A stretch of 33,616 nucleotides of DNA from a virus. This document shows, piece by piece, positions 1 to 33,616 of this stretch. Both the position numbers and the translations under genes were made by a program. How positions within the stretch are numbered: the first letter of the stretch is position 1; the number at the start of each line of letters is the position of its first letter. The stretch lies in the IMG/VR virus record IMGVR_UViG_3300045988_111817, positions 1 through 33,616 of that record; one strand, written 5' to 3'. Under the pieces are notes generated by a model. That model did not search any database and was not told the DNA's origin. It saw only the letters and a list, made by a program, of their open reading frames with translations.

Positions 1-141
1 CCGCATTCCGTTATGGGCAATGTCATATTTTTGAAAGCCGACCAAAATCATACGGGTTATCCCGAAAACTCGACAACGCTTATCACGGACGAACTCATTT
101 TACTGCGGGCGTTCGACGCAAAAGAGCCGAATAATACGGAC
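1..141. repeat. Terminal overlap, left copy. It is identical to 33476-33616, which indicates a circular contig with a 33475-bp unit genome.
   Basis: Direct comparison of the first 141 nt with the last 141 nt shows no mismatch. The offset is 33475. Confidence 0.95.
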
Positions 142-1107
142 GGCAATAGACGAGATTACGGCAACAACAGATATTCCGTATCGAACATAGACCATTGGTT
201 GAACTCGACGGCTTCTGCGGGGCAATGGTATTCGCCGCAACACGCAACAGACCAGTCACCGAACAGCACAAGCGTTGTGTCGCGAAACCCTTACGACACG
301 GATGCAGGATTTTTGACGGGTTTTGACGCTCGCTTCATTGCCGCAATTCAAGACACGACAATCAAGGTCGCACGCAACACCGTAACGGACGGGGGCGGTT
401 ATGACACGCTTACAAGGAAAGTCTTTTTGCCGTCCAAAGCGGAACTCTTTAATCAAGCCGAAAACTCGATTATGGAAGGCTCGCTGTTACAATATTTTCA
501 AGCAAACACAAACGCTATTAGAATAGCGAAAATATCCACCTACGCCGCAGAAGACAATAATAACAAAGGTCCGTCAAGCGTTACAGCGGGTACGGCTTCG
601 TACTATTGGATGAGAACACCCTACTCGTCGTACTCGTACTGTGTTCGCTTTGTCAATTCAGACGGTTCACTGTACTACCTCTATGCGTACTACGGAGACT
701 ACGGGGTTCGTCCGCTTTGTAATCTGAACTCTGAAACTCCCGTGTCAGACCAACCCGATAGCGACGGTTATTACTCGTTACTATTGGACGCAACAGGCGA
801 AATCGAACTTACTTACAATGTCAAGGAAACCGCAACAATGCCCACTGCTGTCAATATCGAATTAGACCTTGTAAAGACCTTTGGTTGCTCTACAACGGTC
901 GAAATTTGCAACAACGGTAATGATACCGTCCCCGTGTGGGAAGACGTTTCTACGGTCGTTAAATCGGGCGTAAACCATATCTTCGCAAACAAGACAAAGA
1001 CAGCGGACAAATGGAAAGTTGTCATCAAAATTCATATCGTGCGAAATGCCACTGTTGGCGATATAAAACTCTACGGGGTTAAGACTACATTTAAGGAAGA
1101 ACTGTAA
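13..1107 (+). CDS. DGR target (variable) protein, main body. The ORF-track start at 13 is internal.
   Basis: The 364-aa ORF contains the VR at 618-716. The motif YYWMRTP...VRFVNSDG...GVRP resembles the ligand-binding end of C-type-lectin/DUF6273-like DGR targets. About 129 aa follow the VR. Confidence 0.9.
   Translation: MGNVIFLKADQNHTGYPENSTTLITDELILLRAFDAKEPNNTDGNRRDYGNNRYSVSNIDHWLNSTASAGQWYSPQHATDQSPNSTSVVSRNPYDTDAGFLTGFDARFIAAIQDTTIKVARNTVTDGGGYDTLTRKVFLPSKAELFNQAENSIMEGSLLQYFQANTNAIRIAKISTYAAEDNNNKGPSSVTAGTASYYWMRTPYSSYSYCVRFVNSDGSLYYLYAYYGDYGVRPLCNLNSETPVSDQPDSDGYYSLLLDATGEIELTYNVKETATMPTAVNIELDLVKTFGCSTTVEICNNGNDTVPVWEDVSTVVKSGVNHIFANKTKTADKWKVVIKIHIVRNATVGDIKLYGVKTTFKEEL
618..716 (+). 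repeat. DGR variable repeat (VR)
   Basis: 99-nt alignment to 32177-32275 with 13 mismatches. Twelve are at TR adenines: VR 631, 640, 641, 650, 673, 676, 679, 680, 682, 691, 697, 700. One is G to T at VR 649. Confidence 0.92.
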
Positions 1108-1108
1108 A

Positions 1109-1342
1109 ATGGAAGAAAAAATCTTACTTATCGGCAAACTAATACAAGAAGGTATCGAGGGCGAAGCGGAAGCGTTAAAGGACTATAACCGTGAACTTGC
1201 GGAAATCTATGCCCTTGACGCGGAAACGGGCGATAAATGCGCTCCTATCATCGCGGAAATCATATCCGATGAACTCAACCACATCTCGAAACTTACGGCA
1301 TTGTACACCGAACTGACGGGCATTGCCGAAAACAAGGAGTAA
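1109..1342 (+). CDS. Small two-helix protein with a rubrerythrin/ferritin-like half-site pattern
   Basis: RBS AAGGAAG lies upstream. The 77-aa protein has EGEAEALKDY in helix 1 and DELNH (ExxH) in helix 2. Confidence 0.7.
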   Translation: MEEKILLIGKLIQEGIEGEAEALKDYNRELAEIYALDAETGDKCAPIIAEIISDELNHISKLTALYTELTGIAENKE

Positions 1343-1344
1343 TT

Positions 1345-1818
1345 ATGGAACTTAACATTAAACTTATCGGAAACATCGGCAGATTGAACAAGCGAGAGCC
1401 GTTCATTTTGGCAGACAACGAAAAACTTGTCCTTAACTTTTCCTGCGCCACGCCACTGACAGACTATTACATCGAACTCAAAAACGGCGACAAATCGGCA
1501 AAATACCGCCTTAACGCCGTGTCCACCTATGAAGTGCCGAACGAACTCTTACAGGCAGGAACTTTGGAAGTCACCGTGAGCCTGTTGTATCAAGGTAAAA
1601 TCGTCGTCACCTACACCGTCGAGCCTATTATCATTGCTCTTATAGACAACGGCTACAAGGGCTTTGCTGAACTCGACGAGGTAAAAGCAAAGTACGACTT
1701 GCTTATGGCGAACTACAACGAACTTGTCAGCAAGATAAATCAAGTCATCGACACCGCGAACAGACAGCAGGAAGATATACAAAAACTGTACAACGCGGTT
1801 GAACAAGGCGAATTTTAG
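1345..1818 (+). CDS. Hypothetical protein with a beta-rich N-terminus and a coiled-coil C-terminus, possibly fibre-associated
   Basis: RBS AAGGAG lies 6 nt upstream of the ATG. The 157-aa ORF is tightly packed behind the previous gene. Confidence 0.75.
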   Translation: MELNIKLIGNIGRLNKREPFILADNEKLVLNFSCATPLTDYYIELKNGDKSAKYRLNAVSTYEVPNELLQAGTLEVTVSLLYQGKIVVTYTVEPIIIALIDNGYKGFAELDEVKAKYDLLMANYNELVSKINQVIDTANRQQEDIQKLYNAVEQGEF

Positions 1819-1885
1819 CGTGCTACCGCTCAAAAAATCTAACTGCTCTCGTCGGGTAGCAACGGCACGGGCAAAGGAGTAATCT

Positions 1886-2410
1886 ATGTTTGGAGCATTA
1901 TCACTTACGGCTGAACAAATCGACCAACTTCGCAACATCGCGGCAGTCGGCGGCAAATGGCTTATGGCGGCGTTTACTGCACTCGGCGGCATTACGGGCA
2001 TCGTGAAGATTATCACGACCGTTGTCAGCAAGAAAAAACCCGTCAAACTCAATCAATCGGACTACGAAGCAATCGCAAACGCTATCGTCGATAAAACAAA
2101 CGGCAGTATCGAAATCAATATGTCGTCCGAAATCGACAAGGCAACGCGTAACAGACTTGCAGAAGTCGAGAAAGTCAACGGCGAACTTGTCAAGGCTTGC
2201 AAACAACTTGTAAAATCGCAAAAAGCAATCGCAAACGCTGTTTCGGACTTTAAGACCATATCTACATCGGCGCGTGACGAACTCAAAGCAAGTATGAATG
2301 ACCTTGCGGACGGCGAAAACGGGCTTGTGGCGGTCGAAACGCCCAAAGTCGATAAACCTATCGTCAAAATCGAAAAAGTGGCAGAAAACGAAAATACGCC
2401 CTTGTATTAA
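1886..2410 (+). CDS. Single-pass membrane protein with a long helical tail, holin-like candidate
   Basis: RBS AAAGGAG. The hydrophobic segment WLMAAFTALGGITGIVKIITTVV is followed by KKK. Confidence 0.7.
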   Translation: MFGALSLTAEQIDQLRNIAAVGGKWLMAAFTALGGITGIVKIITTVVSKKKPVKLNQSDYEAIANAIVDKTNGSIEINMSSEIDKATRNRLAEVEKVNGELVKACKQLVKSQKAIANAVSDFKTISTSARDELKASMNDLADGENGLVAVETPKVDKPIVKIEKVAENENTPLY

Positions 2411-2422
2411 GGGGGTGATGAT

Positions 2423-2929
2423 ATGAAACGAAACCCGAAAACTATAATGTCGGCTATAATGGAGTACATTGTGCTTATTGCGCCGACTGCGGGATATGCG
2501 ATTTATTCGTACACAGACACCCTGCAATACACGATGTCCGCGAACTCAAAAGGGTTCTTTTGGACGCTTATCAGCCTTGCTATTCTTTGCGCGATAATCT
2601 ACGGCATTTTTAAGTCAAGGTATGACGAGTATCTTAAAGGCTATTACCAACACAAAGCGGACTTGAAAGTCGCGGATAACCCGTCGGAACTGTTAGTCAA
2701 GACCGTTGCGAAAGAAGAAAAGGTCGTGTCGAATATAACCTACATTCCGATTATGTTTTATCTTCTTATGGCGTTGGCTGTTTTGTCGGCGTTCCGCGAT
2801 GCAATCGAAAAACTTGAACTCATTATCGAAATCATTGCGGCGAGTGTATTCGGCAAAGTGTGCTTGCATTGCTTGACTACACATTTGCGGGAAGTCGCAA
2901 CGATAAAAAAGGACGGTGACACCGAATGA
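2423..2929 (+). CDS. Multi-pass membrane protein, holin-like candidate
   Basis: RBS GGGGGTG. The 168-aa protein has about four hydrophobic helices. Confidence 0.7.
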   Translation: MKRNPKTIMSAIMEYIVLIAPTAGYAIYSYTDTLQYTMSANSKGFFWTLISLAILCAIIYGIFKSRYDEYLKGYYQHKADLKVADNPSELLVKTVAKEEKVVSNITYIPIMFYLLMALAVLSAFRDAIEKLELIIEIIAASVFGKVCLHCLTTHLREVATIKKDGDTE

Positions 2930-3969
2930 GTAGCGAACGAAAAAGAGTGGTGCTTGTCGGCAGTCGAATAACCATTAACGCGGCAATATCGTTGTGTATC
3001 ACTGCGGCGTTGATTTTGTCGAGTTTCTTTATCTTCAAAGGTATCGAAACGCAAGTATCAGGCAAGGACTTTTGGATACAAAAATCGGTTATGGCGGTCG
3101 CAACATTCTTGTTAATGTTCTCTATTGCGAACGTGACTGAAAACATAATGCTCGCCAAAGACAAGGATATAAACGACCGTTTGAACGCGTTAGACACGCA
3201 CTATCAGACCATAATGGCGAACTACGAAACCGCCGACCTTGAAACCTACATCGAGAACCTGAACATTGCAAACAAGTACAAAAATTATATCCATAAATGG
3301 AAGAAGAAACTACGCTTTGCAAGTCGTTTCAAAAAATGGGGAACGCCGAAAAGGCTCGAACGAATAAACAAGGCGTTGACCGTTACAGCGGAAGACCTTT
3401 GGGAAAGCGGACAAAAAGTCAAGTATCATCGGATAACTTTCAGCCAAATGGTTAGTGGCGCGAACGATGTGTCACCGAACGACGACGAAAGCGATCTGCG
3501 GTCGCACAAAGCCCGCTACGGCGCACAAAAGTTTGGGTGGAAGATTTTATCACTTGTTGCGTTTGGCGCGTTTTCAGGGCAATTATTGTACTCGTGGCAG
3601 GACTTCAACAAAGGAATGATTATCCCGCTGATTTTTCAGTGCGTAACAATCTTAATCTCAATCTATTCGGGGATATGTTTCGGATGCGCTATGAACGAAC
3701 GCACGAAACAGACCTTAAAGCGCAAGTTAAAGATATTTTCGCAATTCCGATATAAGATGAACAACAAGGTTGACGGCGTTGCGAACTTGGGTGTGGAAGT
3801 CATTAAAGATTTGGAAGTCGAAAGAGCGAAAGAAAAGTCCAACAACCCTATCAAGCGTACGTTTGATGACACATTCGGGAGCGGACAGCCCGTTAAGGCG
3901 GGAGCGTTCGTCGGAAAACTCATATCTTCTACAATAGATATTGAAGCGGAAAAAATGACTGCAAATTAA
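2926..3969 (+). CDS. Membrane protein of unknown function with two N-terminal and two C-terminal TM helices
   Basis: Its ATGA start overlaps the upstream stop. The 347-aa ORF is the last gene before the terminator hairpin. Confidence 0.7.
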   Translation: MSSERKRVVLVGSRITINAAISLCITAALILSSFFIFKGIETQVSGKDFWIQKSVMAVATFLLMFSIANVTENIMLAKDKDINDRLNALDTHYQTIMANYETADLETYIENLNIANKYKNYIHKWKKKLRFASRFKKWGTPKRLERINKALTVTAEDLWESGQKVKYHRITFSQMVSGANDVSPNDDESDLRSHKARYGAQKFGWKILSLVAFGAFSGQLLYSWQDFNKGMIIPLIFQCVTILISIYSGICFGCAMNERTKQTLKRKLKIFSQFRYKMNNKVDGVANLGVEVIKDLEVERAKEKSNNPIKRTFDDTFGSGQPVKAGAFVGKLISSTIDIEAEKMTAN

Positions 3970-4051
3970 AGACAAAACCCTCGGCATTTCGTCGGGGGCT
4001 TTGCTTTCCAAATCGGAGTGTAAAAATGATGTCAGTCGTTCGTGTGGCGAC
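3968..4051 (-). ncRNA. Candidate short non-coding transcript of about 80 nt
   Basis: It lies between the perfect promoter at 4086-4058 and the hairpin plus T-run at 3998-3968. It has no SD-linked ORF. It contains the CU-rich stretch ACACUCCGAUUUGG. Confidence 0.3.
3978..4009 (+). terminator. Putative intrinsic terminator at the end of the late operon, possibly bidirectional
   Basis: Stem CCCTCGG (3978-3984) pairs with TCGGGGG (3992-3998), including two G-U pairs. The loop is CATTTCG and CTTTGCTTTCC follows. On the minus strand the same hairpin is followed by TTTTGTCTTT. Confidence 0.5.
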
Positions 4052-4057
4052 AATGGT

Positions 4058-4086
4058 ATTATAGCATAGTGTTTAGTCTTTGTCAA
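4058..4086 (-). promoter_or_regulatory. Sigma-A/sigma-70 type promoter with perfect consensus
   Basis: On the minus strand, TTGACA (4086-4081) is followed by a 17-nt spacer and TATAAT (4063-4058). Confidence 0.65.
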
Positions 4087-4237
4087 TACCAAACCATATT
4101 TTTTTTGCGTTTTCGGGCAATTTATCAGGCGCGGCGGGCTTGATATTCGCAAAGTCCTTGTCGGGCGCGGGCGACTGCAACGCCTTTCGTATTTCTTCGA
4201 TTTTCTTTTTGTCGGTAATTATAACGTTCTCGTTCAT
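4073..4237 (-). CDS. Possible 54-aa ORF, below the ORF-track length cutoff
   Basis: The minus-strand ORF runs from ATG at 4237 to TAA at 4075-4073 and encodes MNENVIITDKKKIEEIRKALQSPAPDKDFANIKPAAPDKLPENAKKIWFGIDKD. It is downstream of the 4362-4334 promoter, but no Shine-Dalgarno sequence is visible. Confidence 0.35.
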   Translation of the reverse strand: MNENVIITDKKKIEEIRKALQSPAPDKDFANIKPAAPDKLPENAKKIWFGIDKD

Positions 4238-4238
4238 A

Positions 4239-4256
4239 GTTATAGATATCTACAAC
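4239..4256. promoter_or_regulatory. 18-bp imperfect palindrome, candidate operator
   Basis: GTTATAGATATCTACAAC has 8 of 9 symmetric pairs. It abuts the start codon of the minus-strand ORF. Confidence 0.35.
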
Positions 4257-4333
4257 AGTAGAAATTAAATAAGGTTTATAAACAGTGTTGCCACGTCATC
4301 GCCTTACAAAGGGGAAACTTAAATGTTAATTTT

Positions 4334-4362
4334 ATTATAAGCCATTATCCGCAAAAAGTCAA
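4334..4362 (-). promoter_or_regulatory. Leftward promoter, divergent from the early promoter
   Basis: On the minus strand, TTGACT (4362-4357) is followed by a 17-nt spacer and TATAAT (4339-4334). Confidence 0.6.
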
Positions 4363-4396
4363 GCATAAATTTTATAAAAAAATTGCAACAAAAGTA

Positions 4397-4425
4397 TTGA
4401 CAAATGCAAGAAAGGGGTGTATGAT
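4397..4425 (+). promoter_or_regulatory. Early rightward promoter P1
   Basis: TTGACA (4397-4402), 17-nt spacer, TATGAT (4420-4425). A TG lies just upstream and the upstream flank is A-rich. Confidence 0.65.
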
Positions 4426-4431
4426 ATAAGA

Positions 4432-4546
4432 GTAATCGATATTCGGCGAGTGGTTCCCTCGGGTATCGGAAACTGAATATCGGTTATCCACAACCGCTTA
4501 AACAATCTCGTGAACCACCTACGGAGAAAGTTTAGGCGGTTTTTTT
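4432..4546 (+). promoter_or_regulatory. Structured leader RNA of about 115 nt that ends in an intrinsic terminator, upstream of the replisome organiser gene
   Basis: A 13-bp stem forms between 4432-4444 and 4475-4487. An inner hairpin pairs 4447-4450 with 4458-4461. The terminator lies at 4494-4546. The apical loops GTGGTTC (4450-4456) and GAACCAC (4512-4518) are complementary. Confidence 0.5.
4494..4546 (+). terminator. Intrinsic terminator inside the early leader
   Basis: CCGCTTAAAC (4494-4503) pairs with GTTTAGGCGG (4530-4539). An upper stem lies around 4506-4527. TTTTTTT (4540-4546) follows. Confidence 0.6.
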
Positions 4547-4565
4547 GTGGGACAAAAGGAGCATT

Positions 4566-5390
4566 ATGGCAGAAAAAAGGTATTATTGGCTAAAACTTAA
4601 AGAGAACTATTTTGATAGCCCAAAAATCAAAAAGTTGAGAAAAATTGCGGGCGGAGATACATACACGATTATCTATCTTAAACTGCAATTATTAAGCATT
4701 AAAAATAACGGCATTATCGAATACGAAAAGATAGAGCCGACTTTTCAGGAAGAACTTGCTTTGAAACTTGACGAAGATGTTGAAAACATAAGTGTTACGC
4801 TTTCTTACTTGCAATCGCAAGGGTTAGTAGATGTCAACGAAAACAATGATTTCTTCCTTATAGAAGCAAGTAATAACATAGGAAGCGAAAGCGAAAGTGC
4901 TGAAAGAGTTAGGCTTTTTAGAGAAAGGAAAAATCAAATAGCGTTACAATGTAACGATAGTGTAACGGAAGTGAAACAAATCTCTATATCTAATTCTAAC
5001 TCTAACTCTAATTCTAACTCTAATTCTAATAATAAGGATAAGAAAGACAGCGAGATTGAGCAGGAATTTGAAGAAGTATGGAAAATCTATCCCCGAAAGG
5101 AAGATAAGAAAAAGGCTTTTTCGGCTTATAAGACTGCGAGAAAAAAAGCAAGTTTTGACGAAATCAAAAAAGGTGTTGAAACTTATAGCAATCACATAAG
5201 AGTTAGCAACACCGACAAGCGATACATAAAACTCGGAGCGACTTATTTCAACGGCGAGTGCTGGGCGAACAATTACGAACAAAGCGAGCCGCAAGAAGAA
5301 CTGATTAAAGGCAAATACACAAGATCGCAAGTTGAAGAATTTGCGAAACAACTAAACATAAGTTATGAAAAAGCATTGAAATGCTGTTAA
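4566..5390 (+). CDS. Phage replisome organiser with a DnaD-like C-terminal part
   Basis: RBS AAGGAG (4556-4561). The N-terminus MAEKRYYWLKLKENYFDSPKIKKL...YTIIYLKLQLLS is the typical replisome-organiser N-domain. The C-terminal part has the FEEVWKIYPRKEDKKKA motif. The TTG at 4545 was rejected as the start. Confidence 0.85.
   Translation: MAEKRYYWLKLKENYFDSPKIKKLRKIAGGDTYTIIYLKLQLLSIKNNGIIEYEKIEPTFQEELALKLDEDVENISVTLSYLQSQGLVDVNENNDFFLIEASNNIGSESESAERVRLFRERKNQIALQCNDSVTEVKQISISNSNSNSNSNSNSNNKDKKDSEIEQEFEEVWKIYPRKEDKKKAFSAYKTARKKASFDEIKKGVETYSNHIRVSNTDKRYIKLGATYFNGECWANNYEQSEPQEELIKGKYTRSQVEEFAKQLNISYEKALKCC
4989..5030 (+). repeat. Seven tandem hexamers TCTAA(C/T) encoding (Ser-Asn)7
   Basis: Read directly from the sequence. 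The repeat is in frame in the linker between the two domains of the organiser protein. Confidence 0.9.
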
Positions 5391-5399
5391 GGAGTGATT

Positions 5400-6188
5400 A
5401 TGAAAAGAAATAAAGAACTGTATTTTAAGGCATTAAGGAACTATGAACTTGCGAGCGACGAAGTATTGCGGGACGATGTGATTTATTGCGCGAACTGCAA
5501 CACGATAAGGGTGTTTCCCGACTTTGTGAACGACGACGGAACGCTGATACATATCGCTTGTCAATGCCGTGATATGGCGCATCGGAAGTTGGAGAACGCC
5601 GAGAAAGAATGGGCGAGAAAACAAAAGATTGCACAGTTAAAGGAAATCTCGCTTATGGACGAAAGATATTCGACGGTATCGTTCCTGAACACGAGAACGG
5701 ACAACCCTGAACTGAAAAAGGCGTATGACAAGTGTGTCGATTATTGCCTTAACGCACAAAAGAACTGCTATGACGGCAAAGGCGTTTACATCAGCGGGGC
5801 TGTCGGGGTTGGCAAAACGCACTTAACGGCGTGTATGGCGAACGAACTATTGGAGCAGGGCTTTAAGGTTAAGTTTACGAACATAAGCCGTATTGCCGAC
5901 CTTATATTGACGAACGATACGACCGAACTCAATCAAGTGCGAAATTGCGACTTCCTGTTTTTGGACGATTTCGGGAAAGAGTTGGTGTGGAAAAACGGCT
6001 CGGACGGGTGGTTGCAACAAAAGGTATTCAATCTTATAAACGACCGATATAACGCAATGCGCCCGATGATATTCTCGTCGAACTACACGCTTATGGACTT
6101 GTTGGCAAAACACTACGACCGCGCGACAATCGACAGAATAAGGGAAATGTGCGAGCAGATTGAAGTCAAGGGGGAGAATTGGCGTTAA
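5400..6188 (+). CDS. DnaC/DnaI-like AAA+ helicase loader
   Basis: RBS AAGGAG (5389-5394). Walker A is GAVGVGKTHL and Walker B is DFLFLDDFG. Confidence 0.85.
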   Translation: MKRNKELYFKALRNYELASDEVLRDDVIYCANCNTIRVFPDFVNDDGTLIHIACQCRDMAHRKLENAEKEWARKQKIAQLKEISLMDERYSTVSFLNTRTDNPELKKAYDKCVDYCLNAQKNCYDGKGVYISGAVGVGKTHLTACMANELLEQGFKVKFTNISRIADLILTNDTTELNQVRNCDFLFLDDFGKELVWKNGSDGWLQQKVFNLINDRYNAMRPMIFSSNYTLMDLLAKHYDRATIDRIREMCEQIEVKGENWR

Positions 6189-6298
6189 TAAGCAATGCAC
6201 CGTTTGGGCGGGAACGGAGCAAATACACAAAAACATAATAAAATAACACCCATAGTCGGGGAACCGCCCTTTCTCGGCTGACATAAGGAGATAGAAAA

Positions 6299-6646
6299 AT
6301 GGAAGAAAAAACTATGACAATCAATGAACTTATTGACAGAATATACGAAGCAAAAGAATTGGCTCATCAACAACACATACAAGCGAACGCAATTATTATC
6401 AACGAAAACTTTGTAAGCGTCCCCGCAAAATTTGTAGGCAATGCGGAATATCCGCCGATGATTTGCGGACTTGAAATGCACTACACGAGAGCCGAACTTC
6501 CCGACAATACTATGTTTGCCGTATGCGAAGTAAGGGAAACGGAACGGGAAAAAGCGATACGGCTCGCAAAAGAAGAAGTTGTACGAAAGGTTAAAAAGTA
6601 CATTGACGAATTGTTCGACAAAGTGGACGACTTGACACACGAATAG
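6299..6646 (+). CDS. Hypothetical protein
   Basis: RBS AAGGAG (6284-6289). 115-aa ORF. Confidence 0.7.
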   Translation: MEEKTMTINELIDRIYEAKELAHQQHIQANAIIINENFVSVPAKFVGNAEYPPMICGLEMHYTRAELPDNTMFAVCEVRETEREKAIRLAKEEVVRKVKKYIDELFDKVDDLTHE

Positions 6647-6658
6647 AAAGGTGATATA

Positions 6659-6850
6659 ATGAGTAAATCAAGAGCGAACGAATTATTGCAAGAACTGCAT
6701 TCTAACCTTACGGCGAATTGGACGGGAAAGGCACGCTTCTCGTCGTCGGAAGCAATACAGATGTGTCGGGAGATAATCAATGAATACGATAACGATGATA
6801 CTAATCGGGATAACACTGATGATAGTGTTTCCGATGTTGGCGAACAATGA
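6659..6850 (+). CDS. Hypothetical small acidic protein
   Basis: RBS AAGGTG. 63-aa ORF. Confidence 0.6.
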   Translation: MSKSRANELLQELHSNLTANWTGKARFSSSEAIQMCREIINEYDNDDTNRDNTDDSVSDVGEQ

Positions 6851-7113
6851 CTGACTACGAAGATAAATGGAAAGAGTACCGCAACAGGGCGATACAGGCG
6901 TTAGGAACGGCGATTGTAATCACCTTGATAGTTGTGGCGAACATCGGTCTTATAGCGTGCATAGGGCGACTGACGGCGCAACAAACAAAGTATCTTCTTT
7001 ACGCACAATGCGGGCTTGTGGACTTGCTCGGAAGCGTGGGAATGGTACATTGTTATCACTATTTCAGCAAGTGGAAGGAGAAGAAGAAAAATGGGAATGA
7101 TAAGAACAAATGA
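6847..7113 (+). CDS. Small membrane protein
   Basis: ATGA start-stop overlap. There are two hydrophobic segments. Confidence 0.6.
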   Translation: MTDYEDKWKEYRNRAIQALGTAIVITLIVVANIGLIACIGRLTAQQTKYLLYAQCGLVDLLGSVGMVHCYHYFSKWKEKKKNGNDKNK

Positions 7114-7273
7114 CGGCAGAGTGATTGTGGCAATACCGTCGATGCGGAAAATCGGATACAGTAAGTGGGCGGTCTATTTTATGGAAGATAATCAGATTTA
7201 CACCGCGATATACTACACGGAAGAAAAGGCTCGACACAGATACGAAAAGGAACTTGAAAAATGCACTCGATGA
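7091..7273 (+). CDS. Hypothetical protein of 60 aa
   Basis: The internal ATG at 7091 was chosen because AAGGAG (7075-7080) precedes it. The ORF-track start at 7016 has no RBS. Confidence 0.5.
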   Translation: MGMIRTNDGRVIVAIPSMRKIGYSKWAVYFMEDNQIYTAIYYTEEKARHRYEKELEKCTR

Positions 7274-7288
7274 CGGGTGTGTTTTTTT
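7264..7288 (+). terminator. Intrinsic terminator ending the first early transcription unit
   Basis: Stem CACTCG (7264-7269) pairs with CGGGTG (7274-7279). The loop is ATGA. TGTTTTTTT follows. Confidence 0.55.
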
Positions 7289-7335
7289 GTGCGGAAAATT
7301 TTTGAAAAAACTTTGAAAAAAATATTGAAAAACTA

Positions 7336-7364
7336 TTGACAACAAGACGGGACGGGTGTATAAT
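7336..7364 (+). promoter_or_regulatory. Promoter P2, perfect consensus, with phased upstream TTGAAAAA repeats
   Basis: TTGACA (7336-7341), 17-nt spacer, TATAAT (7359-7364), with TG at 7357-7358. TTGAAAAA occurs at 7302, 7313 and 7325, spaced 11-12 bp apart. Confidence 0.7.
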
Positions 7365-7408
7365 GTAACTATAAAGATTAAGAAAGGCGCAAGCCAAAGG
7401 AGTTAAAA

Positions 7409-7639
7409 ATGAAAAAATACTACACCACGGTTGCAATGAACGGCGAGAGGATTGACGAATTCAACACCGAAGAAGAAGCAAGAGCGGCAATCGAACTGTA
7501 CGAAGAAGAAGACCGCATCAACGGTTTTGAGCCTGAAAGCCCTAACGGAGATTATGAAGTAAGGGTTGGCGACGACAGAGAAGTCAACGCGTGCGAAACT
7601 ACGCAAGAATTCGTATGTGTTACCGAATTGGTATATTAA
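7409..7639 (+). CDS. Small, highly acidic protein. It is the first gene after P2.
   Basis: RBS AAAGGAG. The 76-aa protein is rich in Asp and Glu. Confidence 0.7.
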   Translation: MKKYYTTVAMNGERIDEFNTEEEARAAIELYEEEDRINGFEPESPNGDYEVRVGDDREVNACETTQEFVCVTELVY

Positions 7640-7649
7640 GGAGGCAAAT

Positions 7650-7817
7650 ATGAACGCGAGAGAATTGGCAGAGAAACACGGCGTGAGCCATACATTGATT
7701 TATAATATGGCGAAGAAACTCGGCAGACTGCCGACAGACGAAGAAATAGAAAACCGCAACCGCAAGACGGGAAGACCGCAAAAGTACAGGAGTATCGAAG
7801 ATGAAGACGGAAAATAG
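7650..7817 (+). CDS. Small helix-turn-helix DNA-binding protein
   Basis: RBS AAGGAGG lies upstream of the ATG at 7650. The sequence ARELAEKHGVSHTLIYNMAKKLG is HTH-like. Confidence 0.6.
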   Translation: MNARELAEKHGVSHTLIYNMAKKLGRLPTDEEIENRNRKTGRPQKYRSIEDEDGK

Positions 7818-7968
7818 TTGCTACAAGTGTCCGAACAGAACGGAAGCGTGCCACGATAATTGCGAAGTTTATAAGGCTTGGAAAGCCGAGTATCAACGCA
7901 AGGAAAAGGAAGAGACGAAAACACGCAAGGCATATTACAATTACGTCTATTACAGGAGTAAAGATTGA
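7801..7968 (+). CDS. 55-aa Cys-rich protein, below the ORF-track cutoff
   Basis: AGGAG (7788-7792) lies 8 nt before the ATG. The protein begins MKTENSCYKCPNRTEACHDNCEVYKAW. Confidence 0.5.
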   Translation: MKTENSCYKCPNRTEACHDNCEVYKAWKAEYQRKEKEETKTRKAYYNYVYYRSKD

Positions 7969-8138
7969 TGTACACGGTGTTTTGCGGAAGAGTATGTTGC
8001 AATTTCAGCAAATTAAGCGATGCGGACTATTTTGCGAGAAAGAACGGCACAGTGGTGTTCGGCATTGCAAGAGCAGAAAACGACAAAGGAGTGAATGAAA
8101 ATGGTAAAGAGTACAGAATTGACAGACGCGCTCTATGA
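7968..8138 (+). CDS. Possible 56-aa ORF, below the ORF-track cutoff
   Basis: AGGAG (7954-7958) lies 9 nt before the ATG. The ATG overlaps the upstream TGA. The ORF overlaps the next gene by 38 nt. Confidence 0.35.
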   Translation: MYTVFCGRVCCNFSKLSDADYFARKNGTVVFGIARAENDKGVNENGKEYRIDRRAL

Positions 8139-8427
8139 TTATTGGAGCGACGGCGAAAAGGTGGAATTCCTTGAAGCACTTGACGGGGCGATTGCCGAGA
8201 TTGAAGAATTGGGCTTTGAAACATACGCAGGGCGCACACTTGCGAAACTCAAAGAGATGCGAGATAATTGCAAGGACGAAATCAAGGAAGAAGCGGAATT
8301 CGAGGGTGTTTGCCCTGATTGCGGAGCGGACTTGGAATACGATGAAAGAAGCGGAGAATATGTGTGCCACGAGTGCGGATACAATGGCGGATATGTGCCG
8401 AACGAAGACAGACTTGAAGATTACTGA
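8101..8427 (+). CDS. Zinc-ribbon protein
   Basis: AAGGAG (8086-8091) is better spaced for the ATG at 8101 than for the ATG at 8095. The Cys motif is CPDCG...CHECG. Confidence 0.65.
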   Translation: MVKSTELTDALYDYWSDGEKVEFLEALDGAIAEIEELGFETYAGRTLAKLKEMRDNCKDEIKEEAEFEGVCPDCGADLEYDERSGEYVCHECGYNGGYVPNEDRLEDY

Positions 8428-8599
8428 CGAACTTCCGACCGCCGCCGACCTTATCGAACTTATCGAGACCTTGAATGCGGTTAAGGCGGAGAAGATAGCA
8501 AGGCTTGAACGGTACATTGAGTATCGGGAAGAACGAAACAAACACGACCGCGAAGACATAGAGCGGTTGAAAGAATATTTACAGGAGTGCAAAAAATGA
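8384..8599 (+). CDS. Small coiled-coil protein with an uncertain start
   Basis: This is the 3' part of ORF 8135-8599 that does not overlap the zinc-ribbon gene. Its stop overlaps the next ATG. Confidence 0.45.
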   Translation: MADMCRTKTDLKITDELPTAADLIELIETLNAVKAEKIARLERYIEYREERNKHDREDIERLKEYLQECKK

Positions 8600-9384
8600 A
8601 ATTCAGAACATTAAAGGAAGACGAAATCGAGTGCCGTGTTGGGCAGATTAAAGAAAACGGTTTTACGCTTTTGCTGTACAAGAACGCAAGGGTAGATATG
8701 GACTTGCTGGACGAAACAGTGGGAGCGGAAAATTGGCAACGAGAACACAAAGAACTCAAAGGCAACATCTATTGCGGAGTGTCCATTTGGGACGAAAGCA
8801 AAAAGCAATGGATAACCAAATGGGACTGCGGAACGGAGAGCAACACCGAAAAAGAAAAAGGCGAAGCATCGGACAGTTTCAAGCGGGCGTGCGTGAATGT
8901 GGGCATCGGCAGAGAACTGTACACCGCACCGTTTATATGGAACGGGAATGTTAAGCAAGTCAACGGGAAGTACTACCCTAATTACCGCAGTATGAAGGTG
9001 CAGGAAATCGGCTACACCGACGACCGCAAGATAAACCGACTTGTCATTATAGGCGACGGAGAAGTAATCTACGAGTTTGGTAAAGAAACGCCGAAAAAGG
9101 CGGCTAAAACCGACGAAACACCGAAGACCGATAAATGGAGCGAAGCAGAGCGTAAGGTGTTTGAAATGGGCGAATTTACCGAACAGAACATCGGATATAT
9201 CAAGACCGTGGAGTTGAAGTACGACAACCGCTATAACGGAAAGACCGTCGGAGACCTGACTTATGAAGAGATCATCGATCTGATCGGCACGACCAAAAGT
9301 CAGTGGCTGAAAGACAGATTGTGTACATACAGAGATTTTTTGGCGCAAACGCGCATTGTGGGCGAAGAAGAAACGCCGTTTTAA
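8596..9384 (+). CDS. Rad52/Sak-like single-strand annealing protein
   Basis: AGGAG (8583-8587). The motif GEASDSFKRACVNVGIGRELY is typical of Rad52-family phage recombinases. The C-terminus is EEETPF. Confidence 0.8.
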   Translation: MKFRTLKEDEIECRVGQIKENGFTLLLYKNARVDMDLLDETVGAENWQREHKELKGNIYCGVSIWDESKKQWITKWDCGTESNTEKEKGEASDSFKRACVNVGIGRELYTAPFIWNGNVKQVNGKYYPNYRSMKVQEIGYTDDRKINRLVIIGDGEVIYEFGKETPKKAAKTDETPKTDKWSEAERKVFEMGEFTEQNIGYIKTVELKYDNRYNGKTVGDLTYEEIIDLIGTTKSQWLKDRLCTYRDFLAQTRIVGEEETPF

Positions 9385-9906
9385 GATATAATTGAATTCA
9401 CAAGCAAAAAACCAAAATTATCAATAAGCCTTGACGGGGCGGTCGAAGTAACGTTCACCGCTCCAAAGGCGAAACTTGAAGCCTTAACCAACCTTGCAGA
9501 CAAGGACTTTGACATTACGGTGAAACAGCATCGAGAGAAACGAAGCCTTGATGCAAATGCCTACGCTTGGGTTTTAATCACGGCGATTGCGGACGAACTG
9601 CGGGCGAGCAAAGACGAGATTTATTTGGATATGTTGAAGAAGTACGGGCAGGGTGAACTCATAAGCGTTAAGACTGGCATCGACATAAGCGGGTTTGTCA
9701 AGTATTCAGAAGTCGCAGGGTATGGCAAGGTCAACGGTGTCGAGTTTACGCATTATAGGGTTTACAAAGGCTCGTCGGAATACGACACAAGAGAGATGGC
9801 AATTTTCATCGATGGTATCGTATCGGAAGCGCAAGGGCTTGGCATAGACACGAGAACGCCCGAAGAACTTGCGGAAATGAAATCTTTATGGGAGAATGGA
9901 AAATGA
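9385..9906 (+). CDS. NinB/Orf-like or HNHc-N-like recombination-associated protein, start codon unresolved
   Basis: EKRSLDANAYAWVLITAIA resembles the RSLDQN motif of lambda NinB and the KRSLDANAY family. The frame is open from 9385, but the first canonical start is GTG at 9520. Confidence 0.6.
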   Translation, partial: DIIEFTSKKPKLSISLDGAVEVTFTAPKAKLEALTNLADKDFDITVKQHREKRSLDANAYAWVLITAIADELRASKDEIYLDMLKKYGQGELISVKTGIDISGFVKYSEVAGYGKVNGVEFTHYRVYKGSSEYDTREMAIFIDGIVSEAQGLGIDTRTPEELAEMKSLWENGK

Positions 9907-10307
9907 AAAAAATATTCGCAAAACGAACTATTGCTCAATGCGATAAAATCATCGCACAATTAGAGCAAAAAATCACGCAATTAGAGGGGAAACTTAAACT
10001 TTCGGACGAGATGAACAGTATAACGTTTGGAAAATGGTTTCACGCTGATGGCGAATTAACGAAACAAATCGCAAAAAGCAAACGCCAACAACATCTAATA
10101 GATGTATTAACAACCACATTGACCATATATATGCATATGTATGGTTGCGAGATGGGCGATATTAAGGACGGTGACAGGGTACAATATACCATCAACGATA
10201 AAGCATTCAACCCAGACATAATTAGGGCAATTCTTGAAGCGCAAGACTATATACGGAGAACGGAAAATGAACAACAAACAGCGATACGCAATATTGCAAA
10301 AGAATAA
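9903..10307 (+). CDS. Hypothetical protein, paralog of 13723-14076
   Basis: ATGA overlap with the upstream stop. GGAGA RBS. The block LTTTLTIYMHMYGCEM is shared with the paralog. Confidence 0.7.
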   Translation: MKKIFAKRTIAQCDKIIAQLEQKITQLEGKLKLSDEMNSITFGKWFHADGELTKQIAKSKRQQHLIDVLTTTLTIYMHMYGCEMGDIKDGDRVQYTINDKAFNPDIIRAILEAQDYIRRTENEQQTAIRNIAKE

Positions 10308-10869
10308 GAAAGAATGGCTCAAATTTTACGACCTTAAAGACGCGAGCGGTATTTATATCCTTACAAGATACGACGACAACGGCTTTAAGTTTGCTTATGT
10401 GGGGCAAGCCAAAAAAGTGCTTACAAGGCTTGCGGAACACCCTATGGGGTATAAACAACACATAGATTTTTCTTTGCGTAAACACGGCATCGGCGCACCG
10501 TTCGCCAAAGACGACAAATGGAAATGCGAGAAAGTCTTTTATTGTCCCGAAACCGAACTCAACGTTTTGGAGCAAGAGTGGATACGCAAGTGCCACGAAC
10601 TCGGTTATCAGTTGCTTAATAAAACGACGGGAAGTCAAGGTCAAGGCAAGCAGGCATTGGGCGAGCAAAAGCCCGCAAAAGGCTATTACGACGGAATAAA
10701 GCACGGGCGCAAGAAAGTAATCGACGAAATCAATAACAGGCTCACAAAGGGCGATATTCGGCTTGTAATTGAGTGTCCGAATAAGCGCAAGGAACAGCAC
10801 CTTGCAAAACTTATGGAAATATTGGGGGAAAACGACGATGAAGATACGGAACACAGCGGAGATTGTTAA
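10267..10869 (+). CDS. GIY-YIG nuclease, homing-endonuclease-like
   Basis: The motif is SGIYILTR...YVGQAKKVLTRLAEH...E..WI...GYQLLNKTTG. A GGAGA RBS precedes the ATG at 10267. Confidence 0.75.
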   Translation: MNNKQRYAILQKNKKEWLKFYDLKDASGIYILTRYDDNGFKFAYVGQAKKVLTRLAEHPMGYKQHIDFSLRKHGIGAPFAKDDKWKCEKVFYCPETELNVLEQEWIRKCHELGYQLLNKTTGSQGQGKQALGEQKPAKGYYDGIKHGRKKVIDEINNRLTKGDIRLVIECPNKRKEQHLAKLMEILGENDDEDTEHSGDC

Positions 10870-11137
10870 GGAGATACTTGAACAAAAGCCGAGAGCAAGG
10901 GACTGCGATTTTGTTCTTTACGGTTTTGTGTTGAACAAGTACGGATATTCGGTCAACATACCGTTCAACGAGTTAGCGAATTTAGTAAAGGCGGAAGAAT
11001 TACCGAGTATGGAAACCGTGGGACGAGCAAGAAGAAAGGTTATGGAACTCTACCCGTCATTGCGGGGCGATAGTTACAAGGTCAGAGTAGACAACACTGC
11101 GGAGTACATAGAATTCGCACAGGACAGGAGCGTATGA
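10838..11137 (+). CDS. Hypothetical protein
   Basis: GGGGGA RBS. The start is the internal ATG of ORF 10769-11137. Confidence 0.55.
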   Translation: MKIRNTAEIVKEILEQKPRARDCDFVLYGFVLNKYGYSVNIPFNELANLVKAEELPSMETVGRARRKVMELYPSLRGDSYKVRVDNTAEYIEFAQDRSV

Positions 11138-11424
11138 AGTCGATAATTCAGGGCGATAGCGAAGATAGGTGTTACATTTGCGGAAGAGCGGAGTGGATAG
11201 AACGACATCACATCTTCAACGGAACGGCAAACAGAAAGAAATCGGAAAAGTACGGACTAACCGTCCACCTTTGTCATTGGTGTCACAACGAGCCGCCGAA
11301 CGGGGTGCATTACAATCAGGATGCGGACACACGGTTGAAGCAAATCGGGCAAAAAGCGGCGATGCAGGAGTACGGTTGGACGGTGGACGAGTTTCGGGAA
11401 ATATTTGGGAAAAATTATTTATAA
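11134..11424 (+). CDS. HNH-like zinc-binding protein
   Basis: The Cys/His motif is CYICG...ERHHIF...HLCHWCHN. The start overlaps the upstream stop. Confidence 0.65.
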   Translation: MKSIIQGDSEDRCYICGRAEWIERHHIFNGTANRKKSEKYGLTVHLCHWCHNEPPNGVHYNQDADTRLKQIGQKAAMQEYGWTVDEFREIFGKNYL

Positions 11425-11440
11425 AATTGTTGAAAAACTA

Positions 11441-11469
11441 TTGACAAACACGGGACGGGGGTGTATAAT
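11441..11469 (+). promoter_or_regulatory. Promoter P3, perfect consensus, near-duplicate of P2
   Basis: TTGACA (11441-11446), 17-nt spacer, TATAAT (11464-11469). The block 11430-11469 matches 7325-7364 except inside the spacer. Confidence 0.7.
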
Positions 11470-11515
11470 AAGAGTAGAAATAAAGGAAAGGGCAATACCC
11501 TAAGGAGTTAAGAAA

Positions 11516-11734
11516 ATGAAAATCAATTGGTTCGATGAAGTAAAAACTATGTATGAGGCAGTTGTGTGGGAAGACGACAATAACCTATTGTTAGATGAAG
11601 ACTACACAATAAAAGCAGAAGCATTTAATGCTGTGAAGAAGTTCAAAAAGAGTTACAAAGGCAAGGGCAAACTTGAATGCTATGTAAGATTTTTTGACTT
11701 TGAAAATGACTGGGTACAAGATTACAATTTATAA
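11516..11734 (+). CDS. Hypothetical protein
   Basis: RBS TAAGGAG. 72 aa. Confidence 0.65.
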   Translation: MKINWFDEVKTMYEAVVWEDDNNLLLDEDYTIKAEAFNAVKKFKKSYKGKGKLECYVRFFDFENDWVQDYNL

Positions 11735-11746
11735 GGAGTTAAGAAA

Positions 11747-11908
11747 ATGACAAGACAAGAAATGATTAAGAAACTCGAAGAAATCAAAGAAGAAGTCGCG
11801 TGGGATAGCGACGGCGAGTTGACCGATTACGCACGAGACAAGGCTTATATCGCGATTGCCAGTGCGATTGAACATTTACAGGAAAATTACGGAGCGGAAA
11901 ATGACTAA
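11747..11908 (+). CDS. 53-aa hypothetical protein, below the ORF-track cutoff
   Basis: AAGGAG (11733-11738) lies 8 nt before the ATG. The RBS context TAAGGAGTTAAGAAAATG is identical to that of the previous gene. Confidence 0.55.
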   Translation: MTRQEMIKKLEEIKEEVAWDSDGELTDYARDKAYIAIASAIEHLQENYGAEND

Positions 11909-12242
11909 ACAAGAACAAATAGAAAAAATTGCGAAATATGTATGCAATGTGTGCGATTTTCCGTGTAATGACCACAAGGGTTGTCCTCTTGCGGAAGAAA
12001 CAGCCGAAAAAATTTACAAAGCAGGCTACCGCAAGATTGACGATTTGAAAGCCGAAAATAAGCAACTTAAAACCGAGTGTGCCTTGTTGGACGATGAATT
12101 ACGCATTGCGAGGCAGGACACGATCAACGTGTTGAACGAGTTGAAAAAGAAATACGGATTTTATTCGTGCTATTCGTGGAATTGTGATGTGAAATCATTA
12201 AACAAAATAATCGACGAAATGATTAAGGAGTTGACGAAATGA
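11901..12242 (+). CDS. Cys-rich coiled-coil protein, tandem paralog 1
   Basis: GGAGCGG lies before the ATG at 11901. The protein has a Cys cluster, a coiled coil and the tail IDEMIKELTK. Confidence 0.65.
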   Translation: MTKQEQIEKIAKYVCNVCDFPCNDHKGCPLAEETAEKIYKAGYRKIDDLKAENKQLKTECALLDDELRIARQDTINVLNELKKKYGFYSCYSWNCDVKSLNKIIDEMIKELTK

Positions 12243-12619
12243 CAAAAGACGAAATTAAGAAAGGCTTGGAGTTCTGTAAAGCGGACTGGTGCGTTATGTG
12301 TCCATACTGCAACTGTATAGGTTGTGAAGGTTTTCTAAAACAAGATGCCCTAACGCTCATAACCAAGCAAGAACAAGAGATTGAGCAGTTGAAAACCGAG
12401 TTGAAGCAGTTGAAAACTAATGCAGAAATACTCGCAAGGGGCGTAAGGGATTTGAATCACGAGAACTATAAACTTACCGAGAAACTCAAGCAAGCAAAAA
12501 TCGACGTGCTGAATGAGTTGAGAGAGAAATATTCTATGTCTGGCAGCGTTGGTAGCGGTTGGGCAACTATTGTACTTGCAGACAACATCGATGAAATGAT
12601 TGAGGAGTTGAAGAAATGA
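12239..12619 (+). CDS. Cys-rich coiled-coil protein, tandem paralog 2
   Basis: RBS AAGGAG. The architecture matches 11901-12242 and the tail is IDEMIEELKK. Confidence 0.7.
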   Translation: MTKDEIKKGLEFCKADWCVMCPYCNCIGCEGFLKQDALTLITKQEQEIEQLKTELKQLKTNAEILARGVRDLNHENYKLTEKLKQAKIDVLNELREKYSMSGSVGSGWATIVLADNIDEMIEELKK

Positions 12620-13254
12620 AAAACATTTTAATCGCAATTCGCCCGAAATGGGTTGAGAAGATAGCAAGTGGACAAAAGACAATCGAGGTTCGTAAGACCG
12701 CGCCGAAAGAAACGCCGTTTAAGGCTTATATCTATGCGACAAGACCTAAAAAATTTTATAAGTGTGGGGCAGTTAGTACGAGCGACGAATTGCTATGGCT
12801 TGCAAACGGCAAAGTCGAAATGGGTGACGGCTTTAAGTTTTGGGCGGACGGCGACGAGTATCAATGCTTAAACGGGTTCGTAATCGGCGAGTTTATCTGT
12901 GATAAGGTTTACAACCTTGTAAACGCTTTCGGCGGCATTATGTTTGCGGACGAAAACCTTAATCAGTTAGAGCCGCAACTTTTTAGGGATATGAGTTGTC
13001 TGACGGACGAGCAAACAGCAGATTATTTGGGAAACAAAGACGGCTACGGCTGGCACATATCCAACCTTAAAATCTACGACAAGCCGAGAGAGTTGAGCGA
13101 GTTTTATAGAATATGTAAAAACCCTTGCAAGCCGAGTAATGGGGGAATACTTTGCTTAACAACTAAATCGCTAAAAATGAACGGTTGTGACGGTAAGATA
13201 CCCTTAACCCGCCCGCCGCAGTCGTATATGTTTGTTGAAGAGGTGGAGCAATGA
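12616..13254 (+). CDS. ASCH-domain protein
   Basis: The N-terminus ILIAIRPKWVEKIASGQKTIEVRK is ASCH-like. The C-terminal motif is RPPQSYMFV. Confidence 0.7.
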   Translation: MKNILIAIRPKWVEKIASGQKTIEVRKTAPKETPFKAYIYATRPKKFYKCGAVSTSDELLWLANGKVEMGDGFKFWADGDEYQCLNGFVIGEFICDKVYNLVNAFGGIMFADENLNQLEPQLFRDMSCLTDEQTADYLGNKDGYGWHISNLKIYDKPRELSEFYRICKNPCKPSNGGILCLTTKSLKMNGCDGKIPLTRPPQSYMFVEEVEQ

Positions 13255-13517
13255 ATAAGAGAGAATTTGCAAAACTGAAAAAGTGGACGGACACTCTAAC
13301 CGACGAAGAACTCAAAAAAGAGTATTACGACACGGCGTTCAAAACGTTAGGCAATCAAGCCGAGGAAATGTATGAGCGCGGTTACGACGAAGCCGACATA
13401 CGTGAAAGAGAGAAATATGAGAGGTGGCTGTCGAGACAAAGCGATATGCTTGAAGTGATTTGTCGCGAAAGAGGAATCAAATTGTGGGAAGATTTCGCGA
13501 AGGAGATAGAGAGATGA
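13251..13517 (+). CDS. Hypothetical protein
   Basis: RBS GAGGTGGAG. 88 aa. Confidence 0.65.
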   Translation: MNKREFAKLKKWTDTLTDEELKKEYYDTAFKTLGNQAEEMYERGYDEADIREREKYERWLSRQSDMLEVICRERGIKLWEDFAKEIER

Positions 13518-13729
13518 AACAAATCAGAGCGTTAAGAGCGAACGGCATAACTTTGTTGGTATCATCGGTGATAACAGCGGTATGTGTCGGGGTATGTTGG
13601 AAGCATTTTCCGATTGCGGTTCAGGCGATATACATCTGCATCGCGTTGATGTTTGCGGTGTTCGGCGGAGTAATGGTCGGACGGAGTATTTGGTTGACAA
13701 AACAGGGAAAGGAGAATGAAAAATGTTAA
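13514..13729 (+). CDS. Small two-TM membrane protein
   Basis: ATGA overlap with the upstream stop. There are two hydrophobic helices. Confidence 0.55.
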   Translation: MKQIRALRANGITLLVSSVITAVCVGVCWKHFPIAVQAIYICIALMFAVFGGVMVGRSIWLTKQGKENEKC

Positions 13730-14076
13730 AAAACTTTTTAAGAAAACAACAAATTGAAAAAGAAAACGCTGAAATAGAACAGTGGAAACAAAAATATAAA
13801 ATAGCAAATGATTGTTCAACTATGTATTTCCATAATTGGTGTAAAGCAGAAGAAAAATTAAACGAACAAGAAACCGATTTGCAGATAATGCAAAAGCAAC
13901 TCGTCCTGTTGGTAACGGCATTGACCGTGTATATTGAAATGTATGGTTGCGAACTTTCAGAAGCAGACCACGGAGAAGGATGGCGGCTAAACGGCAATGT
14001 TAGGACACAAGATGATATCACAGCGGTAATTAAGGCTAAAAATATTGCCTTGAACTATAAGGAGAATAGAAAATGA
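13723..14076 (+). CDS. Hypothetical protein, paralog of 9903-10307
   Basis: RBS AAGGAG. It shares the block LVTALTVYIEMYGCEL with the paralog. The gene is markedly AT-rich. Confidence 0.7.
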   Translation: MLKNFLRKQQIEKENAEIEQWKQKYKIANDCSTMYFHNWCKAEEKLNEQETDLQIMQKQLVLLVTALTVYIEMYGCELSEADHGEGWRLNGNVRTQDDITAVIKAKNIALNYKENRK

Positions 14077-14387
14077 CAGCAGCAGAAATTTGTATAGTTG
14101 TTTTTGGTGGAATAGGAACAATAGTGATTGCAATTCCTGCAATATATATGGGAGTTGATTATTTCCAAGAAAGGCAAAAGAGAAAAAGACCGCTTTTTAC
14201 ACGTATTCTGTACGAAATGGAAAAGATGCACAAGCGGAAACACGAAGTCAATTTCATACTTATAAGCGACGACGTTCGATATGTTGATTTTGACCGAGTT
14301 ATGGGTGTTCCCATCGAAAGAGCAACATTGCCGAAAGGTGTTCAATTTGTTGTAGCGGAAAGAAAAGTAAAGGAGAATGAAAAATGA
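14073..14387 (+). CDS. N-terminally anchored membrane protein
   Basis: RBS AAGGAG. The hydrophobic N-terminus is followed by a basic stretch. Confidence 0.65.
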   Translation: MTAAEICIVVFGGIGTIVIAIPAIYMGVDYFQERQKRKRPLFTRILYEMEKMHKRKHEVNFILISDDVRYVDFDRVMGVPIERATLPKGVQFVVAERKVKENEK

Positions 14388-14776
14388 ACGAAAACGAAGA
14401 AATCAAAAGGCTTAAAGCCGAGAACGAAAAACTCAAAAACAGAGTTGACGAACTCGTTGCGGGTATCAAGGAAATTGACAATGCAAGGGTTATTCTGTGC
14501 GAACATGGGGCATATTCTGTCGATTTTAGCGTTTACGGTGATCAGATGTCCACGGTTATTTGGGGCGAAACCGAAGGCAAACTGTATGAGGCTATTGACA
14601 AGAGCATAGATGATCTATTCGGCAATAGAGAATATATTATAGATGCAATCAAAAACCACAAACTATTGCAGATGTGTGCAAGATATCAGAGAGACGAAGC
14701 AAGCGGCGGATATACAATTATCCTTGACTGGAATAAGCACGACACGGTAAGACACTGCTATGTGGTAAGGAGATAA
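14384..14776 (+). CDS. Hypothetical protein
   Basis: RBS AAGGAG. 130 aa with an N-terminal coiled coil. Confidence 0.65.
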   Translation: MNENEEIKRLKAENEKLKNRVDELVAGIKEIDNARVILCEHGAYSVDFSVYGDQMSTVIWGETEGKLYEAIDKSIDDLFGNREYIIDAIKNHKLLQMCARYQRDEASGGYTIILDWNKHDTVRHCYVVRR

Positions 14777-14777
14777 T

Positions 14778-15056
14778 ATGAAAAAAATACTCAAATCACT
14801 CATTATAGTACTTATTATAGTAATGTGTATAGTGGTATTAACGGGGTGCGTAACGCGATCGCGGATGGTCGACAAACCGACGAATTTATTGATGATACGA
14901 ATGGCGGACGGCAATGTCGCCACATACGAGAGACGAGAAATCAAGAACATTGAAGAAACGAAGAACCTTATCATTCTTACGGTTGATTACGGGAACGGCA
15001 TTGTATCCACCGTTGTATTCAACAAAGAAAATATAACTTATGTCGAATATGCTTGA
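14778..15056 (+). CDS. Putative lipoprotein
   Basis: RBS AAGGAG. The signal peptide ends in the lipobox LTGC (MKKILKSLIIVLIIVMCIVVLTGC). Confidence 0.7.
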   Translation: MKKILKSLIIVLIIVMCIVVLTGCVTRSRMVDKPTNLLMIRMADGNVATYERREIKNIEETKNLIILTVDYGNGIVSTVVFNKENITYVEYA

Positions 15057-15081
15057 CAAGCGGTCAAGGGTATGATACAAT
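15053..15081 (+). promoter_or_regulatory. Promoter P4 in front of the packaging and structural block
   Basis: TTGACA (15053-15058), 17-nt spacer, TACAAT (15076-15081). Confidence 0.6.
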
Positions 15082-15145
15082 GGTTGTATAACGAATAGGA
15101 GAACAGCCTATGATTTTATCGGTGAAACTTCATAGGAGCGCAAAG

Positions 15146-15165
15146 TAGACAGGGAAGCCTGTCTA
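15146..15165 (+). promoter_or_regulatory. Hairpin in the late leader that overlaps the stop of a 12-codon upstream ORF
   Basis: TAGACAGG pairs with CCTGTCTA (8 bp) and the loop is GAAG. The upstream ORF runs from ATG 15110 to TAG 15146-15148, with AGGAG at 15097-15101. Only TTT follows the hairpin. Confidence 0.4.
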
Positions 15166-15183
15166 TTTGCCGTTGTAAGCGAA

Positions 15184-15513
15184 ATGAGATTTACGGACGA
15201 AAACAATAACATATCAGTCAAGGACATACGCATTAAGGGCGACAAGGCATCGGGACAGCCGATAACGAAACTTGCAATGTATGAGAACATAGCCGACACG
15301 CCTGCGGAATTCGCAAAGATAATCAGGTCGGCGCAGGAGATGTTGGACGGCATCGCATTCACGCCGAAGCAGGCGGAAACGGTCAAGAGCGTTGTTCAGA
15401 GTAGGGCGGCAGAAGCCGTACAAAAGGCTGTGGACGCTATTTTAAGGGAACTTGACGAACAGGGCTATAAGGAAGCAAAAGAAGCGATAGAGCGATTTGT
15501 GGGGGCGGAATAA
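15184..15513 (+). CDS. Hypothetical protein
   Basis: 109-aa ORF with a weak RBS. It is the first gene of the late block. Confidence 0.55.
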   Translation: MRFTDENNNISVKDIRIKGDKASGQPITKLAMYENIADTPAEFAKIIRSAQEMLDGIAFTPKQAETVKSVVQSRAAEAVQKAVDAILRELDEQGYKEAKEAIERFVGAE

Positions 15514-16625
15514 TGGCAAGTAACATAGTACGAATAGCATATGGTGTTGTTAAGGGCGCAGGCATTGACACGAGCGATATGACGGTTGAGCAAGTCATAG
15601 CGAAGATGAACGAGTTGCAGGATGGTGACAAGGTGTCGAAGCGCGACCTGGACGAGAAGAAACTCAAAGAGAAGGGCTATACCGCAGAGCAGTTGAAAGA
15701 TAAGAGCGATAAGGATACAGCGGATACGGCAGAGAAGTTTGGCAACGAAAAGGGTGGAAAAGAAGAAAGATTGCGTCAGATTGACGAAGAAATCGAAAAA
15801 CAAAAGAAATCGCTTACCGAAGGAATAACAAAAGATGTTGACGCGTGGAGAGATGCGAAGACGGGGAAACTTATAAACTCTAACAAGAGAGGCGAGTTTT
15901 TCCTTACAGATGACGAAACAAAAGCATCGACCGCATCGGCGGCGTGGAACATCTATAAGAATATGAACAAATTACAGCAACAAGGGCTGGAACCCGTTAA
16001 GACAAGCGTTAAAAAAACTTATGGCGAGATACCATACGAAGACAAACAGAAAATTGAAAGACAAATAGAAAAGTTAAAGACGGAAAAGGAAGCGTTACAA
16101 CAGGGATACGACACGCTTGAAGAATATCAAAGCGCGAAAACCGAAGAAAATACAAAAAAACGAGATGCCCGTAAAGAAGAAATAGATAATTCTTACTTCG
16201 GGAAGCACTATCGCAAGGACTTCTACGGAGTGTATTATGATTATTACGGATATGATAAAGGTGGAATACGGAACTTTTATGCTCCCGAAATCGATCAGAG
16301 CGCGGCAATAGAATTGTTTGCACGGCGCGCAAAAGCATTAGGGGCGACATATGAACACGCAAGTGCGAAATCGGGAGAAGGCAAATTTTCGACATCGATA
16401 TATCTTACTTTGGACGGCAAGACATTAAGAATATCTAATCACGAATTGCCCGATGCACCTTGGCGTGATACATTGACTAATAACTGGCAGGCGCGTTGGG
16501 ATGATGAGATAGTGTTCGGAAGCAATGCGGACAAGTCGAAAATGACCAGCGAGATGTTAAAGGCGAAAACGCAAAAGGAATTCGACGACTGGGTATTGTC
16601 GAAATTCAAAAGCGAAGAAGATTAA
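15513..16625 (+). CDS. Hypothetical 370-aa protein, lysine- and glutamate-rich in the middle
   Basis: TAATG overlap with the upstream gene. No domain could be recognised by eye. Confidence 0.7.
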   Translation: MASNIVRIAYGVVKGAGIDTSDMTVEQVIAKMNELQDGDKVSKRDLDEKKLKEKGYTAEQLKDKSDKDTADTAEKFGNEKGGKEERLRQIDEEIEKQKKSLTEGITKDVDAWRDAKTGKLINSNKRGEFFLTDDETKASTASAAWNIYKNMNKLQQQGLEPVKTSVKKTYGEIPYEDKQKIERQIEKLKTEKEALQQGYDTLEEYQSAKTEENTKKRDARKEEIDNSYFGKHYRKDFYGVYYDYYGYDKGGIRNFYAPEIDQSAAIELFARRAKALGATYEHASAKSGEGKFSTSIYLTLDGKTLRISNHELPDAPWRDTLTNNWQARWDDEIVFGSNADKSKMTSEMLKAKTQKEFDDWVLSKFKSEED

Positions 16626-16643
16626 GAACGGGGGTGATTAGTA

Positions 16644-17084
16644 ATGACCAAAGCCGAACGGGAAGCCTGTAAGGCGGAATTCATTACAGGCAACTACCGA
16701 ACATTAACAGAATACGCAGACGCGCACGGTTATAGTAGAAGATATATCAGAGAGATAGGGGCGGCAGATAAGTGGCTTGCCGACAAGACAAAGCATCAAA
16801 GGCAAATTGCTGGCAAACTGCTGGCACAGGACAAAAAGGATGCAATAAATACGCTTACAGCACGCCGTGAGATGATGGAAGACATAAAAAGCACATTATT
16901 GAAGCGGGTGCAGGAGAAGTTGTCGGAAGCAACCTTAACGGCGAACGAGATGAACTTATTAGCGAACGCAGTGGTCAAGATTGACACTATGGACAGTGGT
17001 GCGATTGAGACAGCGGATAGCGAAAGGGAAGCGTTGGAAAAGGTAGTAGAAGCCTTAGAGGGGGCAATATGCCGAGACAATTAA
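16644..17084 (+). CDS. terS: Terminase small subunit
   Basis: The call rests on the position directly upstream of TerL and an HTH-like N-terminus (YRTLTEYADAHGYSRRYIREI). Confidence 0.7.
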   Translation: MTKAEREACKAEFITGNYRTLTEYADAHGYSRRYIREIGAADKWLADKTKHQRQIAGKLLAQDKKDAINTLTARREMMEDIKSTLLKRVQEKLSEATLTANEMNLLANAVVKIDTMDSGAIETADSEREALEKVVEALEGAICRDN

Positions 17085-18397
17085 CGTTTACGGATAAGCA
17101 ATTACAATGCTTGAAGACACCGACTAAGACCTGGAACATATGGTGCGGAGCGGTACGAAGCGGTAAGAGTTTTGCGACTATTATGCAGATGCCCTTGAAG
17201 ATAAGCAAGCATTATGACGAGCCGTGCCTTATAGTAGCGAAGACGCTCGCAATGGTCGAGAAGAATGTGTTGAGCGTATTAAGAAATCAATACACGGACA
17301 GATTTATAGGGTTTATCAAGAGTACAGCGGACGGCAGGCGAGTAGTAGATATATTCGGCAAGGAGATAGACTGTGTCGGAGCGAACGATGCGAGAAGTGC
17401 GGCGAAGATACACGGAACAGAGTACGGATATGTGTATGGCGACGAAGTAGTCTTATGGGACGAAGCGTTTTTCACTATGTTGCAGTCAAGGTTAAGCCTT
17501 GCAGACAGCGAGTTTGACGGAACTTGTAACCCTGAAAGCCCGTCGCATTACTTAAAGCAGTTTATGGATAGCCCGACTTTCGATGGGAACTGTTTCGAGT
17601 TTACCTTGTGGGATAACCCGTATCTACCGAAGCATTACATAGAAAGGTTAGAGAACGAGTACAGGGGGACGATATATTACGACCGCTTCATTTTAGGAAA
17701 GTGGACGAGTTGCGAAGGTCAGGTCTTTCCGCTGTTCAGAAGAGACAAGCATTATATCACGCCTGACAAATACACCGACCTGTTCAATGAGAACATGGGC
17801 AAGATACGGTATTGTATTGTAGGCGGAGACGGGGCGACAACGAACGATAGTACGGCGTTAGTGCCTTTGATGATATTCTCGGACGGACACGCTTGCGTGG
17901 GTGATATATTCTATCATAACCCGAAAGAGAGCGGGCAGTTATCGAATGCTGACCTTATCCCTTATATCCGACAATGGTACGATGATCTGATCAGGAAGTA
18001 CGCATTGGATAGGGGCGGAGTTAGATTTTATACGGCAGTGGACTGTGCGGCGGCGGACTTGGTGCTGACGATGCGGAAGAACTTGCCGACGAACTATAAC
18101 ATTACGGCGATGACAAAGAAGTCTATCACGCAGACGACGGATGTTGTGAACAATGCGTTTGCGAGAGACTTGGTACATATTCTTGATGTTGGTGGGACTT
18201 ATAACTATGTGAGACGAAGATTTGAGAGCGGAGTGTCGCAGTTGGTTATAGACCTTGAACGGATGATATGGGCGAAAGGCAACGAGACTTACGATGCGAG
18301 CGTTCCGAACGACGTGGCTGACGCGTTTAGGTACGCCGTGAATACTTATTACAATAACCCGCTGAATATGTGGGACACGCCTGATTTCGGGCAATAG
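17069..18397 (+). CDS. terL: Terminase large subunit
   Basis: Walker A is CGAVRSGKS. The N-terminus is PBSX-type. 442 aa. Confidence 0.85.
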   Translation: MPRQLTFTDKQLQCLKTPTKTWNIWCGAVRSGKSFATIMQMPLKISKHYDEPCLIVAKTLAMVEKNVLSVLRNQYTDRFIGFIKSTADGRRVVDIFGKEIDCVGANDARSAAKIHGTEYGYVYGDEVVLWDEAFFTMLQSRLSLADSEFDGTCNPESPSHYLKQFMDSPTFDGNCFEFTLWDNPYLPKHYIERLENEYRGTIYYDRFILGKWTSCEGQVFPLFRRDKHYITPDKYTDLFNENMGKIRYCIVGGDGATTNDSTALVPLMIFSDGHACVGDIFYHNPKESGQLSNADLIPYIRQWYDDLIRKYALDRGGVRFYTAVDCAAADLVLTMRKNLPTNYNITAMTKKSITQTTDVVNNAFARDLVHILDVGGTYNYVRRRFESGVSQLVIDLERMIWAKGNETYDASVPNDVADAFRYAVNTYYNNPLNMWDTPDFGQ

Positions 18398-18408
18398 AAA
18401 GGTGAATT

Positions 18409-20055
18409 ATGGACTGTGATTTTAATTCTTTAGAATTTGCACCGTGGCAGACTGGGGCGGCGTTCAACGCATACCACACTTACAGTTTCGTCAACAATAG
18501 TGTATTCTATTCGATGATACCGTCGTATTATCGGGAATATATGAAGCGCTATGTGCAGAATGCTTTATGGTGGAACGATGGCTGGGTGCCGTATTTCCAC
18601 AATCAAGACAAGGGCATTTTGTCGACGAGACTGGCGGGAGCGATTGTTGATAGAGTAGCAAGAAAGGTTGCGGGCTCGCGCATTATGTACAAAAATGTGG
18701 GCGAACTCAAAGACGACAAGGGAAGCAATGTAACCCGTAACTTTATAGCCGACTGGGCTGAAAGAGTAAGGTTTGAAAGCGCGTTGAAGCGTGGCATTAA
18801 GTACGCGGCGGCGGGCGGCACGGCATTGTTAAAGACGAACAAAAACGCTGACGGCGATCTGTGGGTGGAGAGTTTAAGGTTTGACCGCTTTATTCCGTCG
18901 GTGGACGCCGCAACGGGGCTTGTGCGCGATGTGAGATGTTACTTGAATTTTGTCATAGACGAGAGCAAGAGCAAGGACGGCGAGAGAACGGGCGCGTATT
19001 GTCTTATAGAGCATAGGTATTTTGGAGAATATACCACGGTAACGGGCGAAGTCATAAAGAACGCCGCGTTGGTGGAGTACGAAGTATCAAGGGCTTACGG
19101 GAGCATTACGAACGGAGAATTCGTCGGTAACTCTTACGAGCGCATTAAGTGGGTAAATTTACCCGACAAGATAAGAAAAGCATTCAAGGACAATTACGGC
19201 ACGGTTAGGTTGGACGAGCCTATTTTAATGCCTTTCAAGGATTGGCTCGGTTGCGAACTTATGAACTGGACGGACGGGATAACGGGAATGCCTGGGATGC
19301 CGTTTGGTGAAAGTTTAATCTTGAAAGCGATACCGTTCTTGCAGGAGTATGATTACCTTACGAGTGTCTATGGAACAGAGATGTACCTCGGACGCGCAAG
19401 GGTTATATTGTCGCAAGGACTTGACAGCGGAAGCAACAGAGCGGGGCTTGCAGGCGGTTGGGATAGCGCATTGAACGATCAGGCATTTGTGAGAACGCCG
19501 AGTGTAAATCCCGAAGACGACAAACCGTTGCCGATACAATTCGAGATACGCTCGGAAGCATTGGCGAAGATGAGAAACAATCTGCTTGAAGCAATAGCGG
19601 TGAACGTGGGGATATCCCCGTCAACATTGGCACCGTTCTTACAGGACAGCAGTGCGAGAACCGCAAGGGAAGTATCCACGGAAGAGAACGAAACGGCAGG
19701 ATTTGTGGCGGACACAAGGTCTGTGCTGGAAACGGCGATAAACGCAACCTTAAAGCATATATGCGAATACTATCGTGCATTGCATCCTGAACTGTTGGAT
19801 ACGGTGGGAATAAGGTGGTCGCAGGCTGGATTGTCTAACCCGTTTATGACGACGGAGATGATGACACAGCAATACAACGCAGGACTTGTAAGCCTTAAAG
19901 GAGCGATATCGGCATTGAACCCTGACGAAGACGAAACGCAGATTGACAAACTTGTCGAAGAAGCGAAAGCGGATGCAATGGGACACGCTGATTTTAACGA
20001 TAAGGACTATTACGATGATAACGAGACAGTTGAACCCGCAGGCGATAACGCTTGA
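18409..20055 (+). CDS. Portal protein
   Basis: The 548-aa ORF is immediately downstream of TerL. The call rests on size and position. Confidence 0.7.
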   Translation: MDCDFNSLEFAPWQTGAAFNAYHTYSFVNNSVFYSMIPSYYREYMKRYVQNALWWNDGWVPYFHNQDKGILSTRLAGAIVDRVARKVAGSRIMYKNVGELKDDKGSNVTRNFIADWAERVRFESALKRGIKYAAAGGTALLKTNKNADGDLWVESLRFDRFIPSVDAATGLVRDVRCYLNFVIDESKSKDGERTGAYCLIEHRYFGEYTTVTGEVIKNAALVEYEVSRAYGSITNGEFVGNSYERIKWVNLPDKIRKAFKDNYGTVRLDEPILMPFKDWLGCELMNWTDGITGMPGMPFGESLILKAIPFLQEYDYLTSVYGTEMYLGRARVILSQGLDSGSNRAGLAGGWDSALNDQAFVRTPSVNPEDDKPLPIQFEIRSEALAKMRNNLLEAIAVNVGISPSTLAPFLQDSSARTAREVSTEENETAGFVADTRSVLETAINATLKHICEYYRALHPELLDTVGIRWSQAGLSNPFMTTEMMTQQYNAGLVSLKGAISALNPDEDETQIDKLVEEAKADAMGHADFNDKDYYDDNETVEPAGDNA

Positions 20056-20944
20056 AGACGCACAGGGCGAGATTAAAAAGACGATAAAGGACGCATATCT
20101 TGCGGGAAAGAGCCGCAGAGAAACCGAACGGCTTGTTGCTTTAATCATTGCGGCGGCGGTCAAGAAACTATACACTCCTGCATTGATAGATTGTGCGCCA
20201 CGGTCATTGTGGGCAATGGCGAGAAAGGTTTACAGCAACTTTTCGACGCTGAACGCAGAAACTTTGAAAACCGTTGCAAAAGGTGTCCCGACGGGGCAGT
20301 ATCCAAAGGCTTATATGAAGCAGGTCAACGACACCTTGCGTAAGATAGCGGATATACAGGCATTAGATGCGGACGATATTACGGGAAGAAACTCGTTGAG
20401 AAACCGTGCGGAGATGGAAGTGCGGTACGAGTATCATCAGAATGAGATTGCGGACTTTAAGAAACAAGGCGCGAAGTTAGTCATTTGCAGTACGCACGCC
20501 GACTGTTCAGATAGGTGTTATCCGTGGCAAGGCAGGGTTTATAGTTTAGACCACACAACGGGTATTACGGCGGACGGAAGGCGGTATATTCCGCTGGAAA
20601 CGGCAACGGATATATATTATACTACAAAGGCAGGAAAAACCTATAAGAACGGCTTGTTGGGGTTTAATTGCCGACACAAACTATACGCGTACAAAGACGG
20701 AATGCAAGTACCTTATGTTTCGGCAAAGGAACAAAAGCAAGAGTATGCGATAACCGTGAGACAAAGGCAAATGGAAACGCAGATACGACGATATCGGGAA
20801 GAATACCTGATTTACCACGGCACGACCGATGAAGCGTTGGCGCAGAGAGCGAGAAAAAAGGCGATCGCACTGAATAAGCGATACATTGCTTTCAGTCAAA
20901 AGAACGAAAGGGCGTACTATCCCGACAGGGTTAAAATCATATAA
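20015..20944 (+). CDS. Head morphogenesis / minor capsid protein, SPP1 gp7 / Mu F-like
   Basis: The motif is STHADCSDRCYPWQGRVYS. AAGGA (20002-20006) lies before the ATG at 20015. Confidence 0.7.
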   Translation: MITRQLNPQAITLEDAQGEIKKTIKDAYLAGKSRRETERLVALIIAAAVKKLYTPALIDCAPRSLWAMARKVYSNFSTLNAETLKTVAKGVPTGQYPKAYMKQVNDTLRKIADIQALDADDITGRNSLRNRAEMEVRYEYHQNEIADFKKQGAKLVICSTHADCSDRCYPWQGRVYSLDHTTGITADGRRYIPLETATDIYYTTKAGKTYKNGLLGFNCRHKLYAYKDGMQVPYVSAKEQKQEYAITVRQRQMETQIRRYREEYLIYHGTTDEALAQRARKKAIALNKRYIAFSQKNERAYYPDRVKII

Positions 20945-21080
20945 GTCAATAACAGTAGCAAAGTTTGCGGTTTGGACGGAGAGAGCGGCACAGCCGTTGC
21001 AGAACGGACTAAAAGACGGGACGGCGGGGAACTGTTGGAGAATAGAATATTCTAAATACATTAAAAAGGAGCAAATCATT

Positions 21081-21581
21081 ATGGCAATTTTTGGACGAAA
21101 AAAGCCGACACTCGAAGAAATCTTATCGATGATTGACGGCTTGCCCGAAGAAGATAAAACCAAACTCTCGGAACACCTGACCGAACGCCACGACGAAGAA
21201 GAAAAAGCGTACGAGGAAAAGGAACAGGGCGAAGAACTCGAAGAGAAAGGCGAAGTCGAACAGGGCGAAGAAGAAGTGGAGCAAGCGGACGAAGCACACG
21301 AAGAAGCGACGGAAGATGCTGAAAAGGCAGAAGACGAAGCCGAGGCGGACAAAGAGGATGCGGAAGAAGAAAAGCACGACGAAGAAGACACGGAAAGCGT
21401 GGACGAACGAGAGGCTGTCTTTAAGGCATACGAAGAACGAATTGCAAAACTCGAAGAAACCGTTGCGAGAATGGCTGAAAGGCTGGAAGACAAAGAATTC
21501 GGCGCAATGGGTACGGCAAACCCGACCACGGACAACGGCGAGTGGGAAGGAAGACACACGAAAGCCTATTTTGGCAGATAA
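21081..21581 (+). CDS. Scaffolding protein
   Basis: RBS AAAGGAG. The protein has a highly acidic helical low-complexity core. The gene sits directly upstream of the capsid gene. Confidence 0.7.
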   Translation: MAIFGRKKPTLEEILSMIDGLPEEDKTKLSEHLTERHDEEEKAYEEKEQGEELEEKGEVEQGEEEVEQADEAHEEATEDAEKAEDEAEADKEDAEEEKHDEEDTESVDEREAVFKAYEERIAKLEETVARMAERLEDKEFGAMGTANPTTDNGEWEGRHTKAYFGR

Positions 21582-21609
21582 CACAACAAATTAAAAGGAG
21601 ACTATTATT

Positions 21610-22908
21610 ATGGCAGCAAAACTTGGTAACTACAATGAACCGTTTGTAAACGGCGCAACTCTTAAAAGACTGTATTCGGCAGTCGTCAAAGATAACATTT
21701 TTCAGGATCTCTTTACGAGAGACGGCGAAGCGGTAACGGAAAAATACTGCGAAGACACTTCTGTCGCGCAAGTAACCGTTCTGCGTATTCTTCCTGGCAA
21801 CGGTGCGGCTCGTGCTATCGGCGCGGACACGAACGGCGGTTTCTTCAACGATAACCCTGCGTTCTTCAACCAAACCGAAGCGTACAATATCGACTTGCTC
21901 GATGTTGTTGACTTTATGATCGATATCCCCGAAGTACAGCAGGATATGATGTCCACCGACCTTGTCGCACAAAGGGCTAAAATCCTGGGCGGACAAGTAT
22001 CGCGTGCGGTCAACGCTATGACCATTGCGGCACAACTTGCAAGGAACTTCAACGATATCGCAAGCGGCAAAGTCGAGAAGAACTGGATTGTTATGGACGC
22101 AACTCCTGCAACTGGTGCATATCTCAAATACATCGTCAAAGCGAGCGCGAACCTTGACAACGGCAATCCTGACGAAGGTATCGACACCTATCCGATCGAA
22201 GAGAGGGCTATTTTCCTGCGTGCTGACTATAAGGGCGAACTTATGGCGGCTGGTCAACTCCTTGTTGGCGGCTCGAATGCGGCGCAGTATATGGTCAAAG
22301 ACGGCGGCTTGTCCCCCGAAGACAAATCGGATAACGTGACTGGTTTCAGCGGTCGTATCCTCGATATGCCTGTCTATATGGCTGGTGAAGCGGTATGGAA
22401 TATGGCGGCATCGTATCTCGGCATCGCTCCCGACAAAATCAAAGGCGTTAAAGGTCTTGTTGTATCGGGCATCGGCACTGGTCGTGGTCTTGCGTTCAAT
22501 GCTTCGATTAAACAAATCGACAGCCCGAACGGCGCAGGTCAGAGAATGCAACCTTTGTATCGCTTCGGTGCGGAATGCTGGGATGCACTTTCGGTCGTAC
22601 CTATCGTCGAAAACGGCTTCACGAACCCTGCAACGTCAAGTTCACAACTTACGGTCGTCGCTCCTGGCTCTCGTCTGTACACGATTACCTACGACAAGGG
22701 TACAGGCACTGGCACGGCTCCCACGGCTGTTACGGGCAAGAAATACGGCGAAGTCATCACTTTGTCGGACAGCACGGGCTTGACGGCTCCGAGCGGAAAG
22801 GCTTTCAAAGGTTGGGACGAAAACAAAGACGCAACCGCTCCGAAATACGCGGCGGGCGCACAATATGTTGTCAAGACCAACGCAACGCTTTACGCAATCT
22901 TTGCATAA
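21610..22908 (+). CDS. Major capsid protein with a C-terminal Listeria-Bacteroides-type repeat domain
   Basis: RBS AAAGGAG. The call rests on position and size. The last 77 aa (YTITYDKGTG...GKAFKGWDEN...TLYAIFA) fit the Flg_new repeat pattern. Confidence 0.75.
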   Translation: MAAKLGNYNEPFVNGATLKRLYSAVVKDNIFQDLFTRDGEAVTEKYCEDTSVAQVTVLRILPGNGAARAIGADTNGGFFNDNPAFFNQTEAYNIDLLDVVDFMIDIPEVQQDMMSTDLVAQRAKILGGQVSRAVNAMTIAAQLARNFNDIASGKVEKNWIVMDATPATGAYLKYIVKASANLDNGNPDEGIDTYPIEERAIFLRADYKGELMAAGQLLVGGSNAAQYMVKDGGLSPEDKSDNVTGFSGRILDMPVYMAGEAVWNMAASYLGIAPDKIKGVKGLVVSGIGTGRGLAFNASIKQIDSPNGAGQRMQPLYRFGAECWDALSVVPIVENGFTNPATSSSQLTVVAPGSRLYTITYDKGTGTGTAPTAVTGKKYGEVITLSDSTGLTAPSGKAFKGWDENKDATAPKYAAGAQYVVKTNATLYAIFA

Positions 22909-22915
22909 AGACAAT

Positions 22916-22935
22916 AGGGGCGGGAAACCGCTCCT
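22916..22935 (+). terminator. Stable hairpin after the capsid gene, either a partial terminator or an mRNA stabiliser
   Basis: AGGGGCGG pairs with CCGCTCCT (8 bp, one G-U pair). The loop is GAAA. No T-run follows. Confidence 0.4.
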
Positions 22936-22989
22936 TATGTGCGAGTAAGAGTATAGCCGTGCAACTCGGCAAACTTGCAAGGAGACCAT

Positions 22990-23466
22990 ATGATACAAAA
23001 ACCTTTTAACGACGCAGATTTAATCTACAACTACGAAGAACACAGATATGTGCCGACAACCGACCTTATATTAAGGAAAACAGGCATAGACCTTGTGAAC
23101 GGCAATATCCTTAACAGCGTTGACGATGCGAACCCGTCCGAACTCGGTGATAGAGTATTGGACGAGATAAGCGCGCATATTTACGCTACAATCTACGGAA
23201 TGACGCTTAACGAGAACTATGTATCGTTTATGCTTGCGTGTGATACGGAGTATAGGGACAGGCTGAAAAGGGTGTTCGTCAACGAAGTGCGCTATGCGTT
23301 GAGAGCGGGCGACTTTTGGTTTACTTTGGACGAAATGGAAAGAGCGAACTTCATTACAAGGGACAGCGTGAACTTGCTGAACAAGCAACACTCGGAAACG
23401 GGCATAAGGCTGTTATATAGGGGCAGATTTAATATGCTGTGCCGCAAGGTAGATTGGGAGTGGTAG
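22990..23466 (+). CDS. Head-tail connector region protein
   Basis: AAGGAG lies before the ATG at 22990. The call rests on position. Confidence 0.6.
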   Translation: MIQKPFNDADLIYNYEEHRYVPTTDLILRKTGIDLVNGNILNSVDDANPSELGDRVLDEISAHIYATIYGMTLNENYVSFMLACDTEYRDRLKRVFVNEVRYALRAGDFWFTLDEMERANFITRDSVNLLNKQHSETGIRLLYRGRFNMLCRKVDWEW

Positions 23467-23467
23467 A

Positions 23468-23851
23468 ATGGGACTGAACGCACTTAACAGGAATGATAAG
23501 TATAACGTGTCGGCGGTGTATTTTAGACGCGAACACATAAGGACGGACGGGACAGCGAGCCGTGGAACGCATATCAAGGTCAAGATAGAAGATAAGCGCA
23601 ACAAGAGCGTAAGTCAACCGATACAAAACCTTATGACCGACAGCACGACAATGCTTGTAAGCACAAGGAACTTGCAGGAATACGACAAGTATGACGAATT
23701 GTACCTTATGGGCAAGCGGTGGCAGATAGTCGAGTTACAGACGGCTTACGAGAACACCGAGATAAGCGGACTGACTAACCCGCAACTGTTGGCAGTACAT
23801 TATCTTGCGTTGAACGAGTTAGGGGGTAAACCCTTATGGATAAGACCATAG
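23468..23851 (+). CDS. Head-tail connector region protein
   Basis: 127-aa ORF packed tightly against its neighbours. Confidence 0.6.
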   Translation: MGLNALNRNDKYNVSAVYFRREHIRTDGTASRGTHIKVKIEDKRNKSVSQPIQNLMTDSTTMLVSTRNLQEYDKYDELYLMGKRWQIVELQTAYENTEISGLTNPQLLAVHYLALNELGGKPLWIRP

Positions 23852-24225
23852 ACAACGGAGTATCAATCAATAGAAGAATATCCGCTATCGAGAACCGATT
23901 AAATTCAGCCGAAGACGAACAAGTCTTTATTTCGATAAGCAATGCTATTCTGCTGGCGTTTGTACGGATGCAAGGGCGAACGCCTATTGACACGGGAAAC
24001 TTGCGATATAACGCATTACAGATGAGTATATTGCAGGATAAGACAGAGATATTTATTGACGAGAAAATCGCGCCGTATATGAAATATACGAACGAGAACT
24101 GGAACAACTTCCGACCGCCTTTGTACGGAAAGAAAAACCCGAACGAAGGTTGGTGGGACAACGCCGCTGTTGATATGATATATACGGTGGCAGAACTTAC
24201 GGGGGGAACGGTAAGAGAAGTATGA
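23836..24225 (+). CDS. HK97 gp10-like head-tail joining protein
   Basis: The DTGNLRYN motif and the position support the call. Confidence 0.55.
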   Translation: MDKTIDNGVSINRRISAIENRLNSAEDEQVFISISNAILLAFVRMQGRTPIDTGNLRYNALQMSILQDKTEIFIDEKIAPYMKYTNENWNNFRPPLYGKKNPNEGWWDNAAVDMIYTVAELTGGTVREV

Positions 24226-25085
24226 TTGAAGTTAAGCAATTTGTGGATATAATCGAAAATCAATTAAACGCGCTTGCTGTCGGAAAGGACTTTGTGTTCA
24301 AGATATATCCGAACGAGGGCGAGTTTGTTGATGTTATACAATCTTCGCAGACGGAACTCCCGAAAGATGTAATCTACGGCGTGGTAACATTTTTGCCGAA
24401 CACAACTATTCCGTTGGCGAACTTGGGTATATTCAACATTACGGCGAGTTTGTCTATTTTGGCTCCCGTAACGAGGGGCGCGTTAAGCAACGACGATACT
24501 TACGGACACGTCAATGAGATAGCGGATATCTTACAGAATTACTACCAACAGCAGACGGGCGCGAGTGGCACTTTAACCGACAAAAGCAACACGGCATACA
24601 AGTATGTGCTGGGCATTAACACTCCGCAGACGGGGCAAGAGAGCGTTTACGGAAAAGCGGGAAGAGCCGTGCCGTTGTCTATGGTGCTGTCGTGGCAACT
24701 CATACGGGGCGGCGTGTTGTTTACCGATGTTCACGTCCTTATTGACGGAACGGAAGTCGTATGCACGGACTTCGGCGCAGAACTGAATGTCGGGCAACAG
24801 ACGGACAACATCCAAAACGAAGCGTATTTGCAGTCGTATCCGCAAAGTCAGAACTTGTCGATGACGGTGCAATTACCGTACCAAAACACGGCATTGTGTA
24901 AAAAACTCATTGCACAATTATGGAACGGCACATTACAGCAGTCGTTCACAGTAAAATACTACGACGGCACAACCTACACGGAAGAAACCGCAGTCACGAA
25001 GAATATGATTGCAAGCAGAATAATCACAAACGCACAGCCTGGCACAAATATGGGCATTGTGGCAACATTTACTTTATCAAGGTAA
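24222..25085 (+). CDS. Tail structural protein, possibly tube-like
   Basis: ATGA overlap with the upstream gene. 287 aa and beta-rich. Confidence 0.55.
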   Translation: MIEVKQFVDIIENQLNALAVGKDFVFKIYPNEGEFVDVIQSSQTELPKDVIYGVVTFLPNTTIPLANLGIFNITASLSILAPVTRGALSNDDTYGHVNEIADILQNYYQQQTGASGTLTDKSNTAYKYVLGINTPQTGQESVYGKAGRAVPLSMVLSWQLIRGGVLFTDVHVLIDGTEVVCTDFGAELNVGQQTDNIQNEAYLQSYPQSQNLSMTVQLPYQNTALCKKLIAQLWNGTLQQSFTVKYYDGTTYTEETAVTKNMIASRIITNAQPGTNMGIVATFTLSR

Positions 25086-25091
25086 AGAGTT

Positions 25092-25532
25092 ATGGCAAAA
25101 CATTATGTAGTAACATTTGAATTAGGTGAAGGCGAAGGCGGCGGTCTCCGAATGAAGACAGGACAGGATAAGAACGGTGCAAACGAAGGCTCCGTTAAAT
25201 CCATAAGGAAGGCTGTTGCGCGAGTGTGGTCAAGCACAGACTTGCTTCGCACTACATTGGATGCTTCAATGCAAGTTGTATCACGCAACGAAGGGAATAG
25301 CCTTATCAACGAGAGATATCAGGCGGTCAAGGGTGTCGGGACAACTGCATTGACACTCGGGCTTGCGTTTGCGGCGGGCGGTGGTTTTGTTGGCTTGTCG
25401 GCAATGGCAGGAACGGCAATATCTTATGGACGAAAGATTGAGCAATTCAATTACGAGCGTCGGTGGGAGATGTACGGACTAACCGAGAAACGCGCAAGAG
25501 CGGGTGCGAACTTCAACAGGAGTAGATTATGA
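25092..25532 (+). CDS. Structural protein with a Gly-rich hydrophobic segment
   Basis: The 146-aa protein contains GVGTTALTLGLAFAAGGGFVGLSAMAGTAISY. Confidence 0.55.
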   Translation: MAKHYVVTFELGEGEGGGLRMKTGQDKNGANEGSVKSIRKAVARVWSSTDLLRTTLDASMQVVSRNEGNSLINERYQAVKGVGTTALTLGLAFAAGGGFVGLSAMAGTAISYGRKIEQFNYERRWEMYGLTEKRARAGANFNRSRL

Positions 25533-28483
25533 ACAATTTTCAGATTGATATACGCGAAAAAGGTAGTTGGAACAACCTTGACGGATGGGTGCGACCGTTC
25601 GACCTGACCTTTGCGTTAGATGAAACGCTGGATAGCGGCTCTGTTCAAGTTACAGGAAGCACAAGAAAGGCTATAATCAAGCCCTACACGCTTATAAGAC
25701 TGACGATTAACACAACGGTCAAGTATATGCTTGTACAGGACGCAAAACGCACGCAAAGCACCTTTTCGGGAACGATTAAGTACGATTGGAACATCACGCT
25801 TATCGAAACCACAAAAATGCTCGAAAGGATACCGTGCGACACAATGCGTTTCTCTAATTATTTGGGACACGATTATGCGGACGGAATAGTAATCAAGCCC
25901 GCAATTCAATATAGCAATACAATATGGATAGAGGGCGATGAGATTGTTGATAATGCACCGAATTATGTCAATACATATGTAAAGGATGCGACCTTGACAA
26001 TTTATGGCGCACAGGTCAAATTTGTACTGAAATCGGGCATTACTTGGTACTACCACACAGCATTGCCGATAAAAAACAGCCCGCAAACAGTTACGGTTAA
26101 GAACTCGGCGGGGACGGTAGTCTATACGCAAACTGCGTATGCCGATGCGGCGGGCAATCTTAATATGCCGAACGGGACGATACAATTAACCGACAAGAGT
26201 TATACGATAGAATACACGGGGTTCATTTGTAAGAGACGAACGGTTGGCGATACGCTCATAGCCGTGTTTACCGCAACATACCAAATAGCAACCATAGAAG
26301 ATATCGCGCCGAAAACTAACCCGACTATTACAAGCATTGTCGAGAAGATACTTCGTTCGGGCGTAACAAGGCGTGTCTATCGTGGGACGGGTGCGCTTGA
26401 TGATATAGACAAGCAACTTATCCGTTTTAACGCGGCACAGGCGGAAAAATACAAGGCAATCGAAACCGAATACAGCACGACGAGAAACACCTTTTTTGAA
26501 GCATTGTCGGGCGTTGGCGAGATTATCCACGCAATGCCGAGACTGAACTTTATCGACACATTCGGATATAAGGGATACGAACTTGTGTTTGACGAACTCG
26601 GCGGGAACGACGAATATACCGTCCCGACAACTGCCGAGATGACTTACGAGCAAATGTCTTTAACGGGCGACGAATACTGCGAAGCCATAGACAGCGTGGT
26701 TGAGAATATAATCAATACAACCGATGTTGATAAGGGCGCGATAGTAGAGCCGTCCACGGGAACATACAAGACTGTAAGGACAGAACGCGGCGGGTATAAG
26801 ATATCAGCCGACACGATGAGAATACAGACCGAGAGACCTATTTACAGGCTTATTAAGTTAGAAGTCTTGTGCAACGGGAAAGCGGGCGATATTACGGCTT
26901 ATGTCTATGAGAACGCGGAATATGAAGCCTTATCGGAATATGCGGGTGCGGTGTATCCGTACTCCAAAGCGTATGCATTGAAGTACACTTCGGGGCAGAA
27001 AGATATCACGGGGTTGACCTTCCGAGACAACGCGGTGACAGACTTGTCGTCGGCGTTCAGAAACTATGCGATCTACAATATTGTTAAACAAGTGTTAGAC
27101 ACGACGATATCGGACTATACTGCGTTGGCGTTCAGAGTGACCTACATTCCGTTGGTTACGGCGAGAATAACGCAGAGCAAGCCCTACACGGGGTGGGAGA
27201 CGGATTATTCGTCGAATGTGCTTATATCTAATCAAGGCGGGAATATGGTCGAGAGCGACCGCTATGGCGAACGCTTAAAGGGTTATATTGCAAGGCTGGG
27301 CAACAAACAAGTTGTGCGAACTTACAACTTTGCACAGTTTGAAGATTTACCGCAATGTGGGCAACTTATGTATGTCGAAGACGAATATATGTATGTGTCG
27401 CTCATCAATGCAAATCTCGACCAAAACAAGGTTAAGGCAACAATTCTCTTAACACCGCAATTCAATAGACTGTCGGAATATGTCGGACTAAACAGCGAAT
27501 ACAGATTATATGATGTTTCCGAAAAACAAGCAGTCGAAAGACTTGTAAATTATACAGAAAAGTGTTATATTACTTATAGAGCAACATCGACGCCTTCGAC
27601 AGTGCCGTTCATCAAGAGCGATGCGTATTTTTCTATTTTCCAAACGCTCGGAAGACGGGCGGACTACGATGCAGGAGAAGTGCCGACCGCCGCCTTGGTG
27701 CAAGTGAGCGGGACTTGGTTTGCGAGAACGCTCGACAAGAGAGCAAGCGGCAATAGCCTTGTGTTCGAGTTTGCGTTTGATGACAACTACGGCGTGGGCT
27801 ATCAGTCTATTCCTAACTCGGTATCAGGCGATGCGGCAAGGATACAACGATTAGTGCCTTATGGCAATGTCTATGGCGAGTTTGACACGATGAGAGTGCA
27901 GTTTGTGCCGAAAGCGTTCACGAACTCCGCCGACAAGATGAACAGTTATCCCGCAATCAACAGCGAGTATCTTACAGATGTATATCCGTTATTCGATACT
28001 TCGTCGCTGGAAAATAGCCTTTCCGTGTATCCGTTCCTTATCGACAAAGATAACAAGGAACAGATAAACTTCACTTATCAACTTAACTTCATTTCGGAGA
28101 TTAAGTCGGTGGTGCTGGGAACGGCGTTCTTCCGTAACAACGATTTACTTGTTGATAGATCAGGGCTTACGGGCGAGCAAAGAGTAGCGTTGAACCCGTC
28201 GATATACCTGATTAAAAAGCGACTGAATATGCTGTCGAAACCCGACCTTACGGGTGCGTTGAAACTAACTGCTCCGAACGGGCTTGCGTGTGTATTTCAA
28301 GACAACTATGCGAACAACGCGGGCTTTAAGACGGGATTACAGATAACGAACACAACAAACGAAACCTATGTTGGGTGGTGCGCGGTTGACGATAAAACAG
28401 GCGAACTGTATATCGGGGACAACTACGAACTGAAACCTAACCACACTGCACCGACACTATACTTCAATTTTAAGGAGTTATAA
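25529..28483 (+). CDS. Large tail / baseplate-like structural protein
   Basis: The 984-aa ORF has an AGGAG RBS and overlaps the upstream stop. Confidence 0.7.
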   Translation: MNNFQIDIREKGSWNNLDGWVRPFDLTFALDETLDSGSVQVTGSTRKAIIKPYTLIRLTINTTVKYMLVQDAKRTQSTFSGTIKYDWNITLIETTKMLERIPCDTMRFSNYLGHDYADGIVIKPAIQYSNTIWIEGDEIVDNAPNYVNTYVKDATLTIYGAQVKFVLKSGITWYYHTALPIKNSPQTVTVKNSAGTVVYTQTAYADAAGNLNMPNGTIQLTDKSYTIEYTGFICKRRTVGDTLIAVFTATYQIATIEDIAPKTNPTITSIVEKILRSGVTRRVYRGTGALDDIDKQLIRFNAAQAEKYKAIETEYSTTRNTFFEALSGVGEIIHAMPRLNFIDTFGYKGYELVFDELGGNDEYTVPTTAEMTYEQMSLTGDEYCEAIDSVVENIINTTDVDKGAIVEPSTGTYKTVRTERGGYKISADTMRIQTERPIYRLIKLEVLCNGKAGDITAYVYENAEYEALSEYAGAVYPYSKAYALKYTSGQKDITGLTFRDNAVTDLSSAFRNYAIYNIVKQVLDTTISDYTALAFRVTYIPLVTARITQSKPYTGWETDYSSNVLISNQGGNMVESDRYGERLKGYIARLGNKQVVRTYNFAQFEDLPQCGQLMYVEDEYMYVSLINANLDQNKVKATILLTPQFNRLSEYVGLNSEYRLYDVSEKQAVERLVNYTEKCYITYRATSTPSTVPFIKSDAYFSIFQTLGRRADYDAGEVPTAALVQVSGTWFARTLDKRASGNSLVFEFAFDDNYGVGYQSIPNSVSGDAARIQRLVPYGNVYGEFDTMRVQFVPKAFTNSADKMNSYPAINSEYLTDVYPLFDTSSLENSLSVYPFLIDKDNKEQINFTYQLNFISEIKSVVLGTAFFRNNDLLVDRSGLTGEQRVALNPSIYLIKKRLNMLSKPDLTGALKLTAPNGLACVFQDNYANNAGFKTGLQITNTTNETYVGWCAVDDKTGELYIGDNYELKPNHTAPTLYFNFKEL

Positions 28484-28484
28484 T

Positions 28485-31400
28485 ATGATTTTCTACTGCG
28501 ATTTACAAGGCAACCTCAAAGCGTTTCAAAACGAAACGGTGTATCAAGGATCGAACAACGTAACGACGATTTATGTCGTTGCGCCGTTCAACCGTCCCGT
28601 GGGGCTTAACATCTCGTTCACTAAACCGAACAAACTCGTTACAAGCCCTGCGATTATGAAGTGGGTGGGAACGCTTGGCAATGTCAAGATACCCGTTTCA
28701 TTCGTCAATATCCCCGAACAATTCACAGATACCTACAATGTGTGGGCGTATGCGTTGCCGTACTCTATCACGGAACAGAACGGCGTTGTGGGCGTGAGCG
28801 TCAACGCGGTTATTGCGGATAGCGTGGATGCAAGCGGACAACAGGCTTATACGGGCAATCTTACGACCTTTACGGGGCAATTCACGGTTGCTTATTCCGC
28901 ATTGCCTTCTCCGCCTACGGATATTCCGACCGAGTGGACACAGGACAAGGTGTTGGATTTGTTGAACAACTATTACAACGACGCCATTCAGAAGATAGGC
29001 GAAATGAACACCTTAAAGACCAACGCAAAGGATACGCTTGTCAAGGCGATCAACGAAGTATTTGACGAGATCGCAAGTACGAACGCAACGATTGGCGACC
29101 TTTCCAACCTTACCACCGACGAAAAGACCACGATTGTGGGCGCAATCAACGAAGTGGACGAACACGCTGACACGGCACAGCAAACGGCTGACAATGCCAA
29201 AGAATTGGCGAACACGGGCATTTCCAAAGCCGAACAAGCGCAAGCAACGGCTAACGGTGCAGTCGCCACGGCAAACGAAGCAAAGACCACGGCGCAGACC
29301 GCAGAAACGAACGCGAACAGTGCGGTAGATAAGGCAAATGACGCTGTCGGGAAAGCGAACGAAGCGATAATGAAAGCGGATGCAAAAGCGACTTCTATCG
29401 GCTTTATGACCGCAAAAGACGCTGTCACGGCATTGAACGGCTATCCGAGAAATCAACTTAAAGGCGGGGACACGATATGGATAGTTGAAGATGGAACGCC
29501 TGACCTTTGGGTTACGGAAGTAGCACAAGAAAGCGTGCCTTACAACTACACGACGAAAGACAAATTCAATCAAGATTTAGTCGATAACAAAGTCTTGCAG
29601 ATTGGCTATTTCAAGACCGCATACCAAGAAAGCGACGGCAAGCCCGTAACGATAGCGTGGCAAAATGTTGTTGTTAAAAATTGGGTGGCAAGCACGGAGT
29701 TTGCAGATTTCCCGTATGAAGCGAAGATAGAACTCACGGACTTTGTCGATTATACGACCGTTCCGCAAGTGGTGTTCGATATTGCCGATACGATGAGCGG
29801 AAACTATGCACCTATTTGTAAATCGGGTGATAAGTGTGTTTACATTTACGGCAAAGTACAAGACGAAATCACGCTTAAAACGGTCATCACCTTTGCACCG
29901 AATGTCAATGGTGCGAGCGTAACGGGCGGCGGATATAACAACCGCGGCAAATGGGTTGCAAGCACGACCTATGCAATCGACGACCTTGTTTACACCGACA
30001 ACGGACAATATGTTTGTATCGAGGGTATCACTTCAACCACTTCTCCCGAACAAGACACGGCGCATTGGCAAGCGACTTTTGTTGCGACAGGAACGACTAA
30101 AAACGGACTGAAATTCAGCGGGCAGAACGGCAACGGGACGGAAGTGCAAAAGACTTTTGACGGCTCGCAAGCGGTTGAAATAGCGTTCGACGAACAAACG
30201 ATGACAGCGAAAGAAGTCAACGGCGTTTTGGAAATCGGTGCGAGAGGGACTGTCCCCGAAGCGTTACCGCAAGAAGCGAGTGCGTTGAAGAGCGGGAACT
30301 TGCCGATAAGTGGGTGGGAGAAAACGGGTTTCCAAACTTTTTGGGAAGGAACTGCAAAATGCGATGCAAGTACATATAAACCTATTGGCACATCAAAAGA
30401 ACTTGCAGATATATTATACTCTGATGATACCGCTTATATGATGGTAGACTATAATTATCAATACTACGGCAACTATGACAAAAAAAATGCTAAGTTTTCG
30501 TACAAAAATAGTAACGCCTCTGTGGGCAGTATGACAGGCATATCTTTTAGAGCGGGCAGTCAAGTTGATAATCCTACGATTTTTATTACTCGTGACGGAA
30601 CAATGTACGGTCGCGGTAGTAACTTTGCAAGTTCGGCATACTCCGTTACTTATACTCGCATCGGAACATCAACAATATCGCAACAGTTCTACATCATTTC
30701 CGACACTTCCATAACCGTCAACAGCGACATCCTTATGGAACTCACGGACGAGGGCGGGGTAAAAGCCTATTCAATGGAAGCAGGCAATATAACCGTTATC
30801 CGCGACACAGTGCCTACACAGCCTATTCCGTACACTTATAAGGTCAAACAGACCAACGCAAGCGGACAGTTTACGGTATTAAACCATTATGTGTCGACTG
30901 TTCCTGTAACGAGCGTGAACGGACAAACGGGCGCGGTAACAATCGCAGTCCCGACCAAAACAAGCGAACTGACGAACGACAGCGGTTTTGTCAAACCCTC
31001 GGAAGCGAATACCTTTACAGGCGAACAGACCTTTTCCAACGCAAACGGCATAAAGACCAACCGCGTACACAATCTTAACGGTAACGCGTGGTACGACTTC
31101 GACGGAACGAACGACAGGTTTGGTAGCCTTGCAACACCGACCATTATCAGAACGAGCGAAGCAAGACCGAAAGCGGAAGTGCCGAGTGGAAGTGGTACAG
31201 CGACGAAAGAGTTAGCGTTGTTGGAAGATGTGCAAGGTGCGGGCGAATGGGTGGACGTAGTTAGCACATCGTATGAAGATAAATCACTGGTTAGGAAATT
31301 TGTATTTCCAGACCTTTCTGGCGATTTGGAAGGTAAATCGGTTGAAGTTGTTTACGAGCCGAAAACCTATGGTGCTTATACACGTGTTCTTTCGTTTGGT

Positions 31401-31628
31401 GTTATTTCTTTGCCGAAAGGCGGAACGGCGACAGATTCTCAGCGAACAGTTTCAGGGTTTTATCTTCGTACTGGCGCAGAAGAAACTGAAACAAATCCAG
31501 TATCTTGTTATATCCAAATCAACTTTAAGTATGTTTCTTCTACGACAGGAAGCAGCATACAAGTAACTGCTTTTACAAGTATTAAGGGTGCCGAGCAGCC
31601 CACGATTAAGTACCGTAAAATAAACTAA
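28485..31628 (+). CDS. Tail fibre protein
   Basis: RBS AAGGAG. There is an Ala/Asn-rich coiled-coil stretch (TAQQTADNAKELANTG...). The motif VNGQTGAVTIAVPTKTSELTNDSGF is typical of phage fibres. Confidence 0.8.
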   Translation: MIFYCDLQGNLKAFQNETVYQGSNNVTTIYVVAPFNRPVGLNISFTKPNKLVTSPAIMKWVGTLGNVKIPVSFVNIPEQFTDTYNVWAYALPYSITEQNGVVGVSVNAVIADSVDASGQQAYTGNLTTFTGQFTVAYSALPSPPTDIPTEWTQDKVLDLLNNYYNDAIQKIGEMNTLKTNAKDTLVKAINEVFDEIASTNATIGDLSNLTTDEKTTIVGAINEVDEHADTAQQTADNAKELANTGISKAEQAQATANGAVATANEAKTTAQTAETNANSAVDKANDAVGKANEAIMKADAKATSIGFMTAKDAVTALNGYPRNQLKGGDTIWIVEDGTPDLWVTEVAQESVPYNYTTKDKFNQDLVDNKVLQIGYFKTAYQESDGKPVTIAWQNVVVKNWVASTEFADFPYEAKIELTDFVDYTTVPQVVFDIADTMSGNYAPICKSGDKCVYIYGKVQDEITLKTVITFAPNVNGASVTGGGYNNRGKWVASTTYAIDDLVYTDNGQYVCIEGITSTTSPEQDTAHWQATFVATGTTKNGLKFSGQNGNGTEVQKTFDGSQAVEIAFDEQTMTAKEVNGVLEIGARGTVPEALPQEASALKSGNLPISGWEKTGFQTFWEGTAKCDASTYKPIGTSKELADILYSDDTAYMMVDYNYQYYGNYDKKNAKFSYKNSNASVGSMTGISFRAGSQVDNPTIFITRDGTMYGRGSNFASSAYSVTYTRIGTSTISQQFYIISDTSITVNSDILMELTDEGGVKAYSMEAGNITVIRDTVPTQPIPYTYKVKQTNASGQFTVLNHYVSTVPVTSVNGQTGAVTIAVPTKTSELTNDSGFVKPSEANTFTGEQTFSNANGIKTNRVHNLNGNAWYDFDGTNDRFGSLATPTIIRTSEARPKAEVPSGSGTATKELALLEDVQGAGEWVDVVSTSYEDKSLVRKFVFPDLSGDLEGKSVEVVYEPKTYGAYTRVLSFGVISLPKGGTATDSQRTVSGFYLRTGAEETETNPVSCYIQINFKYVSSTTGSSIQVTAFTSIKGAEQPTIKYRKIN

Positions 31629-31641
31629 AAGGAGATAAACT

Positions 31642-31806
31642 ATGTACGGAATATCAAACGGACAACAACAAGGTGGTGGGGGCGGCGGTGTGTCGTCCGA
31701 ACTCGTTACCACATTAAAAGGGACGGAGATTATAAAGACTTTCGACAACCTTGACGGATGCGAACTGACGAAAGGCTTTACTGCCGACGGGTATATCTAT
31801 TGTTAA
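31642..31806 (+). CDS. 54-aa Gly-rich ORF, below the ORF-track cutoff
   Basis: AAAAGGAG (31627-31634) lies 7 nt before the ATG. The protein begins MYGISNGQQQGGGGGGVSSE and ends GYIYC. Confidence 0.45.
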   Translation: MYGISNGQQQGGGGGGVSSELVTTLKGTEIIKTFDNLDGCELTKGFTADGYIYC

Positions 31807-31820
31807 AAGAACATAAGGAA

Positions 31821-32168
31821 ATGGCGGTTATTGTTAAAGCGAAATGTCTTATGGAACATAGTTTTAAGATGACCGCCAACACAAAACATTTCCCGAAAAA
31901 GTATCGTTTTTCTATCGGGGCGAGAATAGAAAACCTTGCGATAGAAATCTACGAAAGCCTTGTGCGGGCGAATGAAACGCAAGGCGACGAACGACTGACC
32001 AACCAACAAAACGCAATCATTGCTTGCAAGGTGCTAAATAGTATGATAGAATTGTCTTATAAGACCGTGCAACTCGCAATGAACTCTGTTGAGTATTGGG
32101 GCGGGTTAGTCGTGGAAGTTAAGCGAATGACCGTTGCGTGGCGAAATAGCGAGATTAAAAGGGTATAA
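31821..32168 (+). CDS. avd: DGR accessory variability determinant, a four-helix-bundle protein
   Basis: AAGGA (31815-31819) lies before the ATG at 31821. The pattern HFPKKYRFSIGARIENLAIEIYESLVRAN is typical of Avd/four-helix-bundle proteins. The gene sits directly upstream of the TR. Confidence 0.8.
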   Translation: MAVIVKAKCLMEHSFKMTANTKHFPKKYRFSIGARIENLAIEIYESLVRANETQGDERLTNQQNAIIACKVLNSMIELSYKTVQLAMNSVEYWGGLVVEVKRMTVAWRNSEIKRV

Positions 32169-32176
32169 TCTATTTT

Positions 32177-32275
32177 ACCCTACTCGTCGAACTCGTACAA
32201 TGTTCGCGATGTCAATTCAGACGGTTCACTGAACAACAACAATGCGTACAACGGAAACAACGGGGTTCGTCCGCT
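32177..32275 (+). repeat. DGR template repeat (TR)
   Basis: It starts 9 nt after the avd stop. It reads in the VR frame as YSSNSYNVRDVNSDGSLNNNNAYNGNNGVRP and is rich in AAC/AAT codons. Confidence 0.92.
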
Positions 32276-32418
32276 GTGGTGGATAGGTTAGACCGAGTAG
32301 CGAAAGCGAAAGCACAACTCACCAACAAAGGAGATTATATCCTTTCCGCAAAAGGACAAATACACGATTATCGACACGATTGCGGTTTACGGCGAAAGTT
32401 ATAAGCGATAAGGAAAAA
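32276..32418 (+). promoter_or_regulatory. TR-to-RT spacer, likely the structured 3' part of the DGR RNA
   Basis: It contains GCGAAAGCGAAAGC and the triplet AAAGGA / TCCTTT / AAAGGA at about 32329-32358. That triplet can form two mutually exclusive hairpins. Confidence 0.45.
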
Positions 32419-33447
32419 ATGTACGACAAAATATATAACTTGCAAAACCTTTACGGCGCATACTTAAAGACACGGCGTGGCAAGCGGTGGAAATCATCGG
32501 CTGTCAAGTTTGAGATTAACCTTATAGAGGCGTTGTTGTTGCTTAAAAAGCAACTTATCGACAAGACCTACACTCTGTCGCAATACAATGTTTTCAAGGT
32601 TTATGAGCCGAAAGAACGGCTTGTAATGAGCAACGGATATAAAGACAAGGTGGTGCAACATTCGTTGTGCGACAATGTTTTAGAGCCTATCATCACACGG
32701 TCGTTCATTTTGGACAACTATGCGTCGCAAGTCGGCAAGGGTACGGACTTTGCATTAGACAGATTAAAGTACTTTATGGGGCGATATTACCGCCTTTACG
32801 GTGCTGACGGGTGGGTTTTGAAGTGCGATATAAGGAAGTACTTTTACAACATAGACCACGATATATTGAAAGGTATGTTGCGGAAAATGATAACTTGTCA
32901 AGACACCTTGTGGCTGTGCGACTTGATTATAGATAGCACGGACGGCAAGGGAATACCGATAGGCAATCAGTCGTCGCAACTCTTTGCGCTTTTGTATCTT
33001 AACGGGTTAGACCACTATATCAAAGACAAACTCGGCGTGAAATTCTACGGGCGATATATGGACGACTTCTTTCTGATACACAAAGACAAAAACTACCTTA
33101 AACAATGCTTGGTCGAAATCAATGAGTTTGTGGCTCGATTAGGGCTTGAACTCAACGAAAAAACTCACATATTTCCGCTACGCAACGGCATTAACTTTTT
33201 AGGCTTCCACACATACTTGACCGAAACGGGCAAGGTCATAATGAAACTACGGAGCGACAAAAAGCACAAACTGCTCCGCAAGTACAAGAAAATGTACAAA
33301 CTCTGTCAACAAGGCATTATCGACCAACAAGCGATAAACCTATCTTGGCAAAGCACAAAAGGACACATAGCAAGGGGCAACACACACCACTTGCTGAACG
33401 ATTTAGAATTCAAATTAAAGGAGATACAAAATGGCAACTTTAAGTAG
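32419..33447 (+). CDS. DGR reverse transcriptase
   Basis: AAGGA (32410-32414) lies before the ATG at 32419. Motifs seen: KCDIRKYFYNIDH, IPIGNQSSQLFALLYLN (DGR-type GNxxSQ), GRYMDDFFLI (YxDD) and INFLGF. Confidence 0.9.
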   Translation: MYDKIYNLQNLYGAYLKTRRGKRWKSSAVKFEINLIEALLLLKKQLIDKTYTLSQYNVFKVYEPKERLVMSNGYKDKVVQHSLCDNVLEPIITRSFILDNYASQVGKGTDFALDRLKYFMGRYYRLYGADGWVLKCDIRKYFYNIDHDILKGMLRKMITCQDTLWLCDLIIDSTDGKGIPIGNQSSQLFALLYLNGLDHYIKDKLGVKFYGRYMDDFFLIHKDKNYLKQCLVEINEFVARLGLELNEKTHIFPLRNGINFLGFHTYLTETGKVIMKLRSDKKHKLLRKYKKMYKLCQQGIIDQQAINLSWQSTKGHIARGNTHHLLNDLEFKLKEIQNGNFK

Positions 33448-33616
33448 TTTACCGATTGGGGCAAAAATAAAAGTACCGCATTCCGTTATGGGCAATGTCA
33501 TATTTTTGAAAGCCGACCAAAATCATACGGGTTATCCCGAAAACTCGACAACGCTTATCACGGACGAACTCATTTTACTGCGGGCGTTCGACGCAAAAGA
33601 GCCGAATAATACGGAC
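33431..33616 (+). CDS. DGR target (variable) protein, true 5' end. It continues in frame into window positions 1-1107 across the circular junction, giving 383 aa in total.
   Basis: ATG at 33431 is preceded by AAGGAG (33418-33423). It is in frame with the ATG at 33488, which corresponds to window position 13. It overlaps the RT stop (33445-33447) by 17 nt. It adds MATLSSLPIGAKIKVPHSV to the ORF-track protein. Confidence 0.8.
   Translation, partial: MATLSSLPIGAKIKVPHSVMGNVIFLKADQNHTGYPENSTTLITDELILLRAFDAKEPNNTD
33476..33616. repeat. Terminal overlap, right copy. It is identical to 1-141.
   Basis: Same comparison as for the left copy. The repeat lies inside the DGR target ORF, so that gene is split by the linearisation. 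Confidence 0.95.

Follow-up and report, generated by a model that had tools for sequence, protein, structure and literature searches.

Adenine-specific differences between two repeats point to an active diversity-generating retroelement acting on a short tentaclin of a gut phage

Why should two near-identical copies of a 99-nt sequence, one inside a protein-coding gene and the other in a non-coding gap 1.9 kb away, differ almost only where the non-coding copy has an adenine? This question is raised by the stretch of DNA analysed here (33,616 nt, hereafter the window), in which a first-pass annotation had paired a variable repeat (VR) with a template repeat (TR), described their differences as adenine-specific and confined to codon positions 1 and 2, and read the template as designed for diversification. 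Our answer, which we hold to be nearly certain, is that the repeats are the TR and VR of a diversity-generating retroelement (DGR), and that the cassette appears to be active and to diversify a short tentaclin of a gut phage.

The window represents a circular genome of 33,475 bp; its final 141 nt (33476-33616) repeat 1-141, as a terminal overlap at the circular junction. Since a second assembly of this genome, with a name of the form k141_..., is also 33,616 nt long and has a different start point, we regard the overlap as an assembler artefact of k-mer length, left by a circular or concatemeric molecule. All long open reading frames lie on the + strand. A tail-fibre-like gene stands directly upstream of the DGR genes, the portal and terminase genes are found further upstream, and a replication module is present; this is a circular tailed-phage genome of about 33.5 kb from the human gut. 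The cassette runs in the order Avd-like gene, TR, spacer, reverse transcriptase (RT) and then the 383-aa target gene, which crosses the junction:

618 to 716, + strand: VR, encoding target residues 222-253; 86/99 identical to TR, with residual identity to 719.
703 to 729, + strand: 3' boundary of VR, comprising the shared GGGGTTCGTCCGCT (703-716) and then the VR-specific flank TTGTAATCTGAAC; presumed IMH-like target-recognition region.
1 to 1107, + strand: remainder of the target gene (383 aa in total), with the DUF6273 domain at nt 67-729 and the C-terminal beta-sandwich at about nt 790-1104.
31821 to 32168, + strand: Avd-like gene, 115 aa (Pfam bAvd PF22296, NCBIfam DivGenRetAVD NF033474).
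32177 to 32275, + strand: TR, non-coding, between the avd stop and the RT start; 29 adenines and 10 AAY codons.
32276 to 32418, + strand: spacer of 143 nt between TR and RT, the presumed 3' part of the DGR RNA, with RNAalifold covariation.
32419 to 33447, + strand: DGR reverse transcriptase, 342 aa (RVT_1; IGNQSSQ and YMDD motifs).
33431 to 33616, + strand: 5' end of the target gene, whose ATG at 33431 overlaps the final 17 nt of the RT gene and which runs on across the junction.

The predicted start of the target agrees with the full-length 383-aa homologues P0001 and P0002, which begin MATLSS..., and in two other assemblies of this genome (L095 and L096, described below) the target gene is called intact and the Avd position is called as bAvd. 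A search of the whole 33,616 nt for a second VR-like copy of TR found none. Rfam and tRNA scans returned nothing, and a promoter scan upstream of TR gave no signal above background.

The mismatch map was recomputed from an ungapped alignment of VR with TR (offset 31559), which returned the coordinates of the first-pass annotation exactly. There are 13 mismatches in 99 nt, of which 12 lie on TR adenines (32190, 32199, 32200, 32209, 32232, 32235, 32238, 32239, 32241, 32250, 32256 and 32259), the remaining one setting TR G32208 against VR T649. From TR to VR the changes are A>T (9), A>G (2), A>C (1) and G>T (1). Exactly 17 of the 29 TR adenines are unchanged in VR, which agrees with the approximate count given earlier. 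The probability that at least 12 of 13 mismatches fall on adenines is 6.0e-7 under the hypergeometric distribution and about 1e-6 in 2,000,000 random placements, and the adenine bias thus withstands the permutation null that had been proposed for it. The repeat can be extended to 719/32278 at the cost of one mismatch, T717 against G32276.

With the reading frame fixed from the stop codon at 1105-1107, ten mismatches lie in codon position 1, three in position 2 and none in position 3; realignment spread them neither over the four bases nor over third codon positions. The affected codons are, as had been read, nine AAY and one GAT, and their residues change from N,N,D,N,N,N,N,N,N,N in TR to Y,C,F,Y,Y,L,Y,Y,D,Y in VR, while one of the TR's 10 AAY codons, the AAT at 655/32214, is left unchanged. 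The description of the VR as tyrosine-rich is also borne out, as the window allele has six tyrosines at the 11 AAY-derived sites, equal to the highest count in any of 119 close homologues (mean 2.0; P = 0.007). A>T makes up 9/12 of the adenine changes in the window, compared with 43% in the family described below (P = 0.02). Deamination of the A-to-I type was considered as a cause and rejected because A>T dominates in the window.

TR has beside it genes for a DGR-type RT and an Avd-like protein. The predicted RT matches RVT_1 (E 1.2e-16, profile search), and its translation carries the motifs IGNQSSQ (IGxxxSQ) and YMDD. Its best match in the PDB is 8ub7_A, a 328-aa reverse transcriptase (E 4.7e-40, residues 2-329), which we take to be the DGR RT of the Bordetella phage; the next PDB match is a group II intron RT at 3e-9, with group II intron and retron RTs at 3e-9 or worse, and against group II, retron and Drt models the RT scored below the cut-offs. 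The Avd-like protein aligns with PF22296 at E 1.9e-7 (32 bits, for a cut-off of 40) and with NF033474 at E 1.6e-10 (41 bits, for a cut-off of 80) over profile positions 16-103 of 104; a PDB search by sequence found no solved Avd structure that matched it. The reading frames of both RT and Avd are intact and the catalytic motifs of the RT are present. The locus has an RT of the DGR clade, mismatches on template adenines, a VR in a coding target with a separate and invariant TR, and an Avd-like gene, as expected of a DGR.

If the cassette works as that of BPP-1 does, the avd-TR-spacer region would be transcribed, the RT together with Avd would copy the TR RNA into cDNA with random bases opposite template adenines, and the cDNA would replace VR inward from the G+C-rich 3' end, leaving TR unchanged. 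Close relatives among GenBank phages were not found by megablast, the RT region matching at 65-68% only (nd12 included). The nearest prophage RTs, at 74-75% identity, belong to Clostridia metagenome-assembled genomes labelled Christensenella sp. UBA7588 and uncultured Clostridia, and more distant ones to Oscillospiraceae isolates; the host is probably a gut member of Clostridia.

The first-pass annotation had also suggested a comparison of VR alleles in related contigs, and the adenine-specific pattern proves to be that of a whole family. In IMG/VR at least 80 loci have an RT 62-76% identical to that of the window, and in 69 of these a script located a TR upstream of the RT, at a distance of about 180 nt, and a VR beyond the RT stop, at about 700 nt. 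Pooled over 65 distinct TR/VR pairs with the same gene order, 880 of 911 mismatches lie on TR adenines, as A>G (415), A>T (375) and A>C (90), and 12 of the 31 non-adenine exceptions come from one truncated locus (L026). Every adenine column is mutated in at least one member of these 65 pairs. The same sites stand out in the protein, where, among 119 sequences 84-99% identical to the target, variability is highest in 11 columns that correspond to the ten changed codons and the unchanged AAT, and mean entropy is 1.69 bits in VR against 0.25 outside. Some residues outside VR (215-216, 64, 67 and 110) are also unusually variable among these homologues. Searches with the adenine-masked TR pattern gave no exact match in IMG/VR, and 14 loci in metagenomes at half length. 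In one related contig (L092) the spacer and most of the RT have been lost and the VR is still adenine-specific.

Confinement to codon positions 1 and 2, as claimed for the window, is true of its 13 mismatches and fails as a property of the mutagenesis. Given adenine specificity, the probability that all 12 changed adenines lie in these positions is 0.10, which is not significant by itself because 25 of the 29 TR adenines already occupy positions 1 and 2, 20 of them in the ten AAY codons; the three third-position adenines in frame all sit in four-fold degenerate codons (TCA, TCA and GGA). Third positions can be rewritten, since the L095 allele has a silent GGA>GGG change at 696, and in the family the fraction of adenines mutated is 0.61 in codon position 1, 0.38 in position 2 and 4/14 in position 3. 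The confinement is therefore a consequence of where the template places its adenines. That placement is a family trait: of 1,805 adenines in the related TRs, 14 are in third position, compared with 26% of those elsewhere in the target gene.

The statement that AAC can give 15 amino acids and never a stop holds for NNC and NNT alike, each of which reaches 15, and none of the TR codons can become a stop by adenine substitution. With adenines in positions 1 and 2 and degenerate third positions, rewriting can sample a protein repertoire of up to about 6e14 variants without ever meeting a stop. The view of TR as built for diversification is backed by the cassette, by the family-wide adenine pattern and by variation confined to VR among assemblies of the same genome.

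These assemblies were reached through P0001 and P0002, which are identical to the window protein outside VR and whose contigs were compared with the window. The ENA contig ERZ27289468:k141_100748 (L095) is identical to the window over 21,647 nt; in a further 4,812 nt it shows 18 differences, every one of them in the interval 622-701. The Logan contig SRR2938400_79 (L096) shows 6 differences in 7,152 nt, every one of them in the interval 632-701. TR is identical in the window and both other assemblies, and all 24 VR differences are opposite TR adenines or at positions 622 and 649, where the ancestral template had adenines. As the assemblies are identical over 26.5 kb and 7.2 kb except in VR, the VR changes faster than any other site in the genome, and the check on VR alleles holds at this finest scale too, with the 18 and 6 differences restricted to VR. 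Such VR-only differences point to recent DGR activity and are very hard to obtain otherwise, the activity being read from assembled contigs, which can be chimeric in hypervariable regions.

Compared with one another, the three VR alleles are mosaic: 10 derived states are common to the window and L096, which differ at 6 interspersed sites. One full redraw of a 3'-anchored tract would not be expected to leave this pattern, and it may instead come from chimeric assembly, patchy repair of cDNA/VR heteroduplexes, recombination between alleles or convergent selection. At two sites the alleles also bear on the template, as the present TR has T and G there, opposite A622/G649 in L095 and T622/T649 in the window. 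No strictly clonal history fits both alleles with one TR, and one non-adenine event or recombination of co-circulating genomes is needed.

At both of these template positions, where the window TR has T (32181) and G (32208), 63 of the 65 related TRs carry an adenine, and their codon at 32208 is AAT or AAC. Among them are the sisters L085, L088 and L093, whose cassettes are 97% identical to that of the window. The window TR differs from these sisters at two sites only, A32181T and A32208G, both first positions of AAY codons; A32181T is a second derived TR change and turns AAC into a fixed TAC. If the ancestral template is taken as the reference, all 13 mismatches are on adenines (13 of 13; P = 3e-8). 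The TTT codon at G32208/T649 was probably written from AAT, in which case T649 would be an A>T product of the AAT stage of the TR codon and the A>G substitution in TR would have followed later. That T649 instead arose by direct RT misincorporation or as a spontaneous VR mutation, with no later TR change, strikes us as doubtful, at about one chance in five. Non-adenine template mismatches make up about 2% in the family (19/~899, with L026 left out), occasional non-A changes have been reported in such systems (PMC10743442), and reconciling the three alleles requires some non-adenine event or recombination anyway. However, both sites that vary opposite a non-A template (622 and 649) are the ones with A in 63/65 related TRs, and by a hand estimate the chance of two such sites among about 70 non-A positions is about 4e-4.

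A further and more speculative thought, to which we give rather little weight, draws in part on the mosaic VR alleles. The template may not be strictly protected, with mutagenised information sometimes returning to TR (through VR-to-TR conversion or cDNA homing into TR) and with VR rewriting being patchy. VR alleles of the same clone carry the two derived TR bases at the matching sites, and the L022 TR has 11 A>N changes beside a perfectly conserved flank and still templates the L022 VR. If this were true, DGR templates would drift or be reprogrammed through their own activity. A general adenine bias of TR changes in the family is not supported, as A is the starting base in 24 of the 116 changes placed on a minimum spanning tree, a share close to that of adenine among the columns; L022 clearly departs from this.

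Three other accounts of the locus as a whole have to be weighed against an active DGR. The least credible, which we would set aside almost entirely, is that an ordinary duplicated segment gathered point mutations which positive selection at a binding site then fixed, with no reverse transcription. Residues 215-216, 64, 67 and 110 are unusually variable and lie outside VR, so conventional diversifying selection does act on the target protein, but selection on a protein does not tie its changes to adenines in a non-coding copy 1.9 kb away (P = 6e-7 in the window; 880/911 in the family), and it leaves both silent third-position changes, such as that at 696 in L095, and the invariance of the non-coding copy unexplained. 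It is also very improbable, if less so, that the cassette is a relic which formerly wrote VR and is now inactive, VR being a frozen allele. Two AAY codons present in the sister TRs are gone from this TR, and L092 retains an adenine-specific VR without spacer and most of the RT, so adenine-specific mismatches alone are not proof of current activity. Against a relic stand the intact RT and Avd frames with the catalytic motifs in place and the assemblies that are identical over 26.5 kb and 7.2 kb and differ at 18 and 6 VR positions only.

The account with the most to recommend it accepts the DGR and questions only the allele, taking the window VR, six tyrosines included, for a consensus or chimera that assembly made of a mixed population of VRs and that may exist on no single molecule. 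The window is a metagenome assembly whose 141-nt overlap equals the k in the sister's 'k141' name, its tyrosine count is at the extreme of the family, and path-switching in a de Bruijn graph could give VR alleles that are mosaics with common sub-blocks. We nevertheless think this unlikely. A 99-nt VR fits within one 141-mer, and the final assembly step should thus retain a real haplotype; furthermore, the window and L096 come from different runs and assemblers and have 10 derived states in common, which argues for a real and abundant haplotype family.

Where TR and VR part company, after 716/32275, they have just passed the G+C-rich shared GGGGTTCGTCCGCT. The flank CGCTTTGTAATCT is conserved across the family VRs, and the TRs have CGCTTCGGTGGA-type sequence there. 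On the template side, the 3' end of TR (32262-32277) is predicted to pair with 32379-32400 and GGTGG (32278-32282) with CACC (32320-32323), the window coordinates having been mapped by hand from the family alignment. In an RNAalifold consensus of 16 family members, compensatory changes are seen in 11 of the 32 pairs; pairing holds in 96% of cells, compared with 33-52% when the partners are slid, and the observed covariation was reached by 0-1 of 500 shuffles. The alignment fits a TR 3' end and spacer that would form a structured DGR RNA like that of BPP-1. Folding of single sequences, for the VR 3' flank and the TR-spacer RNA, gave z-scores near 0 (-0.2 for the VR flank) and was uninformative, the signal coming from the comparison of family members only. 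A search for a hairpin or cruciform 3' of VR found no inverted repeat or stem of at least 5 bp within 100 nt, and none conserved in the family. To our knowledge, surveys do not count a hairpin downstream of VR among the defining features of DGRs, and its absence here sets the window apart from BPP-1 only.

The target protein has a DUF6273 domain (PF19789, E 2.1e-36) at residues 38-258, followed by about 125 residues. VR falls at the C-terminal end of this domain, at residues 222-253, with 130 codons downstream of it, and a C-terminal beta-sandwich domain spans about residues 279-383. Compared with the tentaclin of nd12 (nd12_tgt1), the N-terminal domain shows 50% identity (E 3e-73) and the last 90 residues 32% identity (E 2e-12), with nd12 residues 285-489 absent. 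The last 90-105 residues also align with the C-termini of relatives at 27-47% identity, the targets of these relatives being about 580 aa long with the same end domains as the window target. An N-terminal DUF6273 domain that carries VR, a length of 383 aa within the range of 313-649, and a C-terminal Ig-like domain are what is found in tentaclins, and by its sequence the protein is classed here as a putative short tentaclin, with a DUF6273 domain containing VR and one C-terminal Ig-like domain. A search of the window for the small second target known from related phages (tgt2-like, about 170 aa) found no homologue.

An AF2 model of the target built from a three-clade alignment reached a pLDDT of 71 overall, compared with 42 from a shallow alignment, with 33-54 in VR and an all-beta C-terminal domain. 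In a fold search this model matched DUF6273 structures only, namely 9qa6 and predicted phage proteins, and a C-type-lectin fold was not recovered. Published models of homologues would give the domain a C-type-lectin fold and put VR at the surface. The binding surface proposed in the first-pass annotation would follow from the same homologue models. The target itself is probably a receptor- or ligand-binding protein.

What the locus offers is a clean natural example, in which the same phage genome from separate samples has zero differences outside an 80-bp stretch, and it should be useful for following DGR dynamics in the gut, whether in reads or in culture. It adds a short, single-target member (a predicted C-type-lectin domain and one Ig-like domain) to the tentaclin-type DGR phages, and shows that the tentaclin-type family here lacks the downstream hairpin that BPP-1 requires. 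The family of gut phage DGRs to which it belongs has already been described, and current understanding of DGRs is unchanged.

Tentaclins have been described as proteins with an N-terminal C-type-lectin-like DUF6273 domain, in which VR encodes a hairpin, and with one to four Ig domains, the last being a conserved anchoring domain, in a length of 313-649 aa; their TRs place 25-28 adenines in AAC/AAT codons, and a bias towards aromatic residues is reported together with occasional changes at bases other than A (Baykov et al. 2023, PMC10743442). The window resembles the tentaclin DGRs of nd12 (OR777946.1) and nd4 in having a small upstream gene, then TR, RT and a target overlapping the RT stop, in a TR that encodes a ...YNGNN GVRP motif, in adenines mostly in AAC/AAT and in the aromatic bias. 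However, its target is without the two middle Ig/Fn3 domains of nd12 (residues 285-489), the nucleotide identity of its RT to that of nd12 is only about 65%, and it has a single VR and no second target, whereas related phages have the small tgt2-like one. The Faecalibacterium prophages Roos, Lelie, CP11 and Pioen (PMC11792537) likewise have DUF6273 targets with VR at the C-terminal end of the domain. These phages carry large and small targets together, and their activity was inferred from VR-restricted variation among cognate genomes (PMC11792537); the window differs in having no second target and probably in its host.

The sole solved structure significantly similar to the target is the N-terminal DUF6273 domain of the Thomasclavelia ramosa IgA peptidase (PDB 9qa6; PMC12402451), with a profile E of 1.2e-14 over residues 38-265, a Foldseek E of 4e-10 and about 19% identity. 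That domain is part of a bacterial surface protease and is not known to be diversified. With BPP-1 (mtd-avd-TR-brt) the window has in common the adenine-specific TR-to-VR differences, the AAY-rich template, Avd and RT, the G+C-rich element that closes the shared repeat, and the structured RNA of TR 3' end and spacer. In BPP-1, a GC-rich hairpin or cruciform downstream of VR (4-34 bp) is needed for efficient homing (PMC3240598), and none follows the VR here. The BPP-1 target lies upstream of the RT, has an Mtd domain and carries VR at its extreme C-terminus, whereas the target in the window lies downstream of the RT, has a DUF6273 domain and carries its VR internally.

The window opens and closes on the same 141 nt (positions 1-141 match 33476-33616 exactly). 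This length equals the k given in the name of a sister assembly of the same genome (ERZ27289468:k141_100748; L095), which is also 33,616 nt long and begins at a different point. The genome is therefore a circular (or concatemeric) molecule of 33,475 bp, and its terminal overlap is a signature of assembly rather than a physical terminal repeat.

The variable repeat (VR) alleles of the window, L095 and a further assembly, L096 (SRR2938400_79), are mosaics with common sub-blocks of substitutions in genomes that are otherwise identical. Positions 622 and 649 are polymorphic among these three alleles, and the template repeat (TR) they share now carries T and G there. Single full-tract rewriting does not explain this pattern. 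Variable residues of the target protein were also found outside the TR-homologous stretch:

598-603, aa 215-216, a short way upstream of the VR
145-147, aa 64
154-156, aa 67
283-285, aa 110

Among close homologues these residues reach entropies of 1.9-2.8 bits, nearly as high as those of the diversity-generating retroelement (DGR) sites, and diversifying selection of the conventional kind, acting around that same surface, may account for their variability.

Two related phage contigs differ in the cassette itself. In L022 (IMGVR_UViG_3300045988_019455), the repeat copy at positions 2725-2826 lies upstream of the reverse transcriptase (RT) gene, where a TR is expected. Compared with the TR of the sister contig L021 it shows 11 A>N changes, and the preceding 60 nt are identical between the two. 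All differences between the L022 VR and this altered TR fall on adenines that the TR still has. It looks as though the template itself has been overwritten by mutagenised sequence and is still functional. The second, L092 (ERZ1034669 NODE-178), comes from a related phage (89-94% identical) and has a 1,065-nt deletion, across which the TR runs from its final base straight into the 3' end of the RT gene (junction matching window position 33343), so that the spacer and the greater part of the RT are lost. Its VR nevertheless differs from its own TR at adenines only, and the contig is either a derivative that lost its RT by natural deletion or an artefact of assembly.

Elsewhere in the window, a 60-nt repeat occurs in three copies:

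4367-4426, first copy
7306-7365, second copy
11411-11470, third copy

Each contains a near-consensus promoter (TTGACA-N17-TATAAT/TATGAT) preceded by an A/T-rich tract, and the three are probably early or middle phage promoters.

The 383-aa target (compared stretch 730-1104) lacks a middle segment of ~195-205 aa; every relative compared (L001, L005 and L116) has this segment in its target of ~580 aa. In the window target, the conserved C-terminal domain follows the VR domain almost directly. NCBI gives P0133, a relative in the ~580-aa group, the name 'fibronectin type III domain-containing protein'.

The TR 3' end and spacer (32262-32400) form a conserved RNA structure with covariation support, in which a GGTGG/CCACC helix becomes GATGG/CCATC in relatives; no Rfam family matched the window. 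The GC-rich hairpin or cruciform that follows the VR in targets of the type of Bordetella phage BPP-1 is absent from 717-816, 3' of the window VR, and in its place the flank CGCTTTGTAATCT is kept across the family.

Ten relatives (L081-L084, L086, L087, L089-L091 and L094), 76-97% identical across aligning modules, carry a small DUF6273-only gene of ~170 aa, whose VR matches the 3' two-thirds of the TR family to which the window TR belongs. One of them, L084, has ~640 nt in place of the region that in the window holds the Avd-TR-RT-target cassette. The window has no such small-target gene; the corresponding region (~12150-12610) holds an ORF at 12239-12619. The ~170-aa gene resembles 'target2' and the small targets of the tentaclin phages nd4 and nd12 and of Faecalibacterium phages.

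Follow-up and report, generated by a model that had tools for sequence, protein, structure and literature searches.

The stretch of DNA analysed here (33,616 nt, called the window in what follows) raises the question of whether a cassette that looks broken is in fact whole. Read as a linear contig, the window puts a reverse transcriptase (RT) gene 31 kb from the variable repeat (VR) and truncates the gene carrying that repeat; closing the circle restores a textbook diversity-generating retroelement (DGR), in the order avd, template repeat (TR), spacer (Sp), RT and target. Is this a complete DGR, split by the contig ends alone? The original prediction said so, and we find avd, TR, RT and the target with its VR all intact, at the coordinates first proposed for them, which were all correct on recheck. 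The locus is very probably a complete Avd-type DGR in a circular or circularly permuted human-gut Caudoviricetes genome of 33,475 bp. Its features and their surroundings are as follows.

28485 to 31628, plus strand: tail-fibre-like gene, 1047 aa, whose matches to tail-fibre PHROGs are weak (best E = 6.6e-11, covering aa 201-318)
31642 to 31806, plus strand: conserved ORF of 54 aa between the fibre gene and avd, with counterparts in relatives
31821 to 32168, plus strand: avd (accessory variability determinant), 115 aa, ATG at 31821 and TAA at 32166-32168, from PHROG, profiles and an AF2 model
32158 to 32171, plus strand: avd-side arm of a long-range avd:Sp duplex, spanning the avd stop codon, from an inverted repeat and folding
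32177 to 32275, plus strand: TR of 99 nt, 29 of them adenines; it begins 9 nt past the avd stop
32262 to 32275, plus strand: 3′ end of the TR, the A-free GC-rich 14 nt GGGGTTCGTCCGCT, read from the sequence and identical to VR positions 703-716
32276 to 32418, plus strand: spacer RNA between TR and RT, resembling Rfam RT-2 and conserved across relatives
32278 to 32282, plus strand: TR-side arm GGTGG of a putative TR:Sp template-primer duplex, just 3′ of the TR
32319 to 32323, plus strand: Sp arm UCACC of the putative template-primer duplex, with a conserved CAAAGG following it
32332 to 32345, plus strand: Sp arm of the avd:Sp duplex, from conservation and covariation
32419 to 33447, plus strand: DGR reverse transcriptase, 342 aa, with IGNQSSQ and YMDD motifs and with profile and PDB matches
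33431 to 33475, plus strand: opening 15 codons of the target gene, in overlap with the 3′ end of the RT gene
33476 to 33616, no strand: exact duplicate of the window start, an overlap left by assembly of a circular or circularly permuted genome of 33,475 bp
1 to 1107, plus strand: remainder of the target gene (383 aa in all), with DUF6273 at aa 38-258, a linker and a Cterm_Ig-like anchoring domain at about aa 285-383
618 to 716, plus strand: VR, encoding aa 221-254 at the C-terminal end of DUF6273, from alignment with the TR

Positions 1-141 are identical to 33476-33616, so that the genome unit comes to 33,475 bp. Two further contigs were sized: sibling contig k141_100748 is likewise 33,616 bp, with another breakpoint, and contig NODE_164 is 33,530 bp, that is 33,475 + 55. 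The extra 141 and 55 bp are presumably the overlaps that assemblers leave on circular paths. The junction between RT and target runs uninterrupted through two independent gut-metagenome assemblies (L097 and L098), and with the exact 141-bp overlap this makes the four DGR parts contiguous on the closed circle. The genome is that of a 33,475-bp circular (or circularly permuted) Caudoviricetes phage of the human gut. A linear annotation does lose 19 codons of the target, as had been foreseen, since its call begins at the ATG at position 13. Megablast of window positions 25000-33475 gave no GenBank phage match, relatives being found at the protein level only; a terminase prophage search for the host gave no match, and the RT relatives point to gut Clostridia, in broad terms only.

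The cassette had been placed directly behind the 1047-aa fibre gene. That gene does lie upstream, but the 54-aa ORF at 31642-31806 intervenes, and equivalent ORFs of 52-54 aa were called in the relatives L097, L098, L179 and L180. No sheath, tube or tape-measure gene was recognised in the window genome. The order avd-TR-RT-target, with the same type of target, is found again in the phages nd12, nd4 and FP_Mushu, which have TR/VR pairs of their own in the cases examined, as well as in dozens of contigs from IMG/VR. One relative (L094) has lost the RT and another (L180) the whole avd-TR-RT block; such relatives, lacking part or all of the engine, can be used for comparison.

The TR and VR align over 99 nt as the repeat pair that had been proposed. 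They differ at 13 positions; 12 of these are adenines in the TR, which has 29 A among its 99 nt (binomial P = 3.8e-6), and the single non-adenine mismatch is G to T at 32208/649. Ten TR codons are AAY and five contain a single A, and adenine changes cannot produce a stop codon in any of them. With its adenines masked, the TR pattern has exactly 2 matches in the window and 0 in 100 shuffles, and no second VR was found in the window by blastn or an adenine-tolerant scan, both strands being searched. The full masked pattern had no match in IMG/VR; a shorter masked pattern found 14 loci in metagenome contigs. TR and VR diverge immediately after the shared GGGGTTCGTCCGCT, as an IMH*/IMH pair would, and by analogy this end may be an IMH*/IMH-like boundary that guides integration. 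Downstream of the VR there is only a weak 5-bp stem at about 730-750, and the fold there is no better than shuffles (z = -0.48).

The RNA surrounding the TR has the helices of a DGR. The spacer resembles Rfam RF03077 RT-2 at 32283-32433, scoring 32.7 bits where the gathering score is 40 (E = 2e-5). In the avd:Sp duplex, the analogue here of the 'cPRT Stop' duplex of Bordetella phage BPP-1, compensatory changes occur in 8 of the 14 pairs among 21 relatives. In the TR:Sp duplex, pairing holds in 99% of cells, and 6 sequences carry changes on both sides of one pair (alignment columns 139/200). When the two helices are taken together (19 pairs, 21 sequences), pairing holds in 93% of cells, compared with 44-55% in slid controls, and 9 pairs show compensatory change, a count as high being reached in 0 of 500 shuffles. 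This covariation supports both BPP-1-type DGR RNA helices. The alignment was discriminating where energies were not: the median z of duplex energy against shuffled arms was -1.1, and the minimum free energy of the whole RNA was no better than that of shuffles (z = -0.26). A short hairpin and then a conserved A-rich ACAAAUACA (about 32356-32364) follow 3′ of the Sp arm of the avd:Sp duplex; their conservation and the description of BPP-1-type RNA suggest that both are RNA features. The conserved CAAAGG holds a candidate priming adenosine, to which BPP-1 would assign the priming role.

The protein encoded by avd matches PHROG 3206 ('Avd protein of DGR', E = 2e-20) and, under the curated cutoff in each case, NCBIfam DivGenRetAVD (E = 1.6e-10) and Pfam bAvd (E = 1.9e-7); nr contains an identical protein under the name 'Avd-like protein'. 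A phmmer search of PDB sequences returned noise only. The four-helix bundle expected of this ORF appears in the AF2 model, which has four helices (pLDDT 77) and for which Foldseek finds, among others, 4dwl (BPP-1 Avd) and the 8ub7 Avd chains at a TM of about 0.6; the match to 4dwl has a probability of 0.95-0.99, but an E of about 0.1. The model thus favours the predicted fold.

The RT matches Pfam RVT_1 (E = 1.2e-16) and PHROG 1423 (E = 2e-122). Its best PDB match is 8ub7_A, the BPP-1 DGR RT (E = 4.7e-40, 141 bits), and 8ub7 was confirmed as a DGR ribonucleoprotein; the best group II RT in the same comparison reaches E = 2.9e-9 and 40 bits. The motifs I-G-x-x-x-S-Q and YMDD align between the window RT and the BPP-1 DGR RT. 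With 8ub7_A so far ahead of the group II RTs, sequence comparison places the enzyme with the DGR type, as predicted, rather than with group II introns or retrons.

The target ORF reads as predicted, from an ATG at 33431 that overlaps the RT stop codon (33445-33447; overlap of 17 nt) on through positions 1-1107, to give 383 aa. It matches Pfam DUF6273 (E = 2.1e-36) and PHROG 10993, labelled 'Hoc-like head decoration' (E = 1.3e-87), and it is 50% identical to nd12 tgt1 at the N-terminus (DUF6273) and 32% at the C-terminus. Its C-terminal 90-110 aa align with those of nd12, nd4 and FP_Mushu, and N-N-x-x-D-x-x-P-x-W-E-D and F-x-N-K-x-x-T-A are invariant in the aligned domains. Proteins termed tentaclins have an N-terminal C-type-lectin-like (DUF6273) domain, the VR being a surface beta-hairpin of that domain; the published ones range from 313 to 649 aa, with 1-4 Ig domains of which the last has a conserved consensus, Cterm_Ig (PMC10743442). 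The target fits this size range, and the C-terminal consensus domain is present by alignment. By its sequence, then, the target is a short tentaclin, composed of one DUF6273 head and one conserved C-terminal anchoring domain. The sole relative by sequence with a solved structure is an N-terminal IgA protease domain, 9qa6 (E = 8e-16). The AF2 model of the target (34 close homologues) is unusable at a pLDDT of 35, the alignment being too shallow, with the 120 matches listed all at least 84% identical; its beta-strand content hints at an Ig fold. The head is predicted to bind a ligand and the C-terminal domain presumably fixes the protein to the virion. The target probably serves to adjust binding as its ligand changes, whether that ligand is on the host surface or in the gut.

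The claim that variation is confined to the VR, and there to TR-adenine positions, was examined by comparing the L097 and L098 assemblies, in place of a read pileup. L097 differs from the window at 18 of 11,812 bases and L098 at 6 of 21,152; all 18 and all 6 differences lie inside the VR, and 22 of the 24 are at TR adenines, in agreement with the claim. Since L097 differs solely in the VR over 11.8 kb, VR turnover outpaces all other mutation in the lineage. Among close relatives (93-96% identity), 20 TR-A columns vary and 2 others (Fisher P = 4e-12), both of the latter tracking TR differences. Across 121 homologues of the target, mean entropy is 2.93 bits for VR codons whose first or second base is A, 0.59 for other VR codons and 0.25 for the rest of the protein, and the 11 most variable columns are TR AAY-type codons. 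The DGR is evidently active in this lineage. At least three gut samples have yielded independent assemblies of the genome, which show no non-VR difference in the 11.8 and 21.2 kb compared; as the differences are VR-only across independent assemblies, the genome forms a clean natural system for setting DGR turnover against background mutation.

The VR also records something of the history of the TR. At the 32208 site the TR codon is AAT in relatives and GAT now, so the VR of the window predates the last TR change. The T of the window VR opposite the G of the TR (649/32208) means that this copy records no full-length homing from the present TR. L097 has a VR A where its own TR has T (622). The ten identical substitutions that the window and L098 VRs have in common, including the double change AAC to CTC, together with their difference at six scattered adenine sites in sequences otherwise identical over 21 kb, suggest that the VR is converted in patches or step by step, or that VR haplotypes recombine. 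All TR substitutions seen among relatives fall at adenines (A to T at position 4 and A to G at positions 31, 0 and 51, counted from 0), which may be a sign that the TR is itself altered now and then, by mutagenic cDNA or by gene conversion from the VR. We regard it as doubtful, if conceivable, that VR and TR evolution here departs from the redrawing of whole VRs off an immutable TR.

Other readings of the locus can be weighed against these data. Some phages have genuine exact terminal repeats, and the 141-bp repeat might on that ground be a physical direct terminal repeat of a linear genome, with the target truly interrupted or truncated at its end. This is very improbable: L097 and L098 hold the RT-target junction internally and are collinear with the window across the wrap-around (L098 over 21 kb), L097 breaks at a point different from the window's, and contig sizes equal 33,475 + 141 and 33,475 + 55, one record being named 'k141_...'. 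It is more improbable still, to the point of being negligible, that the RT comes from a group II intron, retron or antiviral RT system, the 99-nt repeat being coincidental or a product of recombination. The NCBIfam scan might seem to invite such a reading, with group_II_RT_mat (TIGR04416) as the best match, followed by Drt3a, and no DGR RT family among the RT's matches. These scores are nevertheless far below cutoff (97 bits against 300 for the group II model, 60 against 200 for Drt3a and 35 against 235 for the retron St85 RT), and no group II intron, retron RNA or other Rfam family reaches threshold anywhere in the window. The lead of the BPP-1 DGR RT in bits over the best group II RT, the adenine-specificity of the repeat mismatches, and the Avd gene and DGR-type RNA helices flanking the TR also argue against it. 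Group II intron, retron and Drt identities are refuted by the sub-cutoff RT scores, the lack of an above-threshold Rfam RNA and the BPP-1 DGR RT as best solved relative. The DGR could instead be recently silenced or decaying, homing having stopped and the VR differences being older standing variation. The one non-adenine TR/VR mismatch, the VR being older than the AAT to GAT change in the TR, and the existence of relatives without the RT or the avd-TR-RT block all fit that account. We consider it improbable, with RT, Avd, TR adenines and RNA helices all intact, and with L097, which has the same TR as the window and differs from it only in the VR, carrying G at VR site 649, as expected after homing from the present TR.

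The place of the variable protein on the virion is less firmly set. The original prediction took it to be, most plausibly, a tail-borne receptor-binding accessory, and it is possible, though we think it rather unlikely, that it is a Hoc-type capsid decoration or an environmental adhesin, for example for mucus or glycans; the DGR would then tune gut retention rather than host range. The PHROG 10993 label points this way, as do the 43% identity of the C-terminal domain to that of the FP_Mushu 'Hoc-like head decoration protein', the room that the tentaclin paper leaves for binding to intestinal epithelium and not bacteria (PMC10743442), and the secreted gut-bacterial IgA protease that also starts with a DUF6273 domain. 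On the other side, the 'Hoc-like' label is founded on Ig-like domains only, the anchoring domain is unlike that of T4 Hoc according to the tentaclin authors (PMC10743442), and the gene comes after tail-fibre genes here as in nd12, nd4 and FP_Mushu.

For the complete, Avd-type DGR that we prefer, the observations are the four intact parts, the adenine-specific mismatches, the helix covariation and the VR-confined variation, and a course of events can be proposed by analogy with BPP-1, which supplies the model for cis-priming, for integration and for what the GC-rich end does. A single transcript would run from the avd 3′ end through the TR and the spacer; in it, sequence upstream of the TR would pair with the spacer (32158-32171 with 32332-45), as would sequence downstream of it (32278-82 with 32319-23). 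An RT-Avd complex would bind this RNA, cis-prime from a spacer adenosine and copy the TR into cDNA, misincorporating opposite adenines. The cDNA would then replace the VR (618-716) in the target gene just 3′ of the RT, guided by the shared A-free GC-rich 3′ end, with the divergent downstream flanks setting the direction. Fifteen codons in a loop at the C-terminal end of DUF6273 would thereby be redrawn, allowing about 6e14 different proteins.

The prototype of these elements, BPP-1 (mtd-avd-TR-brt), has a homologous RT (E = 4.7e-40, motifs aligned), a four-helix Avd fold like that modelled for the window, and both the avd:Sp 'cPRT Stop' and TR:Sp duplexes. It also resembles the window in the A-free GC-rich 14-nt 3′ end common to VR and TR and in the Asn AAY codons that dominate the TR. 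It differs in that its target, Mtd, lies upstream of avd, whereas the target here is a DUF6273 protein downstream of the RT; its TR is 134 nt against 99 nt, and it has a hairpin/cruciform just 3′ of the VR, a feature not universal in DGRs, where the window has none that is convincing.

Closer systems are found in the gut. The phages nd12 and nd4 (OR777946 and OR777945; Int J Mol Sci 2023, PMC10743442), like the window, carry human-gut DGRs that target tentaclins. They have the same gene order, with the target overlapping the RT stop, and a VR that lies at the C-terminal end of DUF6273, mid-gene, and not at the gene's 3′ end; their RTs are 63% (nd12) and 46% (nd4) identical to that of the window. 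Their targets are 569-579 aa long with three internal Ig/Fn3 domains, of which the 383-aa target here has none, and both have a second target upstream, unlike the window with its single VR. Both also carry a tail-sheath gene, none being recognised in the window, and the rest of their genomes is unrelated to it at the DNA level. The Faecalibacterium phage FP_Mushu (MG711460; Microbiome 2018, PMC5883640), a cultured gut Clostridia phage, has tail genes followed by bAvd, RT and a 'Hoc-like' target, as in the window, and the C-terminal domain of that target is the one 43% identical to the window's, over aa 307-374. Its RT is more distantly related to that of the window, its target has four Ig-like domains, unlike the window's, and its spacer RNA matches Rfam RT-9 (86 bits), where the window spacer matches RT-2, below threshold. 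T4 Hoc, with tandem Ig-like domains and a T4-type capsid-binding C-terminal domain, is linked to the window only through the PHROG label and the FP_Mushu annotation. The DGR described here is real and well formed, but of a kind already described in gut phages; its mechanism, gene order and target family are published and it opens no new question. To the DGR-carrying gut phages it adds a minimal tentaclin, with one putative Ig domain and a single VR.

The window carries every part of a diversity-generating retroelement (DGR) on its + strand, which holds all of its long ORFs. Each part was confirmed on the sequence where it had been predicted:

31821-32168, + strand: avd, ORF with its ATG at 31821 and its TAA at 32166-32168, 115 aa
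32177-32275, + strand: template repeat (TR), a 99-nt repeat with a second copy at 618-716
32419-33447, + strand: reverse transcriptase (RT), ORF with the motifs IGNQSSQ and YMDD
33431-33475, then 1-1107, + strand: target, ORF from ATG at 33431 across the closed ends, 383 aa
618-716, + strand: variable repeat (VR), the second copy of the 99-nt repeat

As had been anticipated for linear annotation, a linear ORF call starts the target at the ATG at position 13 and loses 19 codons. TR and VR differ at 13 of 99 positions, 12 of which are TR adenines (29 A in the 99-nt TR; binomial P = 3.8e-6). The adenine-masked TR pattern matches the window exactly twice, at TR and VR (0 matches in 100 shuffles), and a scan of both strands of the window found no further copy.

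The same 141 nt stand at both ends of the window (1-141 = 33476-33616), which leaves a non-redundant unit of 33,475 bp. The genome is also present in two further public assemblies, L097 (ena:ERZ27289468:k141_100748; likewise 33,616 bp but with its breakpoint elsewhere) and L098 (ena:ERZ1031330:NODE_164; 33,530 bp). Both run gap-free from window position 23431 and past the wrap-around, over 11.8 kb in L097 and 21.2 kb in L098, and the RT-target junction is therefore real. Their sizes equal 33,475 + 141 and 33,475 + 55. Assemblers leave overlaps of such sizes on circular paths, and we infer that these are overlaps left from circular assembly.

The RT matches Pfam RVT_1 and PHROG 1423 (E = 2e-122). 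An origin from a group II intron or retron was the alternative to be weighed. The best NCBIfam match is indeed a group II RT-maturase, but it reaches 97 bits where the cutoff is 300; no DGR RT family is among the NCBIfam matches. Among solved structures the best relative is 8ub7_A (E = 4.7e-40), from the DGR ribonucleoprotein of BPP-1, a Bordetella phage, far ahead of the best group II intron RT (E = 2.9e-9), and an Rfam search of the window found no intron or retron RNA; together these assign the RT to the DGR type. In the alignment with 8ub7_A, IGNQSSQ falls on IGSLTSQ and YMDD on YMDD, positions at which the BPP-1 residues contact the template and the incoming nucleotide.

The avd product matches the PHROG family ‘Avd protein of DGR’ (E = 2e-20) and, below the curated cutoffs, NCBIfam Avd (E = 1.6e-10) and Pfam bAvd (E = 1.9e-7). 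In the AF2 model (mean pLDDT 77) the protein forms four helices, in keeping with the four-helix bundle expected. The closest structural matches are 2gsc and 2rld, two Avd-related bundles, together with 4dwl (BPP-1 Avd) and the 8ub7 Avd chains (TM about 0.6-0.67, probability 0.9-1.0, with weak E-values of about 0.1).

The proposed look for variation in the VR at TR-adenine positions was approximated by assembly comparison. L097 differs from the window by 18 bases over the 11.8 kb compared and L098 by 6 over 21.2 kb; all 24 differences lie within 618-716, 22 of them at TR adenines. Under uniform mutation, the probability that all would fall inside the VR is about 1e-38 for L097 and 1e-14 for L098. 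Three metagenome contigs of relatives at 93-96% identity (L087, L090 and L095) have the same layout, and the VRs of the window, L087 and L095 vary at 20 columns that are adenine in the TR and at 2 others. In a set of 121 homologous proteins, the TR AAY-type codons correspond precisely to the 11 columns of highest variability. The TR holds 10 AAY codons and 5 single-A codons, a capacity of about 6e14 proteins, and no change of its adenines can give a stop codon. The reading as a complete DGR was supported by every proposed test that could be approximated. The VRs of the window and L098 share ten substitutions relative to the TR yet differ at six scattered adenine sites, a pattern more like change in steps or as a mosaic than like a whole VR redrawn independently.

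The single TR/VR mismatch that is not at a TR adenine can be accounted for. At TR position 31 (0-based; 32208) the window has G in the TR and T in the VR, whereas relatives have A (codon GAT in the window, AAT in relatives). The TR of L179, another relative's contig, is intermediate: position 4 is T and position 31 is A; the window VR was therefore written before the A-to-G change of its TR. L097 has the window's TR, and its VR has G at the position-31 site, as homing from the present TR predicts, although at position 4 (622) its VR has A where its TR has T. The TR substitutions among L087, L090, L094, L095 and L179 relative to the window are all at adenines (A/T at position 4, A/G at 31, and A/G at 0 and 51 in L094); this could be chance (4/4, with an A frequency of about 30%), or the TR itself may now and then be mutagenised or gene-converted.

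The RNA around the TR can form two helices: a 14-bp duplex, given by an inverted repeat, between the avd 3′ end (32158-32171, spanning the stop codon) and the spacer (32332-32345), and 5 bp that join the spacer (32319-32323) to nucleotides immediately 3′ of the TR (32278-32282). The region from the avd 3′ end through the spacer was aligned in 21 relatives and the pairs of both helices were counted. Overall 93% of cells are paired, against 44-55% with the partners slid; nine pairs show compensatory changes, and 0 of 500 shuffles matched the observed values. Both helices have counterparts in the BPP-1 DGR RNA, where the one between avd and spacer is the ‘cPRT Stop’ duplex; of 278 other DGRs, the authors of that RNA work predicted stop duplexes for 207. 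The spacer gives a full-length match to Rfam RT-2 (RF03077), placed at 32283-32433, but below threshold (32.7 bits against 40, E = 2e-5). The spacer of the gut phage FP_Mushu, whose DGR is published, matches RT-9 above threshold. The stretch marked unpaired in the RT-2 consensus (AAAGGAG...) supplies the spacer side of the long-range duplex; its partner, the avd 3′ end, falls outside the Rfam motif.

Two relatives lack part or all of the DGR engine. L094 (ERZ1034669 NODE-178; 89-94% identity) is missing the spacer and most of the RT (equivalent to 32276-33342), a deletion beginning exactly at the TR 3′ end. TR, avd and the VR-bearing target are retained, apparently a DGR whose enzyme has been lost. 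L180 (ERZ1314586 NODE_284, a 50-kb contig) is a different, larger phage with an 87% identical target directly after the small ORF that precedes avd in the window. The avd-TR-RT block is absent (equivalent to about 31803-33406), and no TR was found within the 17 kb examined, so the engine behaves as a module that is present or absent. Its VR-like stretch carries 22 adenine-site changes and 6 other mismatches.

The genome encodes a terminase, portal, minor head protein, replisome organiser and Rad52-like protein and, immediately ahead of the cassette, proteins of 984 aa and 1047 aa, the latter fibre-like; no gene for an integrase, a tRNA or lysis could be recognised in it. Its host is probably a member of the gut Clostridia, since the nearest RTs in bacterial genomes come from that group (including Christensenella sp. 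UBA7588 and Oscillospiraceae). A 60-nt repeat occurs at 4367-4426, 7306-7365 and 11411-11470, each copy with an A/T-rich stretch, then TTGACA, a spacer and TG-TATAAT/TATGAT; the three are probably early or middle phage promoters. In the head module, the C-terminal part of a 432-aa ORF (21610-22908) is a Listeria-Bacteroides repeat domain (Pfam Flg_new, E = 5.6e-8); the ORF has no PHROG match.

Pfam DUF6273 covers target aa 38-258, with the VR at the C-terminal end of the domain, as in the DUF6273 targets described in Faecalibacterium prophage work. The target model (pLDDT 35) is too poor to judge a C-type-lectin fold, because all homologues among the matches listed are close. The domain's only solved relative by sequence is PDB 9qa6_A (residues 33-262, E = 8e-16), where it heads an IgA protease from a gut bacterium as the N-terminal domain (chain of 1145 aa) and offers a solved-structure handle on this DGR target domain; for the ThomasA IgA protease, one paper names the N-terminal domain as DUF6273 and finds that IgA is cleaved without it. 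Between close relatives the non-VR N-terminal part of the target (window 1-617) diverges by 6.5-9.7%, faster than avd, RT and spacer (0.6-2.6%), and secondary variable columns lie at aa 64, 67, 97, 106, 110, 215 and 216.

The closest known systems are gut phages with published DGRs. Against the nd12 target protein (tgt1), the target shows 50% identity over the N-terminal 284 aa and 32% over the last 90 aa, skipping the internal Ig domains that nd12 has. Its C-terminal domain can be aligned as well with tgt1 of nd4 and with the ‘Hoc-like head decoration protein’ of FP_Mushu, with the common motif NN..D..P.WED ... F.NK..TA. Judged by sequence, its architecture is that of the ‘tentaclin’ (PMC10743442), phage examples of which are 313-649 aa long and contain between one and four Ig domains; on this evidence it can be called no more than a putative virion-attached binding protein of this type, for which the tail, as proposed, is a candidate location. 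In nd12, nd4 and FP_Mushu, as in the window, the order avd-TR-RT-target follows the tail genes, and many of the IMG/VR contigs checked have the same order. Published work already covers the mechanism, the gene order, the RNA elements and the target family, and the genome is in public databases with its Avd named there (an identical nr protein, ‘Avd-like protein’). This DGR is of value mainly as a clean natural case with which relatives lacking the RT (L094) or the engine (L180) can be compared.
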